Shown: positions 1-64,000 of the stretch, in pieces
Layout: the number at the start of each line of letters is the position of its first letter
How positions within the stretch are numbered: position 1 is the stretch's first letter
Assembly: GCA_963836075.1 (NCBI GenBank)
Contig: CAWIIB010000001.1
Location: 1,248,001 to 1,312,000, forward strand
Direction of reading: 5' to 3'
Source: an uncultured Acidobacteriota bacterium
GTDB lineage: Bacteria; Acidobacteriota; JAQAZP01
DNA: 64,000 nucleotides
Notes under the pieces: model-generated
Told to the model about the DNA's origin: nothing
Database searches by the model: none
What the model saw: only the letters and a program-made list of their open reading frames with translations
Program-made: the position numbers and the translations under genes

Positions 1-2
1 CC

Positions 3-590
3 GGCAGCGACAACGCGCTGGCCGAGTTTGCCCCGGAGTTTGCCGCATTGGCCGACACGGTGCGGGTGATCGACGTGCCGGCGGTGACAGAGGGCCGGAC
101 ACTGGAACTGCTGATGAACGGCGACCTGGACGAAGCGGCGGCCATCTTCTCCCGGCCGGGGTTCGACCTGACGGAGCCGGGGGAGGTGGAGGGTGCCGGC
201 ACGGACGACGGCGCGCCCTTCATTGACCGGCTGAACGTGTGGCAGGCGGAGATGGCGGACCGGGTGGCCGCGGAAACGGATTCGGCCCGTTTCGGGATCG
301 AAGCGCTGTGGCACCGTGTCGACCCCGGCGGCGAGGACGAACGAATTGTCCTGCTGGTCCAGTTCAAGGAAGCCGGAGCGCAGCGGGGGGCCTACCAGGA
401 CTGGCTGGACGGCTGGAACCACGGACTACTGGAGCTTTTCCAACAGCGCACCGGCCACCGGCCGGAAAAGATACTGGACGCCCACTTCCTTACTGCGGAC
501 CAGGTCAGGGGTGACGAGGGCCGGGCCACCGGCATCGGGGCCGAAGAGAACCCCGCCAGGCCGCTGGCGCTGCCCGGGCGCCGGAGGTGA
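3..590 (+). CDS. C-terminal part (5' truncated by the window) of a PEP/pyruvate-binding (PEP synthase/PPDK N-terminal-like) protein with a degenerate C-terminal nucleotidyltransferase-like domain
   Basis: Frame open from base 3 (GSDNALAEFAPEFAALADTVRVIDVP...LLMNGDLDEA); WLDGW...RTG...LDAHFLT...ARPL tail resembles this family as recalled. Confidence 0.65.
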   Translation, partial: GSDNALAEFAPEFAALADTVRVIDVPAVTEGRTLELLMNGDLDEAAAIFSRPGFDLTEPGEVEGAGTDDGAPFIDRLNVWQAEMADRVAAETDSARFGIEALWHRVDPGGEDERIVLLVQFKEAGAQRGAYQDWLDGWNHGLLELFQQRTGHRPEKILDAHFLTADQVRGDEGRATGIGAEENPARPLALPGRRR

Positions 591-591
591 G

Positions 592-2286
592 ATGTCCCAC
601 CTGGCCGCCCTGGTGACCGCCGACCTGCGCTCCGCCCGGAACCGCTTCACCCGCGGGGGATGGGGCGAACGTCTGGGGGCAGCCGCCGCCCTGCTGGTGG
701 TGACCCTTTTCTGCTGGGGCTGTCACAGCTTCTTCCGCCGCATCTTCGACGGGATCCTCCAGCTGCGTTCGGTGGAATCGATGCTGCCCACCGAGCTCAC
801 CGGCTCGCTGCAGGCGCTCACCGCCCGGCTGCTGGCCATGACCGCGCTGACCGCCCTCTCCGCGCTCTTCGCCTCCTCGCTGGTCACCGGGCTGGCCGCG
901 GCGGTCCAGTCCCGGGACCTGCCGCTGCTCCTGGCCCAGCCGCTGCCCCGGCTCTCCCTCTACGGCCACCGCCTGCTGCGCAGCACCCTGGCCGCCGGCG
1001 CGCCGATCCTGCTCTTCCTCCTGCCCACGGCCCACGCCCTGGGCAGTTCATGGGGCCACCCCTGGCGGGTGACCCTCACCGCCGCCGCCACCGGCCTGCT
1101 GCTCACCACCGGCACCGCCGCCCTGGGCCTGGCCCTGGTACTGGTGCTGCTACGGGTCTTCCCCGCCGGGAAAACCGCACAGACCATCACCTCCATCTCC
1201 GCCCTCTCCCTGGCGGTGGTCATCGGGGCAGTGCGCGCGGTGCGGCCGGAGCGGCTGTTCAACCCGGCCAGCGGCGAAGACCTGCTTTCGGCACTGCAGA
1301 GCATGGAACTGCCGGCACTGCACTTCTACCCCTCCTCCTGGATGACCGATTGCTGGATGGCGGTGGCCACCGGAGCCGGGGTGCGGCAACCCCTCGGCCA
1401 ACTGGCCCTCTATTGCGCCATTGCCGTCATTCTTGGGGCGACTGCCTTTGTCACACTGCACCGCCACGGCTGGATCCGGGCCCGTGAAGCCCCGGCCCCG
1501 ACCCTGCCCGGCGCCGGCGCGGCCGGCCGGCTGGGCCGCCGGCTCTGTGCGCTGCTCCCCCGGCCGATGGCCGCCGTGGCCCGCCTGGAACTGGCCTCGA
1601 TCACACGAGATGCCGGCCAGTGGACCCAACTGGCTCTGCTGGCCGCGCTCTCCGGGCTCTATCTCTACAACCTGAAAATGATCCCCGGCGACCAGCGGAT
1701 CGTCGGTCCGCTGCTGGCCCTGCTCAACGTGGGGGTGGCCGGCCTGGTGCTCAGCGCGGTGGCCCTGCGCCTGGGCCTCCCCTCGGTCTCCCGTGACGGA
1801 CCCTCCCGCTGGCTTCCCGAGACCTCGCCGCTGAGCGCGTTCCATCGGTTGCTGGCCAAGAGCCTGGTGGTGGGTGGACCGCTGGTGCTGCTGGGCGGCG
1901 GCCTGACCACTGCCGCTGCCCTGCTGGTTCCCGCGCCGCTGGGCCTGAGGAGCCACGCGGTGATAGCGGTGCTGCTGATGGGCCCCACCCTGGCCGCCAT
2001 GGCCGTGGGTGTGGGCGCCCGTTTCCCGCGCTACGACGCGGCCGACGCCTCCCAGGCCACCATCGGCTCCGGCGGGCTGCTGGGGTTCGCTTTGATGCTG
2101 CTCTACACCGGCGTGATGACCGTGCTCTCCGCCCGGCCGGTATTCAGCTGGTATCTGTCCCGGGTGGGCTTTCACACCGGCCCCTCAACCCTGTTCCTGG
2201 TCTCGCTGCTGCTTCAGGCAGCGCTGTCGCTGCTGCTCGGGGCCGGGGCGCTCTGGTGGGGGGCTCGTTTCCTGGAGAAGAGATGA
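592..2286 (+). CDS. Putative ABC transporter (ABC-2 type exporter) permease
   Basis: ATG 592 after GGAGG; many hydrophobic segments; SRDLPLLLAQP and PSVSRDG...P motifs typical of this permease family. Confidence 0.75.
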   Translation: MSHLAALVTADLRSARNRFTRGGWGERLGAAAALLVVTLFCWGCHSFFRRIFDGILQLRSVESMLPTELTGSLQALTARLLAMTALTALSALFASSLVTGLAAAVQSRDLPLLLAQPLPRLSLYGHRLLRSTLAAGAPILLFLLPTAHALGSSWGHPWRVTLTAAATGLLLTTGTAALGLALVLVLLRVFPAGKTAQTITSISALSLAVVIGAVRAVRPERLFNPASGEDLLSALQSMELPALHFYPSSWMTDCWMAVATGAGVRQPLGQLALYCAIAVILGATAFVTLHRHGWIRAREAPAPTLPGAGAAGRLGRRLCALLPRPMAAVARLELASITRDAGQWTQLALLAALSGLYLYNLKMIPGDQRIVGPLLALLNVGVAGLVLSAVALRLGLPSVSRDGPSRWLPETSPLSAFHRLLAKSLVVGGPLVLLGGGLTTAAALLVPAPLGLRSHAVIAVLLMGPTLAAMAVGVGARFPRYDAADASQATIGSGGLLGFALMLLYTGVMTVLSARPVFSWYLSRVGFHTGPSTLFLVSLLLQAALSLLLGAGALWWGARFLEKR

Positions 2287-2291
2287 TTAGC

Positions 2292-2419
2292 GGCGACAGT
2301 CACCTATTTCATGGCCTTGCGGCAGCGAATGCAAAAACTGGTGACTGTCACCCGGGGATATGAGCAGTAAAACTCACAAATAAAATAGGATGGCTTGTTT
2401 AAAATAGGTGGCTGTCACC
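2292..2419. repeat. Three copies of an 18-bp imperfect palindromic REP-like motif
   Basis: GGCGACAGTCACCTATTT (2292-2309); inverted copies AAACTGGTGACTGTCACC (2335-2352) and AAATAGGTGGCTGTCACC (2402-2419). Confidence 0.65.
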
Positions 2420-2510
2420 ACTTTAATATCCCCTGACAGTTTCCGATAAGGGGGGTATGAATCCGAACCAGCCGCTGTGGTATCATATTTTTTTTACATG
2501 AGCATTCCAG

Positions 2511-3563
2511 ATGCGTCAGAAGCAGCGGATCAAGCGCTCCCTGATCAGGGAGCTGGTTGAAGAGAATATCGAGGCCATCGAGCGTCGGCCCCGGGGATCC
2601 CTGCGCCGGCGCCGCCGGTTCAATCGGGCCCGGCTGTTCCACTGGATTCTCAGTGGCGTGGCCGGGATGGCGGTGGGGGCCCTGCTCTTTTTCACGGTCC
2701 TCGACACCGGGGGCCGGCTCTACCGCCAGTGGCTTGGAGGAGACCCGGATCCGGGTCCCGCCGAGACCGACGGCTCGGTTCTCGACACGCTGGGGGAGGC
2801 GGTCCTGCCGGCCGGGTTCACCCGCCCCGAACCGCTGGCGCCCGATGTGATCCCGCTGGCCGTCAACCGGATCGCCATCGACGCCGGACATGGCGGGGAC
2901 GAGGAGGGGACGATCACCGAGTCGGGGCTGATGGAGAAGGAGCTGACCCTCGACATCGCCCACAGGCTCAGACGGCTCCTCGAATCGGCCTCCTATTCGG
3001 TGACCATGATCCGCACCGGGGACGAGGACGTACAGCTGAAGGAAAGGGCCAGGACGGCCAATGAGGCACGGGCGGACATCTATCTCTCGATCCACGTCAA
3101 CTGGATCCGCAACCGCACGGTGCGCGGGGTGGAGACCTACTATCTGGGGCCCACCGACGACCCGCACATTCGGAAGCTGGCCTCTTTGGAGAACCGCGAT
3201 TCCGGATACTCGGTGGCCGATTACCGGCGCCTGCTGGACTCGATTTACGCCGATGCCCGGAGCTTCGAGTCGCGGCGCCTGGCCACCGCGGTCCAGCGTT
3301 CGCTGTTCAGCAGCCTGCGCCGCACCACACCCGAAATCAGTAACCGCGGGGTCAAGTGCGCGCCCTTCGTGGTGCTGGTGGCCACGAATATGCCGGCCAT
3401 CCTGGCCGAGGTCTCCTGCCTGTCCAACGAACATGAGGCCCGGCTGCTGGCCCGGCCCGCCTATCGTCAACAGATCGCCCGAGCTCTTTTCGAGGGGATC
3501 CGAAATTACAGTGCACCGCCGGAAACCGCAGACAGCGGCGGCGGAAAAGGGAAGGAATCATGA
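2511..3563 (+). CDS. N-acetylmuramoyl-L-alanine amidase (Amidase_3) with an N-terminal membrane anchor
   Basis: IAIDAGHGG, EKELTL, SIHVN and LAEV zinc-amidase motifs; Arg-rich N-terminus followed by a hydrophobic helix. Confidence 0.92.
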   Translation: MRQKQRIKRSLIRELVEENIEAIERRPRGSLRRRRRFNRARLFHWILSGVAGMAVGALLFFTVLDTGGRLYRQWLGGDPDPGPAETDGSVLDTLGEAVLPAGFTRPEPLAPDVIPLAVNRIAIDAGHGGDEEGTITESGLMEKELTLDIAHRLRRLLESASYSVTMIRTGDEDVQLKERARTANEARADIYLSIHVNWIRNRTVRGVETYYLGPTDDPHIRKLASLENRDSGYSVADYRRLLDSIYADARSFESRRLATAVQRSLFSSLRRTTPEISNRGVKCAPFVVLVATNMPAILAEVSCLSNEHEARLLARPAYRQQIARALFEGIRNYSAPPETADSGGGKGKES

Positions 3564-4591
3564 GTACAGAGCAAGGTGATCTCTATATCGGTATCGACCT
3601 CGGGACATCGCGCAGCGCCATCGCCACATCCGAAGGCCAGCGTCACGTGGTGGAGAGCTACGTCGGCTGGCCGCTGGACATGGTGGCCCGGAAGGTGATC
3701 AAGCGGGACGTGCTGATCGGCCGGGAAGCGCTGGACAACCGGATGATGCTCGACCTGCACCGGCCGCTGGAACGGGGGCTGCTCAAGGAGGGCTCGGAAA
3801 AGGACCAGGCCGCGGTGCGCCAGCTGATGTCCCACCTGCTGGACCTGGCCGGGGTTCGCGAGATCCGCGAGAAAGGGGCCAAGGTGCGGGCAGTGGTTGG
3901 TGTGCCGGCCGAAGCCCTGCGGGTAAACAAGGAGCACCTGCGTGAAGCGCTCCAGGGCCTGGTGGACGGCCTGATCATCGTTTCCGAGCCGTTCGCCGTT
4001 GCCTACGGCATGGAAGCCCTGCTCCACGCCCTGGTGATCGACGTGGGAGCCGGCACCACCGACTTCTGCATGATGAAAGGCCACTACCCCACTGACGAAG
4101 ACCAGCGGACTCTGCCCAACGCCGGCGACTGGGTGGACGAACAGCTGGCCACCCTGCTGGCCGAACGGAAAGCCGAGGTCAAGGTTTCGATCCACACCGT
4201 GCGGCAGTGGAAGGAAAACTGGAGTTTTGTCGGTGACAACAGCAAACCGCTGAAGGTCAACGTTCCGGTGGGCGGAAAACCGACGGAAATCGACATCACC
4301 GACGAACTGCGCGTGGCCTGCGAAGGGCTGATCGCTCCGGTGTCGGAAACGATGATCGACCTCATTGCCGCCACCGAAACCGAATACCAGGAACGTGTGC
4401 GCCAGAACATCATCCTCGCCGGTGGCAGCTCGGCCATCCGGGGTTTTGCCAAACGCCTGGAGGACGAACTCGCCGACTACGGCGGCGGCAAGATCAAAGT
4501 GGTGGATGACCCAGTCTTTGCCGGGTGTGACGGGGGGCTGGCGCTGGCCATCGATGCACCCGGCGCCGATTGGGAAAAACTGACCAACTGA
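3560..4591 (+). CDS. MamK-like actin-family ATPase
   Basis: Actin phosphate motifs IGIDLGTS and IDVGAGTTD; VSEPFAVAYG, PTDEDQRTL..AG, FSFVG-like WSFVG, QNIILAGG and DPVFAGCDG match MamK segments; ATGA overlap with the amidase stop. Confidence 0.88.
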   Translation: MSTEQGDLYIGIDLGTSRSAIATSEGQRHVVESYVGWPLDMVARKVIKRDVLIGREALDNRMMLDLHRPLERGLLKEGSEKDQAAVRQLMSHLLDLAGVREIREKGAKVRAVVGVPAEALRVNKEHLREALQGLVDGLIIVSEPFAVAYGMEALLHALVIDVGAGTTDFCMMKGHYPTDEDQRTLPNAGDWVDEQLATLLAERKAEVKVSIHTVRQWKENWSFVGDNSKPLKVNVPVGGKPTEIDITDELRVACEGLIAPVSETMIDLIAATETEYQERVRQNIILAGGSSAIRGFAKRLEDELADYGGGKIKVVDDPVFAGCDGGLALAIDAPGADWEKLTN

Positions 4592-4605
4592 AACTCGGGG
4601 AAAAT

Positions 4606-5067
4606 ATGAGTGATGAAATCACAACCGCCGCCTGGGAGGGCATCAACCTCTGCCGGGGCGGCTCCTGGAGCCAGGGAGTAACCCGCCTGACCCGGGTGGC
4701 CCGCGAGAAGCATCCGGACACCAAACTCCCCGGGATCTTTTACTCTTATCTGGGGTATGGCATCGCCCTTTGTGAGCACCGGGTCCGCGAGGGCCTGGTC
4801 CTCTGTGAGCAGGCGGTGAAGACCGGGTTCTACGAGCCGGAGAACTACCTCAATCTCTCGCGGGCTTTCCTGCTGCGCAAGAATCGCCGGGCGGCGGTGA
4901 AGTGGCTGAACAAGGGGCTCAAAGTGGATCCAAATCACGAGGGCCTGATCAGCCTGCAGCAGGACATGGGCGTCCGGAAGCGGCCGATCATCCCCTTCCT
5001 GTCCCGGGACGCCGCCTTCAACATTTTGCTGGGCAAAATGCGGCACAACCTGACCAAACGCCGCTGA
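4606..5067 (+). CDS. TPR-repeat protein
   Basis: YSYLGYGIA...PENYLNLSRAFLL...GLKVDPNH TPR-like helices; C-terminal GVRKRPIIPFLSR motif. Confidence 0.75.
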   Translation: MSDEITTAAWEGINLCRGGSWSQGVTRLTRVAREKHPDTKLPGIFYSYLGYGIALCEHRVREGLVLCEQAVKTGFYEPENYLNLSRAFLLRKNRRAAVKWLNKGLKVDPNHEGLISLQQDMGVRKRPIIPFLSRDAAFNILLGKMRHNLTKRR

Positions 5068-5133
5068 TTCCTGACACCGGAGCGCCCAAGCGAACACCGG
5101 CGCAGCCCGGTCATCCGTTGGAGGACCCGTACC

Positions 5134-6771
5134 GTGAAACCGCAGCTCTCCCTGCTCATCGCCGCCCTGCTGGCGGTTGCCGCCCCTACGGCGCCAACCG
5201 CTGAGGCCTGCACCAACTTCCTGGTCACCAGGGGCGCCTCCGCCGACGGTTCGGTGATGATCACCTACACCTGTGACGGCGAGTTCCACCCCACCATGCG
5301 CTACCTGCCGGCCGAGGACCACGAGGAAGAGTTCGAGGAGCTGACCCACTGGACCGGCGAGGTGGTGGGCAGGATCCGCCAGGTGCCGCACACCTATGCC
5401 GTGGTGCAGCTGATGAACGAACACCAGGTGGCCATGGGCGAGACCACCTGGGACGGCCGGGAGGAACTGCGCAACAAAGAGGGGATGCTGCACTACTGGA
5501 TGCTGATGCGGCTGGCCCTGCAGCGCTCGCGCACCGCCCGGGAAGCCATCGAGGTGATGGCCGCCCTGGTGGACGAGTACGGCTACTCCAGCACCGGCGA
5601 GTCGATGGTCATCGCCGACCCCGACGAGGCCTGGATCATGGAGATCATCGGCCCCGGCCCGGGCGGCAAGGGTGCCATCTGGGTGGCCATGAAGGTGCCC
5701 GACGGCTCGGTCTGCGCCTATGCCAACAAGTCACGGATCGCCGGGTTCCCTCTGGACGACCCCGAAAACTGCCTCTACTCACCCAACGTCATCTCCTTTG
5801 CCGTGGAAAAGGGCTACTACGACCCGCAGAGCGGCGTCCCCTTCAGTTTCCGCGATGCGTACTGCCCGGCCTCGCCGCAGAAGATCGGCTACACCTCCAC
5901 CCGGGTCTGGAGCCTCTACCGCCGCTGCGCCCCCTCGCTGGAGCTCACCGCCGACTACAGCAGGGCCGCGGCCGGTGCCGAGCACTACCCGCTCTGGATC
6001 GAGCCGGATAAAAAACTGAGTGTGGGTGACGTCTTCGACCTGATGCGCGACCACTACGAAGGCACCGAGCTGGACATGACCAGGGGTGTGGACGCCGGCC
6101 CCTTCGGCACACCCAACCGCTGGCGGCCCATGACCTTTACCGTGGACGACGAACTCTACTCCTGGGAGCGACCCATCTCCACCCAGCAGACCGGCTTCTC
6201 CATCGTCACCCAGTCCCGCTCCTGGCTCCCCGACCCGGTGGGCGGCGTGCTGTGGTATGGCGTGGACGACACTGACGGCACCTGCTACGTGCCGATGTAT
6301 TGCGGCATCGACCAGGCCCCCGAGGCCTTTACCCGGGGCAGCTTCACGCACTTCTCCTGGGACTCCGCCTGGTGGATTTTCAACCTGGTGGCCAACTATG
6401 CCAACCTCAAGTATTCCTACATGATCGAGGACATCCGCGCCGTGCAGTCGGCCATCGAGGACGAGTTCCTCGCCCTGCAGCCGGAGCTGGACCGCACCGC
6501 CGCCGCCCTCTACGAGAAGGACCGGCCGCTGATGACCCGCTACCTCACCGATTTCTCGGTAAGCCGCGCCGAGCAGACCGTCACACGGTGGCAGGCCCTG
6601 GCCGAGCACCTTATCACCAAGTACAACGACGGCTACGTGCGGAACGAGAAAGGCCGGCCCGAGGAAGTGGGCTACCCCGAAAGCTGGTTGCGCGAGGTGC
6701 TGAACAGCCGGCCCGAGCAGTTCAAGATGGACAACCGGGGGAAGACGGTGGAGACGGAACTCTGGTCCTAA
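5134..6771 (+). CDS. C69 family dipeptidase (secreted)
   Basis: Signal peptide ending AEA followed by nucleophile CTNFLVT; MNEHQVAMGETT and ERPISTQQTGFS motifs. Confidence 0.9.
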   Translation: MKPQLSLLIAALLAVAAPTAPTAEACTNFLVTRGASADGSVMITYTCDGEFHPTMRYLPAEDHEEEFEELTHWTGEVVGRIRQVPHTYAVVQLMNEHQVAMGETTWDGREELRNKEGMLHYWMLMRLALQRSRTAREAIEVMAALVDEYGYSSTGESMVIADPDEAWIMEIIGPGPGGKGAIWVAMKVPDGSVCAYANKSRIAGFPLDDPENCLYSPNVISFAVEKGYYDPQSGVPFSFRDAYCPASPQKIGYTSTRVWSLYRRCAPSLELTADYSRAAAGAEHYPLWIEPDKKLSVGDVFDLMRDHYEGTELDMTRGVDAGPFGTPNRWRPMTFTVDDELYSWERPISTQQTGFSIVTQSRSWLPDPVGGVLWYGVDDTDGTCYVPMYCGIDQAPEAFTRGSFTHFSWDSAWWIFNLVANYANLKYSYMIEDIRAVQSAIEDEFLALQPELDRTAAALYEKDRPLMTRYLTDFSVSRAEQTVTRWQALAEHLITKYNDGYVRNEKGRPEEVGYPESWLREVLNSRPEQFKMDNRGKTVETELWS

Positions 6772-6794
6772 CCGCCCCTGGACACCGCCTTGAT

Positions 6795-8672
6795 TCAGGG
6801 ACCATACCCTTCCACAGTGCAACTGTCGCTGTCGGTGTAGCCCGCCGGCGGATAGGGCGGCCGGTTGTAGGGATATGGCGTGACGTCCTGGGCTTGCAGG
6901 GTGAAGGTATTCAGCCCCACCAGCGTACCGAGGGCCGGCAGGTTCTGCATCCAGGAACTGGTGAACATCGCCTCCGGACCGATGTTGGTGAAGCCGGCCC
7001 GCCAGGAGGGAAAGACCGTCCCGTTGGCCAGCCGGGCCTCCAGTCGGCCGGCCATGCGGCGGGACTGCCCGTCGTAGTGATTGAGCAGCGAGGCCGTGAT
7101 CAGGGTGCCGAAGGGCAGGGTGCCGGCGGCAGGTTCGCAGGTCAATATACAGCTCACCGTGACCGGGTTCTGGTAGTCGCTGAGCAGAAGATAGCCCTGG
7201 CCCGATTTCGATCCCCCTTCATTGTCTAACGGTGCCCCGATCAGGAAGTCGTCGAAACCGTTGCCGTCCACGTCGCCCGCCCCGGCCACGGCATACCCGG
7301 AATAGCCCCCCCACCGCTCGCCATGGAATGACGCATCGGCGAGAGAGAGACCGGTGTCCATGGCCCAGCCGGCGGCCCGGCCCAGGATCAGGTAGGTCTG
7401 CCCGGCATCGCTGCTCCCCTCGTCGCTGCCGGAAGCCCCGATGAGAAAATCGTCGAACCCGTCACCGTTGACGTCACCGGTTCCGGCCACGGTACCGGCC
7501 CAATCATCTGCAGCTTCCCCGAGAAACGAGGCATCAGCGGCCGAGAGACTGACGTCGGTTTCCCAGCCCGCAGCCCGGCCCCGGACGAGGTATGCCTGCC
7601 CGGCACCATCACCGGCCTCGTCGTTGCCGGAAACACCGATGAGGAAATCGTCGAACCCGTCACCATTGACATCACCGGTTCCGGCCAGGCTTCCACCCGA
7701 TTGATCGGCAGCATGCTCTCCCAGCCAGGAGGCGTCGGCATGGGAGAGGGAGAGGTTAAAACTCCAGCCCGAGGCCCGGCCCAGGATGAGATAGGTCTGG
7801 CCCACATCCGCACTGCCCGGGATATTCCTCCCCCGGGCGCCGACGAGAAAATCGTCGTACCCGTCACCGTTGACGTCCCCGGCCCCGGCCAGGCCAGAGC
7901 CCGAATAGTCGTTCGGCGCTTCGCCGCGAAGCGAGGCATCGGCGGCGGAGAGGGGTGTGTCCATGGCCCAGCCTGTTTCCTTGCCAAAAATGATGTAGGT
8001 CATACCGGCTAAGGAAGGGCCAATGGAACCGATGATGATGTCGTCATATCCGTCACTGTTCACGTCACCGGCCCCGGTGGCGGACAGCCCCGAGCGGTCG
8101 CCGGCATTTTCACCGAGAAACGAGGCATCAACGCTGGAAAGGGGCTTGTCCATCACCCAGCCATCCGGACGGCCCAGGATAAGGTAGGTCTGCCCCGCGC
8201 TGTCGCCGGCTTCATCGTTTTGCTGGACCGCGATGAGAAAATCGTCATACCCGTCGCCGTTCACATCGCCGGCCCCCGCCCGGCGCAGGGATCGGCCCGA
8301 CGAGTCGGCCGGGGCCTCCCCGATAAACGAAGCGTCGGCGCTGCTGATCAGCGTGTCCCTGGCCCAGCCGTCCGGCCTGCCGAGGATGAGGTAGGTCTGC
8401 CCGGCACTGCTGCCGCCCTCGGAATTGCCGTAGCTGCCGATGAGGAAATCGTCATACCCGTCGCCGTTCACGTCACCCACACCGGCCAGTGATTGCCCCA
8501 GATAGTCACCCTGGTCTTCGCCCCAGAAGGAGGCATCGGAGATCCCCAGACTCGTGTCGCTCACCCAGTCGGCCAAGGTGACTGCGGACACAGCCAGGCA
8601 GAGAACCAGTGACAGGCCAAAACCGGTCAGGCGCCTGAGCCGTAGAGATCTGCAAGGTGTGCGAATCATCAT
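6795..8672 (-). CDS. Secreted FG-GAP (integrin alpha beta-propeller) repeat protein with a C-terminal Ig-like domain
   Basis: Repeated GDVNGDGY/FDDFLIG...AGQTYLILGR...ADASFxGE units; RBS CAGGAGGG before ATG 8672; signal peptide. Confidence 0.88.
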   Translation of the reverse strand: MMIRTPCRSLRLRRLTGFGLSLVLCLAVSAVTLADWVSDTSLGISDASFWGEDQGDYLGQSLAGVGDVNGDGYDDFLIGSYGNSEGGSSAGQTYLILGRPDGWARDTLISSADASFIGEAPADSSGRSLRRAGAGDVNGDGYDDFLIAVQQNDEAGDSAGQTYLILGRPDGWVMDKPLSSVDASFLGENAGDRSGLSATGAGDVNSDGYDDIIIGSIGPSLAGMTYIIFGKETGWAMDTPLSAADASLRGEAPNDYSGSGLAGAGDVNGDGYDDFLVGARGRNIPGSADVGQTYLILGRASGWSFNLSLSHADASWLGEHAADQSGGSLAGTGDVNGDGFDDFLIGVSGNDEAGDGAGQAYLVRGRAAGWETDVSLSAADASFLGEAADDWAGTVAGTGDVNGDGFDDFLIGASGSDEGSSDAGQTYLILGRAAGWAMDTGLSLADASFHGERWGGYSGYAVAGAGDVDGNGFDDFLIGAPLDNEGGSKSGQGYLLLSDYQNPVTVSCILTCEPAAGTLPFGTLITASLLNHYDGQSRRMAGRLEARLANGTVFPSWRAGFTNIGPEAMFTSSWMQNLPALGTLVGLNTFTLQAQDVTPYPYNRPPYPPAGYTDSDSCTVEGYGP

Positions 8673-8711
8673 CCATCTCCCTCCTGTCCGACTGCCGGAC
8701 ACTCGATGAGT

Positions 8712-8749
8712 ATTAACTATGTTGTAAGTTAATCCCTGACGGTTGTCAA
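8712..8749 (-). promoter_or_regulatory. Putative promoter (-35 TTGACA) with an overlapping inverted-repeat operator ATTAACT-N8-AGTTAAT
   Basis: TGTCAA at 8744-8749 on the + strand; inverted repeat 8712-8733. Confidence 0.45.
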
Positions 8750-9001
8750 GTTCGGCCAAATCCCGTCACAGGATGAAAGTGACCTCCGGGGCAAACAAGT
8801 GGAGAGGGAGTTGCTGGATTGATCCAAAACACCGGTTATTTCCAGCCCCCCTCGATCACCGCGGCGAGGGTCTGGAAATAGAGATTCAACCGGTGGCCGA
8901 ACCGGCCGGGATCGGACTCCAGGCCATCGAACTCAGCCTTGATCAGGTCCACCAGCAGTTCCCTGGTTGGCACGTTTTCCTTTGCCGCACAGCCCAGGGG
9001 G

Positions 9002-10279
9002 TCAAGGTTTCGCGGCGGCCCGCAGCAGGGCTTCGATTTCATCCGAATCGGCGTAGTCAAGGGCGGTCTTGCCTTCGTCGTTCTCGATGGCGGGGTCGGC
9101 GCCATATTCGAGGAGCAGCTCGACCATGGCTTTGCTGCTCTTGGCGGCCGCGTTCATCAGGGCCGTCACACGGTCCCCTTCCGTGATCACCGCGTTTACG
9201 TCGGCGCCGTTGTCCAGCAGCCAGCGAACGATATCCAGGTCCTCGTTTCGGGCAGCGAGAAACAACAGCGTGGTCCCGTCGTCGGCACGGGCCAGGGGGT
9301 CTGTACCGGATTCAGCCAGCCTCAAGGCGACGTCGTGGTGTTCCTGTTTGATGGCCCGGAACATCGGCACACGGCCGAAATGGTCACGCGCATTGACATC
9401 GGCGCCGTTGGCCAACAACAGGTCCACGATCTCGAGATTTCCCTGCTCGGCCGCCAGATGCAGCGGTGTGAGCTGCAGGGTCATGTTGACGTCGTCTCCC
9501 TGCTCGATCAGGGACTTGACCACCGCAACGGTCCCGTGTTCCGCAGCCGTCACCAGGTTCCAATCGTCACCACCACTGAAGGACGACAGATGGAACAGCA
9601 GGATGTACAGTATCGTCATGAGTGTCATGACAATCATGTAGCCGCCCATCCCGAGGACGTACGCGGCGACTGTTTTGAGCACGGTGAGGACCCGGCCTCC
9701 TAAAAAACGTGTGGAAGCATAGCTGAAGTAGGCCAGGGTCACCGGAATGCCGAGGATCGCCGGATGGAGGGAGAACAACGTTGACAGGGGAAGAAGCACA
9801 ACGCCGAACAGCGCTGTATGACCAACGGTGTACAGGGCAAAAACGGCCATCTCGGCCAGGTTGAATCCTGTCCGGCGAAAAAAGAGGCGGAGCATCACGG
9901 CAAAGGGGATCAGGATACCCAGCGACGTGTAGAGCATGTTTTTGAACAACAGCCGCATGAGGTCCGACATGATGGCCACCTGGGCCGGACTCAGCTCGGG
10001 ATTGTCGGTCGTGCCAGCGATCATCGACTCCTGGAAGCCCACGCTGGTCTGGATCAGCACGCTGATCGCGGTGGCCACCAGCAGGTAGGCGAAGGGGTTG
10101 GCGTAGAGCAGCCGTTCGCCTTCGATATAGCGCCGAATCATCTCTCCCGGTTCGGTGAACAGCTCCTTGAACGTGCGCAGCCACCCGTTCTCCAGGCTGA
10201 AGAAGCGGGTCAGCACATCGTGCATGATCTGCCGGAGGGTCAGCCGCTGTCCGTGTGTGTTCTTTTCCAGATCAGGCAT
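9002..10279 (-). CDS. DUF3667-like membrane protein fused to ankyrin repeats
   Basis: ENGWLRTFKELFTEPG...Y..G.R..YANPF N-terminal motif, TM helices, then TPLHLAAEQG and GADVNA ankyrin repeats. Confidence 0.8.
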   Translation of the reverse strand: MPDLEKNTHGQRLTLRQIMHDVLTRFFSLENGWLRTFKELFTEPGEMIRRYIEGERLLYANPFAYLLVATAISVLIQTSVGFQESMIAGTTDNPELSPAQVAIMSDLMRLLFKNMLYTSLGILIPFAVMLRLFFRRTGFNLAEMAVFALYTVGHTALFGVVLLPLSTLFSLHPAILGIPVTLAYFSYASTRFLGGRVLTVLKTVAAYVLGMGGYMIVMTLMTILYILLFHLSSFSGGDDWNLVTAAEHGTVAVVKSLIEQGDDVNMTLQLTPLHLAAEQGNLEIVDLLLANGADVNARDHFGRVPMFRAIKQEHHDVALRLAESGTDPLARADDGTTLLFLAARNEDLDIVRWLLDNGADVNAVITEGDRVTALMNAAAKSSKAMVELLLEYGADPAIENDEGKTALDYADSDEIEALLRAAAKP

Positions 10280-10360
10280 ATTTGAACCGATGGATAGTGT
10301 TCAGCCGTTTTCGTCTCGTATCAAACAGATACGAATACCGGCCGCCGCTGATTCGTCCGA

Positions 10361-11719
10361 TCAGCGAATGATAGTGCTTTTGTTTTCACCTGTCATCAGG
10401 GCAACCGTCTCGGTGATCGAGAAAGCGGAGAACCCGTAGAGAACGAAGGATACCGGGATGCGCATCCTGGCCGAGGCCACCACCAGCGAGACCAGCAGCA
10501 CGTATGACAGCACGGCCAGGAGCAGGGCCCCGAATCCTCGTTCTTCCAGCTTCAGCCAGCGGCGCACCCCGTCGAGGAAGAAGAGCAGCACCACAATGTT
10601 GAACATCAACTGCACGATCACCAGCGTTGTCTCGGCTGGTCCGGCGCGGCCCAGAGACCCGGCCACGCCGGCGGCATCCCGCCGGCCGTCGGAGATGGTC
10701 CGTACCGTGTCCTCACCACCGGCGGCCCCCAGCAGTTTCAGCAGGTTCCTTCGTTCCCCGGCCAGTCCCATCTCGAAGAAGGAAAAGAGCGCTTCGGTCA
10801 CTGTCTGCCCCGGATAGTGCGTGAATACCGCCACCGCCTGGCCCAGGAACCAGCTGTTCAGTGCCGGGATGTCCCGGAGTGGCGCCTCGTCCACCGCCTG
10901 TTCCACCAGCTGCTCCTCGGCCTGCCAGCGGGGGATCTCCGTGGAGCGGGACAGCACCTTGGCCGCGGCCACGCGGTAGAGGTTGTAGTGGAACGCGCTG
11001 CTCAGGGAGAAGCTGCCGCAGACGGCGTGATTCCGCACAGCCCAGGCGGCGGGGAAGATCAGGGCCGCGAGGCAGAACAGCGCCACCTGGCTTCGGCCGG
11101 TCTTGCGGACCAGCAGCCAGACGGCCACCACCACGAACAGCCACGCCCCCAGCGGGCGCACCGCGGCGGAGAGGGCCAGGACCAGCCCTGATGCGGGCAG
11201 CAGACAGAACTGTTGGCGGCCCCGGTAGGCCAGCAACATCAGAAAAGCGGTCAGCACCAGCGCGGCAAAGAGGATGTCCGACATCACCATGTTGGCATAG
11301 ACTGCGTGTCCGGTGTCGGCGGCCAGCAGAAGGCCGCACAGCAGACCGGCCCGGGGGGAGAAGACTCGTCCGGCAATCCAGGCCCCGCCGGCGGCCAGCA
11401 CCGAGCCGAGGATGATCTGCAGCAGAATCAGCAGGGTATGGCCGCCGCCGGGCAGGGCGGTGCAGAGAAGAACGAACAGCGGGTAACCCGGTGTCCGGAA
11501 GACCTCCGGCTGCACCGGGTTCTCCAGCGAGAATCCGCCCCCCCGGGAAAACCGTCCTTGCTCAGCCAGGTGTTGCGCCAGTCCGAGATAGACTCCGGAA
11601 TCGGGCGTGGAGATGCGGCTGAGTTTGAACTGGTGCCCGGCACAGAGCAGGAGACGGATCAGCAGCGCCGCAATGAAGACGGCGAGCAGCGCCTTGCTGG
11701 ATAACCGGGAGTCGCTCAT
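10361..11719 (-). CDS. GT-C fold (ArnT/GT39-like) membrane glycosyltransferase
   Basis: PDS..Y..LA, FRTPGYPLF, MSDILF, AVRP, WAVRN and ARMRIP motifs; polytopic. Confidence 0.8.
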   Translation of the reverse strand: MSDSRLSSKALLAVFIAALLIRLLLCAGHQFKLSRISTPDSGVYLGLAQHLAEQGRFSRGGGFSLENPVQPEVFRTPGYPLFVLLCTALPGGGHTLLILLQIILGSVLAAGGAWIAGRVFSPRAGLLCGLLLAADTGHAVYANMVMSDILFAALVLTAFLMLLAYRGRQQFCLLPASGLVLALSAAVRPLGAWLFVVVAVWLLVRKTGRSQVALFCLAALIFPAAWAVRNHAVCGSFSLSSAFHYNLYRVAAAKVLSRSTEIPRWQAEEQLVEQAVDEAPLRDIPALNSWFLGQAVAVFTHYPGQTVTEALFSFFEMGLAGERRNLLKLLGAAGGEDTVRTISDGRRDAAGVAGSLGRAGPAETTLVIVQLMFNIVVLLFFLDGVRRWLKLEERGFGALLLAVLSYVLLVSLVVASARMRIPVSFVLYGFSAFSITETVALMTGENKSTIIR

Positions 11720-11735
11720 GGAGATTCCCCGGAGA

Positions 11736-13754
11736 TTATCCGCGGACCAGTTTGCGGCCCTGGTGGGCCACCGCCTCGGCGGTGATCCCGAAATGCTTGA
11801 ACAGCTCACCCGCTGGGGCGCTGGTCCCGAACCCGTCCATCCCCACCGCGGCACCATCGAGGCCCACGTAACGCTCCCAGCCGATACGGCTTCCGGCCTC
11901 CACCGAGACCCGGGCGCGCACTGCGGACGGGAACAGTTTGTCCCGGTAGGCCTGGTCCTGCTTCTCGAACAGTTCCCAACTGGGCATGGAGACCACCCGC
12001 ACGGCGATCCCCTCCCCGGCCAGGGTCTGCCCCGCCTCCAGGGCCAGGCCGGTCTCGGAGCCGGTGCCGATGAGGATCAGTTCCGGCAGACCCTCCGACG
12101 ACTCCCAGAGCATGTAGGCCCCGCGACGGACACCCGAGGCCGGCCGGCAGACCCGGCGGTCGATCACCGGCACCTTCTGCCGGGTGAAGATCAGCACCGT
12201 GGGGCCGGTGGTGTTCTCCAGCGCCAGGCGCCAGGCTTCAGGCGTCTCGGTGGCGTCGGCCGGGCGGATCACGGTCATGTTGGGCACCGAACGAAGGTTC
12301 ATCAGCTGTTCGATGGGCTGGTGGGTGGGGCCGTCCTCCCCCACGCCGATGCTGTCGTGGGTGAAGACGTAGATCACCCGGATGCCCATCAGGGCGGCCA
12401 GCCGCATCGGCGGCCGCATGTAGTCGGAGAAGGCGAGGAAGGTGGCGGTGTAGGGAATCACCCCGCCGTGCAGCGCCATCCCGTTGGCGATGGCGCCCAT
12501 GGCATGCTCCCGCACGCCGAAGTGCAGGTTGTGACCGACGAACTGCCGCCAGCCGAAATCCCCGGCCCCCTCGATGGTGGTCTTGGTGCTGGGCGACAGG
12601 TCGGCCGAACCGCCGATCAGCGCATGGACCGACAACGCCAGGTTGCGCAGCACGGTTCCCGAAGCGATGCGCGTGGCCATCGGCTCGCTGTCCGGTGGAA
12701 AGAGGTCATCGAGACCGCCGTCCCAACCCCGGGCCAGTTCGCCCAGCAGCAGCGCATCCAGTTGGGCCGCGTCCTCGGGGAAATCGTCGCGGTAGCTCTG
12801 CAGCCGCTGGTTCCACTCCGTTTCCCCTTCCCGGCCCCGCTCCAGCGCCAGGCCCATGTGTTCACGGACGTCATCGGGCACCAGGAATTCAGGCTCGGTG
12901 GGCCACCCCAGGTTTTCCTTGGCCCAGCGCACTTCCTCCTCACCCAGCGGCTCGCCGTGCACCCGGGCCGTCCCGCCGCGGCGGCTGCCGAATCCGATCA
13001 CCGTCTCGCAAATCACCAGCGAGGGCCGCATCTCGTCTCTCTTCGCTTCCTCGATGGCCGCTTCCACGGCGTCGGCATCGTGCCCGTTCACCGGCCCCAC
13101 CACCTGCCAGCCGTAAGCCCGGAACCGCCGGGCCACGTTCTCGCGGAAGGTAATGTCGATGGACCCCTCGATCTGGATGTGGTTGTCGTCGTAGACCGCG
13201 ATCAGCTTGCCCAGGCCCAGGGTCCCGGCGAGGCTGCCCGCCTCGGATGTGATCCCCTCCTGCATCGCCCCGTCGGAAACGATGGCGTAGGTGAAGTGGT
13301 CGATGATCGGGTTGCCCGGCCGGTTGTAGTGCGCGGCCAGCCAGCGCTCCACGATGGCCATGCCCACCGCGTGGGCAATGCCCTGGCCCAGCGGCCCGGT
13401 GGTCATCTCCACCCCCGGGGTCAGCCCGTACTCCGGGTGACCCGGCGTGCGGCTGCCCAGCTGGCGGAACTTCTTCAGCTCGGACAAAGACAGGTCGTAG
13501 CCGGTGAGGTGCAGCATGGCGTACAGCATCATCGAGGCGTGGCCCGGGGAGAGGACGAAGCGGTCACGGTCCGCCCAGTGGGGATTGGCCGGGTTGTGCT
13601 TGAGAAAGCGTTCAAAAAGGACGTAGGCCAGTGTGGCCGCGCCCATGGGCGTGCCGGGATGGCCGGAGTTCGCTTTCTGGATCGCGTCCACCGCCAGAAA
13701 GCGGATGGTGTTGACGCAGTCGTCGATCAGTTTGGCCCTGTTCTTGGAGTCCAT
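11736..13754 (-). CDS. tkt: Transketolase
   Basis: ANSGHPG, RDRFVLSPGHAS, TTGPLGQG, FGVREHAM, THDSIGVGEDGPTHQPIE. Confidence 0.98.
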   Translation of the reverse strand: MDSKNRAKLIDDCVNTIRFLAVDAIQKANSGHPGTPMGAATLAYVLFERFLKHNPANPHWADRDRFVLSPGHASMMLYAMLHLTGYDLSLSELKKFRQLGSRTPGHPEYGLTPGVEMTTGPLGQGIAHAVGMAIVERWLAAHYNRPGNPIIDHFTYAIVSDGAMQEGITSEAGSLAGTLGLGKLIAVYDDNHIQIEGSIDITFRENVARRFRAYGWQVVGPVNGHDADAVEAAIEEAKRDEMRPSLVICETVIGFGSRRGGTARVHGEPLGEEEVRWAKENLGWPTEPEFLVPDDVREHMGLALERGREGETEWNQRLQSYRDDFPEDAAQLDALLLGELARGWDGGLDDLFPPDSEPMATRIASGTVLRNLALSVHALIGGSADLSPSTKTTIEGAGDFGWRQFVGHNLHFGVREHAMGAIANGMALHGGVIPYTATFLAFSDYMRPPMRLAALMGIRVIYVFTHDSIGVGEDGPTHQPIEQLMNLRSVPNMTVIRPADATETPEAWRLALENTTGPTVLIFTRQKVPVIDRRVCRPASGVRRGAYMLWESSEGLPELILIGTGSETGLALEAGQTLAGEGIAVRVVSMPSWELFEKQDQAYRDKLFPSAVRARVSVEAGSRIGWERYVGLDGAAVGMDGFGTSAPAGELFKHFGITAEAVAHQGRKLVRG

Positions 13755-13979
13755 CGGTGCTGATTCCTCGTTATTCCCGTACAGATCTGCTGTCGGACGG
13801 CGGGCCTTTGTGGCCGCGATCGCCCGGGCCCAGGGGGAAAAGATATGATGTCACGATTTGTCCGCTGTGTAAATTCCAGCGGTTCATTACCCTTCTGCGG
13901 CCTTGCACCGGACCGGCCGATCAACTAGATTCACTTTTCGGATGCCACAGAAATGATTGACCGTCAGAGGTTCAGGGAC

Positions 13980-15245
13980 ATGAATTCAGACACGAACCCG
14001 GCAAAAAGCAGCCGTGTTCTGCACGTGCTGAGCCAGCGCCCGTCGCTCACCGGCAGCGGTATCACTCTCGACGCCCTGGTCCGCCTGGCCGGTGAGGCGG
14101 GCTGGGAACAGCGGGCGGTTGTGGGCGTTCCCGCCGGGGGGCCGCCACCTGAGGTTGGCGGTCTTCCCCGCCAGTGGATCCACCCCCTCACCTTTGCCGG
14201 TCCCGACGACACCTGCCCCACGCAGCTCCCCTTTCCCGTGCCCGGGATGAGCGATGTGATGCCCTACCTCAGCAGCCGCTGGTCCCGTCTCAGCGAAGAA
14301 CAGGTGGATGACTACTGCCGGGCCTGGCGTGAGTATTTGACCGGCATCATCGCGGATTTCCGCCCCCACGTGATCCACGCCCACCACGCCTGGATGGTCA
14401 GTTCACTGCTCAAGGGACTGGCCCCGGACACGCCGGTGGCGGTGCACTGCCACGGCACCGGACTGCGGCAGATGGTCCTCTGCCCGCACCTGGCCGACCC
14501 GGTTCGAGAGGGGTGCAGGACGATTGATCGCTTCATGGTCCTGCACCGGCAGCACGCGAATGACTATGCCAGCGCTCTGAATCTGGAGGCGAACCGCATT
14601 ACCGTGGTGGGCGCAGGGTATGGGGAGGAACTGTTCCACCCCCGGGGCCGGAAGGACGCCGGAGCCCCCGCACTGCTCTACGCCGGCAAGCTGAGCCGGG
14701 CCAAGGGCCTGCCCTGGCTGCTGGACGCGGTGCAGTCCCTGACCGCGGAGATTCCGGAACTGACCCTGCACGTGGCCGGCGGCGGTGACGGCGTCGAGGC
14801 CGACGACCTGCGGCAACGGATCGAGCGGATGGCCCCGCTGGTGACATTTCACGGGCGGTTGGACCAGCAGGCCCTGGCCGAGCTGATGCGCCGCTCGTCC
14901 CTCTTCGTGCTTCCCTCGTTCTACGAGGGACTGCCCCTGGTGCTGGTGGAGGCGCTGGCCAGCGGCTGCCGGCTTGTTTCCACGGCCCTGCCCGGTGTGG
15001 TGGAGGAACTGGGCCCGCGGATGGGCCGGCACCTCGAGCTGGTGCCCCTGCCCCGGTTGCGGGGGGCTGACGAGCCTCGGGAAGAGGACCTGCCGGCCTT
15101 CACCGCCGCCCTGGCCGGTGCCATCCGGGATTCCCTCAGAGCGGGCAGGGAGCATGACCCGGCAGTCACGGATGAACTGGAGACATTTACCTGGAGGGCC
15201 GTTTTTGACCGGGTGGAACGGGCCTGGATGGAAATGACCGGTTGA
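13980..15245 (+). CDS. Glycosyltransferase family 4
   Basis: YAGKLSRAKG and FVLPSFYEGLPLVLVEALASG (EX7E) motifs; an upstream ATG at 13953 is also possible. Confidence 0.9.
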   Translation: MNSDTNPAKSSRVLHVLSQRPSLTGSGITLDALVRLAGEAGWEQRAVVGVPAGGPPPEVGGLPRQWIHPLTFAGPDDTCPTQLPFPVPGMSDVMPYLSSRWSRLSEEQVDDYCRAWREYLTGIIADFRPHVIHAHHAWMVSSLLKGLAPDTPVAVHCHGTGLRQMVLCPHLADPVREGCRTIDRFMVLHRQHANDYASALNLEANRITVVGAGYGEELFHPRGRKDAGAPALLYAGKLSRAKGLPWLLDAVQSLTAEIPELTLHVAGGGDGVEADDLRQRIERMAPLVTFHGRLDQQALAELMRRSSLFVLPSFYEGLPLVLVEALASGCRLVSTALPGVVEELGPRMGRHLELVPLPRLRGADEPREEDLPAFTAALAGAIRDSLRAGREHDPAVTDELETFTWRAVFDRVERAWMEMTG

Positions 15246-15302
15246 AGGGCCGTCCCCTGCCCCATATACTCGTTGCCGAACTCAAACCAAACGGAGTGAC
15301 CA

Positions 15303-15725
15303 ATGAAAATCAGCAAGTACATGTCCACTCGGCTGATCACCACCACGCCGAACACCACGGTGAGGGACGCTTTCCTGACCATGAAAGCCAACCGCGTGCG
15401 GCACCTCCCGGTGGTGGAGGGCGACACCCTGGTGGGCATCATCAGCGACCGTGACCTCCGGCGCCCCAGGTGGGTGGATGCCATGGACGACTGGACGTCC
15501 TATTACCAGATCAGCGACGACACCACGGTGGAGTCGGTGATGACCAGCAACCCCGAAGTGGTGCACACCTACGAGCGGATTTTCCGGGCGGTGGAGATTT
15601 TCCGCGAACAGCGCTACGGCGCCCTGCCGGTGCTGGACAAAAACGAGGATCTGGCCGGCATCATCTCGCCCCACGACCTGCTGGGCGCCCTGGAGGAACT
15701 GCTGGAAAAGACACGGGAGAAGTGA
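15303..15725 (+). CDS. CBS-pair protein (AcuB-like)
   Basis: Two CBS motifs: RHLPVV...GIISDRDL and GALPVL...GIISPHDLL. Confidence 0.9.
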   Translation: MKISKYMSTRLITTTPNTTVRDAFLTMKANRVRHLPVVEGDTLVGIISDRDLRRPRWVDAMDDWTSYYQISDDTTVESVMTSNPEVVHTYERIFRAVEIFREQRYGALPVLDKNEDLAGIISPHDLLGALEELLEKTREK

Positions 15726-15726
15726 G

Positions 15727-16158
15727 ATGGATGCACGGGGTGACCACATCCTGAGCCTGGTCCGCCTCGACGCCGGGGAACGGATAATCGAGACCTTGAA
15801 CCGCTACCTGGCCGGACCGGGACGGTCCATCCGCTCCGGCTTTCTCAGCGGGATCGGCGCTGCCGCCAACTGCGAGATCGGCTACTACGACCTCGATTCC
15901 GGCAAGTACCTCACCCGGGTCATCGAGCAGAGCTGCGAAATCACCGCCCTCACCGGCAACATCACCCGCATCGACGACGAACCGCTGATCCACGCCCACA
16001 TCACCCTCGCCGGCCCCGACTTCACCGTCCTCGGCGGCCACCTGGTGGAGGGAACCATCAGTGTCACCGGCGAGATCTGGATTCACGGGGCGCCGCTGGA
16101 GTTAACCCGCCGGCCCGGGGACTTTCCCGGACTGAAACTGATCCGTTTCACCGACTGA
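15727..16158 (+). CDS. PPC domain (DUF296) protein
   Basis: GIGA, EITALTGNI, HAHITLA and GGHL motifs. Confidence 0.9.
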   Translation: MDARGDHILSLVRLDAGERIIETLNRYLAGPGRSIRSGFLSGIGAAANCEIGYYDLDSGKYLTRVIEQSCEITALTGNITRIDDEPLIHAHITLAGPDFTVLGGHLVEGTISVTGEIWIHGAPLELTRRPGDFPGLKLIRFTD

Positions 16159-16172
16159 TCCCGGAGGAAGAG

Positions 16173-18648
16173 ATGCTCAGCACACCGGCCCGAATGTCCC
16201 TGATGCTCGCCATGGTTTTCCTGGCCACCGCCATGATGTCCGCACCATTGCCGGCGCAGGATGATGCCGCCGCATACCGTCTGCCATCACCGGCCCTGGT
16301 GGAGATGGTGGACGCCCCGCCCACACCACTGGTCAGTGTGGCCCCGGGGGACGAGTGGATGCTGCTGCTCCAGTCGCCCAACCTGCCCTCCATCGCCGAA
16401 CTGGCCGAGCGCGAGCTGCGTCTGGCCGGACTGCGCATCAAGCCCCAGACCAACGGACCGAGCCGCACCCGGCCCTATGTGGGTCTTGAACTGCTGCGCA
16501 TTGCCGACCTGAAGAAAGTGCCGGTGACCGGCCTGCCCGAAACACCTCGCATCGGCAACGTGCGCTGGGCTCCGGACGGAGCCCACTTCTGCTTCACCAA
16601 CACCGGCCCGGCGGGTATCGAGCTCTGGGTGGTGGAAACGACCAGCGGCACGGCGCGGCGGCTCACCGGCCCGCTGCTCAACCTGGCGGCCCGCACCCCG
16701 CCCGGTTGGATGGACAACCAGACCCTGGCCTGCACCATGGTCCCCGAGGGCCGCAAGGCCGAGCCGGCACCACCCAGTGTTCCGTCCGGCCCGGTGACCC
16801 AGGAGAATCTGGGCACCACTTCGCCGAACCGCACCTACCAGGACTTGCTGAAGAACCCGCACGACGAAGCGCTCTTCGAATATTACTGCACCTCCCGGCT
16901 GGCCCTGGTGAATTTGGACGGCAGCATGGAGTTTATCGGCGGCCCGGAGATCGTCTGGGACTTCGACCCCTCGCCCGACGGAAACTTCATCATCATCGAA
17001 ACTCTGCACCGGCCCTGGTCCTACCTGGTGCCCGCCAGCCGGTTTCCCAAACGGATGGAAATCCGCGGCCGGAACGGCAAGCTGGTCCACACGGTGGCCG
17101 ACCTGCCGCTGCAGGAAAGCATCCCCATCGCCTTTGGCAGCGTGGCCACCGGGCCGCGGTCACTGGGCTGGCGCGGTGACACACCGGCCACGGTTTCCTG
17201 GGTCGAGGCCCTGGACGGCGGAGACGCCGGCACCGCAGCGGAATATCGTGACCGGGTATTTACCCTGGCCGCCCCCTTTGACGGCGACCCGCAACCGCTG
17301 ATCACCACCACCCTCCGGTTCAGCAACATCACCTGGGGCGACGACGGCCTGGCCCTGGCCAGCGAGTGGTGGTGGAAGACCAGGATGCAGCGCCTCTGGA
17401 CAATACAGCCGGGAAACCGGGATGCCGCCCCGGTGCTGCTCTTTGAGAACTCCTTCGAGGACCGCTACAACGACCCCGGCCGTCCGTTGACCAAGCGTAA
17501 CCCGCGGGGGCGTTCGGTGCTGCTCACCGGGGGCCAGGGTAAAACACTCTACCTGCTGGGCAGCGGCGCCTCTCCGGCAGGAGACCGGCCGTTCCTCGAC
17601 ATCCTCGATACGGAGACCATGAAAACGGAGCGAAAATTCCACTCGGAAGCGCCGTACTACGAGCGGCCGGTGACCCTGTTGGACGGTGACCCGGGCCGAA
17701 TGCTGACCCGCCGGGAGTCGGTGGAAGAGCCACCGAACTACTTTGTCCGCGACCTGGAAACGGGCGCCCTGCGCCAGGTGACCGAATTCCCGCACCCCAC
17801 GCCACAATTGGTGGGTCTGCACAAGGAACAGATCCGTTACCAGCGCGACAGACGGCGTGATGCTCACCGCCACGCTCTACCTGCCACCGGGGTACGACGT
17901 TGAGCAGGGGCCGCTGCCGCTGCTGATGTGGGCCTACCCCCAGGAGTACAAGAGCGCCGATGCCGCCGGGCAGGTCACCGACTCGCCCTACCGCTTCTCC
18001 CGCGTCGGCTGGTGGTCCCCGCTGCTCTTCCTGGCCGCAGGCTATGCCGTGCTGGACGACCCGACCATGCCCATCGTGGGCGAGGGCGACGAGGAGCCGA
18101 ACGACACGTTCATCGACCAGCTGGTCTCCAGCGCCCAGGCGGCGGCGGACGAGGTGGTGCGCCGCAAGGTGGCCGACGCGCACCGCCTGGCCGTGGGCGG
18201 CCACTCCTACGGCGCTTTCATGACCGCCAACCTGCTGGCCCACAGCGATATCTATGCCGCCGGCATCGCCCGCAGCGGGGCCTACAACCGCACCCTGACG
18301 CCCTTCGGCTTCCAGTCCGAGGAGCGGACGCTCTGGGAGGCCCCGGAGATCTACTTCGCCATGTCCCCCTTCATGCACGCGGAGAAGGTCAACGAGCCGA
18401 TGCTGCTGATCCACGGCGAGGCGGACAACAACTCCGGCACCTTCCCCATGCAGAGCGAACGCTACTACAACGCGCTCAAGGGTCACGGGGCCACGGCGCG
18501 CCTCTGCTTTCTGCCCCACGAGAGCCACGGCTACCGGGCGCGGGAGTCGGTGCTGCACATGCTGTGGGAGACCGAGCAGTGGCTGGACACGTACGTGAAG
18601 GACGCGGAGCCGAAGCCCGAGGGTGAAGAAGAGGAGAGAGTAGAGTAG
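16173..18648 (+). CDS. S9 family peptidase (glutamyl peptidase-like), split by a frameshift at about 17850
   Basis: ORF 16173..17903 (signal peptide, propeller) continues in ORF 17857..18648 (GHSYGAFM nucleophile, DNNSGT, ESHGY); the expected YQRxDGV reading has one extra base (CGCGACAGACGGC). Confidence 0.88.
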
Positions 18649-18653
18649 AGAGA

Positions 18654-18689
18654 ATGGGGACTGTCACGCCTTGGTGACTGCCCCCAATT
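18654..18689. repeat. REP-like imperfect palindrome between convergent genes, possibly acting as a terminator
   Basis: GGGGACTGTCAC...GGTGACTGCCCCC shares the GTGACTGTC core with 2292-2419. Confidence 0.5.
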
Positions 18690-18692
18690 CCC

Positions 18693-19313
18693 TTACTGCG
18701 CGGCGACCGAGAACGGCACCTCGATGGGTGGTCTGTCCCGCAGGTTTTTAACCACCATGGTCAGGGTGCCGGTCATGCGCCGCCAGTCCTCTATCTCGTA
18801 GTACAGGATATCGACGAAGCGGCTCACCGTCGGCATGTCAAACTTGTCCACGATGATCCGGTCCGCGTTGTTGGAATAGAAGTTGGCGCGCATGTTGCCG
18901 CTCAACCCAATGCCACTGTTGAGCAGGCCGATAAACTCGGTGGTGTTGGCCAGTTCGTAGTCGTAGTTGACCCGGTTATAAATCGACTTGAGCTGTGTCG
19001 GGGGCACCGGCTGGTATTCGATGCCGTACTCGTCGCGGACCACGAAGTTGGCCGCCTCGACGTGGATGTTCTCCGCCGAGTTGTTGCGCACCAGGATCTG
19101 CAGCGGCAACACCGTTTCGGACCGGCTGTGCCGGGCCAGCTTGGTGCCCACCACCACACTGACGTTCTCGTCGGTGGAGACATAGGCAAAGGGGTTGAGC
19201 TTTCTCCCGTCGGCGGCATGGTGGGGGTCGGACGAGAGTTTGACCAGGCATCCCCCGCTGATCAATACGGCCGCCACAAGCAGCGCGGCGGTCAGGGCTG
19301 TTCTCCGTCTCAT
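18693..19313 (-). CDS. Hypothetical lipoprotein
   Basis: MRRR, hydrophobic stretch and ISGGC lipobox; GGAG RBS upstream. Confidence 0.7.
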   Translation of the reverse strand: MRRRTALTAALLVAAVLISGGCLVKLSSDPHHAADGRKLNPFAYVSTDENVSVVVGTKLARHSRSETVLPLQILVRNNSAENIHVEAANFVVRDEYGIEYQPVPPTQLKSIYNRVNYDYELANTTEFIGLLNSGIGLSGNMRANFYSNNADRIIVDKFDMPTVSRFVDILYYEIEDWRRMTGTLTMVVKNLRDRPPIEVPFSVAAQ

Positions 19314-19470
19314 GCTGTGCGCTCCCTGATGATGTTATTGTTCTCGTGCATCCAGGATCACGGTCACCGGAAGTATACAACACGGCCCAGGTGACTTGTA
19401 CTGTGCAGACACAATTCACCGTTGCCGGCCGGCGGGGCCGGCGGGCTGGACACGCCTTGAGGCAGGTTCG

Positions 19471-19668
19471 CTACTTCTGGCCGTGGTGGCCGGGCATGAA
19501 CGTGGATTTTTTCTGCTTGCGTCGTGGTCTGCCCACGAATGAACGGCCGCCGAGCATCTCGTCCAGAGCTTCCCGTTCCCGCCTGCGTGTCACCTGGCGT
19601 TGCTCGCGAACGGCCTTGAGCCGTTCGCGTCCGCGCCGGGTGTTTTCCGAGACGGACATCTGCGCCAT
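19471..19668 (-). CDS. Small, highly basic hypothetical protein (65 aa)
   Basis: Strong RBS AGGAGGAGG before ATG 19668; MAQMSVSENTRRGRERLKAVREQRQ... Confidence 0.55.
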   Translation of the reverse strand: MAQMSVSENTRRGRERLKAVREQRQVTRRREREALDEMLGGRSFVGRPRRKQKKSTFMPGHHGQK

Positions 19669-19799
19669 GGCCCACCTCCTCCTGCCCGGGGGACCTCTTT
19701 TGACAGACCGATCACGACCCCGGGGTCGAAAGAAAAACAGATGGAATCTGTCCATGGTTAAGATTTAAGTTCCTGATCCGAAAATGTCAAGAGCCCGCG

Positions 19800-19829
19800 T
19801 TGACTGATTGCTCCCTGAAATCTTACAAT
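19800..19829 (+). promoter_or_regulatory. Putative sigma70 promoter for the Npt/HEAT gene
   Basis: TTGACT-N18-TACAAT; a divergent TTGACA lies on the - strand at 19785-19790. Confidence 0.45.
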
Positions 19830-19909
19830 CCTCGCCGGTTACCCTGTCCGCACACTGACCAGCCGATGATGAAGGAGCCGGCGCCGTGCCGGCCCACCGG
19901 GGAGACACC

Positions 19910-22783
19910 GTGGCCCAGGGGTTGATGGAAAAGATCGTCAACGTCAAGAAGCAGGAATGGCGCCTGCTTTCCTGGCTGCTGCTCTTCTTTTTCTTCGAAA
20001 GCATCGGCACCGAGATCATGGACATCCTGGCCGTCTCCACCTTCCTCAAGGAGGCGGGGATCAGGAACCTCCCCCTGGTCTACATCTTTGACGAAGTGCT
20101 GCTGGCCATCTTCCTCGTCCTCTACGGCACGGTGGTGGACCGCTTCGACCGCGCCCGGTTCGTCAACTACCTGCAGATCGGATTTGCCGCCGCGCTGGTG
20201 CTGCTCTTCTTCGCCATCAAGTCCGGAGCGTCCCCCACGGTGATCTCCGTGCTGATCTACGTCCTCAAGTCGCTGATCATCAGCGTGCTTGAGGAAGCCT
20301 TCTGGCTGATGAACGACGACCTCTACGACGTGCAGGAGGCCAAGCGACTCTACCCGATCATCAACCTCGGCGGTGTGGCCGGAGGGATGGTGGGCGGCGG
20401 GCTGGTGGCGGCCCTGCTCACCACCGTGGTGGACGACACCAACAACCTGATCCCCATCGCCCCGCTGATGCTGATCGCCGGCGTGGTGTTCATCCACCTG
20501 GCGCGGCGGCAGGCGCTGAAGGAGGGACGGGTGGAAGGGCTGGCTGGCGCGGAACCGCGAGCCGGCAGACCCGCGGTGGGCTCACCGCCCAAAAAGCGGA
20601 AGAAGAAAAAGAAAGTGCCGCTGAGCGAAGGGATCCGCTTTATCAGGGAAACGCCGCTGTTCAAGTACATCCTGATCATCTTCGTCCTGATGGGCGCAGT
20701 GGCACCGCTGGGCGACTGGATGTTTGCCGCTGTGGCCGACACGGTGTTTACCGACCGCAAGTCCTACGCCACCTTCCTCTCGATCTACAAGACCTCGCTG
20801 ACCCTGGTGATCTTCGTCGCTCAGCTCTTTCTCTCCAGCAAGATCCTCACCCGGCTGGGCCTGACCCGGGCCAACCTCTTCAGCCCGGTGAACAACGTGA
20901 TCAAGTTTGCGGTGCTCCTCTTCTGGTTCAAGCTGGGCCCGGTGATCTACGCCCAGGGCTCGAAGAAGCTGCTGGAGAAGGTGGTGACCAAGCCGTCCCA
21001 GCGGGTGCTCTTCGGCTTCGCGCCACGGGCGAACAAGGGCAGGATCAAGGTCTTTATCAAGACGATGAAGGGCAACGCGGCCATCGCCACCCTGGTGCTG
21101 CTCTTCGCCGTGCTGCACCTTTTGCCCCTTGACTTCGACCTGCCGCAGAACCGGCTGCTGGTGGCCAAGGGGGTGGCCGCAATCTGTGCCGTGCTCTCGT
21201 TGATCTGGTTGATCACCGCTCTGAAGCTGAAGTCCACCTTCACCACCAGCCTGATGGACATCCTGCAGAAGGAGGAGATCGACTTCGGGGCCCTGGAGCG
21301 GGAGGACTTCCGCAGCTTCCTCGACCAGAAGTCGGTGGACTTCCTACTGGCCAACCTGGAGAAGGGGGACGACAAGCGAGCCATTTTCATTGCCGGCCTG
21401 CTGGAGGAGATCGCCGACGAGCGGGTCCTCGACCCGGTGATCCGGACCTACCCCAACAAGTCGGTGCCGGTGCAGGTAGCACTGGTCCGCCTGGTGGGCC
21501 GGGTGGGCGGCGCCCGCGCCCATTCGGCGCTGCAGCAGCTCTGCCGCAGTTCAAAACCCGAAGTGCGCGCCGAAGCGGTCACCGCCCTGGGCGCGGAGCC
21601 GGAAACCGATGCCGCCACCGAAATCGTCCCGCTGCTCAACGACCCGGACGACCAGGTGCGCAGCGCCGCGGCACAGGTGGTGCTTCGCTCCCCGGACGTG
21701 GAGCTGCGCAAACAGGGCCTGGCCGTGCTCCAGGGGATGCTCCGCTCGGACAAACGGGAAGCCCGTTTGCAGGGTATCTTCCTCCTCGGCGAGCTGGGGG
21801 TGAAGAAGAACAAACGTCTGCTGGAAGGTACGATCACCGACCCCGACTCCGAGGTGCGCCTGGCCTCTTTGCAGGCACTGGCCAAACTGGTGGAACCGGG
21901 AGAGGACGTGCGGTTCCTGGGCGAGATGGAGCCGCTGCTCAGTGACGGCAGCAGCGAGATCCGGCTGGCCGCGGCAACCATCGTCCGCGCCGTGGGCAGC
22001 ATCCAGGCGGTGAGCCTCCTGGAGGGCTGTCTCGACCAGCGGGGTTACCAGATGCGGCGGCTGGCCGTGGAGGGCCTGGCGGAACTGGGCGACGAGGGCC
22101 GAATGGCCCTGGTGCGGGCGGTGGGCGACTCGGCGGTAGACCTGGAAACACGGGAGTACGCCCTGCAGCAGGTGCGCAAGAGCGGCTGGGGTGAGGAGGA
22201 GATGCGCACCCACTTCATCCCCCTGGCCGAGGAGGAACTGCAGGAGGTCTACCTGCGGGCGTTCCACCGGCGGGCGCTCCGCCGCCTGGGCGAGGGGGCG
22301 GAGTCGGTGCAGCTGCTGCTCAAGGCCCTCGCGGACCTGGACGACGAGGCCCGCGCACTCTGTATCTCGATCATCACCACCATGGCCAACCCGGAAAAGA
22401 TAAAGCTGATCCGCAAGGCGCTGGCCAGCGGTACCCGTCAGACCCGGGCCAACGTGCTGGAACTGCTGGAAAATGCCTCGGAGAGGAACCTGTTCAACCT
22501 GCTGGTTCCGTTGCTCGACCAGGCGCCGGCCGAACAGCTGCGGGAGCTGGCCCGCAAGCAGTTCCAGGTGGACGAACCCGAACCGGAAAGTTCTCTGAGG
22601 GAGATGATCGGGTCGCGCAATCTCACCGTGCGGCTGGCCGCCATCTATGCCGTGGGCGAGCTGGGCCTCAAGCATTTCTCCGGCGAACTGGAGCGGCTGC
22701 GGCAGGATCCCTTTGCCGCCCCGAACCTGAAACAGGAGGTGGAGCGGGCGCTTGCGGCCCTTGGCGGTAACATTGATTTTTAA
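19910..22783 (+). CDS. Npt/TLC-like (nucleotide transporter family) MFS domain fused to HEAT repeats
   Basis: About 12 TM helices with FW...DLYDVQEAKRLYP and RANKGRIKVFI motifs, then repeated D.D.EVR.AA..AL HEAT units; start could be ATG 19925. Confidence 0.82.
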   Translation: MAQGLMEKIVNVKKQEWRLLSWLLLFFFFESIGTEIMDILAVSTFLKEAGIRNLPLVYIFDEVLLAIFLVLYGTVVDRFDRARFVNYLQIGFAAALVLLFFAIKSGASPTVISVLIYVLKSLIISVLEEAFWLMNDDLYDVQEAKRLYPIINLGGVAGGMVGGGLVAALLTTVVDDTNNLIPIAPLMLIAGVVFIHLARRQALKEGRVEGLAGAEPRAGRPAVGSPPKKRKKKKKVPLSEGIRFIRETPLFKYILIIFVLMGAVAPLGDWMFAAVADTVFTDRKSYATFLSIYKTSLTLVIFVAQLFLSSKILTRLGLTRANLFSPVNNVIKFAVLLFWFKLGPVIYAQGSKKLLEKVVTKPSQRVLFGFAPRANKGRIKVFIKTMKGNAAIATLVLLFAVLHLLPLDFDLPQNRLLVAKGVAAICAVLSLIWLITALKLKSTFTTSLMDILQKEEIDFGALEREDFRSFLDQKSVDFLLANLEKGDDKRAIFIAGLLEEIADERVLDPVIRTYPNKSVPVQVALVRLVGRVGGARAHSALQQLCRSSKPEVRAEAVTALGAEPETDAATEIVPLLNDPDDQVRSAAAQVVLRSPDVELRKQGLAVLQGMLRSDKREARLQGIFLLGELGVKKNKRLLEGTITDPDSEVRLASLQALAKLVEPGEDVRFLGEMEPLLSDGSSEIRLAAATIVRAVGSIQAVSLLEGCLDQRGYQMRRLAVEGLAELGDEGRMALVRAVGDSAVDLETREYALQQVRKSGWGEEEMRTHFIPLAEEELQEVYLRAFHRRALRRLGEGAESVQLLLKALADLDDEARALCISIITTMANPEKIKLIRKALASGTRQTRANVLELLENASERNLFNLLVPLLDQAPAEQLRELARKQFQVDEPEPESSLREMIGSRNLTVRLAAIYAVGELGLKHFSGELERLRQDPFAAPNLKQEVERALAALGGNIDF

Positions 22784-22899
22784 GTCAACGGGTGCTACCA
22801 TTTGGCCATTGGTTAAAAAAGTTTTCCTGACTGCCGACCGTAAGGAGCAGCAGGATATCGGCCTCGTCCCGCGAACTCCCGCCAGGAGGGGAGCAGCCC

Positions 22900-24111
22900 A
22901 TGGTGAACATCAGATACTTCGACTTCCGTGACCTCTTTCTCGCGCCGCGCGCCGGCCTCTCCGGAAAAAAGATCTGGATCGCCACCAGCGGCCTGTTGCT
23001 GGCCCACCTGGGGTTTGCCGTCTTCACCTACCTGGCCCGCATCGCCACCGGGATGACCCTCGGCGGCATCTGGTCCACCCAGGGGCTCTGGCCGGTACCC
23101 GCCTTTGCCCAGTATTCCTGGCCCGGGTGGCTGCTGCAGTTGCTGGGCCTCGGCTTCGCCGGCATGGTGCTGCTGCTGGCGGCCACCGCGGTGAGCAGTC
23201 TGGCCTACCAGCAGTTCAGGGGCGACGACTTCTTCTCCACCGGCGACGCCTGGTCCTTTGCCCGCAGCCGCTGGATAGCCCTGATCCTGGCCCCGCTGGT
23301 CATCGCCGGCCTGATCGTCTTTCTGGTGGTCGCCGGCATGCTGCTGGGACTGATCGGCAAGATCCCGCTGATCGGCCCGCTGGTGGTGGCGGTTCACATG
23401 CCGCTGGTGGTCTTCTTCGCCATGATCGCCGCGTTCTCCGCCCTGGTCTTCTTCACCCACTTCTCCCTCGGCCCGGCCATCATCAGCACCACTTCGGGCG
23501 ATGCCATGGACGTGCTGGTCCAGCTCTTCTCCTGTGCCTGGTCCCAGCCCTGGCGCTTCCTGACCTACCAGTTTCTGCTCAAGCTGATCTCCGTCTTCGC
23601 GGTCCACGTGCTGGTCTTCTTTGTCATTGGCGGCTTCTGGATCAGCCGCTGGGTCATCGCCCCGGTGATGGGCAGCAGTTTCGCCCAGATGCTGCAGATC
23701 GGCTACGAGTTCGCCCGGTTCCGCTGCCCGGTGACTTCCACCGCCTGCGCCCTGGCCCGGGAAAACTGCGGCATCGATCTGGCATCCCGGCTCCCCGCTC
23801 TGCAACAGCGCTGCCTCGACTCCCTCTTCGCCGCCGACCTCACCGGCGCCGGGACAGCGGTCACCATCGCCGGGCACATCTTCGGGGTGGTCCTCTTCCT
23901 CACCATCATCGCCGTCACCGGCTACTTCTTCGCCACCTGGTTCTCCGGGCAGACCATCGTCTATCTCATCCTTCGCCGGCGTAAGGACGGTGAGGACCTG
24001 CTGGAGTTCAACGAAGAAGACGACTGGGAACCGGCCGGTTTCGGGGACGACGAGGACGAACAGGCGGCGGAGAACGAATCGGAGCCCGCCGGGGACGAGG
24101 CAGCGGACTGA
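22900..24111 (+). CDS. Hypothetical polytopic membrane protein with acidic C-terminal tail
   Basis: RBS AGGAGG; multiple TM segments; YLILRRRKDGEDLLE followed by a D/E-rich tail. Confidence 0.75.
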   Translation: MVNIRYFDFRDLFLAPRAGLSGKKIWIATSGLLLAHLGFAVFTYLARIATGMTLGGIWSTQGLWPVPAFAQYSWPGWLLQLLGLGFAGMVLLLAATAVSSLAYQQFRGDDFFSTGDAWSFARSRWIALILAPLVIAGLIVFLVVAGMLLGLIGKIPLIGPLVVAVHMPLVVFFAMIAAFSALVFFTHFSLGPAIISTTSGDAMDVLVQLFSCAWSQPWRFLTYQFLLKLISVFAVHVLVFFVIGGFWISRWVIAPVMGSSFAQMLQIGYEFARFRCPVTSTACALARENCGIDLASRLPALQQRCLDSLFAADLTGAGTAVTIAGHIFGVVLFLTIIAVTGYFFATWFSGQTIVYLILRRRKDGEDLLEFNEEDDWEPAGFGDDEDEQAAENESEPAGDEAAD

Positions 24112-24134
24112 ACGGACCGACTACAGGCCAAATC

Positions 24135-24707
24135 GTGCCAACAACACCGGTTTTCCTTCGTCAGGGTGAATCCCCCGGCATAAATTCCTTCTCAATCCTG
24201 GGCGATACGCTGGTTGGGCAAATGCTCCCGGCCTGGCGGCCGGAGTTCAAGGTTCGGGAGGCGGCCCAACAGAAGTTCTACTGGTTTGATCCGGGCGTGG
24301 CCCGGGCTGCTGCCGGCCTGATCCGTGACCCTGCAGACAGCCTCTGACAGGGCACTCTGCTGGAAACTCTGGTTTACCACGAACTGCGGGTCTACAACGA
24401 CGTCTGCCGAAAACAGCGCCCGCTGGCCTACAACCACACGCCGGCAGGCGTCGAAGTGGATTTCATTGTGCAGACCGCCTCGCGACAGGCAAGGAAGCTC
24501 CCCTAGGTGACGGCCATTGAGGTCAAGCGGGGTGAGCGCGGGAACCGGAAGTGAGAAAAACCGATGCGAAATCTCGCCAAACGCCGGGGGGGGGTGGAGC
24601 GGATGATCGGGGTGTACTGCGGAAAGCGCAGATACCGCTTCGACGAGGTTGAGGTCTGGCCCGTCGAAGATTTCGCAAAAGCGCTGTTCAACGGTGAGGT
24701 TTCCTGA
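24135..24707 (+). pseudogene. Remnant of an AAA_14/DUF4143 ATPase-nuclease gene (C-terminal part only)
   Basis: One frame reads KFYWFDPGVARA...LLETLVYHELR...EVDFIV...AIEVK...VWPVEDF with three in-frame stops (TGA at 24345, TAG near 24504, TGA near 24552); N-terminal ATPase absent. Confidence 0.82.
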
Positions 24708-25040
24708 ACTCCATGGCGCATCACACTCAAAAAGAAACACTTCATTGACCGGCAGCACTTACCCTCATGCTCTTTCCCCTCCGTCATTCTTTTTGAACGT
24801 TGACATTTGAATATTCCCGCCATAAATTGAAAATATCCTTTCGGTTTCACTCAACAAGAATTGAATCCTCCGGAACAGGCTTCAGATTATGTGGATACAT
24901 TCATCTTGAAGCCAACTTGTGCTGTCAACGAGTTCAAAAAATGTTGTCAAACTTATTGGCATCAACCACATTCTAGGGCATTAACGTGTGGACCACATAT
25001 TCATTTAACAAGGGAGGAACACAGTTCATTGAAGTAGAAA

Positions 25041-25070
25041 CTGCCTGCCTGCCTGCCTGCCTGCCTGCCT
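25041..25070 (+). repeat. Tetranucleotide microsatellite (CTGC) x7.5
   Basis: ctgcctgcctgcctgcctgcctgcctgcct. Confidence 0.95.
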
Positions 25071-25194
25071 AAGAATCGCCCCCGTCAGAACTCGAGTTCG
25101 CTGTCAGCATCAAGATCACTTCATACACAGCATTTCCTTCAAAATATATTTACCCACAACTTGTCGCTTTCGGACACATTTGATGAGGTGAACC

Positions 25195-28100
25195 ATGCAA
25201 TCCCGAACCACGGCCTCAGCCACATTCGTCTTGATCATCTCTGTTTTTCTGCTCACCGGATTGAGCAGCAATTTAGTGAAGGCCGGCAGCTACTCTACAA
25301 CCGGAGAAGGAGACAACCTTTCACTCACGGCTAATGAAACCACCGGCAGGGTGACCGGTCTCGAAATAGATGGTCTATCCGTCACCTTTTGCTCCGGCAG
25401 TAACACCGGCGGATTTTACCTCAGGGACAACACAACCGGCGCCAATGGCCTCCCTGCTGGCGTCATCAACGAGCTGGGCTGCGGTGGGTTCGGAAGCGAT
25501 ATACGGAGTGCCAGGCTTGTCTCGTCGATCCCTGGAAGCATGAATCTTTCGGAGGAGGCGCCACGATAGAATGCGACAGCGGCAACCCTGTGGCCAGTAT
25601 TCAGGTCAATCAAGGGCAGAGAAGCATCGGCGTACTCTATCAGGATATCACTGCCCTGCTCAGCGGTGATACGAATGAACATGAGCTTTACTATTTCACC
25701 TTCGAGATGGCCACCGAGTGCGGTTGGCGGTCGAGCGAACACCCAGTGGATCGGGATTTCGATACGCACTTCACTCATCGGGTGGTGGCCTATGTCGAAT
25801 GGTATGATGATACGACAATAGCGCCCACCACCGATCTCTGGGAAAAGAGCGACACCGCCATCACAATCACCTCCCTTGAAGCCTTTAACACCTCCGTCGA
25901 GCTGACGCCCTTCTGCCTGCGCACCTACCGGCCGCTGGAGGCCAGCCAGGCGAGGATTAAGCTGGTCGTGGAAGGGTTCATGCCCAACGATAATATAATC
26001 TATACAGATCCGAATTTCGTCCAGTTTGACAACGTGGCTTTCTTTAAGGCCCCGGAAATAGAACAGCTGGTTGGCGAATGGCACGAAACTGAGCCGAAAT
26101 CCCTGACCTACTTATCGGGCGGCGCAACCAACCTCTCCATGACACTCACCGTTAATGCTCATGAGACCTATATTTTGTTTGAAGGGGAATTGACCAATGA
26201 TGACCCGGACAAGCTGCGGGCTCTCGATTTCGGCTTTGCCCTGCCCATTTACGCCGGCACCGTCCAGCAGGTGGAATGGTTTGACGACAACCATGTTTCC
26301 ATGAGTGTGACGGAAAATTCCCTGGAACAAACAATTCCGTACCGCATGGTGGGCCCGGCCGACATGCGCCTGACGGCCTCCACCGATTTTGTTTTTCCGG
26401 ATGGCAAAAAACAACACGTGGAAAAGAATTACCGCGGCCGTGGCCTCAACATCTCAGCTTATCCCTTCAGCGCGATCACCATCACCAAGAACAACATCAC
26501 ACGGGGCCTCTCCTTCGGGGAGTACCTGCCGGTCACCTATCCACCAATATCTCATATCGGTTACCGTGTAGAAAATCCAGGCCCCTACTATTTCGCATAC
26601 AAAGGCCGCTACTATGTTGAATTCAGCATCGGCCTGCTCGACAGCAACACCTCGCCCGGCATGAACACCGGGCGCTTCAGCTTTATCCTTTTTCGCAGTG
26701 ATATCGAGCAATGGACCGAGACCCAGGCGTTCCGCGAGGCGGCACAGAAATATCAACAGGCAATCTTTCCCGGCTTCTTCACCAGGCCCACTCATTGCGA
26801 GACTGACGACTGGCTATTTGGCGGAGGAAGTTTCTCGGGGGAAACGGACGCAACTGCGGGCTTCAATTTCAGACCCAACGATTTCGGGTTCCGCTATACC
26901 AGGAAAAAGAATCTCGACACTGAACCCGGCGATACGCAATTAACCGCCTTGATCGACTACTGGGATGACCCGTATCACCTCGAGGCAAAAAATATTGACA
27001 TCCTGGTCAATGATCACCCCTGGGTAGCTGGCTTCGTCAACGAGCGAAGCGGATCGCCTGATATGGATTCAGTGAATGTCTACTCGGTGCAAACGGAAGA
27101 TCGCATACCCGATCACGTCCCGGTTGGCCAACTCTGGCGAAACCTCTACCTGGCACAACAAGAGAACAAACTTCTGCTGCCAGGGCTGACCGATCCGTTC
27201 ATTCTGCTCACCAGGGACTTGACCAAGGACGATAATGACCCAACGAGTGCGGAATATTTCTTCCCGGTGCTCCTTGCCGACCCTCCGATTGGACAGAACA
27301 ACCTGCTCAGTCAACAACTCGGAAATTTAACCGACGCATACACAAGCGTGAGCATTCAATCAGAAAAAGGACTGGGTGGGGTCTTCCTGGACAACATGTT
27401 CGTCGCGGAGAACAAGGGACCATATCTCGATGTTCTCGCCGATTCGTCCCCCCCTATTTCCCGAAGTCGTCAGGAGGCCTTCGTTTCGGCTGAAGGCACT
27501 TTGACCTACAGTCTCAGTCACTTCAAGCCGGCCATCTCGCAACTGCCCTTGAATGCAGCCATGGTGAAAGCAGCGAAAAATCTTCTCGACGAAATAGACG
27601 AAGATAGCGGCGGACAGTATGAGCATGGCGAGGGTATCGGGGCCCCCGGAGACACCAAGGAAGAAATCCTTACCGGCAACATCAATGCACCATACTTCGG
27701 TGGCTCGAAGTACGGTTTGATCCATGCCGATATGGGAGGGTTTGAGGGCAATCCGGTCCTTTCTTTCAACAACGGCTCCCAGGCCTTTGATTTCCGGCGA
27801 ACCCTGGCCCGGGCTGGCAACATGCCGCACAAGCTTCTCAAATTCCCCTGCATCCACGGGATGCGCACCACATTCGATACCTGTCAGAATTGGAAAGATC
27901 TGTGGGGTGATTCCGATGATTCCTGGGAGAAGATGTACGAACAGATCGTCAACGAAGCCATCTGGATCGACCTTGCCTGGGGGTTTCACCCTGGCATCAC
28001 GGTGCTGCTGCCTGTTGATGAATCCGTGCCCGGCGATCTCGATGAATTCGTGGAGGAACATATCAGAGGGAAATATACGGGAAGCGGCGGCGATTTGGGC

Positions 28101-29291
28101 TATACCGCCATCTATAAAGAACTCCACCTTGCAGGCTGGCATCCAATCAATAATGCAGTGACCCACGTTGATGGGGTTCCACTGCCCCTCTTTGTTGAGC
28201 GTTTTGGCGATACTATCGGCTGGGGGGATGAAAACGCGAAATACTTTACCGTTCTCAACAACGACACCCTTTCTTACACCCTTGTCCAAATGACAGAGGA
28301 TGAAATCGCAGGGACGCCATCACCGGAGATCTATTTCGAAGACATTCCGGATATTCAGACACTTGATGATACGATTAAATGTAGTCTTGTGCAGAACTGT
28401 GAAGGGTACCCTTCAAGGGAAGATGCCGACGATCACTTTATATTGAAAAGGAAAACCTTCCACCTTGAGATTCACGACCCCGTTCAATTCGGCCTTCATA
28501 ACGGAAACCTATATGCCAAACAGTTGGTCAGCAACGCGGATGACGCGGAAGTCTGCAACTGGCCGCTCATCCAACCGGCAGAGTTCGATGACGGCACCCT
28601 CATGGGCAGATATTCGATCGTGAGAAAAAATTCTAGTATCATAATCGGTGGCGCTAGACTTGGGACCACTCAAACCAAGATCACATTGGAGGACAAGGCC
28701 CTCCTGGTCTTTAAAATCTGGCCCAGCCTCACGGTAAACAACGGTACATCAGGGGAATGCCGGGATGGGTCCGGTGAGGGCTCGTGGACCGAGTCATCGA
28801 GGCTCTGGTCATATTTCGAGATGTACGGGGACGGCTGGCAGCGCTTGGACTCCGATGCCGGGTATGGCGGAAACCTGGACCTGGTTCAGTCGAGCAGCCC
28901 AGGCGCCTGTGTGAACTACAAATTCACCATCGGCGAAAGCGGCAGATATAGCATCCGGGTCCACCTCCCGGTTTCACCCCAGACTCCGGCGCCGGCACGA
29001 TACAAAGCCTACGTCCTCGATTATCTGGAAGGACCGGTGGGGCCCGCGCCGCCCGGTGATCCGGTCTGGAGCCACCTCCTTGACCCGGGCGATTCAGATA
29101 CTTATAACCAGGAGTGGGACGAGGAAGGGTTCGTCGAGATCGGCGCCATCGACGTCACCCTGACCGAACCGGCTCTGGTCACCGTGGTGATCAGACTGAG
29201 CGGCAGCGGAAGCGGCACCGACCGAACCGCCGCCGGCTCGGGCTACCTCCTGGCCGACGCGGTTAAACTCGTCCCGGAGGATGAAGAATGA
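25195..29291 (+). CDS. Very large secreted protein (possible carbohydrate-active enzyme, C-terminal golvesin/CBM-like domain), apparently frameshifted near 25500
   Basis: ORF 25195..25569 has a signal peptide; the frame of ORF 25590..29291 is open back to about 25480 and lacks its own signal or RBS; C-terminus YLLADAVKLV is golvesin-like. Confidence 0.6.
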
Positions 29292-31807
29292 TAGGACCAA
29301 TCTCGGCAGGGCGAGCCGTTCTCTCCCTGCTCCTCTTTGCCTGCCTATTCTCTACGAGGGCAGACAGCCAGGTCATCTACGATCTGGCCGAAATGACAAG
29401 TGACGTGCAGATCATCGGCCAGACTTACGAGGATTTTCTATCAAAAATAGCGATCTTTGATTTTAACGACAATGGCCAGAATGATCTCTTTTTCGGTAGC
29501 AATGATATTGGATCACGAGGTCACGTCTACGGGATTTTTGACCAACCCCTGCACCATGGCCTGGTCATCGATCTGCTTAAGGTCGAGATACACCTCGAAA
29601 TTTATGATGAGTATCCCAATGATGTCGGATACGACGTCATCCGCTGCGACATCAATGCCGATGACATCGGCGACCTCGTGGTGAGTGACAGCAATGAAGG
29701 AGAGGTCCACCTTTTCATCGGCTCAGACCAATGGGTGCCGGGAACCGAGATCAACCTGGCCAATGAGAGCGCCGATATCACGTTTATCAATTCCTACGGG
29801 CTGGGTTGCGACATGACATCGGCTGACCTCAACAACGACGGCCTTGAAGATCTGGTGATCGGCGCTGAATATGCCGCCAACCCCGTTGGCTGGTCCACCG
29901 GCGCCGTCTATGTCTTCTTCGCCGGGCCGCAGTATGCTGCCTCCCCGATGACCATTGACCTGGCGGTGGATCAGGCAGACCTCACCATTTACGGCTATTC
30001 CTGGCAAGACCAGTTCGGCCATAGCCTGACCACGGGTGACGTCAACAATGACGGGATCCGTGACTTGATTGTAGGCGCCTGGAGGGCCGTCTCCGCCTCC
30101 GACAAACTGGGCCGGACCTATGTCTTTTTCGGGTCCGGGGACTGGCCGGACCATCATGTCATTGACCTCTCATCTCAAAGCGCCGATGCAACTGTAATTG
30201 GACCGCAGTGGGCCTCAGGGTTGGGCTTTTCCGTGGCATCGGGGGATATTGACGGTGACGGCATCGATGACATCATCTCCGCGGCCCATCATTACGAAGG
30301 AACCGACAACGCCATGGGTGCCGGTTATATGATAAAGGGCAGGTCATCATTCATGCCGGGGGCCACCTTCAACCTGGAGAGTGAACCGGCCGACCTTACC
30401 TGTATCGGCGAGGCTCGCGACAGTGAGTTGGGCATCAGCATGGGCGCAGGGGATCTGGACGGTGACGGCCTGGACGAGTGGGTCATATGCGCCTCAAATT
30501 TCACCAGCGGCCTGCAAAGCAACGGCAAGGGGTTCGTCATCGCCGGGTCGCCGCTAATCCCTCCTCAACACACCATCGATTTTTCGGTCCACCAGCCTAC
30601 GATAAAGGTCCTGCGGCATGCCGATGACGAAGACTTGACCGTGTCCAATAGCGAACTGAGTGATGTGAACGGCGACGGGACCGACGATCTGATCCTTGCC
30701 TCCCGGCGAGCCGACATGCCGGGCCGTGACCACTGCGGCAAGATCTACATCTTTTTCGGTCATGCACCGCTGGACGCCCCGCCCCGCGTGCTTGCCGGGC
30801 CGGGGCCGCACGCGGCCAACCGCGCTGAAGTGCGGTTATTCAACCCCTTCGATCACGAGCAGTGGCTGCTTCGCCTCGCCCCCTACCTGGTGCAGGGATA
30901 CGGCGCCCGGGTTGCTGCCGCGGACCTCGATGGAGACGGTTACGACGAGATCGTGGCCGGACCTGGCCCCGGGCCTCACCACCCGCCCCTGGTGACCATT
31001 TTTAGCGGGGCGGGGAGCCTCCAAGATGTTTTCCAGGCATATGGGACACCCAACTATGGGGTGAACCTTGCTGCTGGTGACCTGGACGGCGATGGGAAGG
31101 ACGAAGTCGTCACCGGAGCCGGGCCCGGTTCGGTCTACGGGCCCCACGTGCGGGCCTGGCACTCTGATAGCGGCTCGATGGCTCCCCTGCCTGGGGCCAG
31201 TTTCATGGCTTACGGCACTCTGCGCTGGGGCGTCAACGTGGCCTGTGGCGACCTGAACGGCGACGGCAGGGACGAGATCGTTACCGGCGCCGGGCCGGGT
31301 GAGATCTTCGGGCCGCATGTGCGGGCCTGGCGTTATAGCAGCGGGACCGTCAGCCCAATCCAGAGTATCAGCTTCATGGCCTACGGTACGGATCAGTATG
31401 GGGTCAAGGTGGCCTGCGGCGATATCGACGGCGACGGGATCGATGAGATCGTCACCGGGCCAGGCCCCGGAGTGCGGTTCGGTTCTCACGTTCGCGGCTG
31501 GAACTATGACGGACAATCACTGGAGCCGATAGGCGCGATCAGCTTCCTCGCCTTTCCCGGTCCGCAGGGCACGGGGGGCGTGGTGGTGGCCTGCGGTGAT
31601 ATCGATAATGACGGCAACGACGAAATTCTCACCACGCCGGGACCGTTCGGTGGAAGTCCACCAAAACTGAGCACTTGGAACTATGATGGTGATGTGTTGA
31701 CCTATTTCGCAAGCAAGAGCTTTCTGCTCTTCGAGGCCGATCACTATTTTTCTGGAGCGTATTCGGCCATCGGCAATTTTTTAGAACCGGCCGATTACCT
31801 GCCATGA
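29288..31807 (+). CDS. Secreted FG-GAP repeat protein with two propeller regions (C-terminal GPGPG..GPHVR repeats)
   Basis: Signal peptide; DxNxDGxxDLxxGA repeats; C-terminal GDLDGDG.DEIVTGAGPG..YGPHVRAW...SFMAYGT..YGVNVA repeats; ATGA overlap with the upstream gene. Confidence 0.88.
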   Translation: MIGPISAGRAVLSLLLFACLFSTRADSQVIYDLAEMTSDVQIIGQTYEDFLSKIAIFDFNDNGQNDLFFGSNDIGSRGHVYGIFDQPLHHGLVIDLLKVEIHLEIYDEYPNDVGYDVIRCDINADDIGDLVVSDSNEGEVHLFIGSDQWVPGTEINLANESADITFINSYGLGCDMTSADLNNDGLEDLVIGAEYAANPVGWSTGAVYVFFAGPQYAASPMTIDLAVDQADLTIYGYSWQDQFGHSLTTGDVNNDGIRDLIVGAWRAVSASDKLGRTYVFFGSGDWPDHHVIDLSSQSADATVIGPQWASGLGFSVASGDIDGDGIDDIISAAHHYEGTDNAMGAGYMIKGRSSFMPGATFNLESEPADLTCIGEARDSELGISMGAGDLDGDGLDEWVICASNFTSGLQSNGKGFVIAGSPLIPPQHTIDFSVHQPTIKVLRHADDEDLTVSNSELSDVNGDGTDDLILASRRADMPGRDHCGKIYIFFGHAPLDAPPRVLAGPGPHAANRAEVRLFNPFDHEQWLLRLAPYLVQGYGARVAAADLDGDGYDEIVAGPGPGPHHPPLVTIFSGAGSLQDVFQAYGTPNYGVNLAAGDLDGDGKDEVVTGAGPGSVYGPHVRAWHSDSGSMAPLPGASFMAYGTLRWGVNVACGDLNGDGRDEIVTGAGPGEIFGPHVRAWRYSSGTVSPIQSISFMAYGTDQYGVKVACGDIDGDGIDEIVTGPGPGVRFGSHVRGWNYDGQSLEPIGAISFLAFPGPQGTGGVVVACGDIDNDGNDEILTTPGPFGGSPPKLSTWNYDGDVLTYFASKSFLLFEADHYFSGAYSAIGNFLEPADYLP

Positions 31808-31859
31808 GTCCGCAAAACTGCGGCCGCCCCCCTCCCGACACATCGTGCTGAAAACAGAA

Positions 31860-31885
31860 CACTTCCTTTGCCGGAAGTGCTTTTC
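31860..31885 (+). terminator. Possible intrinsic terminator
   Basis: CACTTCC-tttgcc-GGAAGTG followed by CTTTT. Confidence 0.4.
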
Positions 31886-32062
31886 CTGATGCTCCATTTC
31901 CATCGGGGTTCACGCCCCCTCCTCCTTGACCACCTCCGGTGCTCGTGATAGTTTTCACGATGTTCCGCCGGCCCGCCCGGTTGGCCCGAACTTCTCCCGC
32001 TGGATCGCTTGTAGAGTTCCCGACTCCGCTGCTGGCGGAGTGTCCAACCCGGAGTCCCGTTG

Positions 32063-34141
32063 ATGACAGGACCGCACCAGATCGCCCTCGCCCCGGCAGA
32101 CCAGAGCTACCTTGGAATACCCGGCCCGGTTCTGCAGTTCATCCTGCTGGCCCTGGCCCTGGCCGCCTTTGCCTGGATCCTCTGGCGGCGGGCCGGCCTG
32201 CTGCGCCGGGCCGCTCCGGACCCGCGGCTGGACAATATCGGCCGGCGGGTACAGCGGGCCCTGGTGGTGGGCTTCGGCCAGTCACGGCAGCCCCGCTACC
32301 GGGTGGCCGGCATCCTGCACATCCTGATCTTCTTCGGTTTCCTGATCCTCTCCCTGCGCTCGCTGACCCTGCTGGGAGAGGGCTTCTCCGCCGGGTTCAC
32401 CCTTCCCGGGCTGGGGGGCGCCGCCGGCGGCCTCTACGCCCTGCTCAAGGAGTGGACCGCCCTGGTGGTGCTGCTCTGCTGCCTGGTGGCCGGCGTCCGG
32501 CGCCTGGTGTTCAAACCGGCCCGTTACCACGACCGCCACGCCACGGTATCGCACACCGGCGAAGCCCTGCTGATCCTCGGGCTGATCTCTTTCCTGATGG
32601 TGGCCGACACCCTCTACGAGGGGAGCCAGGCGGTGCTGTCGGGGGAGCAGGTGTCCGCTGCCATGCCGCTGGTCGGCACGGCAGCCGCCCTGCTCCAGGG
32701 ATGCGGGACCACCACGCTGAACACGATCCACCTGGCAAGTTTCTGGCTGCACAACGCGGCCCTGCTCTTCTTCCTCTGCTACCTGCCGGTGTCCAAACAC
32801 TTCCACGTCATCTCGGCCATCCCCAACGTCTTCTTCTCCAAACTGGCCCCCACCGGCACGTTGAAACCGCCGCGCCACGACGAGCCGGACATGGACAAGA
32901 TCGAGACGCTGGGTGTGGGCTGCCTGGAGGACTTCACCTGGAAACACGTTCTCGACTTCTACAGCTGCACCGACTGCGGCCGCTGCTCCGATGCCTGCCC
33001 GGCTTACGCCACCGGCACTCCACTGTCGCCGCGGATGATCAGCATCAAGAGCCGCGACCTGGCCTACGCCGTCTACCCGGTGCTGGGCAGGTTCCCGCCG
33101 GCGGGGAAGGTCTCGCCGCTGGTGGGACCGCTGGTGGCCGATGAAGAGATCTGGGCCTGCACCACCTGCGGGGCCTGTGAAGAGACCTGTCCGGTGACCA
33201 TCGAGTACCTGGACAAGATCGTCGACATGCGCCGCCACCTGGTGGACGAGGGCCGCGTGCCGGCCAGCCTGCAGAAGCCGATGGCCGACCTGGAGAAGCG
33301 GGGCAACCCCTACGGCAAGATGCCGAGGAAGCGGGGCGACTGGACCGGCACCAAGAAAGAACCCGGCTGCGGCGTCCGCCCGCTGAAGAAAGGCGAGGAG
33401 GCCGACCTGCTGGTCTTCACCGACAGCTGTGCCGCCTTTGACCCGCGGATCCAGGAGATCAGCCGGGCCCTGGGCCGGGTGATGGAGCGGGCCGGACTGG
33501 ATGCCGGCACCCTGGGCAAGGACGAGGTGGACTCGGGCCACGAAGCACGGCGGCTGGGTGAGGAGGGCCTCTTCGAAGATCTGCGGGATCAGAACCTGGA
33601 AGCGCTGGAGCAGCGGTCGTACCAGCGGCTGGTCACCGCCGACCCCCACGCCTTCAACGCCCTGACCCACGACTACCCCGAGATGGAGAAGCCGGTGCTG
33701 CACCACTCCCAGCTGCTGGCCGAACTGCTACGAGAGGGGAAGCTGCCCCTGGGCAACGGCGGGGGGAAGGAGCGCACGGCCACCTTCCACGACCCCTGCT
33801 ACCTGGGGCGGCACAACGGCCTGTTCGAAGCGCCCCGGCAGGTGCTGGCCGCGCTGCCCGGGCTGAAAACCGTGGAGATGCAGCGCTCGCGAAACCGCAG
33901 CTTCTGCTGCGGCGGCGGCTCGCTCTACCTCTTCTACGAAGGCGAATGCGACCGGCGGATGGGCGAGCTGCGGCTGGAGATGGCCGAAGAAGCCGGGGCG
34001 GACACGGTGGTCACCGCCTGCCCCTTCTGCCTGATCAATCTTGAAGACGCCATAAAAACAACCGGCCGTGAAGGCAGGATGGAGGTCATCGACCTGGCCG
34101 AACTGGTGGAACAGTCGCTGGTTCGGGAGGAGACGGCCTGA
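32063..34141 (+). CDS. Membrane Fe-S oxidoreductase (FadF/DUF224 heterodisulfide reductase-like, ETF partner)
   Basis: N-terminal TM helices; CTDCGRCSDACP and CTTCGACEETCP ferredoxin motifs; HDPCYLGR, CCGGG and ACPFC CCG domain. Confidence 0.92.
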   Translation: MTGPHQIALAPADQSYLGIPGPVLQFILLALALAAFAWILWRRAGLLRRAAPDPRLDNIGRRVQRALVVGFGQSRQPRYRVAGILHILIFFGFLILSLRSLTLLGEGFSAGFTLPGLGGAAGGLYALLKEWTALVVLLCCLVAGVRRLVFKPARYHDRHATVSHTGEALLILGLISFLMVADTLYEGSQAVLSGEQVSAAMPLVGTAAALLQGCGTTTLNTIHLASFWLHNAALLFFLCYLPVSKHFHVISAIPNVFFSKLAPTGTLKPPRHDEPDMDKIETLGVGCLEDFTWKHVLDFYSCTDCGRCSDACPAYATGTPLSPRMISIKSRDLAYAVYPVLGRFPPAGKVSPLVGPLVADEEIWACTTCGACEETCPVTIEYLDKIVDMRRHLVDEGRVPASLQKPMADLEKRGNPYGKMPRKRGDWTGTKKEPGCGVRPLKKGEEADLLVFTDSCAAFDPRIQEISRALGRVMERAGLDAGTLGKDEVDSGHEARRLGEEGLFEDLRDQNLEALEQRSYQRLVTADPHAFNALTHDYPEMEKPVLHHSQLLAELLREGKLPLGNGGGKERTATFHDPCYLGRHNGLFEAPRQVLAALPGLKTVEMQRSRNRSFCCGGGSLYLFYEGECDRRMGELRLEMAEEAGADTVVTACPFCLINLEDAIKTTGREGRMEVIDLAELVEQSLVREETA

Positions 34142-34178
34142 GGCCGCCCGGCCGGCGGATGGAACCTGGGGAGGATAT

Positions 34179-34966
34179 ATGGAAATCATCGTCTGCATCA
34201 AACGAGTGCCCGACGTGTCCGAGGTGGAGGTGGAAGTCGACCGCTCCGGCCTGGGCATCGAGGAGGCCGACCTGGTCTACGGCATCAACGAGTGGGACAA
34301 CTTCGCCATCGAGGCCGCGGTCCAGCTGAAGGAGGCCCACGGCGGGCGAGTCACCGCCATCACCGTGGGCGGCGAGGACGACGAGGAGGTGCTGCGCCGC
34401 GCCCTGGCCATGGGCGCCGACGAGGCCCTGCACCTCAAGGACCCCGCCTTCGAGGGCTCCGACGGCCACGGCATCGCCACCATCCTGCACAAGGCCATCA
34501 CCGCCCGGCCCCACGACCTGGTGCTCACCGGCGCCATCTCCGGTGACGACGGCAGCGGCCACGTGGGCGGCATGCTGGCGGCCAAGCTGGGCATCCGCCA
34601 GGTGGCCCTGGCCACCGGCCTCACCGTGGACAGAAGCCGGGCCACCGTGCGCCACGAAGTGGAGGGCGGGCTGGAGCGGGTGGTGGAGCTGGACCTGCCG
34701 GCCCTGGTCACCGTGCAGACCGGCATCAACGAGCCGCGCTACGTCTCGATCCGCGGCATCCGCAAGGTATCGGGGATGGAGATCCCGGCGGCCACGGCCT
34801 CGGACCTGGGCCTCGACCCGGCAACGGTGGGCGCGCAGGGGGCACGGGTAATCACCGAAGAACTCTTCCTCCCCCCCGGGGCGAGGGTGCCGAGATGCTG
34901 GAAGGCGACGACGAGGAAATGGTGGACAAGCTCATCGAGCGGCTTCGTGAACATGGAGGGCTGTAG
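34179..34966 (+). CDS. etfB: Electron transfer flavoprotein beta subunit (frameshift in the C/G homopolymer near 34875)
   Basis: IIVCIKRVPD, ALAMGAD, INEPRYVS; the natural C-terminus GEGAEMLEGDDEEMVDKLIERLREHGGL* lies in another frame ending at 34966. Confidence 0.92.
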
Positions 34967-34968
34967 CC

Positions 34969-35949
34969 ATGAGCACACGCACGATACTGGTGCTGGTGGA
35001 ACGGACCAAGGGTGAGCTCGATGACAGCGCCCTGGAACTGGCATCTGAAGCCCGCCGGCTTTCCGGTGGCGGCCCGGTGCACGCGGCGCTGACCGGCAGC
35101 GGACTGGGCGACCTGCCCGGCCGGCTCAGCGAATGGTTCGACCAGGTGCACGTCTTCGACGACCCGCAGCTCGATGAGCCGGACGGCGAGGCCGCGGCCG
35201 AGCTGCTGTTCAATCTCATCGAACGCGACCGGCCCTGGATCACCCTGATCCCGCACACCAACAACGGCATGGACCTGGCCCCGGTGCTGGCGGTGAAAGC
35301 CGACTGCCCGCTGATCGCCGACTGCCTCTCCATTACCGCCACGGATGACGGGCTCTCCGCCGTACGCACCGTCTATGGCGGCAAGGTGCACGCCAGGGTC
35401 ACCGCCCGTTCCTCGGACAAGGGGCTGATGGCCACGGTGCGCCCGGGCAGCTGCGCCGCCGAGCCGGAGGCGCCCGGCGCCGGCGGGGCCGTGGTGCAGG
35501 AACAGGTTCCGGAAAATCTGGTGGCCCACCGCCGTTTCGTGGAGACGCTGACCCCCGAGGCCGGCGCGGTGGACATCACCCAGGCGGAAATCCTGGTGGC
35601 CGTGGGCCGGGGGATCGAGGAGCAGGAGAACCTGGAGATCATCCAGTCCCTGGCCGAAGCGCTGGGCGCCGAGGTGGCCTGCTCCCGCCCGGTGGTGGAC
35701 AAGAACTGGCTGCCCAAGAATCACCAGGTGGGCACGTCCGGGCTCACCGTCAAGCCGCGGGTCTACATCGCCGCCGGCATCAGCGGTTCGTTCCAGCACA
35801 TGGGCGGGCTGAAGGGCGGCGCGTTCATCGCCGCGATCAACAAGGACCCGGCGGCACCGATCTTCGGTGTGGCCGATGTGGGTATCGTGGGAGACCTGTT
35901 TGACATCGTTCCGCTGCTCGAAGAAAAGATTCGGGAGCTGAAAGGATAA
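34969..35949 (+). CDS. etfA: Electron transfer flavoprotein alpha subunit
   Basis: ACSRPVVD, QVGTSG, GISGSFQH, AINKDPAAPIF. Confidence 0.95.
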   Translation: MSTRTILVLVERTKGELDDSALELASEARRLSGGGPVHAALTGSGLGDLPGRLSEWFDQVHVFDDPQLDEPDGEAAAELLFNLIERDRPWITLIPHTNNGMDLAPVLAVKADCPLIADCLSITATDDGLSAVRTVYGGKVHARVTARSSDKGLMATVRPGSCAAEPEAPGAGGAVVQEQVPENLVAHRRFVETLTPEAGAVDITQAEILVAVGRGIEEQENLEIIQSLAEALGAEVACSRPVVDKNWLPKNHQVGTSGLTVKPRVYIAAGISGSFQHMGGLKGGAFIAAINKDPAAPIFGVADVGIVGDLFDIVPLLEEKIRELKG

Positions 35950-35967
35950 CCATCCGGAGGCATCGAC

Positions 35968-37116
35968 ATGGATTTTGAACTGACCAAGGCACAGAAGGAC
36001 ATCCAGAAGGCGGCCCGGGAGTTCGCCAAGGGCGAGTTCGACAAGGAGCTGGCCCTGGAAATGGACAACAACCACGAATACCCGAAAAAGATCTGGAAGA
36101 AGGCCTGCGGCGAAGGGTTCATCGGCCTGCACTTCCCGGAGAAGTACGAGGGTTCCGGCTACGGCTGCCTGGAGAACGTCCTGGTGGTGGAGGAGTTCTG
36201 CAAGGCCGACTCCTCCATCGGCGCCGCACTGATGCTCGCCGACTTCGCTTCGGAGAACATCCTCCGCTTCGGCACCGACGAGCAGAAGGAGAAGTGGCTC
36301 ACCCCGGTGGCCACCGGCGAAATGATCTCCGGCGGCGCGATCACCGAACCGGACCACGGCAGCGACATCACCCGCATGAACACCACGGCGGTGAAGGACG
36401 GTGACGAGTGGTTGATCAACGGCACCAAGACCTTCATCACCAACGCCGGCATCGCCGCCTACTACGTGACCATCTGCCAGACCGACCCCGAGGCGGGCCA
36501 CAAGGGCCAGTCGATGATCATCGTCCCCGGGGACGCCAAGGGCCTCGAGTCGGCCGACGTGGGCCACAAGATGGGCATCCGCATGATCCCCACCGGCGAG
36601 CTGTCGTACAAGGACGTGCGTGTGCCGCTGGACAACCTGGTGGGCAAGGAGGGCAAGGGCTTCTACCAGATCCTCGAGTTCTTCGACGAGAGCCGCATCG
36701 AAACCGCGGCCCAGGGCCTGGGCACCGCCCAGGGGGCCTTTGACCGGGCGCTGGCCTACGTCAAGGGCCGGGAGCAGTTCGGCAAGAAGATCGCCCAGTT
36801 CCAGGCCACCCAGCACAAGCTGGCCGACATGGCGACCAAGATCGAGCTGGCCCGCCTGATCACCTACAAGGCGGCCTGGAACTTCGACCAGGGACGCATC
36901 GACCCCAAGCTGACCTCGATGGCCAAGTGGTATGCCGCGCGCACCGCCTGCGAGGTGGCCGACGAGGCGATCCAGCTGCTGGGCGGCTACGGTTACGTGG
37001 CCGAGTTCGAGGTGGAACGCTACTACCGCGACGCCAAGATCTGCGAGATCTACGAGGGGACCCGCGAGATCCAGAAGAACACCATCGCCTCCTCGGTGAT
37101 CGGGAAACTGAAGTAG
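35968..37116 (+). CDS. Acyl-CoA dehydrogenase
   Basis: AITEPDHGSD, NGTKTFITN, REQFGK, QLLGGYGY, YRDAKICEIYEGT. Confidence 0.96.
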   Translation: MDFELTKAQKDIQKAAREFAKGEFDKELALEMDNNHEYPKKIWKKACGEGFIGLHFPEKYEGSGYGCLENVLVVEEFCKADSSIGAALMLADFASENILRFGTDEQKEKWLTPVATGEMISGGAITEPDHGSDITRMNTTAVKDGDEWLINGTKTFITNAGIAAYYVTICQTDPEAGHKGQSMIIVPGDAKGLESADVGHKMGIRMIPTGELSYKDVRVPLDNLVGKEGKGFYQILEFFDESRIETAAQGLGTAQGAFDRALAYVKGREQFGKKIAQFQATQHKLADMATKIELARLITYKAAWNFDQGRIDPKLTSMAKWYAARTACEVADEAIQLLGGYGYVAEFEVERYYRDAKICEIYEGTREIQKNTIASSVIGKLK

Positions 37117-37163
37117 ACAGGGTCATTCGCGGGTGGGTGAGCCGACGGGATGTTGCGGCGATC

Positions 37164-37325
37164 TCACCCGCGTTCGTTGTACACCTGGTGGACCATCCGG
37201 ATGAACCAGGGCGGCCGGGTGATGGCCACCACCAGCAGTACCGCCCCCAGGATGGGCAGCGGGATCACCAGGTCCACCAGAAAAACCACCGTCAGCCCAA
37301 CCAGTATTCGGCTGCGTGCTGTCAT
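37164..37325 (-). CDS. Small membrane protein, 53 aa (absent from the ORF track)
   Basis: Manual translation MTARSRILVGLTVVFLVDLVIPLPILGAVLLVVAITRPPWFIRMVHQVYNERG*; TAAGGT upstream. Confidence 0.65.
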   Translation of the reverse strand: MTARSRILVGLTVVFLVDLVIPLPILGAVLLVVAITRPPWFIRMVHQVYNERG

Positions 37326-37541
37326 GGATTTGATACCTTATTAGAAATCAATCATTCTCACCAGGCCCGGCCAAGAGCATTGACTGTCCCCTGGGGCTGT
37401 GTAATACTCTGACCTGCCTTGTCTTGGAGCGGGTCGTGTTATCCCGTGCCCATGCCGTTTCCGGACCTCGATAACGGCTCTCGCGGATTTCCGCTTCCCC
37501 CTATTTGCCATACTTGTCATTGTCTCTGGAGGGAGTACTCT

Positions 37542-39455
37542 ATGTCCAAGACCCATTCGATTCTATCATTTGCTGCATTCGTCATGCTCGTCGCCCTGTT
37601 CGCTGCCACTCCCCTCTCCGCCGACACGGTGAGCGGGACGGTGGTCAACCAGTACGGGCCGGTGGAAGGGGCCCGGGTGCGGGTCCAGACTGCCACGGAT
37701 CCAAACTTCGTCCTCACCGATGCCAGCGGTAACTTCACCCTGGAGACTCCGGCGGGCGACGTAATCGTCACTGCCGGAAAATACCTCAACACCTGCGGCT
37801 ACGCGAACACCACCGGCGGCAGCAGCGGGGTGGAGATCGAGCTCACCTCTCTCACCTACCTCGATTACATGGCCTACGAATGGATCGACCCGCGTTCCGA
37901 CTCCGGCGACGCCTGGCGCTGCAGCCAGTGTCACACCAGGTTCTACGACCAGTGGGCAGTCTCGGTGATGGCCACCACGGTGGACAATGTCTACGTGCAA
38001 AGCTACTACAACGGCACTGACATCTTCGGCAACCCCGCCGGTTTCGGCTACCGGGTCGAGCACCCGGACGACTACGGCGACTGCGCCGGATGCCACGCGC
38101 CGGGCATGGCCAGCAAGAGCCTCGACCTGACCAGCGAGGACTGGAACCTGAACAACGCCACCGGCGACCTGATGGCCGGCATCCACTGTGACTGGTGCCA
38201 CAAGGTCTCCGATGTCAAACCAACCACGGAGCCCCCCTACGTCACGAAGAAATACGCGATGAAACGGCCGTTCAACGAGATCCCCAACGGCGGGGCGGGG
38301 CCGATGCTCGGGTCGCTGGACGACATCGTCTACGAGTGGATGGGGGCCACCTACTCGCCGCTCATGAAGGACAGCACCATCTGCGCTCTCTGCCACCTGG
38401 ACAACAGCCATGCCGGCGTGCCCAGCGAGGAGACCTTTGCCGAGTGGCAGAAGAGCAGTTACCCGGCGGCCGGTGAAGGCTGCCCCGAATGCCACATGGA
38501 GCCCTATGGCGACACCACCATCATCGACGGTGGCATCGACCGCGATCCGAACCAGGTGCACAACCACCACTTCTACGGCAAGACCGAGGCGGATCTGACC
38601 AACGCCGTAACCCTGACCATCGACGCGGTGCGCGAAGGCGGCCAGGTGACGGCCACGGTACACATCGAAAACACCGATACCGGCCACTCGGTGCCCACCG
38701 GCTTCCACACCCGCAACCTGATTCTGCTGGTGGAAGCAACCGACAGCAGCAGCGCACCGCTGACTCCGGTTCCCGCCTCCACCGAGTTTGTTCCCGACTG
38801 GGGCGGCATCGGCGATCCCGGCGACGGCAACTACGCCGGCCTGCCGGGCCGGGGGATCGCCAAGATTCTGGGTGACGATGACGGCAACGCGCCGGTGTTC
38901 TACACCGAAGCGACCCACGTGGTTTCCGACAACCGCATCGTTGCCGAAACCACCGATACATCGATCTACACCTTCGAGGACCCCGGTCCGTCCGCCGGTT
39001 CGATCACCGTGAACGCCAGGCTGCTCTACCGCCGGAGCTGGAAGGCGGACATGGACGTCAAGCAGTGGGGCATCCCCGACGTGTTGATGGAACAGGATTC
39101 GGTGGATCTCCCGTCCGACGCGTCGATCACCGTGGAAGCCGAGGTGGTGGGCCCGTCACAACTGGAACGGGGCGACACCCTCCTGTTCCGGGTCACGCTG
39201 ACCAACCTGACCACCAGCCCGGTCACCGCGGCCACCCGGTCCGAGGTCACCGTGCCGGGCGGGACCGTGATTACCCGCGGTCCGGCGAACATCGATCTGG
39301 GACCGCTGGAAATCCACTCCAAGGTCTACCACTGGCCGGTCCACAACCTGGCCCCCTTCGGCAGCTACCTGATGGACGTGATCAGCGAAGTTGGGGGCTC
39401 GGAAGCCGACCGGGACAGTCTGACCTTTGAAGTGGTTCCACCGCCGGAGCCATGA
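37542..39455 (+). CDS. Secreted pentaheme cytochrome c with N-terminal carboxypeptidase-regulatory-like and C-terminal Ig-like domains
   Basis: Signal peptide; CSQCH, CAGCH, CDWCH, CALCH, CPECH; GHSVPTG...RNLILLV motif; RBS GGAG. Confidence 0.9.
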   Translation: MSKTHSILSFAAFVMLVALFAATPLSADTVSGTVVNQYGPVEGARVRVQTATDPNFVLTDASGNFTLETPAGDVIVTAGKYLNTCGYANTTGGSSGVEIELTSLTYLDYMAYEWIDPRSDSGDAWRCSQCHTRFYDQWAVSVMATTVDNVYVQSYYNGTDIFGNPAGFGYRVEHPDDYGDCAGCHAPGMASKSLDLTSEDWNLNNATGDLMAGIHCDWCHKVSDVKPTTEPPYVTKKYAMKRPFNEIPNGGAGPMLGSLDDIVYEWMGATYSPLMKDSTICALCHLDNSHAGVPSEETFAEWQKSSYPAAGEGCPECHMEPYGDTTIIDGGIDRDPNQVHNHHFYGKTEADLTNAVTLTIDAVREGGQVTATVHIENTDTGHSVPTGFHTRNLILLVEATDSSSAPLTPVPASTEFVPDWGGIGDPGDGNYAGLPGRGIAKILGDDDGNAPVFYTEATHVVSDNRIVAETTDTSIYTFEDPGPSAGSITVNARLLYRRSWKADMDVKQWGIPDVLMEQDSVDLPSDASITVEAEVVGPSQLERGDTLLFRVTLTNLTTSPVTAATRSEVTVPGGTVITRGPANIDLGPLEIHSKVYHWPVHNLAPFGSYLMDVISEVGGSEADRDSLTFEVVPPPEP

Positions 39456-39477
39456 TCCGCGAACCCCACCGTACATG

Positions 39478-39510
39478 AGAAACGCCCCCCGTAACGGGGG
39501 GCGTTTCTTT
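39478..39510. terminator. Intrinsic terminator between convergent genes
   Basis: Perfect 14-bp stem AGAAACGCCCCCCG-taa-CGGGGGGCGTTTCT, followed by TT. Confidence 0.85.
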
Positions 39511-39529
39511 GGTTGCGGGGGACGGCCCC

Positions 39530-39988
39530 TCAGGCCTCCACCGGTTCCTTTTCCGCGCCGCCGGCCGCCTCGACCTTTTTGTGATGCATGGCCACGATAT
39601 CCTCGAGGGTGATACCGTCCATGAAGTCGGTCATCCGAATGGAGATGTCGCTCCAGATATCCTGGGTCACGCAGATCTCCGAACGGGCGCACTCCTCCGG
39701 CATCTCCTGGCAGTGCACCAGGGAGACCGGACCCTCCAGGGCGGTGAGCATCTGGTTGAGGGTGATTTCCGCCGGGTCCCGCGCCAGAACGTAGCCCCCG
39801 CGAGGGCCACGGTAGGCCTTGACCAGGCCGGCCACCCGGAGCAGGGTGAGCACGTGTTCCAGGTATTTCACCGGAATTTCCTGTGCCGCCGCCACCTGTT
39901 TGATCAGCACCGGCCCGCTCCCACGGCGCAGAGCCAGTTCCAGCATGCTGCGCGTTCCGTATCTTCCCTTGGTGGACAAACGAATCAT
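39530..39988 (-). CDS. Rrf2 family transcriptional regulator (IscR/CymR-like, three Cys)
   Basis: LSTKGRYG, YLEHVL, RGPRGGYVLAR, C-x6-C-x5-C. Confidence 0.93.
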   Translation of the reverse strand: MIRLSTKGRYGTRSMLELALRRGSGPVLIKQVAAAQEIPVKYLEHVLTLLRVAGLVKAYRGPRGGYVLARDPAEITLNQMLTALEGPVSLVHCQEMPEECARSEICVTQDIWSDISIRMTDFMDGITLEDIVAMHHKKVEAAGGAEKEPVEA

Positions 39989-40112
39989 TAGACTGTTTCA
40001 CCTGTAAATGAGGATGGATAAAACCGGCCCGGATCCCTGATCCGGCGCAACATCAGTAAACTCAGAGACAAATCTCAACAACGTCTACGTTTATTGTATC
40101 GCCTACGATGTA

Positions 40113-40140
40113 AGTATAGATGCGGAGATCACGTTGTCAA
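40113..40140 (-). promoter_or_regulatory. Putative sigma70 promoter of the Rrf2 gene
   Basis: TTGACA-N16-TATACT on the - strand. Confidence 0.55.
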
Positions 40141-40167
40141 GGAGAGGCCGGAAAAAGTTGGTGTGAC

Positions 40168-40422
40168 TCACTTTTTCCGCTTTGAACCGCCGGTCTTGTG
40201 GCCGGGCATGGAAGAGAGCACCTGGTCGAAGAGCGAACTCTTTGAATCTTTCTTCCTCCGGGTGTCCCGGGCGTGACGGTAGGGGTGCTCGTTCTGGCAG
40301 GTGAGACAACGGGTCTTCTTGACCTCCTCGTCCACCATGGCCACCACGCCGTGGTTCAGGATCAACCTGCACCGGGGGCAGAAATCGTCAATCATGTCAC
40401 CGAGTGATATCTTGTTCTCCAT
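40168..40422 (-). CDS. Small zinc-ribbon hypothetical protein
   Basis: CPRC...CLTC..EH; RBS GAGGAGG. Confidence 0.75.
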   Translation of the reverse strand: MENKISLGDMIDDFCPRCRLILNHGVVAMVDEEVKKTRCLTCQNEHPYRHARDTRRKKDSKSSLFDQVLSSMPGHKTGGSKRKK

Positions 40423-40499
40423 GAATCCTCCTCAAGGTCGACTGTGGCAACCATCACGGGAATTCTATGAGATCGGCCGGATGTTGACAACCTCGCGGA

Positions 40500-41837
40500 T
40501 CATCCCCGGCCCAGCAGTTTCCGCAGCAGCCCTTTGAATCGCTCCGCCAGGCCATGCACGGCCATCCCCCAGCGGGTCCCCGGGTTGCAGTAAAAAAGGG
40601 ACCGCAGTTCGTCCACGCTCTCCGGCAGCAGGTCCTGGTCGGCGGAGACCACACCCTCCTCAAGGGCTCGACCATAGAGCCCGGTATCCGGTTCCAGACG
40701 GATGTGGTTGATGAAAAAAGCCACCAACCGCCGGCCGAGAGTCAGCTTGGCCCGCAGGTAGAAAAAGAACAGACCGAAAATGTCCGTGGCCCTCTCCCCC
40801 GGCGGATTGGCGACAAAATTCCAGGAGACCCGCATCTGCCGGTTCTTTTTCGCCAGGCGATAGCTGTTGCGGATATCCTCCGGACGGATGTTTTTCTTCA
40901 GCAGCTCCAGCGACCGGCGGCCGTAGCCGTCGGGCGAGAAGACGAACTCGGCGCATCCCGCCTCCAGTGACAGGTCCACCATATCCTGGTCCAGCTGCCG
41001 CTCGTTGAACCAGCCAATCCACTTCACCGGCAATTTCGCCCCGATCAGCGCCCGACAGAAATTCACCGCACTCTCCCGGGGCACATTGAAGATCGGATCG
41101 GTGAGGTGGAACAGTGACACTCCATGCTCGCGGTGGAACCAGGCCATCTCCTGCACCACCACTTCCGGCGGCCGGCAGCGGACGCGGCGGCCGCCAAGGA
41201 AGGGGTAGGAACAGTAGTCGCACTTCAGGGTGCAGCCCCTCTTGTATTCGATGCCAAAAGCTCCGTAGTCACCATAGGGGCCCATATGGAGGGGAGCCAT
41301 GGTCCGTGGCGGGATGGCCGAGAGATCCATGGGCGACCGTGGGCCGCCGAAGTGAACCACGCCGTCCCTGTCCCGGTGGTATAGCCCGGCAACCCCCTCC
41401 GGGTCGCCGGAGCGGTCCAGCAGCTCGCAAAGGGTCTCCTCTCCCTCGAGAAAAACACCGTAACGCAGTTCGGGGTTGCGCTCCATGATCGCCGCAGCGT
41501 GCATGGAAAACCCCGCCCCACCGATGGCCACCACCGACTGCGGGGATTGGCGGGCAATGGTCTGCAGCAGCGGCGGCAGGAAGGCGTAGTGGTAGTGCAG
41601 GTCCAGACGGTTGGTGGTGTCGACGTTGCGCAGTGAAAGACAGACCAGGTCGGGCCGGCGCTCCAGGGCGGTGGCGAGAGCGGCACCGGGATCGGGAGCC
41701 GCATTCTGATCCAGCAGGCTGAGCTCCAGCCCCGGCCGTTTCCAGGCGAGGTAGCAATAGAGCGCGTGAAGGCCGATGGGAAAGATGACCTTCTCGCGAC
41801 GGCCAAGGAAAGGCTGGAGAAAGAGGATGCTGTTCAC
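40500..41837 (-). CDS. B12-binding radical SAM protein
   Basis: N-terminal cobalamin-binding region (SLRNVD, IGGAGFS); KRGCTLKCDYCSYP; GTG start estimated. Confidence 0.88.
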   Translation of the reverse strand: MNSILFLQPFLGRREKVIFPIGLHALYCYLAWKRPGLELSLLDQNAAPDPGAALATALERRPDLVCLSLRNVDTTNRLDLHYHYAFLPPLLQTIARQSPQSVVAIGGAGFSMHAAAIMERNPELRYGVFLEGEETLCELLDRSGDPEGVAGLYHRDRDGVVHFGGPRSPMDLSAIPPRTMAPLHMGPYGDYGAFGIEYKRGCTLKCDYCSYPFLGGRRVRCRPPEVVVQEMAWFHREHGVSLFHLTDPIFNVPRESAVNFCRALIGAKLPVKWIGWFNERQLDQDMVDLSLEAGCAEFVFSPDGYGRRSLELLKKNIRPEDIRNSYRLAKKNRQMRVSWNFVANPPGERATDIFGLFFFYLRAKLTLGRRLVAFFINHIRLEPDTGLYGRALEEGVVSADQDLLPESVDELRSLFYCNPGTRWGMAVHGLAERFKGLLRKLLGRG

Positions 41838-41853
41838 GAATCGAACACCCGGG

Positions 41854-43257
41854 TCAGCCGGTGGAATCGTCGGGGTTGGTGCTGGGGCCGGAGCGCTGCT
41901 CCTCGGCCCAGACACGATCGGCCAGCTCACCGAATTCCCGTGAGTAGCGATCCAGATCACCGGCGATATCACCGAGCAGCAGGTCTGATGTCCCGTCGGA
42001 GGAGCGGGCCTCGGTGCAGGACACGCACTCCCGGAGCACTTCGGGTCGGTCGATTATCTGGCAGGGCCGCATCAGGTTCTTGTCGAATGGCTGGTTGGAC
42101 CGGATCCGCTGCAGATAGGGCGACTTCAGGGCATCCACGAATGAGTGGTCGTGAATGTTGGTATCCGAGAAATGGACAAAGGCGCACGGTTCCACGTCAC
42201 CGCGGTGATTGATGTGGAGATACTTCCTGCCGGCGGAGATACAGCCGCCGGTGAGATGGCCGTCGTTCCAGAAGTCAATGACGCCCATGGGCCTGGTGCT
42301 GCGGATCCGCTTGATGCCCTCGCGCAGCATGAGCCGCTGCTCGGGCAGGCACATCAGGTTCACATCGGGATCGCGGCCCACCGGAACGTAGCTGAAATAC
42401 CAGCCCAGCAGGCAACCCTTATCCTCGTAATAGTCGACAAAATCGTCGCTGGAAACCAGCTCGGCGTTCTGTCGGGTGGCGGTCACCGAAAAACCGAAGA
42501 GCGATTTTGCCTCTTTGAGGATCGCCATGGCGCGGCGGATGGTGGCAAAGTGCCCCTGGCCGCGGCGGAAGTCGGTCTCGCGCTCCAGGCCCTCGACACT
42601 GATGAACGGAACCACGTTTCCCAGCGTGAGAATACGGTCGCAGGTGGCCTCGTCCAGCAGGGTGCCGTTGGTGAACACCCCGAACATGCAGTCATGGTGC
42701 TCTTCGAAAAGATCGAAGAGGTCTTTCCTGAGGAACGGTTCCCCACCAGAGATGAACATCAGGTGGGTTCCCACCGCCTTGACTTCACCCACCACCCGGC
42801 TGAGCAGATCCAGGTCCAACCGTTCGCGTTTTTGATACGTGGCGGCGTAACACCCGGTGCACTTGAGGTTGCAGTCCATCAGCGGGCTGATCAGCACGGC
42901 GCTGGGCGGGTAGACATGGTGATCCTCAAGACACTGCTGCCGCTTCTCGGTACCGAACACCAGGTGGTTGAGCACCAGGTTTTCCATCAGTTTCCGACGG
43001 TAGACCGGGTCGAGGTCGCGGACGATGCGCATGATCCAGGCCAGGCTCGGATGGCCGGCCTCGAACTTGAGCCGCATCTCCCGGATCGCCTTGCGGTAGT
43101 ATTCTTTCCCCGCCACCCGCTCCAGAACGCTGGTCATGCGGATGATGGAGGAATCCGAGGCGTGGGCCAGAAGGGAGCCCAGGGTCAGGATCGTCTTTCG
43201 TTTTCCGAGGTCCTTGAGCTGCTTGAACCGAGCGGGGGCGCTTTGGGGCGCTGCCAT
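41854..43257 (-). CDS. Radical SAM/SPASM-domain protein
   Basis: CNLKCTGCYA, ISGGEP, FTNGTL, GGCISAGRKYLHINHRGDVEPC; start may be up to 43269. Confidence 0.9.
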   Translation of the reverse strand: MAAPQSAPARFKQLKDLGKRKTILTLGSLLAHASDSSIIRMTSVLERVAGKEYYRKAIREMRLKFEAGHPSLAWIMRIVRDLDPVYRRKLMENLVLNHLVFGTEKRQQCLEDHHVYPPSAVLISPLMDCNLKCTGCYAATYQKRERLDLDLLSRVVGEVKAVGTHLMFISGGEPFLRKDLFDLFEEHHDCMFGVFTNGTLLDEATCDRILTLGNVVPFISVEGLERETDFRRGQGHFATIRRAMAILKEAKSLFGFSVTATRQNAELVSSDDFVDYYEDKGCLLGWYFSYVPVGRDPDVNLMCLPEQRLMLREGIKRIRSTRPMGVIDFWNDGHLTGGCISAGRKYLHINHRGDVEPCAFVHFSDTNIHDHSFVDALKSPYLQRIRSNQPFDKNLMRPCQIIDRPEVLRECVSCTEARSSDGTSDLLLGDIAGDLDRYSREFGELADRVWAEEQRSGPSTNPDDSTG

Positions 43258-43463
43258 GGCACTCACCACTTTCCTGATTGCCGCATCATCCGCCTTGGAA
43301 CAACCCTGCCCGCAAGCACCCGCCCGTCTTGAGGAGGTCGAGACCCGAAAAAATCTCTAACCGGGCCTGATGTGAAGAAGATAGCAGAATCACCCGAACC
43401 AAGTCAACGAATCGGGGAAGCGGCCCCGATTCCTCCCCGGCCGGGTGGGAAACGCTGGAGGAT

Positions 43464-43685
43464 TCAGGCCTGCTCCACGACGATTCCCGGGTCCACTTTT
43501 TCCCGCAGCATCCGTTCAATACCGTTCTTCAGGGTCATCTGGGCGCCGGGACAGCCGGCACAGGCCCCCTGGAGCCGCAGTTTGACCACTCCCGAATCTT
43601 CCACTTCCACCAGCTCAACGTCGCCGCCGTCGGCCTGCAGCATGGGCCGGATCTCTTCGATAACCTTTGCTACTTTTTCCTGCAT
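43464..43685 (-). CDS. NifU C-terminal domain (Nfu-type Fe-S carrier) protein
   Basis: IRPMLQADGGDVELV...LQGACAGCP..QMTLKNGIE. Confidence 0.93.
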   Translation of the reverse strand: MQEKVAKVIEEIRPMLQADGGDVELVEVEDSGVVKLRLQGACAGCPGAQMTLKNGIERMLREKVDPGIVVEQA

Positions 43686-43755
43686 GGTCGATCTCCCACT
43701 GGTCGATGTAAACAACATAAAAAGACCGGACCCCCAAGGGTCCGGAACGGATCAG

Positions 43756-43784
43756 AATCTACCACAGCAACCCGGCTGAGTCAA
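43756..43784 (-). promoter_or_regulatory. Putative sigma70 promoter for the nfu gene
   Basis: TTGACT-N17-TAGATT with TG upstream of the -10 on the - strand. Confidence 0.55.
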
Positions 43785-43906
43785 AGCAATGACAACCGCA
43801 GCACAACCGAAACCGCGCGGTTTTGACTCGCTCTCGAGCCCTGTGCTACCATCCGCATTCTTGTCATCTAGCGGGACATCGTGCCCTGCCGGAGGGGAGA
43901 ACGGTA

Positions 43907-44704
43907 ATGGCGGAAACCATACAGCTGGAAATCGCCGGTATCTGCGTGGAATACCGGCTGGGCAGCGAAAAACTGGCCAGGGATATCCGGCACGAGATGG
44001 GCGAATTCCTCTCCGGGGAGCCGGCGGAGCTGTCCCTCGACCTGTCCCTGCTCCAGGAACACCGCTCCCCCGGTTGGCTGCCGCTCTCCCTCACCGAGGA
44101 GGGCAACGAGTTCCGCGTGGACCGACATGACATGAGCTGCCGTATCGACCTCTCCAGCGGGAGTGGATGCGGAGAGATGGCCGAAAACACGTTTGCTTTC
44201 GGCACCTTTCTCCGCGGCCTCTACTCGCGCCTGCTCCTCGACCGCCAGGGAATCATCCTCCACGCCAGCGCCGTGATCAGGAACGGCCAAGCCTACGCCT
44301 TCACCGGCCCCAGCGGCTCGGGGAAAACCACAATTGCCCTGCTGGCCGAGGAGAATCGGCTGATCACCGACGAGCTGCTGATCCTGCGCCGTTCCGCCGG
44401 GGGGGACGTGCAGGTCTGCGGCACACCCTTCATCGGCGACTCGGTGCAGACCGGTCTGAATATCCGGCAGCCGCTGCGGCGGCTGTTCTACCTCCACCAG
44501 GCCCTGGGGAACCGGATCGAACCGATGAAATTGAAGAACGCCATCACCCTGGCCATGGGGCAGGTGATGTTCTTCGACCGGTCGCCGCGGCAGATGACCC
44601 GCCTGCTGGACCTGCTGGGCCAGCTGCTGGCCGATCTCGAACCCTGCGAACTGCACTTCCTGCCTGAGCCCACGGTGTGGGATCTCATTGACCGTCTGGG
44701 ATGA
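43907..44704 (+). CDS. HPr-kinase-related P-loop protein (ScmC/lasso-cluster kinase-like)
   Basis: ILHASAV...AFTGPSGSGKTT...ITDE...GTPF. Confidence 0.75.
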   Translation: MAETIQLEIAGICVEYRLGSEKLARDIRHEMGEFLSGEPAELSLDLSLLQEHRSPGWLPLSLTEEGNEFRVDRHDMSCRIDLSSGSGCGEMAENTFAFGTFLRGLYSRLLLDRQGIILHASAVIRNGQAYAFTGPSGSGKTTIALLAEENRLITDELLILRRSAGGDVQVCGTPFIGDSVQTGLNIRQPLRRLFYLHQALGNRIEPMKLKNAITLAMGQVMFFDRSPRQMTRLLDLLGQLLADLEPCELHFLPEPTVWDLIDRLG

Positions 44705-46044
44705 GGGGGACCGGCGTGATGGCCCAGGACGTATTCAACCTTGCCCGTACCCGGATGGTGGAGCTGTGCGGAATCCGCCTGCCCCAGGGCCTGGGGGAAA
44801 ACCTGGTGCGGGAGACGCAGACCGGAGCGCTCAACTGGAACCTGGTGATGGCGCTGGCCTCCCGTAACCGGACCGTTTCATTTCTCCACGCAGCGATAAA
44901 AAAGCTGGGTGTGGCCGACCGGCTGCCCCGGCCGCTGACCGAGCATCTCCGGCAGGAATACCTTCACAACTACCAGCGCAACCTCGCCTTCGAGAGCGAG
45001 GTCAAGCAGCTGCTGGAGAGCTTCAGGGCGGCGGACCTGCCGCTGATCGTGCTCCGCGGGGTGATGATGTCGGAAAAGGTGTTCGGCAATCCGGCGCTGC
45101 GCACCAGCAACGACATCGACATCCTGATCCGCCGCCGGGACCTGCCCCGGATCAAGGAAACAGTGCACCCGCTCGGTTTTGTCCAGGACCCGCGGTCCCT
45201 GGACGACGAGTTCTACGAACGGCACCACCTGCACCTGCCGTATCTCAAAAGGGAGCGCCTGGTGCTGCTGGAAATCCACTGGAGCTACGACCACAAATAC
45301 ACGCCATTCAACATCGACACCGCGGCCACCTTCCACAGTGCACGCACCATCGACTACCAGGGCATGGAAGCGCTGGAGCTGGGCCCGGAAGACCTGCTGG
45401 TGATGCTCTGCCTGCACGCCTTCAAGCACTCCTGCTCGATCAAGTACACCCATGGCCGGCCCGAGGCCGAAGAGATGGTGCTCTCCGACGGCGCATTGAT
45501 GCAGTTCCTCGACCTGCAGTACGGTATCGAGTATGCCAGGCCGGACATCGACTGGGAGTTGATGCGCGCCCGGGTGGCCGACTGGAACCTGCAGGTCCCG
45601 GTGCTTGCCGCGCTGCGGGTGATGGAGTCGTTCTTCCGCCACGACCCGCAGAGCCGCGTGCCGGAACTGCCCGGCGACCCCCCGGTGGGCCGCCTCGAGC
45701 GCGCCTGCTTCTCCGCCCTCTCCGGGATGATGCTCCCGACACGACAACAGCAGCAGAACCAGGGCGGGCTTTACCGCCGCTTCGACAAAATCACCAAGGT
45801 CTTCTTCTTCAACACCGTGCGGCTCTTCGACATCGTGTCATACATCATCCCCTCGCCAGGATTCCTCCGGGGCCGCTATCCCCGGTGGCCGAAAACGCTG
45901 CTGCCCCTGCTCTACCCCTGGCACCTGCTGGTCTTTGCCGGCCAGGCCGCGCTGAACCTGCTGGACATGGTCCGCTTCGCTGTCCGCAAAAAGCTTCGTG
46001 GGCCGGTGGAATCACCCTTTGGACCGCCGGCGACCAAGGGTTGA
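44701..46044 (+). CDS. Nucleotidyltransferase family protein (NTP_transf_5-like)
   Basis: LRG...R..NDIDILI...LEIHW...LCLHAFKH; ATGA overlap with the upstream gene. Confidence 0.82.
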   Translation: MRGTGVMAQDVFNLARTRMVELCGIRLPQGLGENLVRETQTGALNWNLVMALASRNRTVSFLHAAIKKLGVADRLPRPLTEHLRQEYLHNYQRNLAFESEVKQLLESFRAADLPLIVLRGVMMSEKVFGNPALRTSNDIDILIRRRDLPRIKETVHPLGFVQDPRSLDDEFYERHHLHLPYLKRERLVLLEIHWSYDHKYTPFNIDTAATFHSARTIDYQGMEALELGPEDLLVMLCLHAFKHSCSIKYTHGRPEAEEMVLSDGALMQFLDLQYGIEYARPDIDWELMRARVADWNLQVPVLAALRVMESFFRHDPQSRVPELPGDPPVGRLERACFSALSGMMLPTRQQQQNQGGLYRRFDKITKVFFFNTVRLFDIVSYIIPSPGFLRGRYPRWPKTLLPLLYPWHLLVFAGQAALNLLDMVRFAVRKKLRGPVESPFGPPATKG

Positions 46045-46120
46045 CAGGGCCCGAAGGTTGACCTATTCTGGCCACGGAACTATTTCACTCTTCACGAGTT
46101 ACCCCTGATTGAGAGGCGAC

Positions 46121-47494
46121 ATGCGAACCATATTCGAGCCCTACCGCGTCAAGATGGTGGAACCGATCCGGATGACCACCCGTGCCGAACGGGAAGAGAT
46201 CATCCGCACGGCCGGCTACAACCTCTTCCTGGTCAAGTCCGAGGACGTGATCTTCGACTTTCTCACCGACTCGGGAACCGGCGCGATGAGCGCGGCACAG
46301 TGGGCCGCACTGATGCTCGGTGACGAGAGCTATGCCGGCTCCCCCAGCTTCTACCGTTTTGAAGAGAAGGTCCGCCAGTTGACCGGGTATGAGCACGTAA
46401 TCCCCACCCACCAGGGCCGGGCGGCGGAGACGATCCTTTTCGCCGTCACCGGCGGCAAGGGCAAGGCGGTGCCGAACAACAACCACTTCGACACCACCCG
46501 GGCCAACATCGAGTACACCGGCGCCGACGCCGTGGACCTGGTGATCGCCGAGGGGAAGGACCCCCAGTTGGACTACCCGTTCAAGGGGAACATCGACCAC
46601 GACGCGCTGGAGAGCTTCATCGCTTCCCGGGGTACGGAAAACATCCCCCTGGGGATGACCACGGTGACCAACAACTCCGGTGGCGGCCAGCCGGTCTCCA
46701 TGGCCAACATCCGGCGGACCTCGGAGATCCTCAAATCCCACGGGATCCCCTTCTTCCTCGACGCCTGCCGCTTTGCCGAAAACTCTTACTTCATCAAGCT
46801 TCGCGAGCCGGGCTATGCGGACAAGAATGTACGTGACATCGCCCGGGAGATGTTCGACCTGGCCGACGGCTGCACCATGAGCGCCAAGAAGGACGGCCTG
46901 GTGAACATCGGCGGCTTCCTGGCCCTGCGTGACGGGGACCTGGCCGCCAAGTGCCGCGACCTGCTGATCCTCCACGAGGGTTTCCCCACTTACGGCGGCC
47001 TGGCCGGCCGCGACCTGGAGGCCATCGCCCAGGGGCTGGAGGAGGTGCTGGACGAGAACTACCTGCAGTACCGGCTGGCGGTGACCCGCTACCTCACCGA
47101 GGGGCTGAACTCACGCGGATTCCCCACCCTGCAGCCCCCGGGCGGCCATGCGGTCTATCTCGACGCCGCCGGTTTCCTGCCCCACATCCCGCCGGAGCAG
47201 TTCCCGGGCCAGGCCCTGTCGGTGGAGCTCTATCTGGCGGGCGGTATCCGCTCGGTGGAGATCGGCAGCGTGATGTTCGGCAAGCGGGACAAGCAGACCG
47301 GCGGGTTCATCCCGGCCAGCATGGAGCTGGTGCGCATGGCCATGCCGCGGCGGGTCTACACCCAGAGCCACGCCGACTGCGTGCTGGAATCGGTGGAAGC
47401 GATCGTGGAGAACAAGTCGAAGATGCGGGGGATGAAGATCGTCTACGAACCGGACTTCCTGCGGCATTTTACCGCGCGTTTCGAGTGGGTGTAG
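46121..47494 (+). CDS. tnaA: Tryptophanase (beta-eliminating lyase; tyrosine phenol-lyase not excluded)
   Basis: EPYRVKMVEPI, DFLTDSGTGAMS, PTHQGRAAE, MSAKKD (PLP Lys), PRRVYTQSH, LRHFTARF. Confidence 0.9.
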   Translation: MRTIFEPYRVKMVEPIRMTTRAEREEIIRTAGYNLFLVKSEDVIFDFLTDSGTGAMSAAQWAALMLGDESYAGSPSFYRFEEKVRQLTGYEHVIPTHQGRAAETILFAVTGGKGKAVPNNNHFDTTRANIEYTGADAVDLVIAEGKDPQLDYPFKGNIDHDALESFIASRGTENIPLGMTTVTNNSGGGQPVSMANIRRTSEILKSHGIPFFLDACRFAENSYFIKLREPGYADKNVRDIAREMFDLADGCTMSAKKDGLVNIGGFLALRDGDLAAKCRDLLILHEGFPTYGGLAGRDLEAIAQGLEEVLDENYLQYRLAVTRYLTEGLNSRGFPTLQPPGGHAVYLDAAGFLPHIPPEQFPGQALSVELYLAGGIRSVEIGSVMFGKRDKQTGGFIPASMELVRMAMPRRVYTQSHADCVLESVEAIVENKSKMRGMKIVYEPDFLRHFTARFEWV

Positions 47495-47497
47495 TAG

Positions 47498-48529
47498 TTA
47501 GTCGCTGATCTTCAGCACCACTTTGCCGAACTGCTTGCCCGCCTCGAGGTATTCCTGTGCCTGACGGCCCTCCTGCAGGGGGAAGACCCGGTCGATCACC
47601 GGCCGCAGACCGGCCTGGCCGACAAAGGCGAGCATATCCCTGAACTCGCCCCGGCTGCCCATGGTGGAGCCGAGCACCGAGAGCTGGTTCCAGAAGATCC
47701 GGGCCACGTCGGTCCTGGGGTTCGGCCCGCTGGTGGCGCCGCAGGTGACCAGCCGCCCCCCCTTGCGCAGGGCGTGCAGGCTGGCCTTCCAGGTGGCGGC
47801 GCCCACGTTGTCCAGCACCACGTCCACCCCCCGCCCGCCGGTGAGCCGCCGGACCTCCCGGGCCACGTTCTCGCAGGCGGTGTAGTCGATGCCCTTCCAG
47901 GCCCCCAGGTCCGCCGCCCGGCCCAGCTTCTCCGCCGAGCTGGAGGTGACGATGGTCCGCAGGCCCATCGCCCGGCCGAGGATCAGCGCGGCACAGGCCA
48001 CCCCGCCGCCGATGCCGTGGATCAGCACCGTCTCTCCGGGGAGCGCCGCGGCACGGGTGACCAGCATCCGCCAGGCGGTGATGAAGGTCAGGGGAAAGGC
48101 GGCCGCCTCCTCGAACCCCATGCCCTCGGGAACCGGGTGGACATTGGGCCAGGGCACGGCCACGTAATCGGCAAACGTGCCGTCGGTCCCCTCCCCCAGC
48201 AGCTTGAAGTCCACACAGAGGCTCTGCTCACCCCGGAGACAGAACTCGCAGCGCCCGCAGCCCAGGCTGGGGTCGAAACAGACCGCCTGCCCCGGCTCCA
48301 GGCCATTTACCCCCGGGCCCACCCGTTCCACCACTCCCGATCCGTCGGCCCCCTGAATGGAGGGATAACTGGCGCCGGGGAGACCCCGCCGGACCCAGAG
48401 GTCAAGATGGTTCAGCGCGGCGCAACGCATGCGCACCAGCACCTGGCCCGGTGCGGGCGCTGGCACATCCCGCTCCTCCAGCCACACCATTTCCGGGCCG
48501 CCCGGGGCAGTCACGATCAGGGCTCTCAT
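47498..48529 (-). CDS. Zinc-binding alcohol dehydrogenase / MDR family oxidoreductase
   Basis: ALNHLDLW, CGRCEFCLRGEQSLC, GIGGGVA, CGATSG, GSTMG, FGKVVL. Confidence 0.92.
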   Translation of the reverse strand: MRALIVTAPGGPEMVWLEERDVPAPAPGQVLVRMRCAALNHLDLWVRRGLPGASYPSIQGADGSGVVERVGPGVNGLEPGQAVCFDPSLGCGRCEFCLRGEQSLCVDFKLLGEGTDGTFADYVAVPWPNVHPVPEGMGFEEAAAFPLTFITAWRMLVTRAAALPGETVLIHGIGGGVACAALILGRAMGLRTIVTSSSAEKLGRAADLGAWKGIDYTACENVAREVRRLTGGRGVDVVLDNVGAATWKASLHALRKGGRLVTCGATSGPNPRTDVARIFWNQLSVLGSTMGSRGEFRDMLAFVGQAGLRPVIDRVFPLQEGRQAQEYLEAGKQFGKVVLKISD

Positions 48530-48554
48530 GACGGAATTCCTCCTGCGGTTTCAC

Positions 48555-51527
48555 TTACTCCGGCTTGAGCACCGCCCCCTGGGCCGTGCGCCCGTCGATC
48601 CGGATCTCCAGGGCAGAGTCGAGACGGACGTGGCGGATAAAACGGGATTCGGCCGCCGCGGGCAGGCTGTCCAGCCAGGACCAGTTAATGAAATGGTGCT
48701 CCTGTTGGCGCCGGATGGTCAGATACCCGATCTGCAGGGCGGTGAGGTTCTGGAAGAAATGGGTTCCCTGGGACGGCTTGACCCGGAAGTCCTTCAACTC
48801 GGCTTCGACGATCACCCGTGCCTCCGAGATCTGGTCCCAGTCAACCGGGATGCCCAGCCAGGGGTCGGCGGTTCCCCACCGCCCCGGCCCGATGAGCAGG
48901 TAGGACCGGCCCTCCTCTTTCAGCTGGAAATTGAGCCGCCCCACCTCCTCGGCAATGGCCACGGTCTGGCCGGCATCGAAGGTGTCCGGCCTGACGTAGA
49001 TGATGTCCCCCACGTCCTCGTAGATCCCGGTGCCCAGGGCGGTGCTGGTGGAGCAGACCAGTTGTTCTTTCGCCAATTGCTCCAGGTCCAGTGCGCTGTT
49101 CTCCCTGGCCGACGCCATGGGACGGATCTGCAGAAATCCAAAACGGCGTGGCTGGCCGGGAGCCGTGTCCATGTCCACGGCGAATTCCAGTTCAACGTGG
49201 CACCCCATGCCCTTCTCCCCCAGCTGCAACAGGTAGCAGAGAATCTCGGGCAAAGGGAAGATGCCGGTCTTCAACACGTGGGCAAAGGTGACCAGCGGCA
49301 CCCCCGGCCGGTGTACGCCATCGCTGATGGAATCGTTCTCCGGCGAATAGATCGACCCCACGTGGGCCAGCGGCCCGTCCTGCCGGGCCGCGTCCAGTTC
49401 CAGGCGGAGGATCCCCGCGTCCGGGTCAAGCCCCGGCATTCGCCCGGGCTGGCTCATGTCCAGGGCAAAGAAATCGCGCTGTGAATTCTCCAGCACATCG
49501 TCCGTGGACGAAAACTGGGGCAGAATCCGCGGCTGCTCGGGGCTGAACCGCAGAACGTTCCCGCCCTCCACCACCATCTTGCCCAGGCCCAGGGCCACCA
49601 GTGCCACCCCGTCCTCGGCAAGCATCCCGGTCACCGGATAGAAGTTGTGCGAGTGAGCCACACCGGCAAAGGAGGGATAGGCCCGCTGGCCGAAGCACTG
49701 CCCCACCACCTTCTGCAGCACCACGGCCATCTTCTCTTCCTCTGTGCGGCTGCCGGTGGCCCGGAGGTAGGCCTTGGCGGCCTTGAAGTAGGTCGAGGCG
49801 TATACCAGTTTGATCGCCGCGCAGAGCTGGTCCAGACGGACCTCCAGGTCCTCGTGGTTGTTGGCGATCATATAGGTGCTGTAGATGCCGGCAAAGGGCT
49901 GGTACTGCGAGTCCTCCAGCAGGCTCGAGGAACGGATGGCCAGCGGGTAATCCACATGTTCGAGGAAGACGCGCAGGTCGTCGCTGATCCCCGGGGGCAT
50001 CCGGGCATGGAGAAAGGCCGTGGCGATCTCCTCGTCCTTTACCGATCCCAGGGCGATGGCGTGCAGGCGGTTGTGCTCAATGAACTCGTCGAAGATGTCG
50101 GTGCCGATGACCGCCATGGACGGCACCTCCACCCGCACCCCCTCGAATTTTCGCTGCACCTCGTATTCGGCCAGCATGGCGTTGATAAAGGCCAGCCCCC
50201 GGGCCTTGCCCCCCAGAGAACCGCCGCCGATCCGCACGCAGGTAAAGCTGGCGTCGAAGTTCAGACGCGAGAACTCGGCGATCACCCCGCGCTGGATCAG
50301 TTCGCGGTGCTCGGAAAATGTACGGATCAGATAGTTCCGCAGTTCGTCGATGGTGGCGAACTCGGAGATCCCCACCGGGCGGATCATCGAGGCCAGGGTG
50401 AACTCGGTGCGGGCACGGAGCCAGTGGGAAAAGTGGTTGCGGCTGGCATGGTATTGCAGCGACTCCTCGGAAATCGTGCGCAGGGTGTCCACCATGCTCC
50501 GCAGGTCCGCGGCCCGGCCGACCTCGTGACCGTCGGGGGAGCGAAAGACGAAATCGCCGAATCCCAGGTGGGAGAGCAGGAACCGGCGCAGTTCGAAGAG
50601 CAGGTGTGCCGACCCCTTGTTGATGAACGAGACTCCCAGACGATGGGCAATCTCGGCCAGTTCCAGGTTCGAGGTCTGGAGCACGCAGGCCAGACCTGGA
50701 TCGGCCTCCTTGATCAGCCGCAGGAAGGTCAGACCGGCCGCCGCCTCCTTGACCCCGCCCATTGGAAACCGGGCATCGGAGATCACCCCAAGCAGGTATT
50801 TGCGGTAGCGGGAGAAGAGTTCCACACCCTCCTCGAAGGTATTGGCCAGCAGGATTTTGGGCCGGGCCCTCATCCGCAGCAGCTTGTGGCTCATGTTGAC
50901 CCCTTCCTCCATCAGGGACTGAGTCTGTTTCATCACCTCGGTATAGATCAGGGGGAGGAAAGATGAGTAGAAGCGGACCGAATCCTCCACCAGGAGGATC
51001 ACCCGGACCTCGCCGCTGCTGGTGTCGTTATCCACGTTCATCCGGTCCTCGGCCAGTTTGATCATGGCCAGCAGTATCCGCACGTCGCCGGTCCAGAGGA
51101 AGATGCCGGAAAAATCACCCAGGGCCCGGCGGTCCTGCATCCGGGTCAGCTCCCGCAGGTGGTAGGCCAGCAACATGATGGTCAGGTCGGGGGCAAGGGT
51201 CTTCACCTCCCGGCTGAACGAGGCCGGGTCCATGTCGCCCAGCCTGCTGGCGGTGATCACCAGGTCGTATTTCTGCTTGGCGATCCGCTCCAGGGCATGG
51301 CCGGCGCTGGAAACCCTGTCCATGACCGGGGGTTGGCTGAGGTTCAACTCGAGGTATTCACAACTCAGCAGGTCGGAGAGCCGTCCATCCTCTTCGAGGA
51401 TATACGAATCGTAGAGGCTGGAGACCAGAAGGATCTTCTGCACCCGCCGGCTCATCAGGTGCTGGAAACCGGCGAAGTGGCGGCCCACGCCACCGGGAAG
51501 TTGCGGCAGGTGTATGCGGTCTTCCAT
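48555..51527 (-). CDS. Receiver-like domains fused to a PEP/pyruvate-binding (PPDK_N ATP-grasp) domain
   Basis: ILLVSSLYD, VILLVEDS, GVISDARFP; GSLGGKARGL, AIRSSSLLEDS, FAGIYSTY, ELEFAV, FLQIRPM, SQGTHFFQN. Confidence 0.9.
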   Translation of the reverse strand: MEDRIHLPQLPGGVGRHFAGFQHLMSRRVQKILLVSSLYDSYILEEDGRLSDLLSCEYLELNLSQPPVMDRVSSAGHALERIAKQKYDLVITASRLGDMDPASFSREVKTLAPDLTIMLLAYHLRELTRMQDRRALGDFSGIFLWTGDVRILLAMIKLAEDRMNVDNDTSSGEVRVILLVEDSVRFYSSFLPLIYTEVMKQTQSLMEEGVNMSHKLLRMRARPKILLANTFEEGVELFSRYRKYLLGVISDARFPMGGVKEAAAGLTFLRLIKEADPGLACVLQTSNLELAEIAHRLGVSFINKGSAHLLFELRRFLLSHLGFGDFVFRSPDGHEVGRAADLRSMVDTLRTISEESLQYHASRNHFSHWLRARTEFTLASMIRPVGISEFATIDELRNYLIRTFSEHRELIQRGVIAEFSRLNFDASFTCVRIGGGSLGGKARGLAFINAMLAEYEVQRKFEGVRVEVPSMAVIGTDIFDEFIEHNRLHAIALGSVKDEEIATAFLHARMPPGISDDLRVFLEHVDYPLAIRSSSLLEDSQYQPFAGIYSTYMIANNHEDLEVRLDQLCAAIKLVYASTYFKAAKAYLRATGSRTEEEKMAVVLQKVVGQCFGQRAYPSFAGVAHSHNFYPVTGMLAEDGVALVALGLGKMVVEGGNVLRFSPEQPRILPQFSSTDDVLENSQRDFFALDMSQPGRMPGLDPDAGILRLELDAARQDGPLAHVGSIYSPENDSISDGVHRPGVPLVTFAHVLKTGIFPLPEILCYLLQLGEKGMGCHVELEFAVDMDTAPGQPRRFGFLQIRPMASARENSALDLEQLAKEQLVCSTSTALGTGIYEDVGDIIYVRPDTFDAGQTVAIAEEVGRLNFQLKEEGRSYLLIGPGRWGTADPWLGIPVDWDQISEARVIVEAELKDFRVKPSQGTHFFQNLTALQIGYLTIRRQQEHHFINWSWLDSLPAAAESRFIRHVRLDSALEIRIDGRTAQGAVLKPE

Positions 51528-51876
51528 GAGCTTCACCCGGTTCCGCCTGGCGGAATATCGTCCGCCGGCACCGTGCATTGGTCATCGTTTCCGGGAAGGG
51601 TTGACCGATCAAGCATAATACGGTGGCTGCAGGACTTCAACAGACCAGAGCGGCCCGGAAAACCGGCCCCACCGTCACCAGGGGTAACCGGCGGGCGCCG
51701 GAAAAGAAATTCGGCATGGCCGCAGTGATTGGCAGCAACGAACAATGCTTTTACAAACAACAACTTAGAGCGAAACACGGAAAACCGGCCGCAGAGCGGG
51801 AACGCTTTGACAATCATGGTTGCCGATCATTATAATGGCACCTTCGTTGAGCGCCCCCCCCGGGGCCATGTGATAG

Positions 51877-53388
<1,512 letters not shown>

Positions 53389-53414
53389 ACCGGACCATTT
53401 GATCAGACTTTCTG

Positions 53415-53446
53415 ATGCCGGCCCCGCCAGGGGCCGGCATTTTTTT
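53415..53446 (+). terminator. Intrinsic terminator of gdhA
   Basis: ATGCCGGCCCC-gcca-GGGGCCGGCAT followed by a T run. Confidence 0.9.
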
Positions 53447-53488
53447 AGCCCATTGCAAACGTCAATTGGGCGGTTGACGGGCAAGGCG

Positions 53489-53518
53489 TTGACTTGCCCC
53501 CGGGTCGATGGGTAAAAT
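53489..53518 (+). promoter_or_regulatory. Putative sigma70 promoter upstream of the foldase gene
   Basis: TTGACT-N18-TAAAAT. Confidence 0.5.
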
Positions 53519-53596
53519 TCACTGTTATTGAAAAAACACCATGTCACGAGGTTATTCACCGATCGCCGTCCCTTCTCCGGACGGGTGGTGATCGCG

Positions 53597-53633
53597 GGTC
53601 ACCGGCATTCTGGCAGGGGCCGGTGGCTTTTTT
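53597..53633 (+). terminator. Terminator-like hairpin in the 5' leader of the foldase gene
   Basis: GGTCACCGGC pairs with GCCGGTGGCT, followed by TTTTT, 20 nt before the ATG. Confidence 0.55.
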
Positions 53634-53653
53634 CATGCCCCAAGGAGAGCGAA

Positions 53654-54724
53654 ATGAACAAGGGTCTGATCTACACATTCCTCATCACCGCCTGCTGCCT
53701 GCTGGCGGTGGGTTGCGGCGGTTCCGGCGAAGAAGCGGTGGATACAACTGCCGGCGACACCACGGTTGGCGAAGAGGCCGTCCCGGCGCCCCCGGTCAAC
53801 CCCCTTGAGGGGCTGGAGCCGGAGGCCGTGGTGGCCACGGTGAACGGCACCGAAATCACCCGGGCCCAGGTGGACAAGAAAATCGGTGAAATGGCGCAGC
53901 AGTTCCGGGGCCAGATTCCTCCGGGCATGGAAGGCCAGATGGCGCAACAGGCCCTGGGCAACATAGTGGACCAGCAGTTGCTGCTGGAAGCGGCAGCCGC
54001 GGAAGGGGTGGCGGCAGCAGAGGAGGATATCCAGGGGCAGTATGACCAGTTTGCCGCCCGGGCGCCCAGCCCGGAGGAATTCCAGAACGCCCTCACTTCC
54101 ATGGGTTTCAACGAGGAAACTTTCCGGGCTGAAATCGGCAAAAACCTGACCATTGAAAAGCTGCTCACCGACAAGCTGGCCAACGCCAAGGAAGTGACCC
54201 AGGAAGACGTGGAAGCCTACTACCGTGACAACGCGGACCAGTTCCAGGTGGCGGAGCAGGTCCAGGCCAGCCACATCCTGCTCGGCACCACGGCCGAAGA
54301 CACCCAGGAAGCCAAGGATGCCAAACGGCAGCAACTGGAAGACCTGAAGACTGAGATCGACAACGGCGCCGACTTTGCCGCCCTGGCCACCGAACACTCC
54401 GACTGCCCCAGCAAGACCCGGGGCGGCGACCTGGGCCCGTTCACCAGGGAACGGATGGTCAAACCGTTCTCCGATGCCGCCTTCGCCATGGAGGTGGGCC
54501 AGGTGAGCGACGTGGTGGAGACCCAGTTCGGCTACCACCTGATCAAGGTGACCGACAAGACGGCGCCCAGCACTCGGCCGCTGGAAGAAGTTCAGGACCA
54601 GGTGGAGACATTCCTCGACCGGCAGAACAAGGAAGCCGCCTTCAACGCCTACATGGATACGCTGCGCGCAGCCGCCGAGCTGGACTACACCGAGGGGTTC
54701 CAGCCCGCTCCCGCTGCATCCTGA
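53654..54724 (+). CDS. PrsA/SurA-like parvulin peptidyl-prolyl isomerase lipoprotein
   Basis: LAVGC lipobox; VATVNG; ASHILL, HSDCPSKTRGGDLG, MVKPFSDAAF, TQFGYHLI. Confidence 0.93.
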   Translation: MNKGLIYTFLITACCLLAVGCGGSGEEAVDTTAGDTTVGEEAVPAPPVNPLEGLEPEAVVATVNGTEITRAQVDKKIGEMAQQFRGQIPPGMEGQMAQQALGNIVDQQLLLEAAAAEGVAAAEEDIQGQYDQFAARAPSPEEFQNALTSMGFNEETFRAEIGKNLTIEKLLTDKLANAKEVTQEDVEAYYRDNADQFQVAEQVQASHILLGTTAEDTQEAKDAKRQQLEDLKTEIDNGADFAALATEHSDCPSKTRGGDLGPFTRERMVKPFSDAAFAMEVGQVSDVVETQFGYHLIKVTDKTAPSTRPLEEVQDQVETFLDRQNKEAAFNAYMDTLRAAAELDYTEGFQPAPAAS

Positions 54725-54735
54725 TCGACTGAGCG

Positions 54736-54769
54736 CCGGTATCCGGGTCCGCCAGGGTCCGGATACCGG
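54736..54769. terminator. Inverted repeat between convergent genes
   Basis: CCGGTATCCGG...CCGGATACCGG. Confidence 0.6.
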
Positions 54770-54774
54770 TTCCT

Positions 54775-55911
54775 TCACCGCTGATCGAACCGTTCCGGCA
54801 GACCCGCCAGCTCCCGCCCCACGAATTTGAGACGCCAGCCGCGCAGCAACCGGTGCTCCTCTGCTCGCGCTCCGGCCCCTTGGGCAAACAGCGCCTTGAC
54901 CTCCGCCCGCGTGGCCACCAGCGCCGGATCGATCCCCTGCTGCTCCGCGGCCGATCGCAACAGCTTCAGCCCCTGCTCCACCAGCGGTCCGGGAACACCG
55001 TTCTTCCGCCGGTTCGGCATTGGGGATGGATAGTCGCCGGGGTCGAGGGCCAGCCCGGTTTCCACCGCCTGCAGGATGGCCGTTCCCGAACGCCGGGCGG
55101 TGCGGTCACTCACCCGTCCCTTGCCGGTGAGGGAGCGGGTCGTGCGCGGCTGGACCCGGGCCAGGTGGACCAGGGTCTTGTCGGCCAGCACCCGCCCGCG
55201 GGGGCGGTCCCGCAGCCGGGCCGTCTCCTCGCGCCAGGCGGCCAGCTCGCGCAAAACGGCCAGTTCGCGACCGGTCAACCGGCCGATGCCCTTGATCCGC
55301 GTGAACTGCTGGCGCGGGTCCCGGTCCTCGTATGCCGCGGGATCGTCGAAGCCTTTCAGTTCCTCGTTCAACCAGCGGGCCACACCCCGGTCCTTCGCTC
55401 GACGCAGCAGCTCGCCACGGGCCCTGTGGAGGTGCCGCACGTCGTCCTCGGCGTAGGACACCTGCCGCCTGGTGAGCGGCCGTTTCAGCCAGTCGGCGCG
55501 GGTCTCGGTCTTGGGCAGGCGGATGTCGAAGAGGTCAACCAGCAGGTTGCCCAGCGAGGTGGTGGAATCGAGGCCGGCAAAGCCGGCGGCGCAGCGGGTG
55601 TCAAAGATGTTACGGGGTGAGGATCCGGACGCTCGGCGGAGGATGGCCAGGTCCTGTGGTGCATCGTGCAGGATCTTCACCACCCGCCGGGAGGCCAGCA
55701 GTCGCCCCAGCGGCCGCAGGCCCCCGGGTTCGAAACCGCCGATGGCCGGCGCGTCCACCAGCAGGCAGCTGCCGTTGGCCAGGCCCAGTTGCACCACGCC
55801 CAAACGGGGGTAGAAGGTCCGCTCCCAGAAGAACTCGGTGTCCAGCGCCACGCTGCCTATGCGCATGATGATGCCCACCAGTTCCTCCAGTTCAGCTCTG
55901 GTGTCGATCAT
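54775..55911 (-). CDS. rnd: Ribonuclease D
   Basis: VALDTEF..ERTFYPRL, KILH, FDT, DW..RPL..Q..YAEDDV, HRDC region, GWR. Confidence 0.9.
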   Translation of the reverse strand: MIDTRAELEELVGIIMRIGSVALDTEFFWERTFYPRLGVVQLGLANGSCLLVDAPAIGGFEPGGLRPLGRLLASRRVVKILHDAPQDLAILRRASGSSPRNIFDTRCAAGFAGLDSTTSLGNLLVDLFDIRLPKTETRADWLKRPLTRRQVSYAEDDVRHLHRARGELLRRAKDRGVARWLNEELKGFDDPAAYEDRDPRQQFTRIKGIGRLTGRELAVLRELAAWREETARLRDRPRGRVLADKTLVHLARVQPRTTRSLTGKGRVSDRTARRSGTAILQAVETGLALDPGDYPSPMPNRRKNGVPGPLVEQGLKLLRSAAEQQGIDPALVATRAEVKALFAQGAGARAEEHRLLRGWRLKFVGRELAGLPERFDQR

Positions 55912-56687
55912 GGTGCGCCCACCCGTTCCAGGGCCGTGCGCAGGGCCCGGGCCTCGTCGCGAAGCGAGGCGGCCGCGGCCAGGGTATCGGCATCATCGTG
56001 ATGAGCAACGGCCGTCACCGGTGCCGCCGTGTCGTCGGGGTTGCCCAGCCCGCTGTCCCGCTGGCCGCGCAGGCAGTCGAGAATGGCATCGCGGATCTCA
56101 CCGGCCCGGTCCACGCCACGGAAGAACCCGAGGTGCATGTTTGCCGACTTGCTCTGCTGCTTGCCGCCCTGGCCCCCCGACTCACCACCCCCGCCGCCGG
56201 CGGTCCGCACCTGCAGGTCGGCGATGCCGAAAAACCGCTGCAGCGGCCCCTGGCGGATGGAGAGGTTCTGGATGTTGGCAAAGGTCATGGTCTGCTCGCG
56301 AACGGTGAGCAGGCCTTCACGGATCCGCAGGCTGGTGTCGGTGATCATGTACCAGCGGTAGCGGTAGTCGAGATCGACCATCATGAAGGTAAAGGGCATT
56401 TGCAGGAGGAAGAGGGCCACACCCAGCGCTTCGAACAACTGGATCATGTTGTGGCCCATGGTAAAAAACGGACCGAACTGAATCCGGTCGAGGACGAAGT
56501 AGTAGCCGGCGGCGATACCGATGGCCGTCCCCAGCTGGCTCAGGCCCCACTGGAGCAGCCGGTAGCGGTAGAACCCCCGGGCGGCATTGAAGACCTGCAC
56601 CGAACCGGGATCGCCCGCCGGGGGCTGAGGCCGGGACGGAACCCGGAGAAGGCGGGTGACCAGGCTCTTGATCCGGCTCTCAGCCAT
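55908..56687 (-). CDS. Bacterial PH domain (bPH_2) membrane protein
   Basis: Two TM helices; Y.ITD.SLRIREG...IQNLSIRQGPLQRFFGIADL.V.TAG. Confidence 0.85.
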   Translation of the reverse strand: MAESRIKSLVTRLLRVPSRPQPPAGDPGSVQVFNAARGFYRYRLLQWGLSQLGTAIGIAAGYYFVLDRIQFGPFFTMGHNMIQLFEALGVALFLLQMPFTFMMVDLDYRYRWYMITDTSLRIREGLLTVREQTMTFANIQNLSIRQGPLQRFFGIADLQVRTAGGGGGESGGQGGKQQSKSANMHLGFFRGVDRAGEIRDAILDCLRGQRDSGLGNPDDTAAPVTAVAHHDDADTLAAAASLRDEARALRTALERVGAP

Positions 56688-57216
56688 CGTCTCCCTCCCT
56701 CGCGTCGCGCTGCTCCAGCAGCCGGCGGATGGCCCGCAGTTCCCCGGCCGTCTGGTCCAGCAGCTCGGCCAGACCCGGCGTGGGGGAGCCCGGCTCCCTG
56801 CTCTCCCCGCTCCCGGGATCGCGCATCCCCCGGGCGCCGCGCATCCGGGTGTAGAGGAAATCGCGCAGCTGATCGTACTCCAGGATCCCCTCGACGGTCA
56901 TCTCCGCCTTGGCGCTGCCGCTGGCCGTCTGGATCTGGATCCGGGCCAGGCCGAGCCATCGTTCGACAAAGTTGCTCACCAGGTGGATGTCCTGGACCCG
57001 GGCATAGGTCAGGTTGATCTCCTTGCGAAAGAGGATGCCCCAGCGCATGGAGACGCCCTCCTCGCCGAAACGGTAGCGCATGGTGTGGTAGCGGAACCAG
57101 AGCGGGAGAATCACGAAGGGAAACAGCGGCCCGGTGACCAGGGCCGACATCAGGTAGTAACTCCACAGTTTCGGGTGGGGCCGTTCGATGGCGGTGATGG
57201 GCTGTTGATCAGTCAT
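56680..57216 (-). CDS. Bacterial PH domain (bPH_2) protein
   Basis: GILFRKE..LTYARVQDI....VERWLGLA.I.IQTASG. Confidence 0.85.
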   Translation of the reverse strand: MTDQQPITAIERPHPKLWSYYLMSALVTGPLFPFVILPLWFRYHTMRYRFGEEGVSMRWGILFRKEINLTYARVQDIHLVSNFVERWLGLARIQIQTASGSAKAEMTVEGILEYDQLRDFLYTRMRGARGMRDPGSGESREPGSPTPGLAELLDQTAGELRAIRRLLEQRDAREGDDG

Positions 57217-59660
57217 GGCTCCTCCCTGCCCGGCAGGTCCAGTTGCACCAGGCTGCCGCCCAGCTGAGCTGCATGGGCGGGGTGACAGGTAAAGATGATG
57301 GTCTGGCGCTCGGTGGAAAACTCGCCGATCACGTCCGCCGCGGCGGCCTGCCGCCCGGGGTCCATGTCCACCATCGGATCGTCGAGAACCAGGAATCCGT
57401 CCGCGGCTCGCAGAAAATAGCGGGCCATGGACAACCTGATGGCCAGGCCCATCCCGGCGCGGGTCCCCATGGAAAGCAGGTGGGCCGGGATCGCCGTGCC
57501 GTCAGGCAGACGGGCGCCGCCGGCTTCGGTGCTGCCCACTCCCTGGTAGCGTCCGACGGTGAGCCGGGGCACCACCCGCTCCAGTTCCTCGATCCAGGGG
57601 TCCATTGTCTCACTGTCCAGGGATGACCGGACATGGATGAATGCCTCCCGTATCCGGTCCACCGCCTCCGCCTCCCGCAGCACCCGCTGGTCCGCCGCAA
57701 TCGCGTCCCGCAGAGCGGCCTCCGCCTCCTCCAGGGTTTCCAGCGGCCCCCGGGACTGGAGTTCCAGCTGATCCATCTTCAATTGCGTCAGTTCCTCACT
57801 GTGCTGCCGGTGTTCGGCCTGACAGGTCTGGAAACGGTGGACAAAACCGCCGGGGTCCTCCGCCCCTTCCGGCAACGGTGTCAGGGCGGCCAGTTGCTCC
57901 TCCGCGGTCTTCAGAGCGGACCGTTTTTCCACCAGGAGGTCCAGCAGGTGGTCAATCGATCCGTATTCGGATTGCCAGGCGGACAGCTGTTGCCGCTTCC
58001 CCCCGGCCAGCCCTTCGATCTCCCTGATCTCGCCGGCGGTGCGGCCCTGTTCCCGGGCGATCACCTCCACCGGCCGGTGGCCGCCGTTCTCCGAACCCCT
58101 CGGGGCCCGCTCCCGCAGGCCCTCCAAGGTCTCGCCGTCGAGCGCCGTGTCCAGCCGCTGACGGCAGGTCTCCACGGTGCGCTCGGCGGCCGCCGCGGCC
58201 GCCCGGGCCGCCTCGGCGTCGGCCAGGGAGAAGACCCCCAGAGCTTCGAGACGGGATGCGAATTCCTCCGTGAGACGATCGTAGTCCCGGCGCAGATCAC
58301 CCGCAGCGGCATCCCCGCTGCTCACCGCCAGCGCCCACTCCGGATGGTCGAGGCTGATCTGCCCGCCGGCCTCCAGTTCGAGGGTTTGACCGTCAGCCAG
58401 CCGGTGCTCCGCGGCGTCATCGAGATCGCAGCGGGAGATCAGTTCCAATGCGCCCTTCGGAGTGAGGGACAGCGTGATCCGGCCGGCCCGCAGACCGGCG
58501 GTCAGTTGCTGGAGTTCATGGTGCAGGGCAACCGCCGCCCGGAAGTCCTCCTCCCCCACCACCCGCAGACCGGCCAGGGCATCGCTCGCCTCGCGCCAGG
58601 CCTTCTCTTCCCTCTCGGCCCGCTCCAGTTTCTCCGCATCCTGCCGCTGGGCCGCCGCCGCTCCAGCCTGTTCCAGTTCTTCGTCCAGCCCGGTGCAGGC
58701 CTCGGCCAGCGCGTCCCGCCGGTGGACCAACCCTTTCAGTTCCTCTTCCATGGCCGGCCAGGCGGTGGTAATCCCCCGCAGGGTCTCCTGCTCCTGTTCC
58801 AGAGCCTGCCGCTCCAGCTCCTGCACCGTGCGGCGGCGGGCGTCCTCGGCCGCCTGACGGTTTTCGTCGAGAAACGCCGCCAGCCGCTCTGTTTCGGCGG
58901 CCAGACGGTTCAGACGCTGATTTATCTGGTCCAGCTGCTGTTCGTGCTCCAGCGCCAGGTCCCGGGCGCGCCGCGCCCGCTCACGGTCATAGTAGGCCTG
59001 GAGGATGCGCCCCACTTCGCGGCGATAGGGGGTGTCGATCCCCCGGTTGTTCTCCGGCCGGTTCAGTTCCCGGTCCCAGCGCCGGTAACAGGCTGTGTAC
59101 CGCTCCTCGATGGCCTGCTCCAGCCGCTCGATGGATATGCCGTCGGTTTCAAACACCGCCCGGCGCAGAATTGCGGCCAGGTCGGTCACCGGTTCGCCAC
59201 CAGACTCCAGGCCGGTCAGCGCATCGGCCACCGCCGCCTGACCGGCGAAGAGCACCGAACGCCAGGTACCCTCCCGGATCCCCAGCAAACGGCTCAGCGT
59301 CTCCTGCACCGCATCGTCACCGGCCAGCAGGTTGCCGTCGGGCAGCAGGAGTTCGGACCGTGCCCCTTCACCCCAGGCCCGGGACAACCGGTACCCGCCG
59401 GGGGCGTCCCCCGCGATGGTGAAGTCGAGTTCCGCGCGTATGGTGTCGCCTCCGCCCAGGGGCATGAAGGGGGCCACTTCCTTTTCGAAACGGCGCTTGC
59501 CGCAGGTGGCCGGGGTGAACAGCAGCAACCGCAGGGCCGCCATCAGCGTGCTCTTGCCGGCCTCATTCGGTCCCAGCACCACGGTGAGATCCGGGTGAAA
59601 CTCCACCGTCCGGTCGGCAATGCCGGCAAAGGGAGAGAGCCGCAGGCGGGTGATGATCAT
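57213..59660 (-). CDS. SMC-like AAA ATPase (YhaN/SbcC-like)
   Basis: Walker A GPNEAGKST, long coiled coil, LSMGT signature, LVLDDPMVDMD, FTCH. Confidence 0.9.
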   Translation of the reverse strand: MIITRLRLSPFAGIADRTVEFHPDLTVVLGPNEAGKSTLMAALRLLLFTPATCGKRRFEKEVAPFMPLGGGDTIRAELDFTIAGDAPGGYRLSRAWGEGARSELLLPDGNLLAGDDAVQETLSRLLGIREGTWRSVLFAGQAAVADALTGLESGGEPVTDLAAILRRAVFETDGISIERLEQAIEERYTACYRRWDRELNRPENNRGIDTPYRREVGRILQAYYDRERARRARDLALEHEQQLDQINQRLNRLAAETERLAAFLDENRQAAEDARRRTVQELERQALEQEQETLRGITTAWPAMEEELKGLVHRRDALAEACTGLDEELEQAGAAAAQRQDAEKLERAEREEKAWREASDALAGLRVVGEEDFRAAVALHHELQQLTAGLRAGRITLSLTPKGALELISRCDLDDAAEHRLADGQTLELEAGGQISLDHPEWALAVSSGDAAAGDLRRDYDRLTEEFASRLEALGVFSLADAEAARAAAAAAERTVETCRQRLDTALDGETLEGLRERAPRGSENGGHRPVEVIAREQGRTAGEIREIEGLAGGKRQQLSAWQSEYGSIDHLLDLLVEKRSALKTAEEQLAALTPLPEGAEDPGGFVHRFQTCQAEHRQHSEELTQLKMDQLELQSRGPLETLEEAEAALRDAIAADQRVLREAEAVDRIREAFIHVRSSLDSETMDPWIEELERVVPRLTVGRYQGVGSTEAGGARLPDGTAIPAHLLSMGTRAGMGLAIRLSMARYFLRAADGFLVLDDPMVDMDPGRQAAAADVIGEFSTERQTIIFTCHPAHAAQLGGSLVQLDLPGREEP

Positions 59661-60784
59661 GAGCCGGCACCGCGTATGAGATCGTAGGCCGTCTGCAGCG
59701 CCAGACTATCGCCGTCCGGTCCGGAGAGGCGGTGCAGCAGCCGGTGGGGAAAGGACCCTTCGGTGAACTCCCGGTCGATATCCTCCGCGGTCACTTCGCG
59801 CAGCAGATCGCCGAGGTCGCACTCCAGGTGCAGCACCTGCTCCTGGAGACCGGCGACCAGTTCGCCCCGCCGGTCATGGATGCTCCCCGGCACCCGGCCG
59901 CTCAGTTTCAGTTTGACCAGCGCGGTGTCCCGTGAAAATTCCTCGAACAGTGCCTGCAGGACGGAGAGGTCCTCCTCGCCGGCCAGGACCCGGTCCAGTG
60001 AATGGAACCGGAACCGGCCCGTGGGGACCGACCGGTGGGACACGGAACGATCCGCAGCCAGGTCGATGATCCAGGCGTGACCAGGGTGCGCGCAGTCGAA
60101 CCCGTCCGGTTCGGGGGTGGCGGGAAAGAAGATCCGCGCCCCGCGGCCGCTCTCCTCGTCGGGGAAACGCACGTGGGTGTGCCCCAGCAGCCAGAGATCC
60201 ATCCCGCAGGCTTCCAGTTCCTGCGTGGTCATCGGGTAATAGGAATCGTTCCAGTCGATGGAAAGGCCGCTGACACTGCCGTGGGCCAGGCCGATCCGCA
60301 GCGCACCGCGCTCCTCGCCGGAGGGAGGCGTGATCCAGCCGATGGCATTGGCCGACGAGTGCTTGGCGGTACAGGGGGCCGCGTGGACCACCGCCTCGAT
60401 GTCATAAGGCCCCAGGTCATAGGGCCGGGCCTCACCGAGGAGCAGCGTCCGTTCGCCGCCGGCCTCGCGAAACCAGTTCCAGAGCGTGTCATCCCCGGCC
60501 TGGATGTAGTCGTGATTCCCCGGAAGCACCAGCACCAACCGGCCCTCGAAGGCCCTCAGGATCTCGGCGGCCCGCACCACGTCCCGTTTGGTCACCTGCC
60601 GGTTGTCAAACATGTCGCCGGCCACGGCAAAGAGGGAGCACTGCTCGCGGTTGGCCGTTTCCACCATGCCGGCCAGCGTCTCGAACCTCGCGTCCACCAG
60701 CGCCGCCTGCACCTCGGGCCGGTACCCCCGGGCGAATTTCATTCCCAGGTGCAGGTCTGCCGTGTGAAAGATACGTATGCCCAT
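59657..60784 (-). CDS. Mre11/SbcD-like metallophosphoesterase nuclease (YhaO-like)
   Basis: HTADLHLG, AGDMFD, PGNHD, AHG, LGHTH. Confidence 0.9.
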   Translation of the reverse strand: MGIRIFHTADLHLGMKFARGYRPEVQAALVDARFETLAGMVETANREQCSLFAVAGDMFDNRQVTKRDVVRAAEILRAFEGRLVLVLPGNHDYIQAGDDTLWNWFREAGGERTLLLGEARPYDLGPYDIEAVVHAAPCTAKHSSANAIGWITPPSGEERGALRIGLAHGSVSGLSIDWNDSYYPMTTQELEACGMDLWLLGHTHVRFPDEESGRGARIFFPATPEPDGFDCAHPGHAWIIDLAADRSVSHRSVPTGRFRFHSLDRVLAGEEDLSVLQALFEEFSRDTALVKLKLSGRVPGSIHDRRGELVAGLQEQVLHLECDLGDLLREVTAEDIDREFTEGSFPHRLLHRLSGPDGDSLALQTAYDLIRGAGS

Positions 60785-60982
60785 CTGCTGCGCTCTGCTG
60801 GTTGAGTGGACTGACCGATCGTGCGCTACTCTAAACAAATCGGCGGCGCGGTTCAACACTTCGGCAGCCGAAAGCGTCGAAACCGTACATAATAAACCGG
60901 CGGGACAGAGATCAAACGGCCGTCCCGCCGGGATCAAATGTCGAAGACGATATTCGCCAACCTGCCGCCCGGTCACTGCAGA

Positions 60983-63900
60983 CTACTCGTCCTTGAAGGC
61001 CCTGCGGCTCCGGTCACGGATATCCCCGAAATCGGGCTTCAACGGCGGCTGTTCACGGTGCAGGCGCAGCACCTCCTCGATCCCCCGGTCCAGCTGGGCA
61101 TCCACGCCCCGCGCCAGGTCCTGGGGCAGGTTTTCCACCTCGATGTCAGGGTCCACGCCATGGTTCTCCAGTTCCCAACCGTCACGGGGATCCCACCAGG
61201 CGGATTGCGGATTGGTCACCAGCCCTCCGTCGACCAGCGAACGGGCGCCGTAAATACCCACCACACCGCCCCAGGAGCGCATGCCGATCACCGGGGCCAA
61301 CTCGTTGAGCTGTACCGCCTTGGGGAAGATGTCGCCGTCCGAGCCGTTGAACTGGTTCATCAGCACCACGAACGGACCATTGAGCACCCTGTCGGGGTAG
61401 GTGCCGATACCGCCGCCGCGGATCCGCGAATAGGAGAGCAATGGCCGGCGCAGCCGTTCCAGGATCATCTGGGATACGGCCCCGCCGCCGTTCCAGCGGG
61501 TGTCCACCACCATCCCCTCCAGGCCCAGTTGGGGGTAGAACCAGGTGTTGAACTCCACCAGACCGTCGGTCCACATGTCGGGAAGGTGGATGTAGCCCAC
61601 CTTGCCGCCGGTCTTCTCCGCGACGTATTCCCGGTTTCCCCGCACCCAGTGGGAGTAGCGCAGGTCCGCCTCACTGCCCATGGGGGTCACCAGCACCTCA
61701 TGCGACCCGTCCATATCGGGTGTGTCGTTCACCGTGAGCAGGGTGGATCGGCCGGCCATGTTCTCCAGCCAGGCATGGATCGGACGGCGGCCGTCAAAGG
61801 GTACGCGGTTCACCGCCAGGATGTAGTCACCCTCGGCGATGGCCACCCCCGGCCGGTCCAGCGGCGAGCGGACCCGGTCAGGAGCCGATCCGCGGTAGAT
61901 CTTTGCCACCTTGAATGCCTCACCCTCGCGGGTCAGGTCGGCGCCCAGCAGTCCGGTGGACACCCGGGTGGGTCTGACACCCATGTCACCGCCAAAGACG
62001 TAGGTGTGCGAAGTGTTCAACTCGCCGAACATCTGGCCGATCAGGTCGGAGAGGTCTCCGCGGGTGGCCAGCCGCGGCAGCAGCGACGCATACTGGTCCC
62101 GGATCGCCTCCCAGTCCAGCCCGCTCATCTTCTCGTCCCAGTAAAAATCACGCATCCGCCGCCAGGCCTCATAGTACATCTGGGCCCACTCCTCCCGGGG
62201 GTCCATCTGGATCACCATTCCCGAAAGGTCCACCTTGGACTCGGCCAGTGCCGGTCCGGGAGGCGCCGCCGTGCCGGTGACGAAAAGCTCACCGGGGCCT
62301 TTGAGAACAGCTATTTTGGTGCCCTTGGCGGCGATGGTGTAGCCGGAGATTCCCTCGACGAACGGCTTGGCCTCCTTCTTTTTCAGGTCAAAGGTGTGCA
62401 GCGACGCCGTGGGGCCCTCCTCCTGGAACAGGCCCGGCTGCTCAGCCATGCCCCGTTGCGGGACGGTGACGTAAAACAGGTGGCTGCCGGTGGCCCCCAG
62501 GCCGGTGTAGTTTCCACGGTCCACCGGGAGTTCCACCGTTCTGGCCATCAGGCCCGCAGTGTCGATCTTCACCGGGGCCGGCGCTTCATCGTCCTTATCC
62601 TCGCTATCGTCACCGGTTTCCTTGTCTGCCTCGTCATCACCCTCCTCGCCCGCGTCGTCGCCGGCCTCATCCGGTTCTTCCTCCGGGGGAAGACCGGCCG
62701 TGTCCACCAGCGGGTTCTCCACATCTTCGCGGAGCAGCACCATGTAAAGTTTGTCGTTTTTCTGCTCCACGTTGTTCCAGTCGAACTGCCCGAGGAAAGG
62801 ATTTACCGCCCGGGAAGAGGTGTAGTAGAGGTAGCGGCCGTCGGGATCCCAGGCCGGCGAACTGTCGTCGGACCAGTCCCCGGTCACCTGGTGGGTTTTC
62901 TTCTCCACCGTGTCGTAGATGTAAATCGAGGTGTATTCCGAGGGCAGGGTCATGGAGTAGGCCAGCCAGCGGCCGTCGGGGCTCCAGACATACTCCCGGA
63001 TGGCGTAATTGCTGCTGCGGGCCACCTCGGTGGGATCCCCCCCCTCGGCCGGCATGGTGTAGAGCCCCAGGTCGCTGGAGGAGAAAGCCACCAGTTTTCC
63101 GTCCGGCGACCAGGCCGGTGCATAGTGCCAGGCGCTCTTCCCGGCCACCGGCTTGATCACTTCCGGTTCGCCGCGGCCCCAGGCGTCGATCACCCGGAAC
63201 TCATCGTCGCCGGCCTCGTCTGAAGTGTAGATAATCCGTTCGCCCGCGGGGTCGAAGGTGGCTTCCCGCTCCCGCGCCCCGGAACCGCGGGTCACCGGCA
63301 GGGTGACGCCGTCCTCCACCGGAACGGAGAAGATCTCACCCCGGGCCACCACAGCCAACCGGTCCCCTTCGGGGTTCAGTGAGAACCAGTCCATGGATCT
63401 GGCCGGATCGGGATAGCGAACCCGGGTCAGCACCCGGTCGCTGGGCAGCGTGATTTCGACCTTCGCTTCCTTGCCCCGGTCCGGGTCGAAGAGGTGGATG
63501 TCTGCCGCGTGACAAAAAGCGATACGGCCGTCCGGCCCCATGGCCGGCCAGCGGATGTCCCACGTGTCGAATCCGGTGTGCCGTTTGCGGTCCGAACCGT
63601 CAGCGGCCATGGACCAGATATTCACGGTTCCACCCTGGTCGCTGGCAAAGTAGATCCGGCCGCCATGCCACATGGGAAAGGCGTCCATGCCGCCAAAATC
63701 GGTCAGCCTGGTGAAATCACCTTTTTCCGGGTCACCGGCCCAGATGTCGGTGGCCGTCCCACCGCGGTAGCGCTTCCAGTTCCTGGTGTCCCGGGACCGC
63801 CGGTTGAAGGCCCAGGCACCGCTGTCCCGGTCAACGTCGAGACGGGCGGCCCAGCCCAGCGGCAGTTCCTCGGCATCACCGCCCCGCAGGTCCACGGTGA

Positions 63901-64000
63901 ACAGGCGCCAGGTGCCCATGGGGTCACTGCGCAGGCTGCGAAAGATCACCCGCTCGCCGTCCGGCATCCAGCCGATCATTTCGTCCGGCCCGCCATGCCA
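60983..64000 (-). CDS. Tricorn protease homolog (S41), 5' end beyond the window
   Basis: WKRYRGG, propeller repeats, PDZ region, GYIHLPDM, RWNGGG, GSDGDIFP, RSWGGVVG, ENHGVDPD. Confidence 0.94.
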   Translation of the reverse strand, partial: WHGGPDEMIGWMPDGERVIFRSLRSDPMGTWRLFTVDLRGGDAEELPLGWAARLDVDRDSGAWAFNRRSRDTRNWKRYRGGTATDIWAGDPEKGDFTRLTDFGGMDAFPMWHGGRIYFASDQGGTVNIWSMAADGSDRKRHTGFDTWDIRWPAMGPDGRIAFCHAADIHLFDPDRGKEAKVEITLPSDRVLTRVRYPDPARSMDWFSLNPEGDRLAVVARGEIFSVPVEDGVTLPVTRGSGAREREATFDPAGERIIYTSDEAGDDEFRVIDAWGRGEPEVIKPVAGKSAWHYAPAWSPDGKLVAFSSSDLGLYTMPAEGGDPTEVARSSNYAIREYVWSPDGRWLAYSMTLPSEYTSIYIYDTVEKKTHQVTGDWSDDSSPAWDPDGRYLYYTSSRAVNPFLGQFDWNNVEQKNDKLYMVLLREDVENPLVDTAGLPPEEEPDEAGDDAGEEGDDEADKETGDDSEDKDDEAPAPVKIDTAGLMARTVELPVDRGNYTGLGATGSHLFYVTVPQRGMAEQPGLFQEEGPTASLHTFDLKKKEAKPFVEGISGYTIAAKGTKIAVLKGPGELFVTGTAAPPGPALAESKVDLSGMVIQMDPREEWAQMYYEAWRRMRDFYWDEKMSGLDWEAIRDQYASLLPRLATRGDLSDLIGQMFGELNTSHTYVFGGDMGVRPTRVSTGLLGADLTREGEAFKVAKIYRGSAPDRVRSPLDRPGVAIAEGDYILAVNRVPFDGRRPIHAWLENMAGRSTLLTVNDTPDMDGSHEVLVTPMGSEADLRYSHWVRGNREYVAEKTGGKVGYIHLPDMWTDGLVEFNTWFYPQLGLEGMVVDTRWNGGGAVSQMILERLRRPLLSYSRIRGGGIGTYPDRVLNGPFVVLMNQFNGSDGDIFPKAVQLNELAPVIGMRSWGGVVGIYGARSLVDGGLVTNPQSAWWDPRDGWELENHGVDPDIEVENLPQDLARGVDAQLDRGIEEVLRLHREQPPLKPDFGDIRDRSRRAFKDE

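Follow-up and report, generated by a model that had tools for sequence, protein, structure and literature searches.

Few bacterial actins have known jobs, namely MreB, FtsA, the ParM-type proteins, and MamK. MamJ is the partner of MamK, and the C-terminus of ParR binds ParM at the filament end, inserting into the hydrophobic cleft that separates the two actin halves. How potentially lethal wall hydrolases are aimed is a long-standing question, for which the answers so far are FtsZ-linked activators and, recently, a bactofilin with LmdC. According to the available part of the report on that system, the genes for the bactofilin BacA and the M23 endopeptidase LmdC form a cluster in Hyphomonas neptunium and Rhodospirillum rubrum, and a conserved cytoplasmic motif of LmdC, a beta-hairpin, is needed for recruitment of the enzyme by the bactofilin polymer (PMC10945521). 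BeeR (PDB 8R2N) is described, in the accessible portion of its account, as a three-stranded tubular actin of Verrucomicrobiota with a disordered N-terminal extension of 30–50 residues (bioRxiv 10.1101/2023.11.07.565980). The locus considered here lies in DNA of an uncultured, non-magnetic Acidobacteriota bacterium from sediment, in a stretch of 64,000 nucleotides referred to as the window, and it combines a cell wall amidase gene with the gene of a MamK-like actin.

Three genes follow one another on the + strand of the window. The first (2511..3563) is an ORF of 350 amino acids for a predicted bitopic N-acetylmuramoyl-L-alanine amidase, the second (3560..4591) encodes a MamK-like bacterial actin of 343 amino acids that belongs to an amidase-linked clade, and the third (4606..5067) encodes a small protein of 153 amino acids, modeled as a three-repeat TPR protein. 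Both the ORFs and the sequence bear out an earlier note on this DNA, which had reported that the amidase stop overlaps the actin start in an ATGA (3560..3563, +) and that a third gene follows the actin stop after 14 bp; the 14 intervening bases are 4592–4605, and the ATG of the TPR gene is at 4606. A promoter scan upstream of position 2511 returned no sigma-70-like site, although such a scan is uninformative for this phylum. Metatranscriptomic run X20 contained one contig of 235 nt and one of 251 nt, both matching the amidase gene at about 97%, along with three pieces of 32–41 nt, one in the amidase gene and two in the actin gene, whose flanks diverge from the stretch. The contigs do not constitute evidence of transcription, because DNA carry-over is possible and no contig bridges both genes.

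The amidase would be organized, from N- to C-terminus, as a cytoplasmic tail, a single transmembrane helix, a linker, and a periplasmic Amidase_3 domain. In the translation, some 41 residues with abundant Arg and Lys precede a hydrophobic stretch at about residues 42–64, matching the Arg-rich N-terminus and single transmembrane helix that had been described for this protein. The basic tail (residues 1–41; 2511..2633, +) is placed on the inside by the positive-inside rule, pointing to an N-in topology, and is followed by the predicted transmembrane helix (about residues 42–64; 2634..2702, +), which was read by eye; the closest relative, L003, has a Kyte-Doolittle value of 2.23 from residue 46 (19-residue window). 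The Amidase_3 catalytic domain (PF01520; residues 121–332; 2871..3506, +) is recognized by Pfam at E 1.2e-47 and 162.6 bits against a gathering score of 27, and the NCBIfam models for AmiA and AmiC cover its full extent, at residues 121–333 (AmiA 60–277 of 291, AmiC 189–405 of 407). The protein falls below the equivalog cut-offs of CwlD (112.4 of 221.55 bits), AmiB (94.6 of 532), AmiA (92.4 of 400), and AmiC (86.3 of 700). Residues H127, E142, H195, and E300, which we take from AmiA/B/C and CwlD to be the zinc ligands and catalytic glutamate, are invariant among 80 aligned amidases, which argues that the enzyme activity is under selection. On sequence grounds, the protein is a member of the Amidase_3 family in which the metal-binding and catalytic residues are retained. 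The host genome encodes two further Amidase_3 proteins, both secreted, which could serve ordinary cell separation.

The actin resembles MamK much more than it does MreB. Its score is 375.5 bits against the NCBIfam MamK model NF040964 (376.2 in a genome-wide search; cut-off 400), 212.6 bits against the BeeR model NF053558, below the cut-off of 530, and 50.6 of 293 and 35.8 of 365.75 bits against MreB models, missing both cut-offs; matches in Pfam are weak (MreB_Mbl 59 bits, Actin 57 bits). Among solved structures, MamK 5ljw is matched over residues 6–341 (336 residues) at E 6.3e-77, BeeR 8r2n at 2.1e-41, and MreB 4czf at 1.1e-6, and the protein shares 42% identity with MamK from a verified mamAB operon. 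Segments characteristic of MamK that had been noticed earlier (GIDLGTS, VGWPLD, AVVGVPA, VSEPFAVAYG, KENWSFVG, and others) are present in the translation and align with solved MamK. The phosphate-1 and phosphate-2 motifs (DxGxxx, DxGxGT) and the adenosine motif (a GG pair) are invariant in 79 sequences. The full-length fold, MamK as the closest relative, and the intact nucleotide-binding motifs assign the protein to the MamK-like actin superfamily, and it probably binds ATP and polymerises in the cytoplasm, polymerisation being a property of its family. It has neither a score above the MreB cut-offs nor a place beside mreC and mreD; the host's true MreB (Pfam MreB_Mbl 490 bits) is encoded in an mreB-mreC-mreD cluster about 313 kb from the pair, in keeping with the earlier observation that the window contains neither mreC nor mreD. 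The NF040964 cut-off is itself loose, being passed by non-magnetosome proteins of Planctomycetota (420.5 bits) and of a Deltaproteobacteria MAG, the latter encoded next to ATP synthase genes and hemL (495.6 bits). Two cluster look-ups and a locus scan returned no magnetotactic record but MamK-family proteins of Nitrospira, Verrucomicrobiota, Gemmatimonadota, ANME-2 archaea, and further groups.

Phylogenetic placement led to a narrower assignment. The tree came from a quick search with SH-aLRT support only and an unsure root, its outgroup being a single, very long MreB branch, and its magnetotactic reference actins came solely from an alignment-based locus scan. All amidase-adjacent actins, that of the window included, fell inside one clade of 40 rows (SH-aLRT 99), in which the remaining two rows lack a readable flank. 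A 74-row clade (SH-aLRT 100) also holds the window's actin and leaves the mamAB-cluster actins (L165, L166, L171, L172, L179, and L167) outside. Neither mark of MamK in the strict sense, a magnetosome cluster with core mam genes or grouping with mamAB-type actins, was found for this protein. The earlier designation of the actin as MamK-type and not MreB thus stands for the MamK-like group, as indicated by NCBIfam, PDB, and the tree, but does not extend to MamK proper, since the protein is under the family cut-off and outside the mamAB-cluster clades. Judged from its sequence, the actin is MamK-like, is not MreB, and is not MamK in the strict sense.

The earlier note had also placed the locus outside any magnetosome context, a claim that the genome-wide searches uphold. 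No mam genes were seen in the first 12 kb of the window, which were read by eye. The NCBIfam MamI model had no match in the host genome, and MamP (42.7 of 300 bits), MamQ (109.6 of 250), and MamO (95.5 of 800) gave generic, domain-level matches far under their cut-offs; as positive controls, the same models detected MamI in 5/5 magnetotactic genomes and MamO at 506–859 bits in 4/5. When 10 Mam proteins of a verified mamAB operon were used as tblastn queries, nothing was returned for MamI, MamL, or MamP in the host genome, and the only matches were the actin and scattered generic homologues. The host genome is 94.7% complete, and the absence of mam genes is not absolute for that reason, but with working positive controls these searches largely refute a magnetosome gene cluster or a remnant of one. 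NF040962, an accession near that of the MamK model, is an unrelated family and not a Mam model.

The association of amidase and actin genes is conserved and specific to one clade, as a survey of synteny proposed in the earlier note has now established. An amidase gene lies directly upstream of the actin gene in 79 of the 80 closest loci; in the one exception, L060, the flank is limited to 268 nt and contains an amidase-like C-terminal remnant. The same arrangement occurs in 27/79 loci of a wider sample from other phyla, spanning Thermodesulfobacteriota, Nitrospirota, Pseudomonadota, Rhodothermota, Binatota, and Aminicenantes, and in none of 80 Planctomycetota-type loci. These final counts were obtained by tblastn with filters off, default tblastn having missed the amidase in L029 and L075. 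The module is present in at least six phyla, and relatives of the actin number more than 5,000 in metagenomes (E up to 1e-10). At a Rhodothermales locus, thyA and folA flank the amidase-actin pair with no other gene in between. In the tree, sequences of Syntrophobacter and Binatia are nested within the Acidobacteriota clade, a sign of transfer. The module is patchy, occurring in 24/301 sampled Acidobacteriota genomes, and is therefore not a core division function. The closed genomes G190, G200, G240, and G300, which may come from isolates, are among the carriers. The explanation that we favor, and regard as reasonably probable when taken as a whole, is that the two genes form a self-contained, translationally coupled module in which tail docking serves amidase control.

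The third gene of the locus is probably not part of this module. Its product has no match in Pfam or NCBIfam, and a 51%-identical homologue falls just under the TPR_2 threshold (25.8 vs. 27). The AlphaFold (AF2) model of the protein has a mean pLDDT of 92.3, and Foldseek searches with this model returned three-repeat TPR domains on top, e.g., TPR1 of HOP (1elw; E 2.4e-4, TM 0.75 by target), so that the TPR fold attributed to it, with tandem helix-turn-helix repeats, is supported at the level of the model. The earlier note had counted this gene in the actin-amidase unit, which the distribution contradicts. The TPR gene follows the actin gene in 2/80 closest loci and in the two same-genus genomes, and its family occurs in 82/301 sampled Acidobacteriota genomes irrespective of the actin (a count that takes in G156 and G029, both flagged unpublished, on neither of which the conclusion depends). 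With adjacency confined to the genus and the family uncoupled from the actin, membership in the module is rejected, and the TPR gene is a neighbor in this genus only.

Accessory genes accompany the pair in other lineages. At L182, L183, and L184 a REC-TM-SPOR gene is found downstream, with SPOR E values of about 1e-13 to 1e-15, and a PilZ-TM gene lies upstream at 48 loci by default tblastn, with a match to the N-terminal PilZ region at 42 when filters were off. The C-terminus of the PilZ-TM protein has a weak AMIN likeness, below the Pfam threshold (E 0.014 in one protein, none in another). Neighbor clustering was noisy, owing to shadow ORFs in GC-rich DNA, and only clusters checked by Pfam were counted. 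From their sequences, these accessory proteins appear to place wall-binding domains, perhaps including a sub-threshold AMIN domain, behind a cytoplasmic sensor domain. No PilZ or SPOR accessory gene is next to the host genome's own pair.

The cytoplasmic tail of the amidase carries a conserved helix motif at residues 11–22 (LIRELVEENIEA; 2541..2576, +), delineated by alignment, pattern search, and the complex model described below. It consists of two hydrophobic residues, two variable positions, two hydrophobic residues, two variable positions, Asn, a hydrophobic residue, a variable position, and a final hydrophobic residue. The Asn, Asn19, shows no variation among 80 aligned amidases, which represent at least six phyla. 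The motif pattern was found in 83 of 88 complete upstream amidase ORFs, and the 12-residue pattern occupied the expected place in 52/70 and 17/22 amidase loci, compared with 1/469 and 3/328 control windows. The pattern is not confined to amidases. It ends the gene upstream of the actin in 56/76 Planctomycetota-type loci (control 4/1122), where the carriers are non-enzymatic, apparently coiled-coil proteins, and it occurs in 27/49 other loci that lack the amidase (control 8/702). Since the motif ends the upstream genes of amidase-less actins, it follows the actin and not the enzyme.

The proposal of the earlier note that the amidase N-terminal tail could contact the actin gains computational support from this motif and from a model of the complex. 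Models of the actin with tail residues 1–42 scored 0.88, 0.88, and 0.87, vs. 0.00 for the best control, with respect to a score mark that 58/80 solved complexes and 2/110 mismatched pairs reach and that serves as a rough guide only, our own alignments having been supplied. The partner pLDDT was 64–67, and the runs share at least 68% of their contacts. In the model, tail residues 3–25 touch the actin, with the least-error contacts at 7, 8, 11, 12, 14, 15, 16, and 19, and the site is a hydrophobic cleft separating the two actin halves, between the region around residues 138–155 and the C-terminal helix 329–341. Cleft positions R128, A333, and D337 are clade-specific. The model supports binding of the tail to the actin as a prediction. 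In actin and ParM, the hydrophobic cleft is also engaged in longitudinal filament contacts, and for that reason the tail may be able to bind monomers only, or just one end of a filament. The mechanism would then be capping, nucleation, or end-tracking in place of side-tethering.

In the mechanism that we propose, a single helix would anchor the amidase in the inner membrane, so placing the catalytic domain on the periplasmic side and a basic tail of roughly 41 residues on the cytoplasmic side. An amphipathic helix of the tail (about residues 7–23; hydrophobic face L11, I12, L15, V16, and I20, together with the invariant N19) would dock in the actin cleft, and the docked filament would tether, cluster, move, place, or gate the amidase, thereby determining the place or time at which glycan strands lose their stem peptides. 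Cell separation or local wall remodeling would be the likeliest context. That an actin filament positions or gates the amidase through tail contact seems to us the better bet, with binding predicted by the model and function deduced. A wider proposal, tentative and rather doubtful at present, is that the 12-residue helix is a universal docking peptide for a large MamK-like actin family across many phyla, N-terminal on the amidase in one clade and C-terminal on coiled-coil proteins elsewhere, including some deep-branching magnetotactic lineages. Since the cleft that it occupies serves longitudinal contacts, the helix would bind filament ends, and these systems would work as ParMRC-like machines that push or pull membrane cargo, in this case the amidase, instead of as static scaffolds.

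The motif and the modeled site also bear on other explanations. The amidase might chiefly serve to anchor a filament to the membrane, nucleate it, or cap it, while the filament itself has a different main task (such as positioning other cargo, a pole, or a compartment), the helix being a general docking peptide of the actin family and the amidase one of several carriers. Such an arrangement would account for the motif at the end of non-enzymatic upstream proteins in the Planctomycetota-type loci and for the predicted use of the cleft that ParR occupies on ParM filament ends; we nevertheless consider it unlikely, because the amidase catalytic residues are invariant in 80 sequences, the accessory genes bring SPOR and perhaps AMIN domains that read peptidoglycan state, and the pair moves as one unit across phyla. 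The probability seems lower again that the genes are merely co-expressed, their products making no contact and their adjacency reflecting shared regulation or joint horizontal transfer. The invariant-Asn motif lies on the presumed cytoplasmic side, which offers no conserved partner other than the actin, the complex model separates from its controls, and the motif stays with the actin even where other proteins replace the enzyme, all of which speak against this explanation, notwithstanding that neighboring genes often do not bind each other.

Annotation pipelines label such actins "rod shape-determining protein MreB," and in the available part of one report the ParM-derived FcmB controls cell shape in Nostoc (PMC12645912), precedents for viewing the window's actin as a further shape determinant of the MreB kind, one directing wall synthesis while the amidase trims behind. 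This is improbable given scores of 36–51 bits with the MreB models compared with 375.5 for MamK, a true mreBCD operon elsewhere in the host genome, and the lack of any synthase, RodA, PBP2, or RodZ gene beside the pair among the neighbors scanned. A lysis unit of a phage or mobile element, or a magnetosome-cluster remnant, is largely refuted and barely credible: the match of the amidase domain to PHROG endolysin families (phrog_435, E 8.7e-30), the patchy distribution, and the Syntrophobacter and Binatia sequences inside the Acidobacteriota clade are offset by PHROG matches limited to the generic Amidase_3 domain, an actin match of only 29.8 bits, to a partition protein (ParM-type), housekeeping genes as neighbors, and the controlled, negative Mam searches.

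Control of the amidase by the actin, the reading preferred here, would add to the bacterial actins one that directly holds a peptidoglycan amidase by its cytoplasmic tail and steers wall cleavage from inside the cell. If correct, it would also make MamK a specialized offshoot within a far larger group of cargo-binding actins, with a single short motif common to their partners. The pairing of an amidase with a MamK-like actin suggests an undescribed route for steering cell wall cleavage; a search of the literature on MamK or bacterial actins with amidases, apart from supplements, returned no paper describing the pair.

Comparison with the known systems defines what is shared and what is distinct. 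Relative to MamK (PDB 5LJW, 5LJV, and 5JYG; NF040964), the window's actin has full-length similarity and the same nucleotide-binding motifs, but it scores below the family cut-off, lacks a magnetosome cluster, and belongs to a different clade from the mamAB-type actins, in a host genome without MamI, MamL, and MamP and without specific MamE, MamO, MamM, MamB, or MamQ; its predicted partner is the amidase tail, whereas that of MamK is MamJ. BeeR, as far as the available part of its account goes, is likewise a MamK relative in non-magnetotactic bacteria and is the second-best solved match, whereas the window's actin has no counterpart of its N-terminal extension and falls well short of its model cut-off, and that part of the account does not mention an amidase partner. 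ParM and ParR would resemble the pair in the modeled insertion of a short partner helix into the hydrophobic cleft between the actin halves, but the cargo here would be a membrane enzyme, whereas ParR is a DNA-bound adaptor. The closest analogue in logic, going by the available part of the report, is BacA with LmdC, in which a cytoskeletal polymer gene is likewise clustered with a peptidoglycan hydrolase gene; the two systems are not homologous, as a bactofilin is not an actin, an M23 endopeptidase is not an Amidase_3 enzyme, and the recruiting element is a beta-hairpin there and a predicted helix here. Finally, the amidase shares with AmiA, AmiB, and AmiC the Amidase_3 fold and the metal-binding and catalytic residues, but in place of a signal peptide or AMIN domain it has a putative N-in membrane anchor and a conserved tail predicted to be cytoplasmic.

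The + strand carries three genes in tandem: a 350-aa ORF for an amidase (2511-3563), a 343-aa ORF for an actin (3560-4591), and a 153-aa ORF for a TPR protein (4606-5067, with its ATG at 4606). The sequence ATGA holds both the amidase stop (TGA) and the actin start (ATG), and 14 bases separate the actin stop from the ATG of the third gene, an arrangement described in the earlier note and borne out by the ORF reading. The amidase gene is preceded, across a 224-base gap, by a gene for an ABC_tran_2 membrane protein, and the 3' neighbour of the three genes encodes a secreted C69 peptidase. Two further genes on the - strand encode a 654-aa protein (6795-8759) with many GDVNGDGYDDFLIG-type repeats, FG-GAP-like by eye, and a 425-aa membrane protein (9002-10279) with C-terminal repeats that look ankyrin-like by eye.

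The first protein contains an Amidase_3 domain at residues 121-332 (Pfam, E 1.2e-47), and the NCBIfam models AmiA and AmiC align across its whole catalytic domain with scores far under their cut-offs. Neither a signal peptide nor an AMIN domain was found in its translation or by Pfam; instead, the translation begins with ~41 Arg/Lys-rich residues followed by a hydrophobic helix at ~42-64. Residues H127, E142, H195, and E300 of the catalytic domain are invariant in an alignment of 80 upstream amidases from all sampled phyla. Two other Amidase_3 proteins are encoded in the genome, both of which are longer and have starts that resemble signal peptides by eye, so that the tailed one counts as an additional paralogue.

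The actin scored 375.5 bits against the NCBIfam MamK model (cut-off 400), 212.6 bits against BeeR (cut-off 530), and 36-51 bits against the MreB models. Structures in the PDB gave the same order, with E-values of 6.3e-77 for MamK of M. magneticum (5ljw; residues 6-341), 2.1e-41 for BeeR (8r2n), and 1.1e-6 for MreB (4czf). The genome (6.23 Mb in 10 contigs, 94.7% complete) yielded one other actin match only, ~313 kb from the pair: a true MreB (490 bits in Pfam), with MreC and MreD encoded after it. Because its best scores are to MamK and a separate mreBCD-type locus exists, the actin of the window is MamK-like and is not the MreB of the cell, in line with the earlier note, which had set it with MamK rather than MreB. 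Membership tests placed it outside MamK proper, MreB, and BeeR, and by sequence it belongs to the wider MamK-like group. MamK-family proteins are also recorded in ANME-2/Methanosarcinales archaea, Nitrospira, Gemmatimonadota, and Verrucomicrobiota (clusters of the related proteins P0150, P0124, P0130, and P0129), mostly labelled 'rod shape-determining protein' by their sources. Many MamK-like representatives, including P0133, P0134, P0137, P0139, P0140, P0144, P0145, P0149, P0151, P0152, and P0154, are 700-1230 aa long, with a C-terminal actin domain and an N-terminal extension of 370-900 residues.

The pair was also said to lie outside any magnetosome context, and searches of the whole genome agree. 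With NCBIfam models, MamI gave no match (cut-off 80), and the best scores for MamP, MamQ, and MamO were 42.7, 109.6, and 95.5 bits (cut-offs 300, 250, and 800); sub-cut-off matches of this kind occur as well in non-magnetotactic control genomes. In five positive-control genomes reached via magnetotactic loci, MamI was found in all five (70-98 bits) and full-length MamO in four (506-859 bits). The mamAB operon at locus L165 is verified: its MamI, E, K (539 bits), M, O, P, A, Q, and B each score above the respective cut-off. Ten of its proteins used as queries recovered the actin of the window (42% identity, 259 bits); its MamI, MamL, and MamP had no counterpart anywhere in the genome, and the remaining queries found scattered generic homologues only (HtrA at 911 kb and CDF at 2,066 kb of contig C1; LemA on contig C9 and at 1,603 kb of C1). 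The actin of a Deltaproteobacteria MAG (L163:6859-7896) passes the MamK cut-off with 495.6 bits, and its gene has hemL, ATP synthase, and rimO genes as neighbours; the NCBIfam name MamK is therefore no proof of a magnetosome. A TPR protein near that actin is weakly MamA-like (92.7 of 200 bits).

The pair is real, and its conservation far exceeds chance. Species-representative genomes were scanned, and the best 80 of 190 relatives were kept; in 79 of these 80 closest loci the amidase is directly upstream of the actin, and the 80th has 268 nt of flank only, containing an amidase-like C-terminal remnant. Default tblastn (SEG filter and composition-based statistics) gave 77/80, missing the amidases of L029 and L075, whose ORFs are present at ~4910-5995 and 51% identical to the query. 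These misses are a filter artefact, hence the count of 79, and in GC-rich genomes with much low-complexity sequence adjacency is best counted with the tblastn filters off. The closest loci are nearly all from Acidobacteriota (Thermoanaerobaculia, Holophagales), together with a few Syntrophobacter, Binatia, and 'delta proteobacterium' MAGs. In a mixed set of 79 loci from an alignment-seeded scan, an amidase adjoins the actin in 27, representing Desulfobulbaceae, Nitrospirota, Gammaproteobacteria, Rhodothermales, Aminicenantes, and Binatia. Within 10 kb of the Planctomycetota-type actins, obtained by seeding with the relative P0131, no amidase was found in any of 80 loci, 76 of which had enough flank to judge. 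The survey of synteny that the earlier note had proposed as a check thus upheld the adjacency.

A maximum-likelihood tree of 95 rows (IQ-TREE quick search, LG+C20), in which the root is unsure and the single outgroup, the genome's own MreB, has a very long branch, places all amidase-adjacent actins in one 40-row clade (SH-aLRT 99), apart from mamAB-type actins. The two other rows of this clade are P0124, a protein without context, and a locus without flank. A larger clade of 74 rows (support 100) encloses it together with Planctomycetota-type and further non-magnetosome actins. Actins from mamAB-type clusters (alphaproteobacterial, Magnetococcales, Zetaproteobacteria, and one from Nitrospirota) branch outside the larger clade. 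The Syntrophobacter and Binatia actins nest within the Acidobacteriota part of the clade (support 100), which suggests horizontal transfer. On a Rhodothermales chromosome (L207:8005-11487), the pair stands alone between thyA (thymidylate synthase) and folA (dihydrofolate reductase). The module is lineage-restricted in Acidobacteriota, the actin being present in 24 of 301 evenly sampled genomes. Metagenomes of several studies, from freshwater sediment, salt marsh, and marine sediment, contain DNA near-identical to window 2400-5200; the pieces in the sequencing run X1 show no difference at all, and this run may represent the source sample.

Accessory genes vary among loci. Many Thermoanaerobaculia loci have, directly upstream of the amidase, a gene for a protein consisting of PilZ (E 1.4e-12), a Pro-rich linker, a transmembrane helix, and a C-terminal domain with a sub-threshold AMIN match (E 0.014) in one of two proteins tested; default tblastn matched this protein in 48 loci, and its N-terminal PilZ region was matched in 42 with filters off. 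In three Nitrospirota/'delta' loci, the actin is followed by a gene for a protein that joins a receiver-like domain, via a transmembrane helix, to SPOR (E 4.5e-13 to 8.4e-15). SPOR domains bind peptide-stripped glycan strands, the product of amidases. In Syntrophobacter, Binatia, and 'delta' loci, the actin is followed by a small protein (L033:7109-7417, L060:1263-1670, L063:2067-2414, L078:2486-2821) with one membrane helix, a conserved, probably coiled-coil segment, and a sub-threshold DUF4094 as its one Pfam match. None of these accessory genes was found beside the pair of the window, and elsewhere in its genome there is only a PilZ-domain match, 540 kb away.

The third gene, which the earlier note had included in the unit, is not retained. 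Its predicted structure (pLDDT 92.3; seven helices and a C-terminal helix) matches three-repeat TPR domains, and 107 homologues were found at E up to 0.001, most of them 40-57% identical. Among the closest loci (best 80 of 190), a homologue follows the actin in L003 and L004 only; in the genome sample the two genes are adjacent in the two genomes of the same genus and are on different contigs in carriers that are less closely related. The TPR family occurs in 82/301 genomes and, within family f19, in 19 of 20 genomes, with the actin found in none of the 20. Being uncoupled from the actin, it is counted as a neighbour and not as part of the module.

The cytoplasmic tail of the amidase carries a conserved motif, followed by a basic stretch and then the membrane helix. 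N19 is invariant in the 80 aligned upstream amidases of all sampled phyla, within a helix-like pattern (L11 I12 x x L15 V16 x x N19 I20 x A22 in the window; e.g., ILRGVYEENL in other phyla). Of 88 complete amidase ORFs, 83 matched a first tail pattern; the other five were over-extended ORF calls, for which the search covered the first 220 residues. A looser 12-residue pattern, from which the motif of the window departs at the last position only, was counted in the expected place and in control windows of the same loci: it occurred in 52/70 closest amidase loci (controls 1/469), 17/22 wider-sample amidase loci (3/328), 56/76 Planctomycetota-type loci lacking the amidase (4/1122), and 27/49 other loci without amidase (8/702), the 27 including three loci from deep-branching magnetotactic MAGs (L206, L213, L215). 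In Planctomycetota-type loci, the gene upstream of the actin ends in the hydrophobic-Asn pattern of the amidase tail, e.g., LMSKIFEANVEL and LLDEIFKLNVEL; across L083-L162 the conserved end reads GVASIY.xVQGL and then KKxLMxxIFxANLxL and precedes each actin match by ~40-300 nt. An upstream pattern search found no motif in the alphaproteobacterial-type cluster loci L165-L179. By these counts, the motif goes with the actin family and not with the enzyme.

The suggestion that the N-terminal tail contacts the filament gained a docked model and stands as a prediction. Amidase residues 1-42 modelled with the actin (79-row alignment) scored 0.88, 0.88, and 0.87, as against 0.00 for the best of three controls; tail pLDDT in the complex was 64-67, and the runs shared at least 68% of contacts. 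The score mark was reached by 58/80 solved complexes and 2/110 mismatched pairs, counts that hold only roughly here because the alignments were supplied by the analyst. The model supports binding of the tail to the actin and does not show it. Predicted contacts join tail residues 3-25 with actin 124-128, 138-155, 174-176, and 329-341, the pairs of least error involving L11, I12, L15, V16, and N19 of the tail and 138-141, F145, Y149, L154, 174-176, 329, and 332-334 of the actin. We take the predicted site to be the hydrophobic cleft between the two halves of the actin molecule. ParR binds ParM in that cleft, and the next filament subunit inserts there too. Three groups (amidase clade, Planctomycetota type, mamAB type) share one cleft core (F145, Y149, L154, G174, P334), and rim residues differ by clade (R128 vs. 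I/L or L; A333 vs. M or L; D337 vs. F/Y or Y), which would fit partner-specific tuning, proving nothing.

Nothing found in print explains the amidase-actin pair. No mention of it was found in the published literature, where full-text matches for MamK and amidase were unrelated (main texts, supplements aside). The portions available to us of reports on BeeR, a MamK homologue in non-magnetotactic bacteria (bioRxiv 10.1101/2023.11.07.565980), on Thiomargarita, in which a mamK homologue adjoins a flotillin gene, and on FcmB, a ParM-derived shape actin (PMC12645912), do not mention it, and the main text of a study of MamK's coiled-coil partners in Desulfovibrio magneticus contains neither the pair nor the word 'motif'.

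The best-supported explanation, resting on synteny, motif conservation, and one structure prediction, is a cytoskeleton-tethered amidase, in which a MamK-like filament would bind the cytoplasmic helix of the amidase and thereby set the place or time of cutting by the periplasmic domain. ParM with ParR may work alike, if the helix binds filament ends. Bactofilin with LmdC, as far as the available part of that report describes it, is alike in its workings, while its parts are unrelated (PMC10945521).
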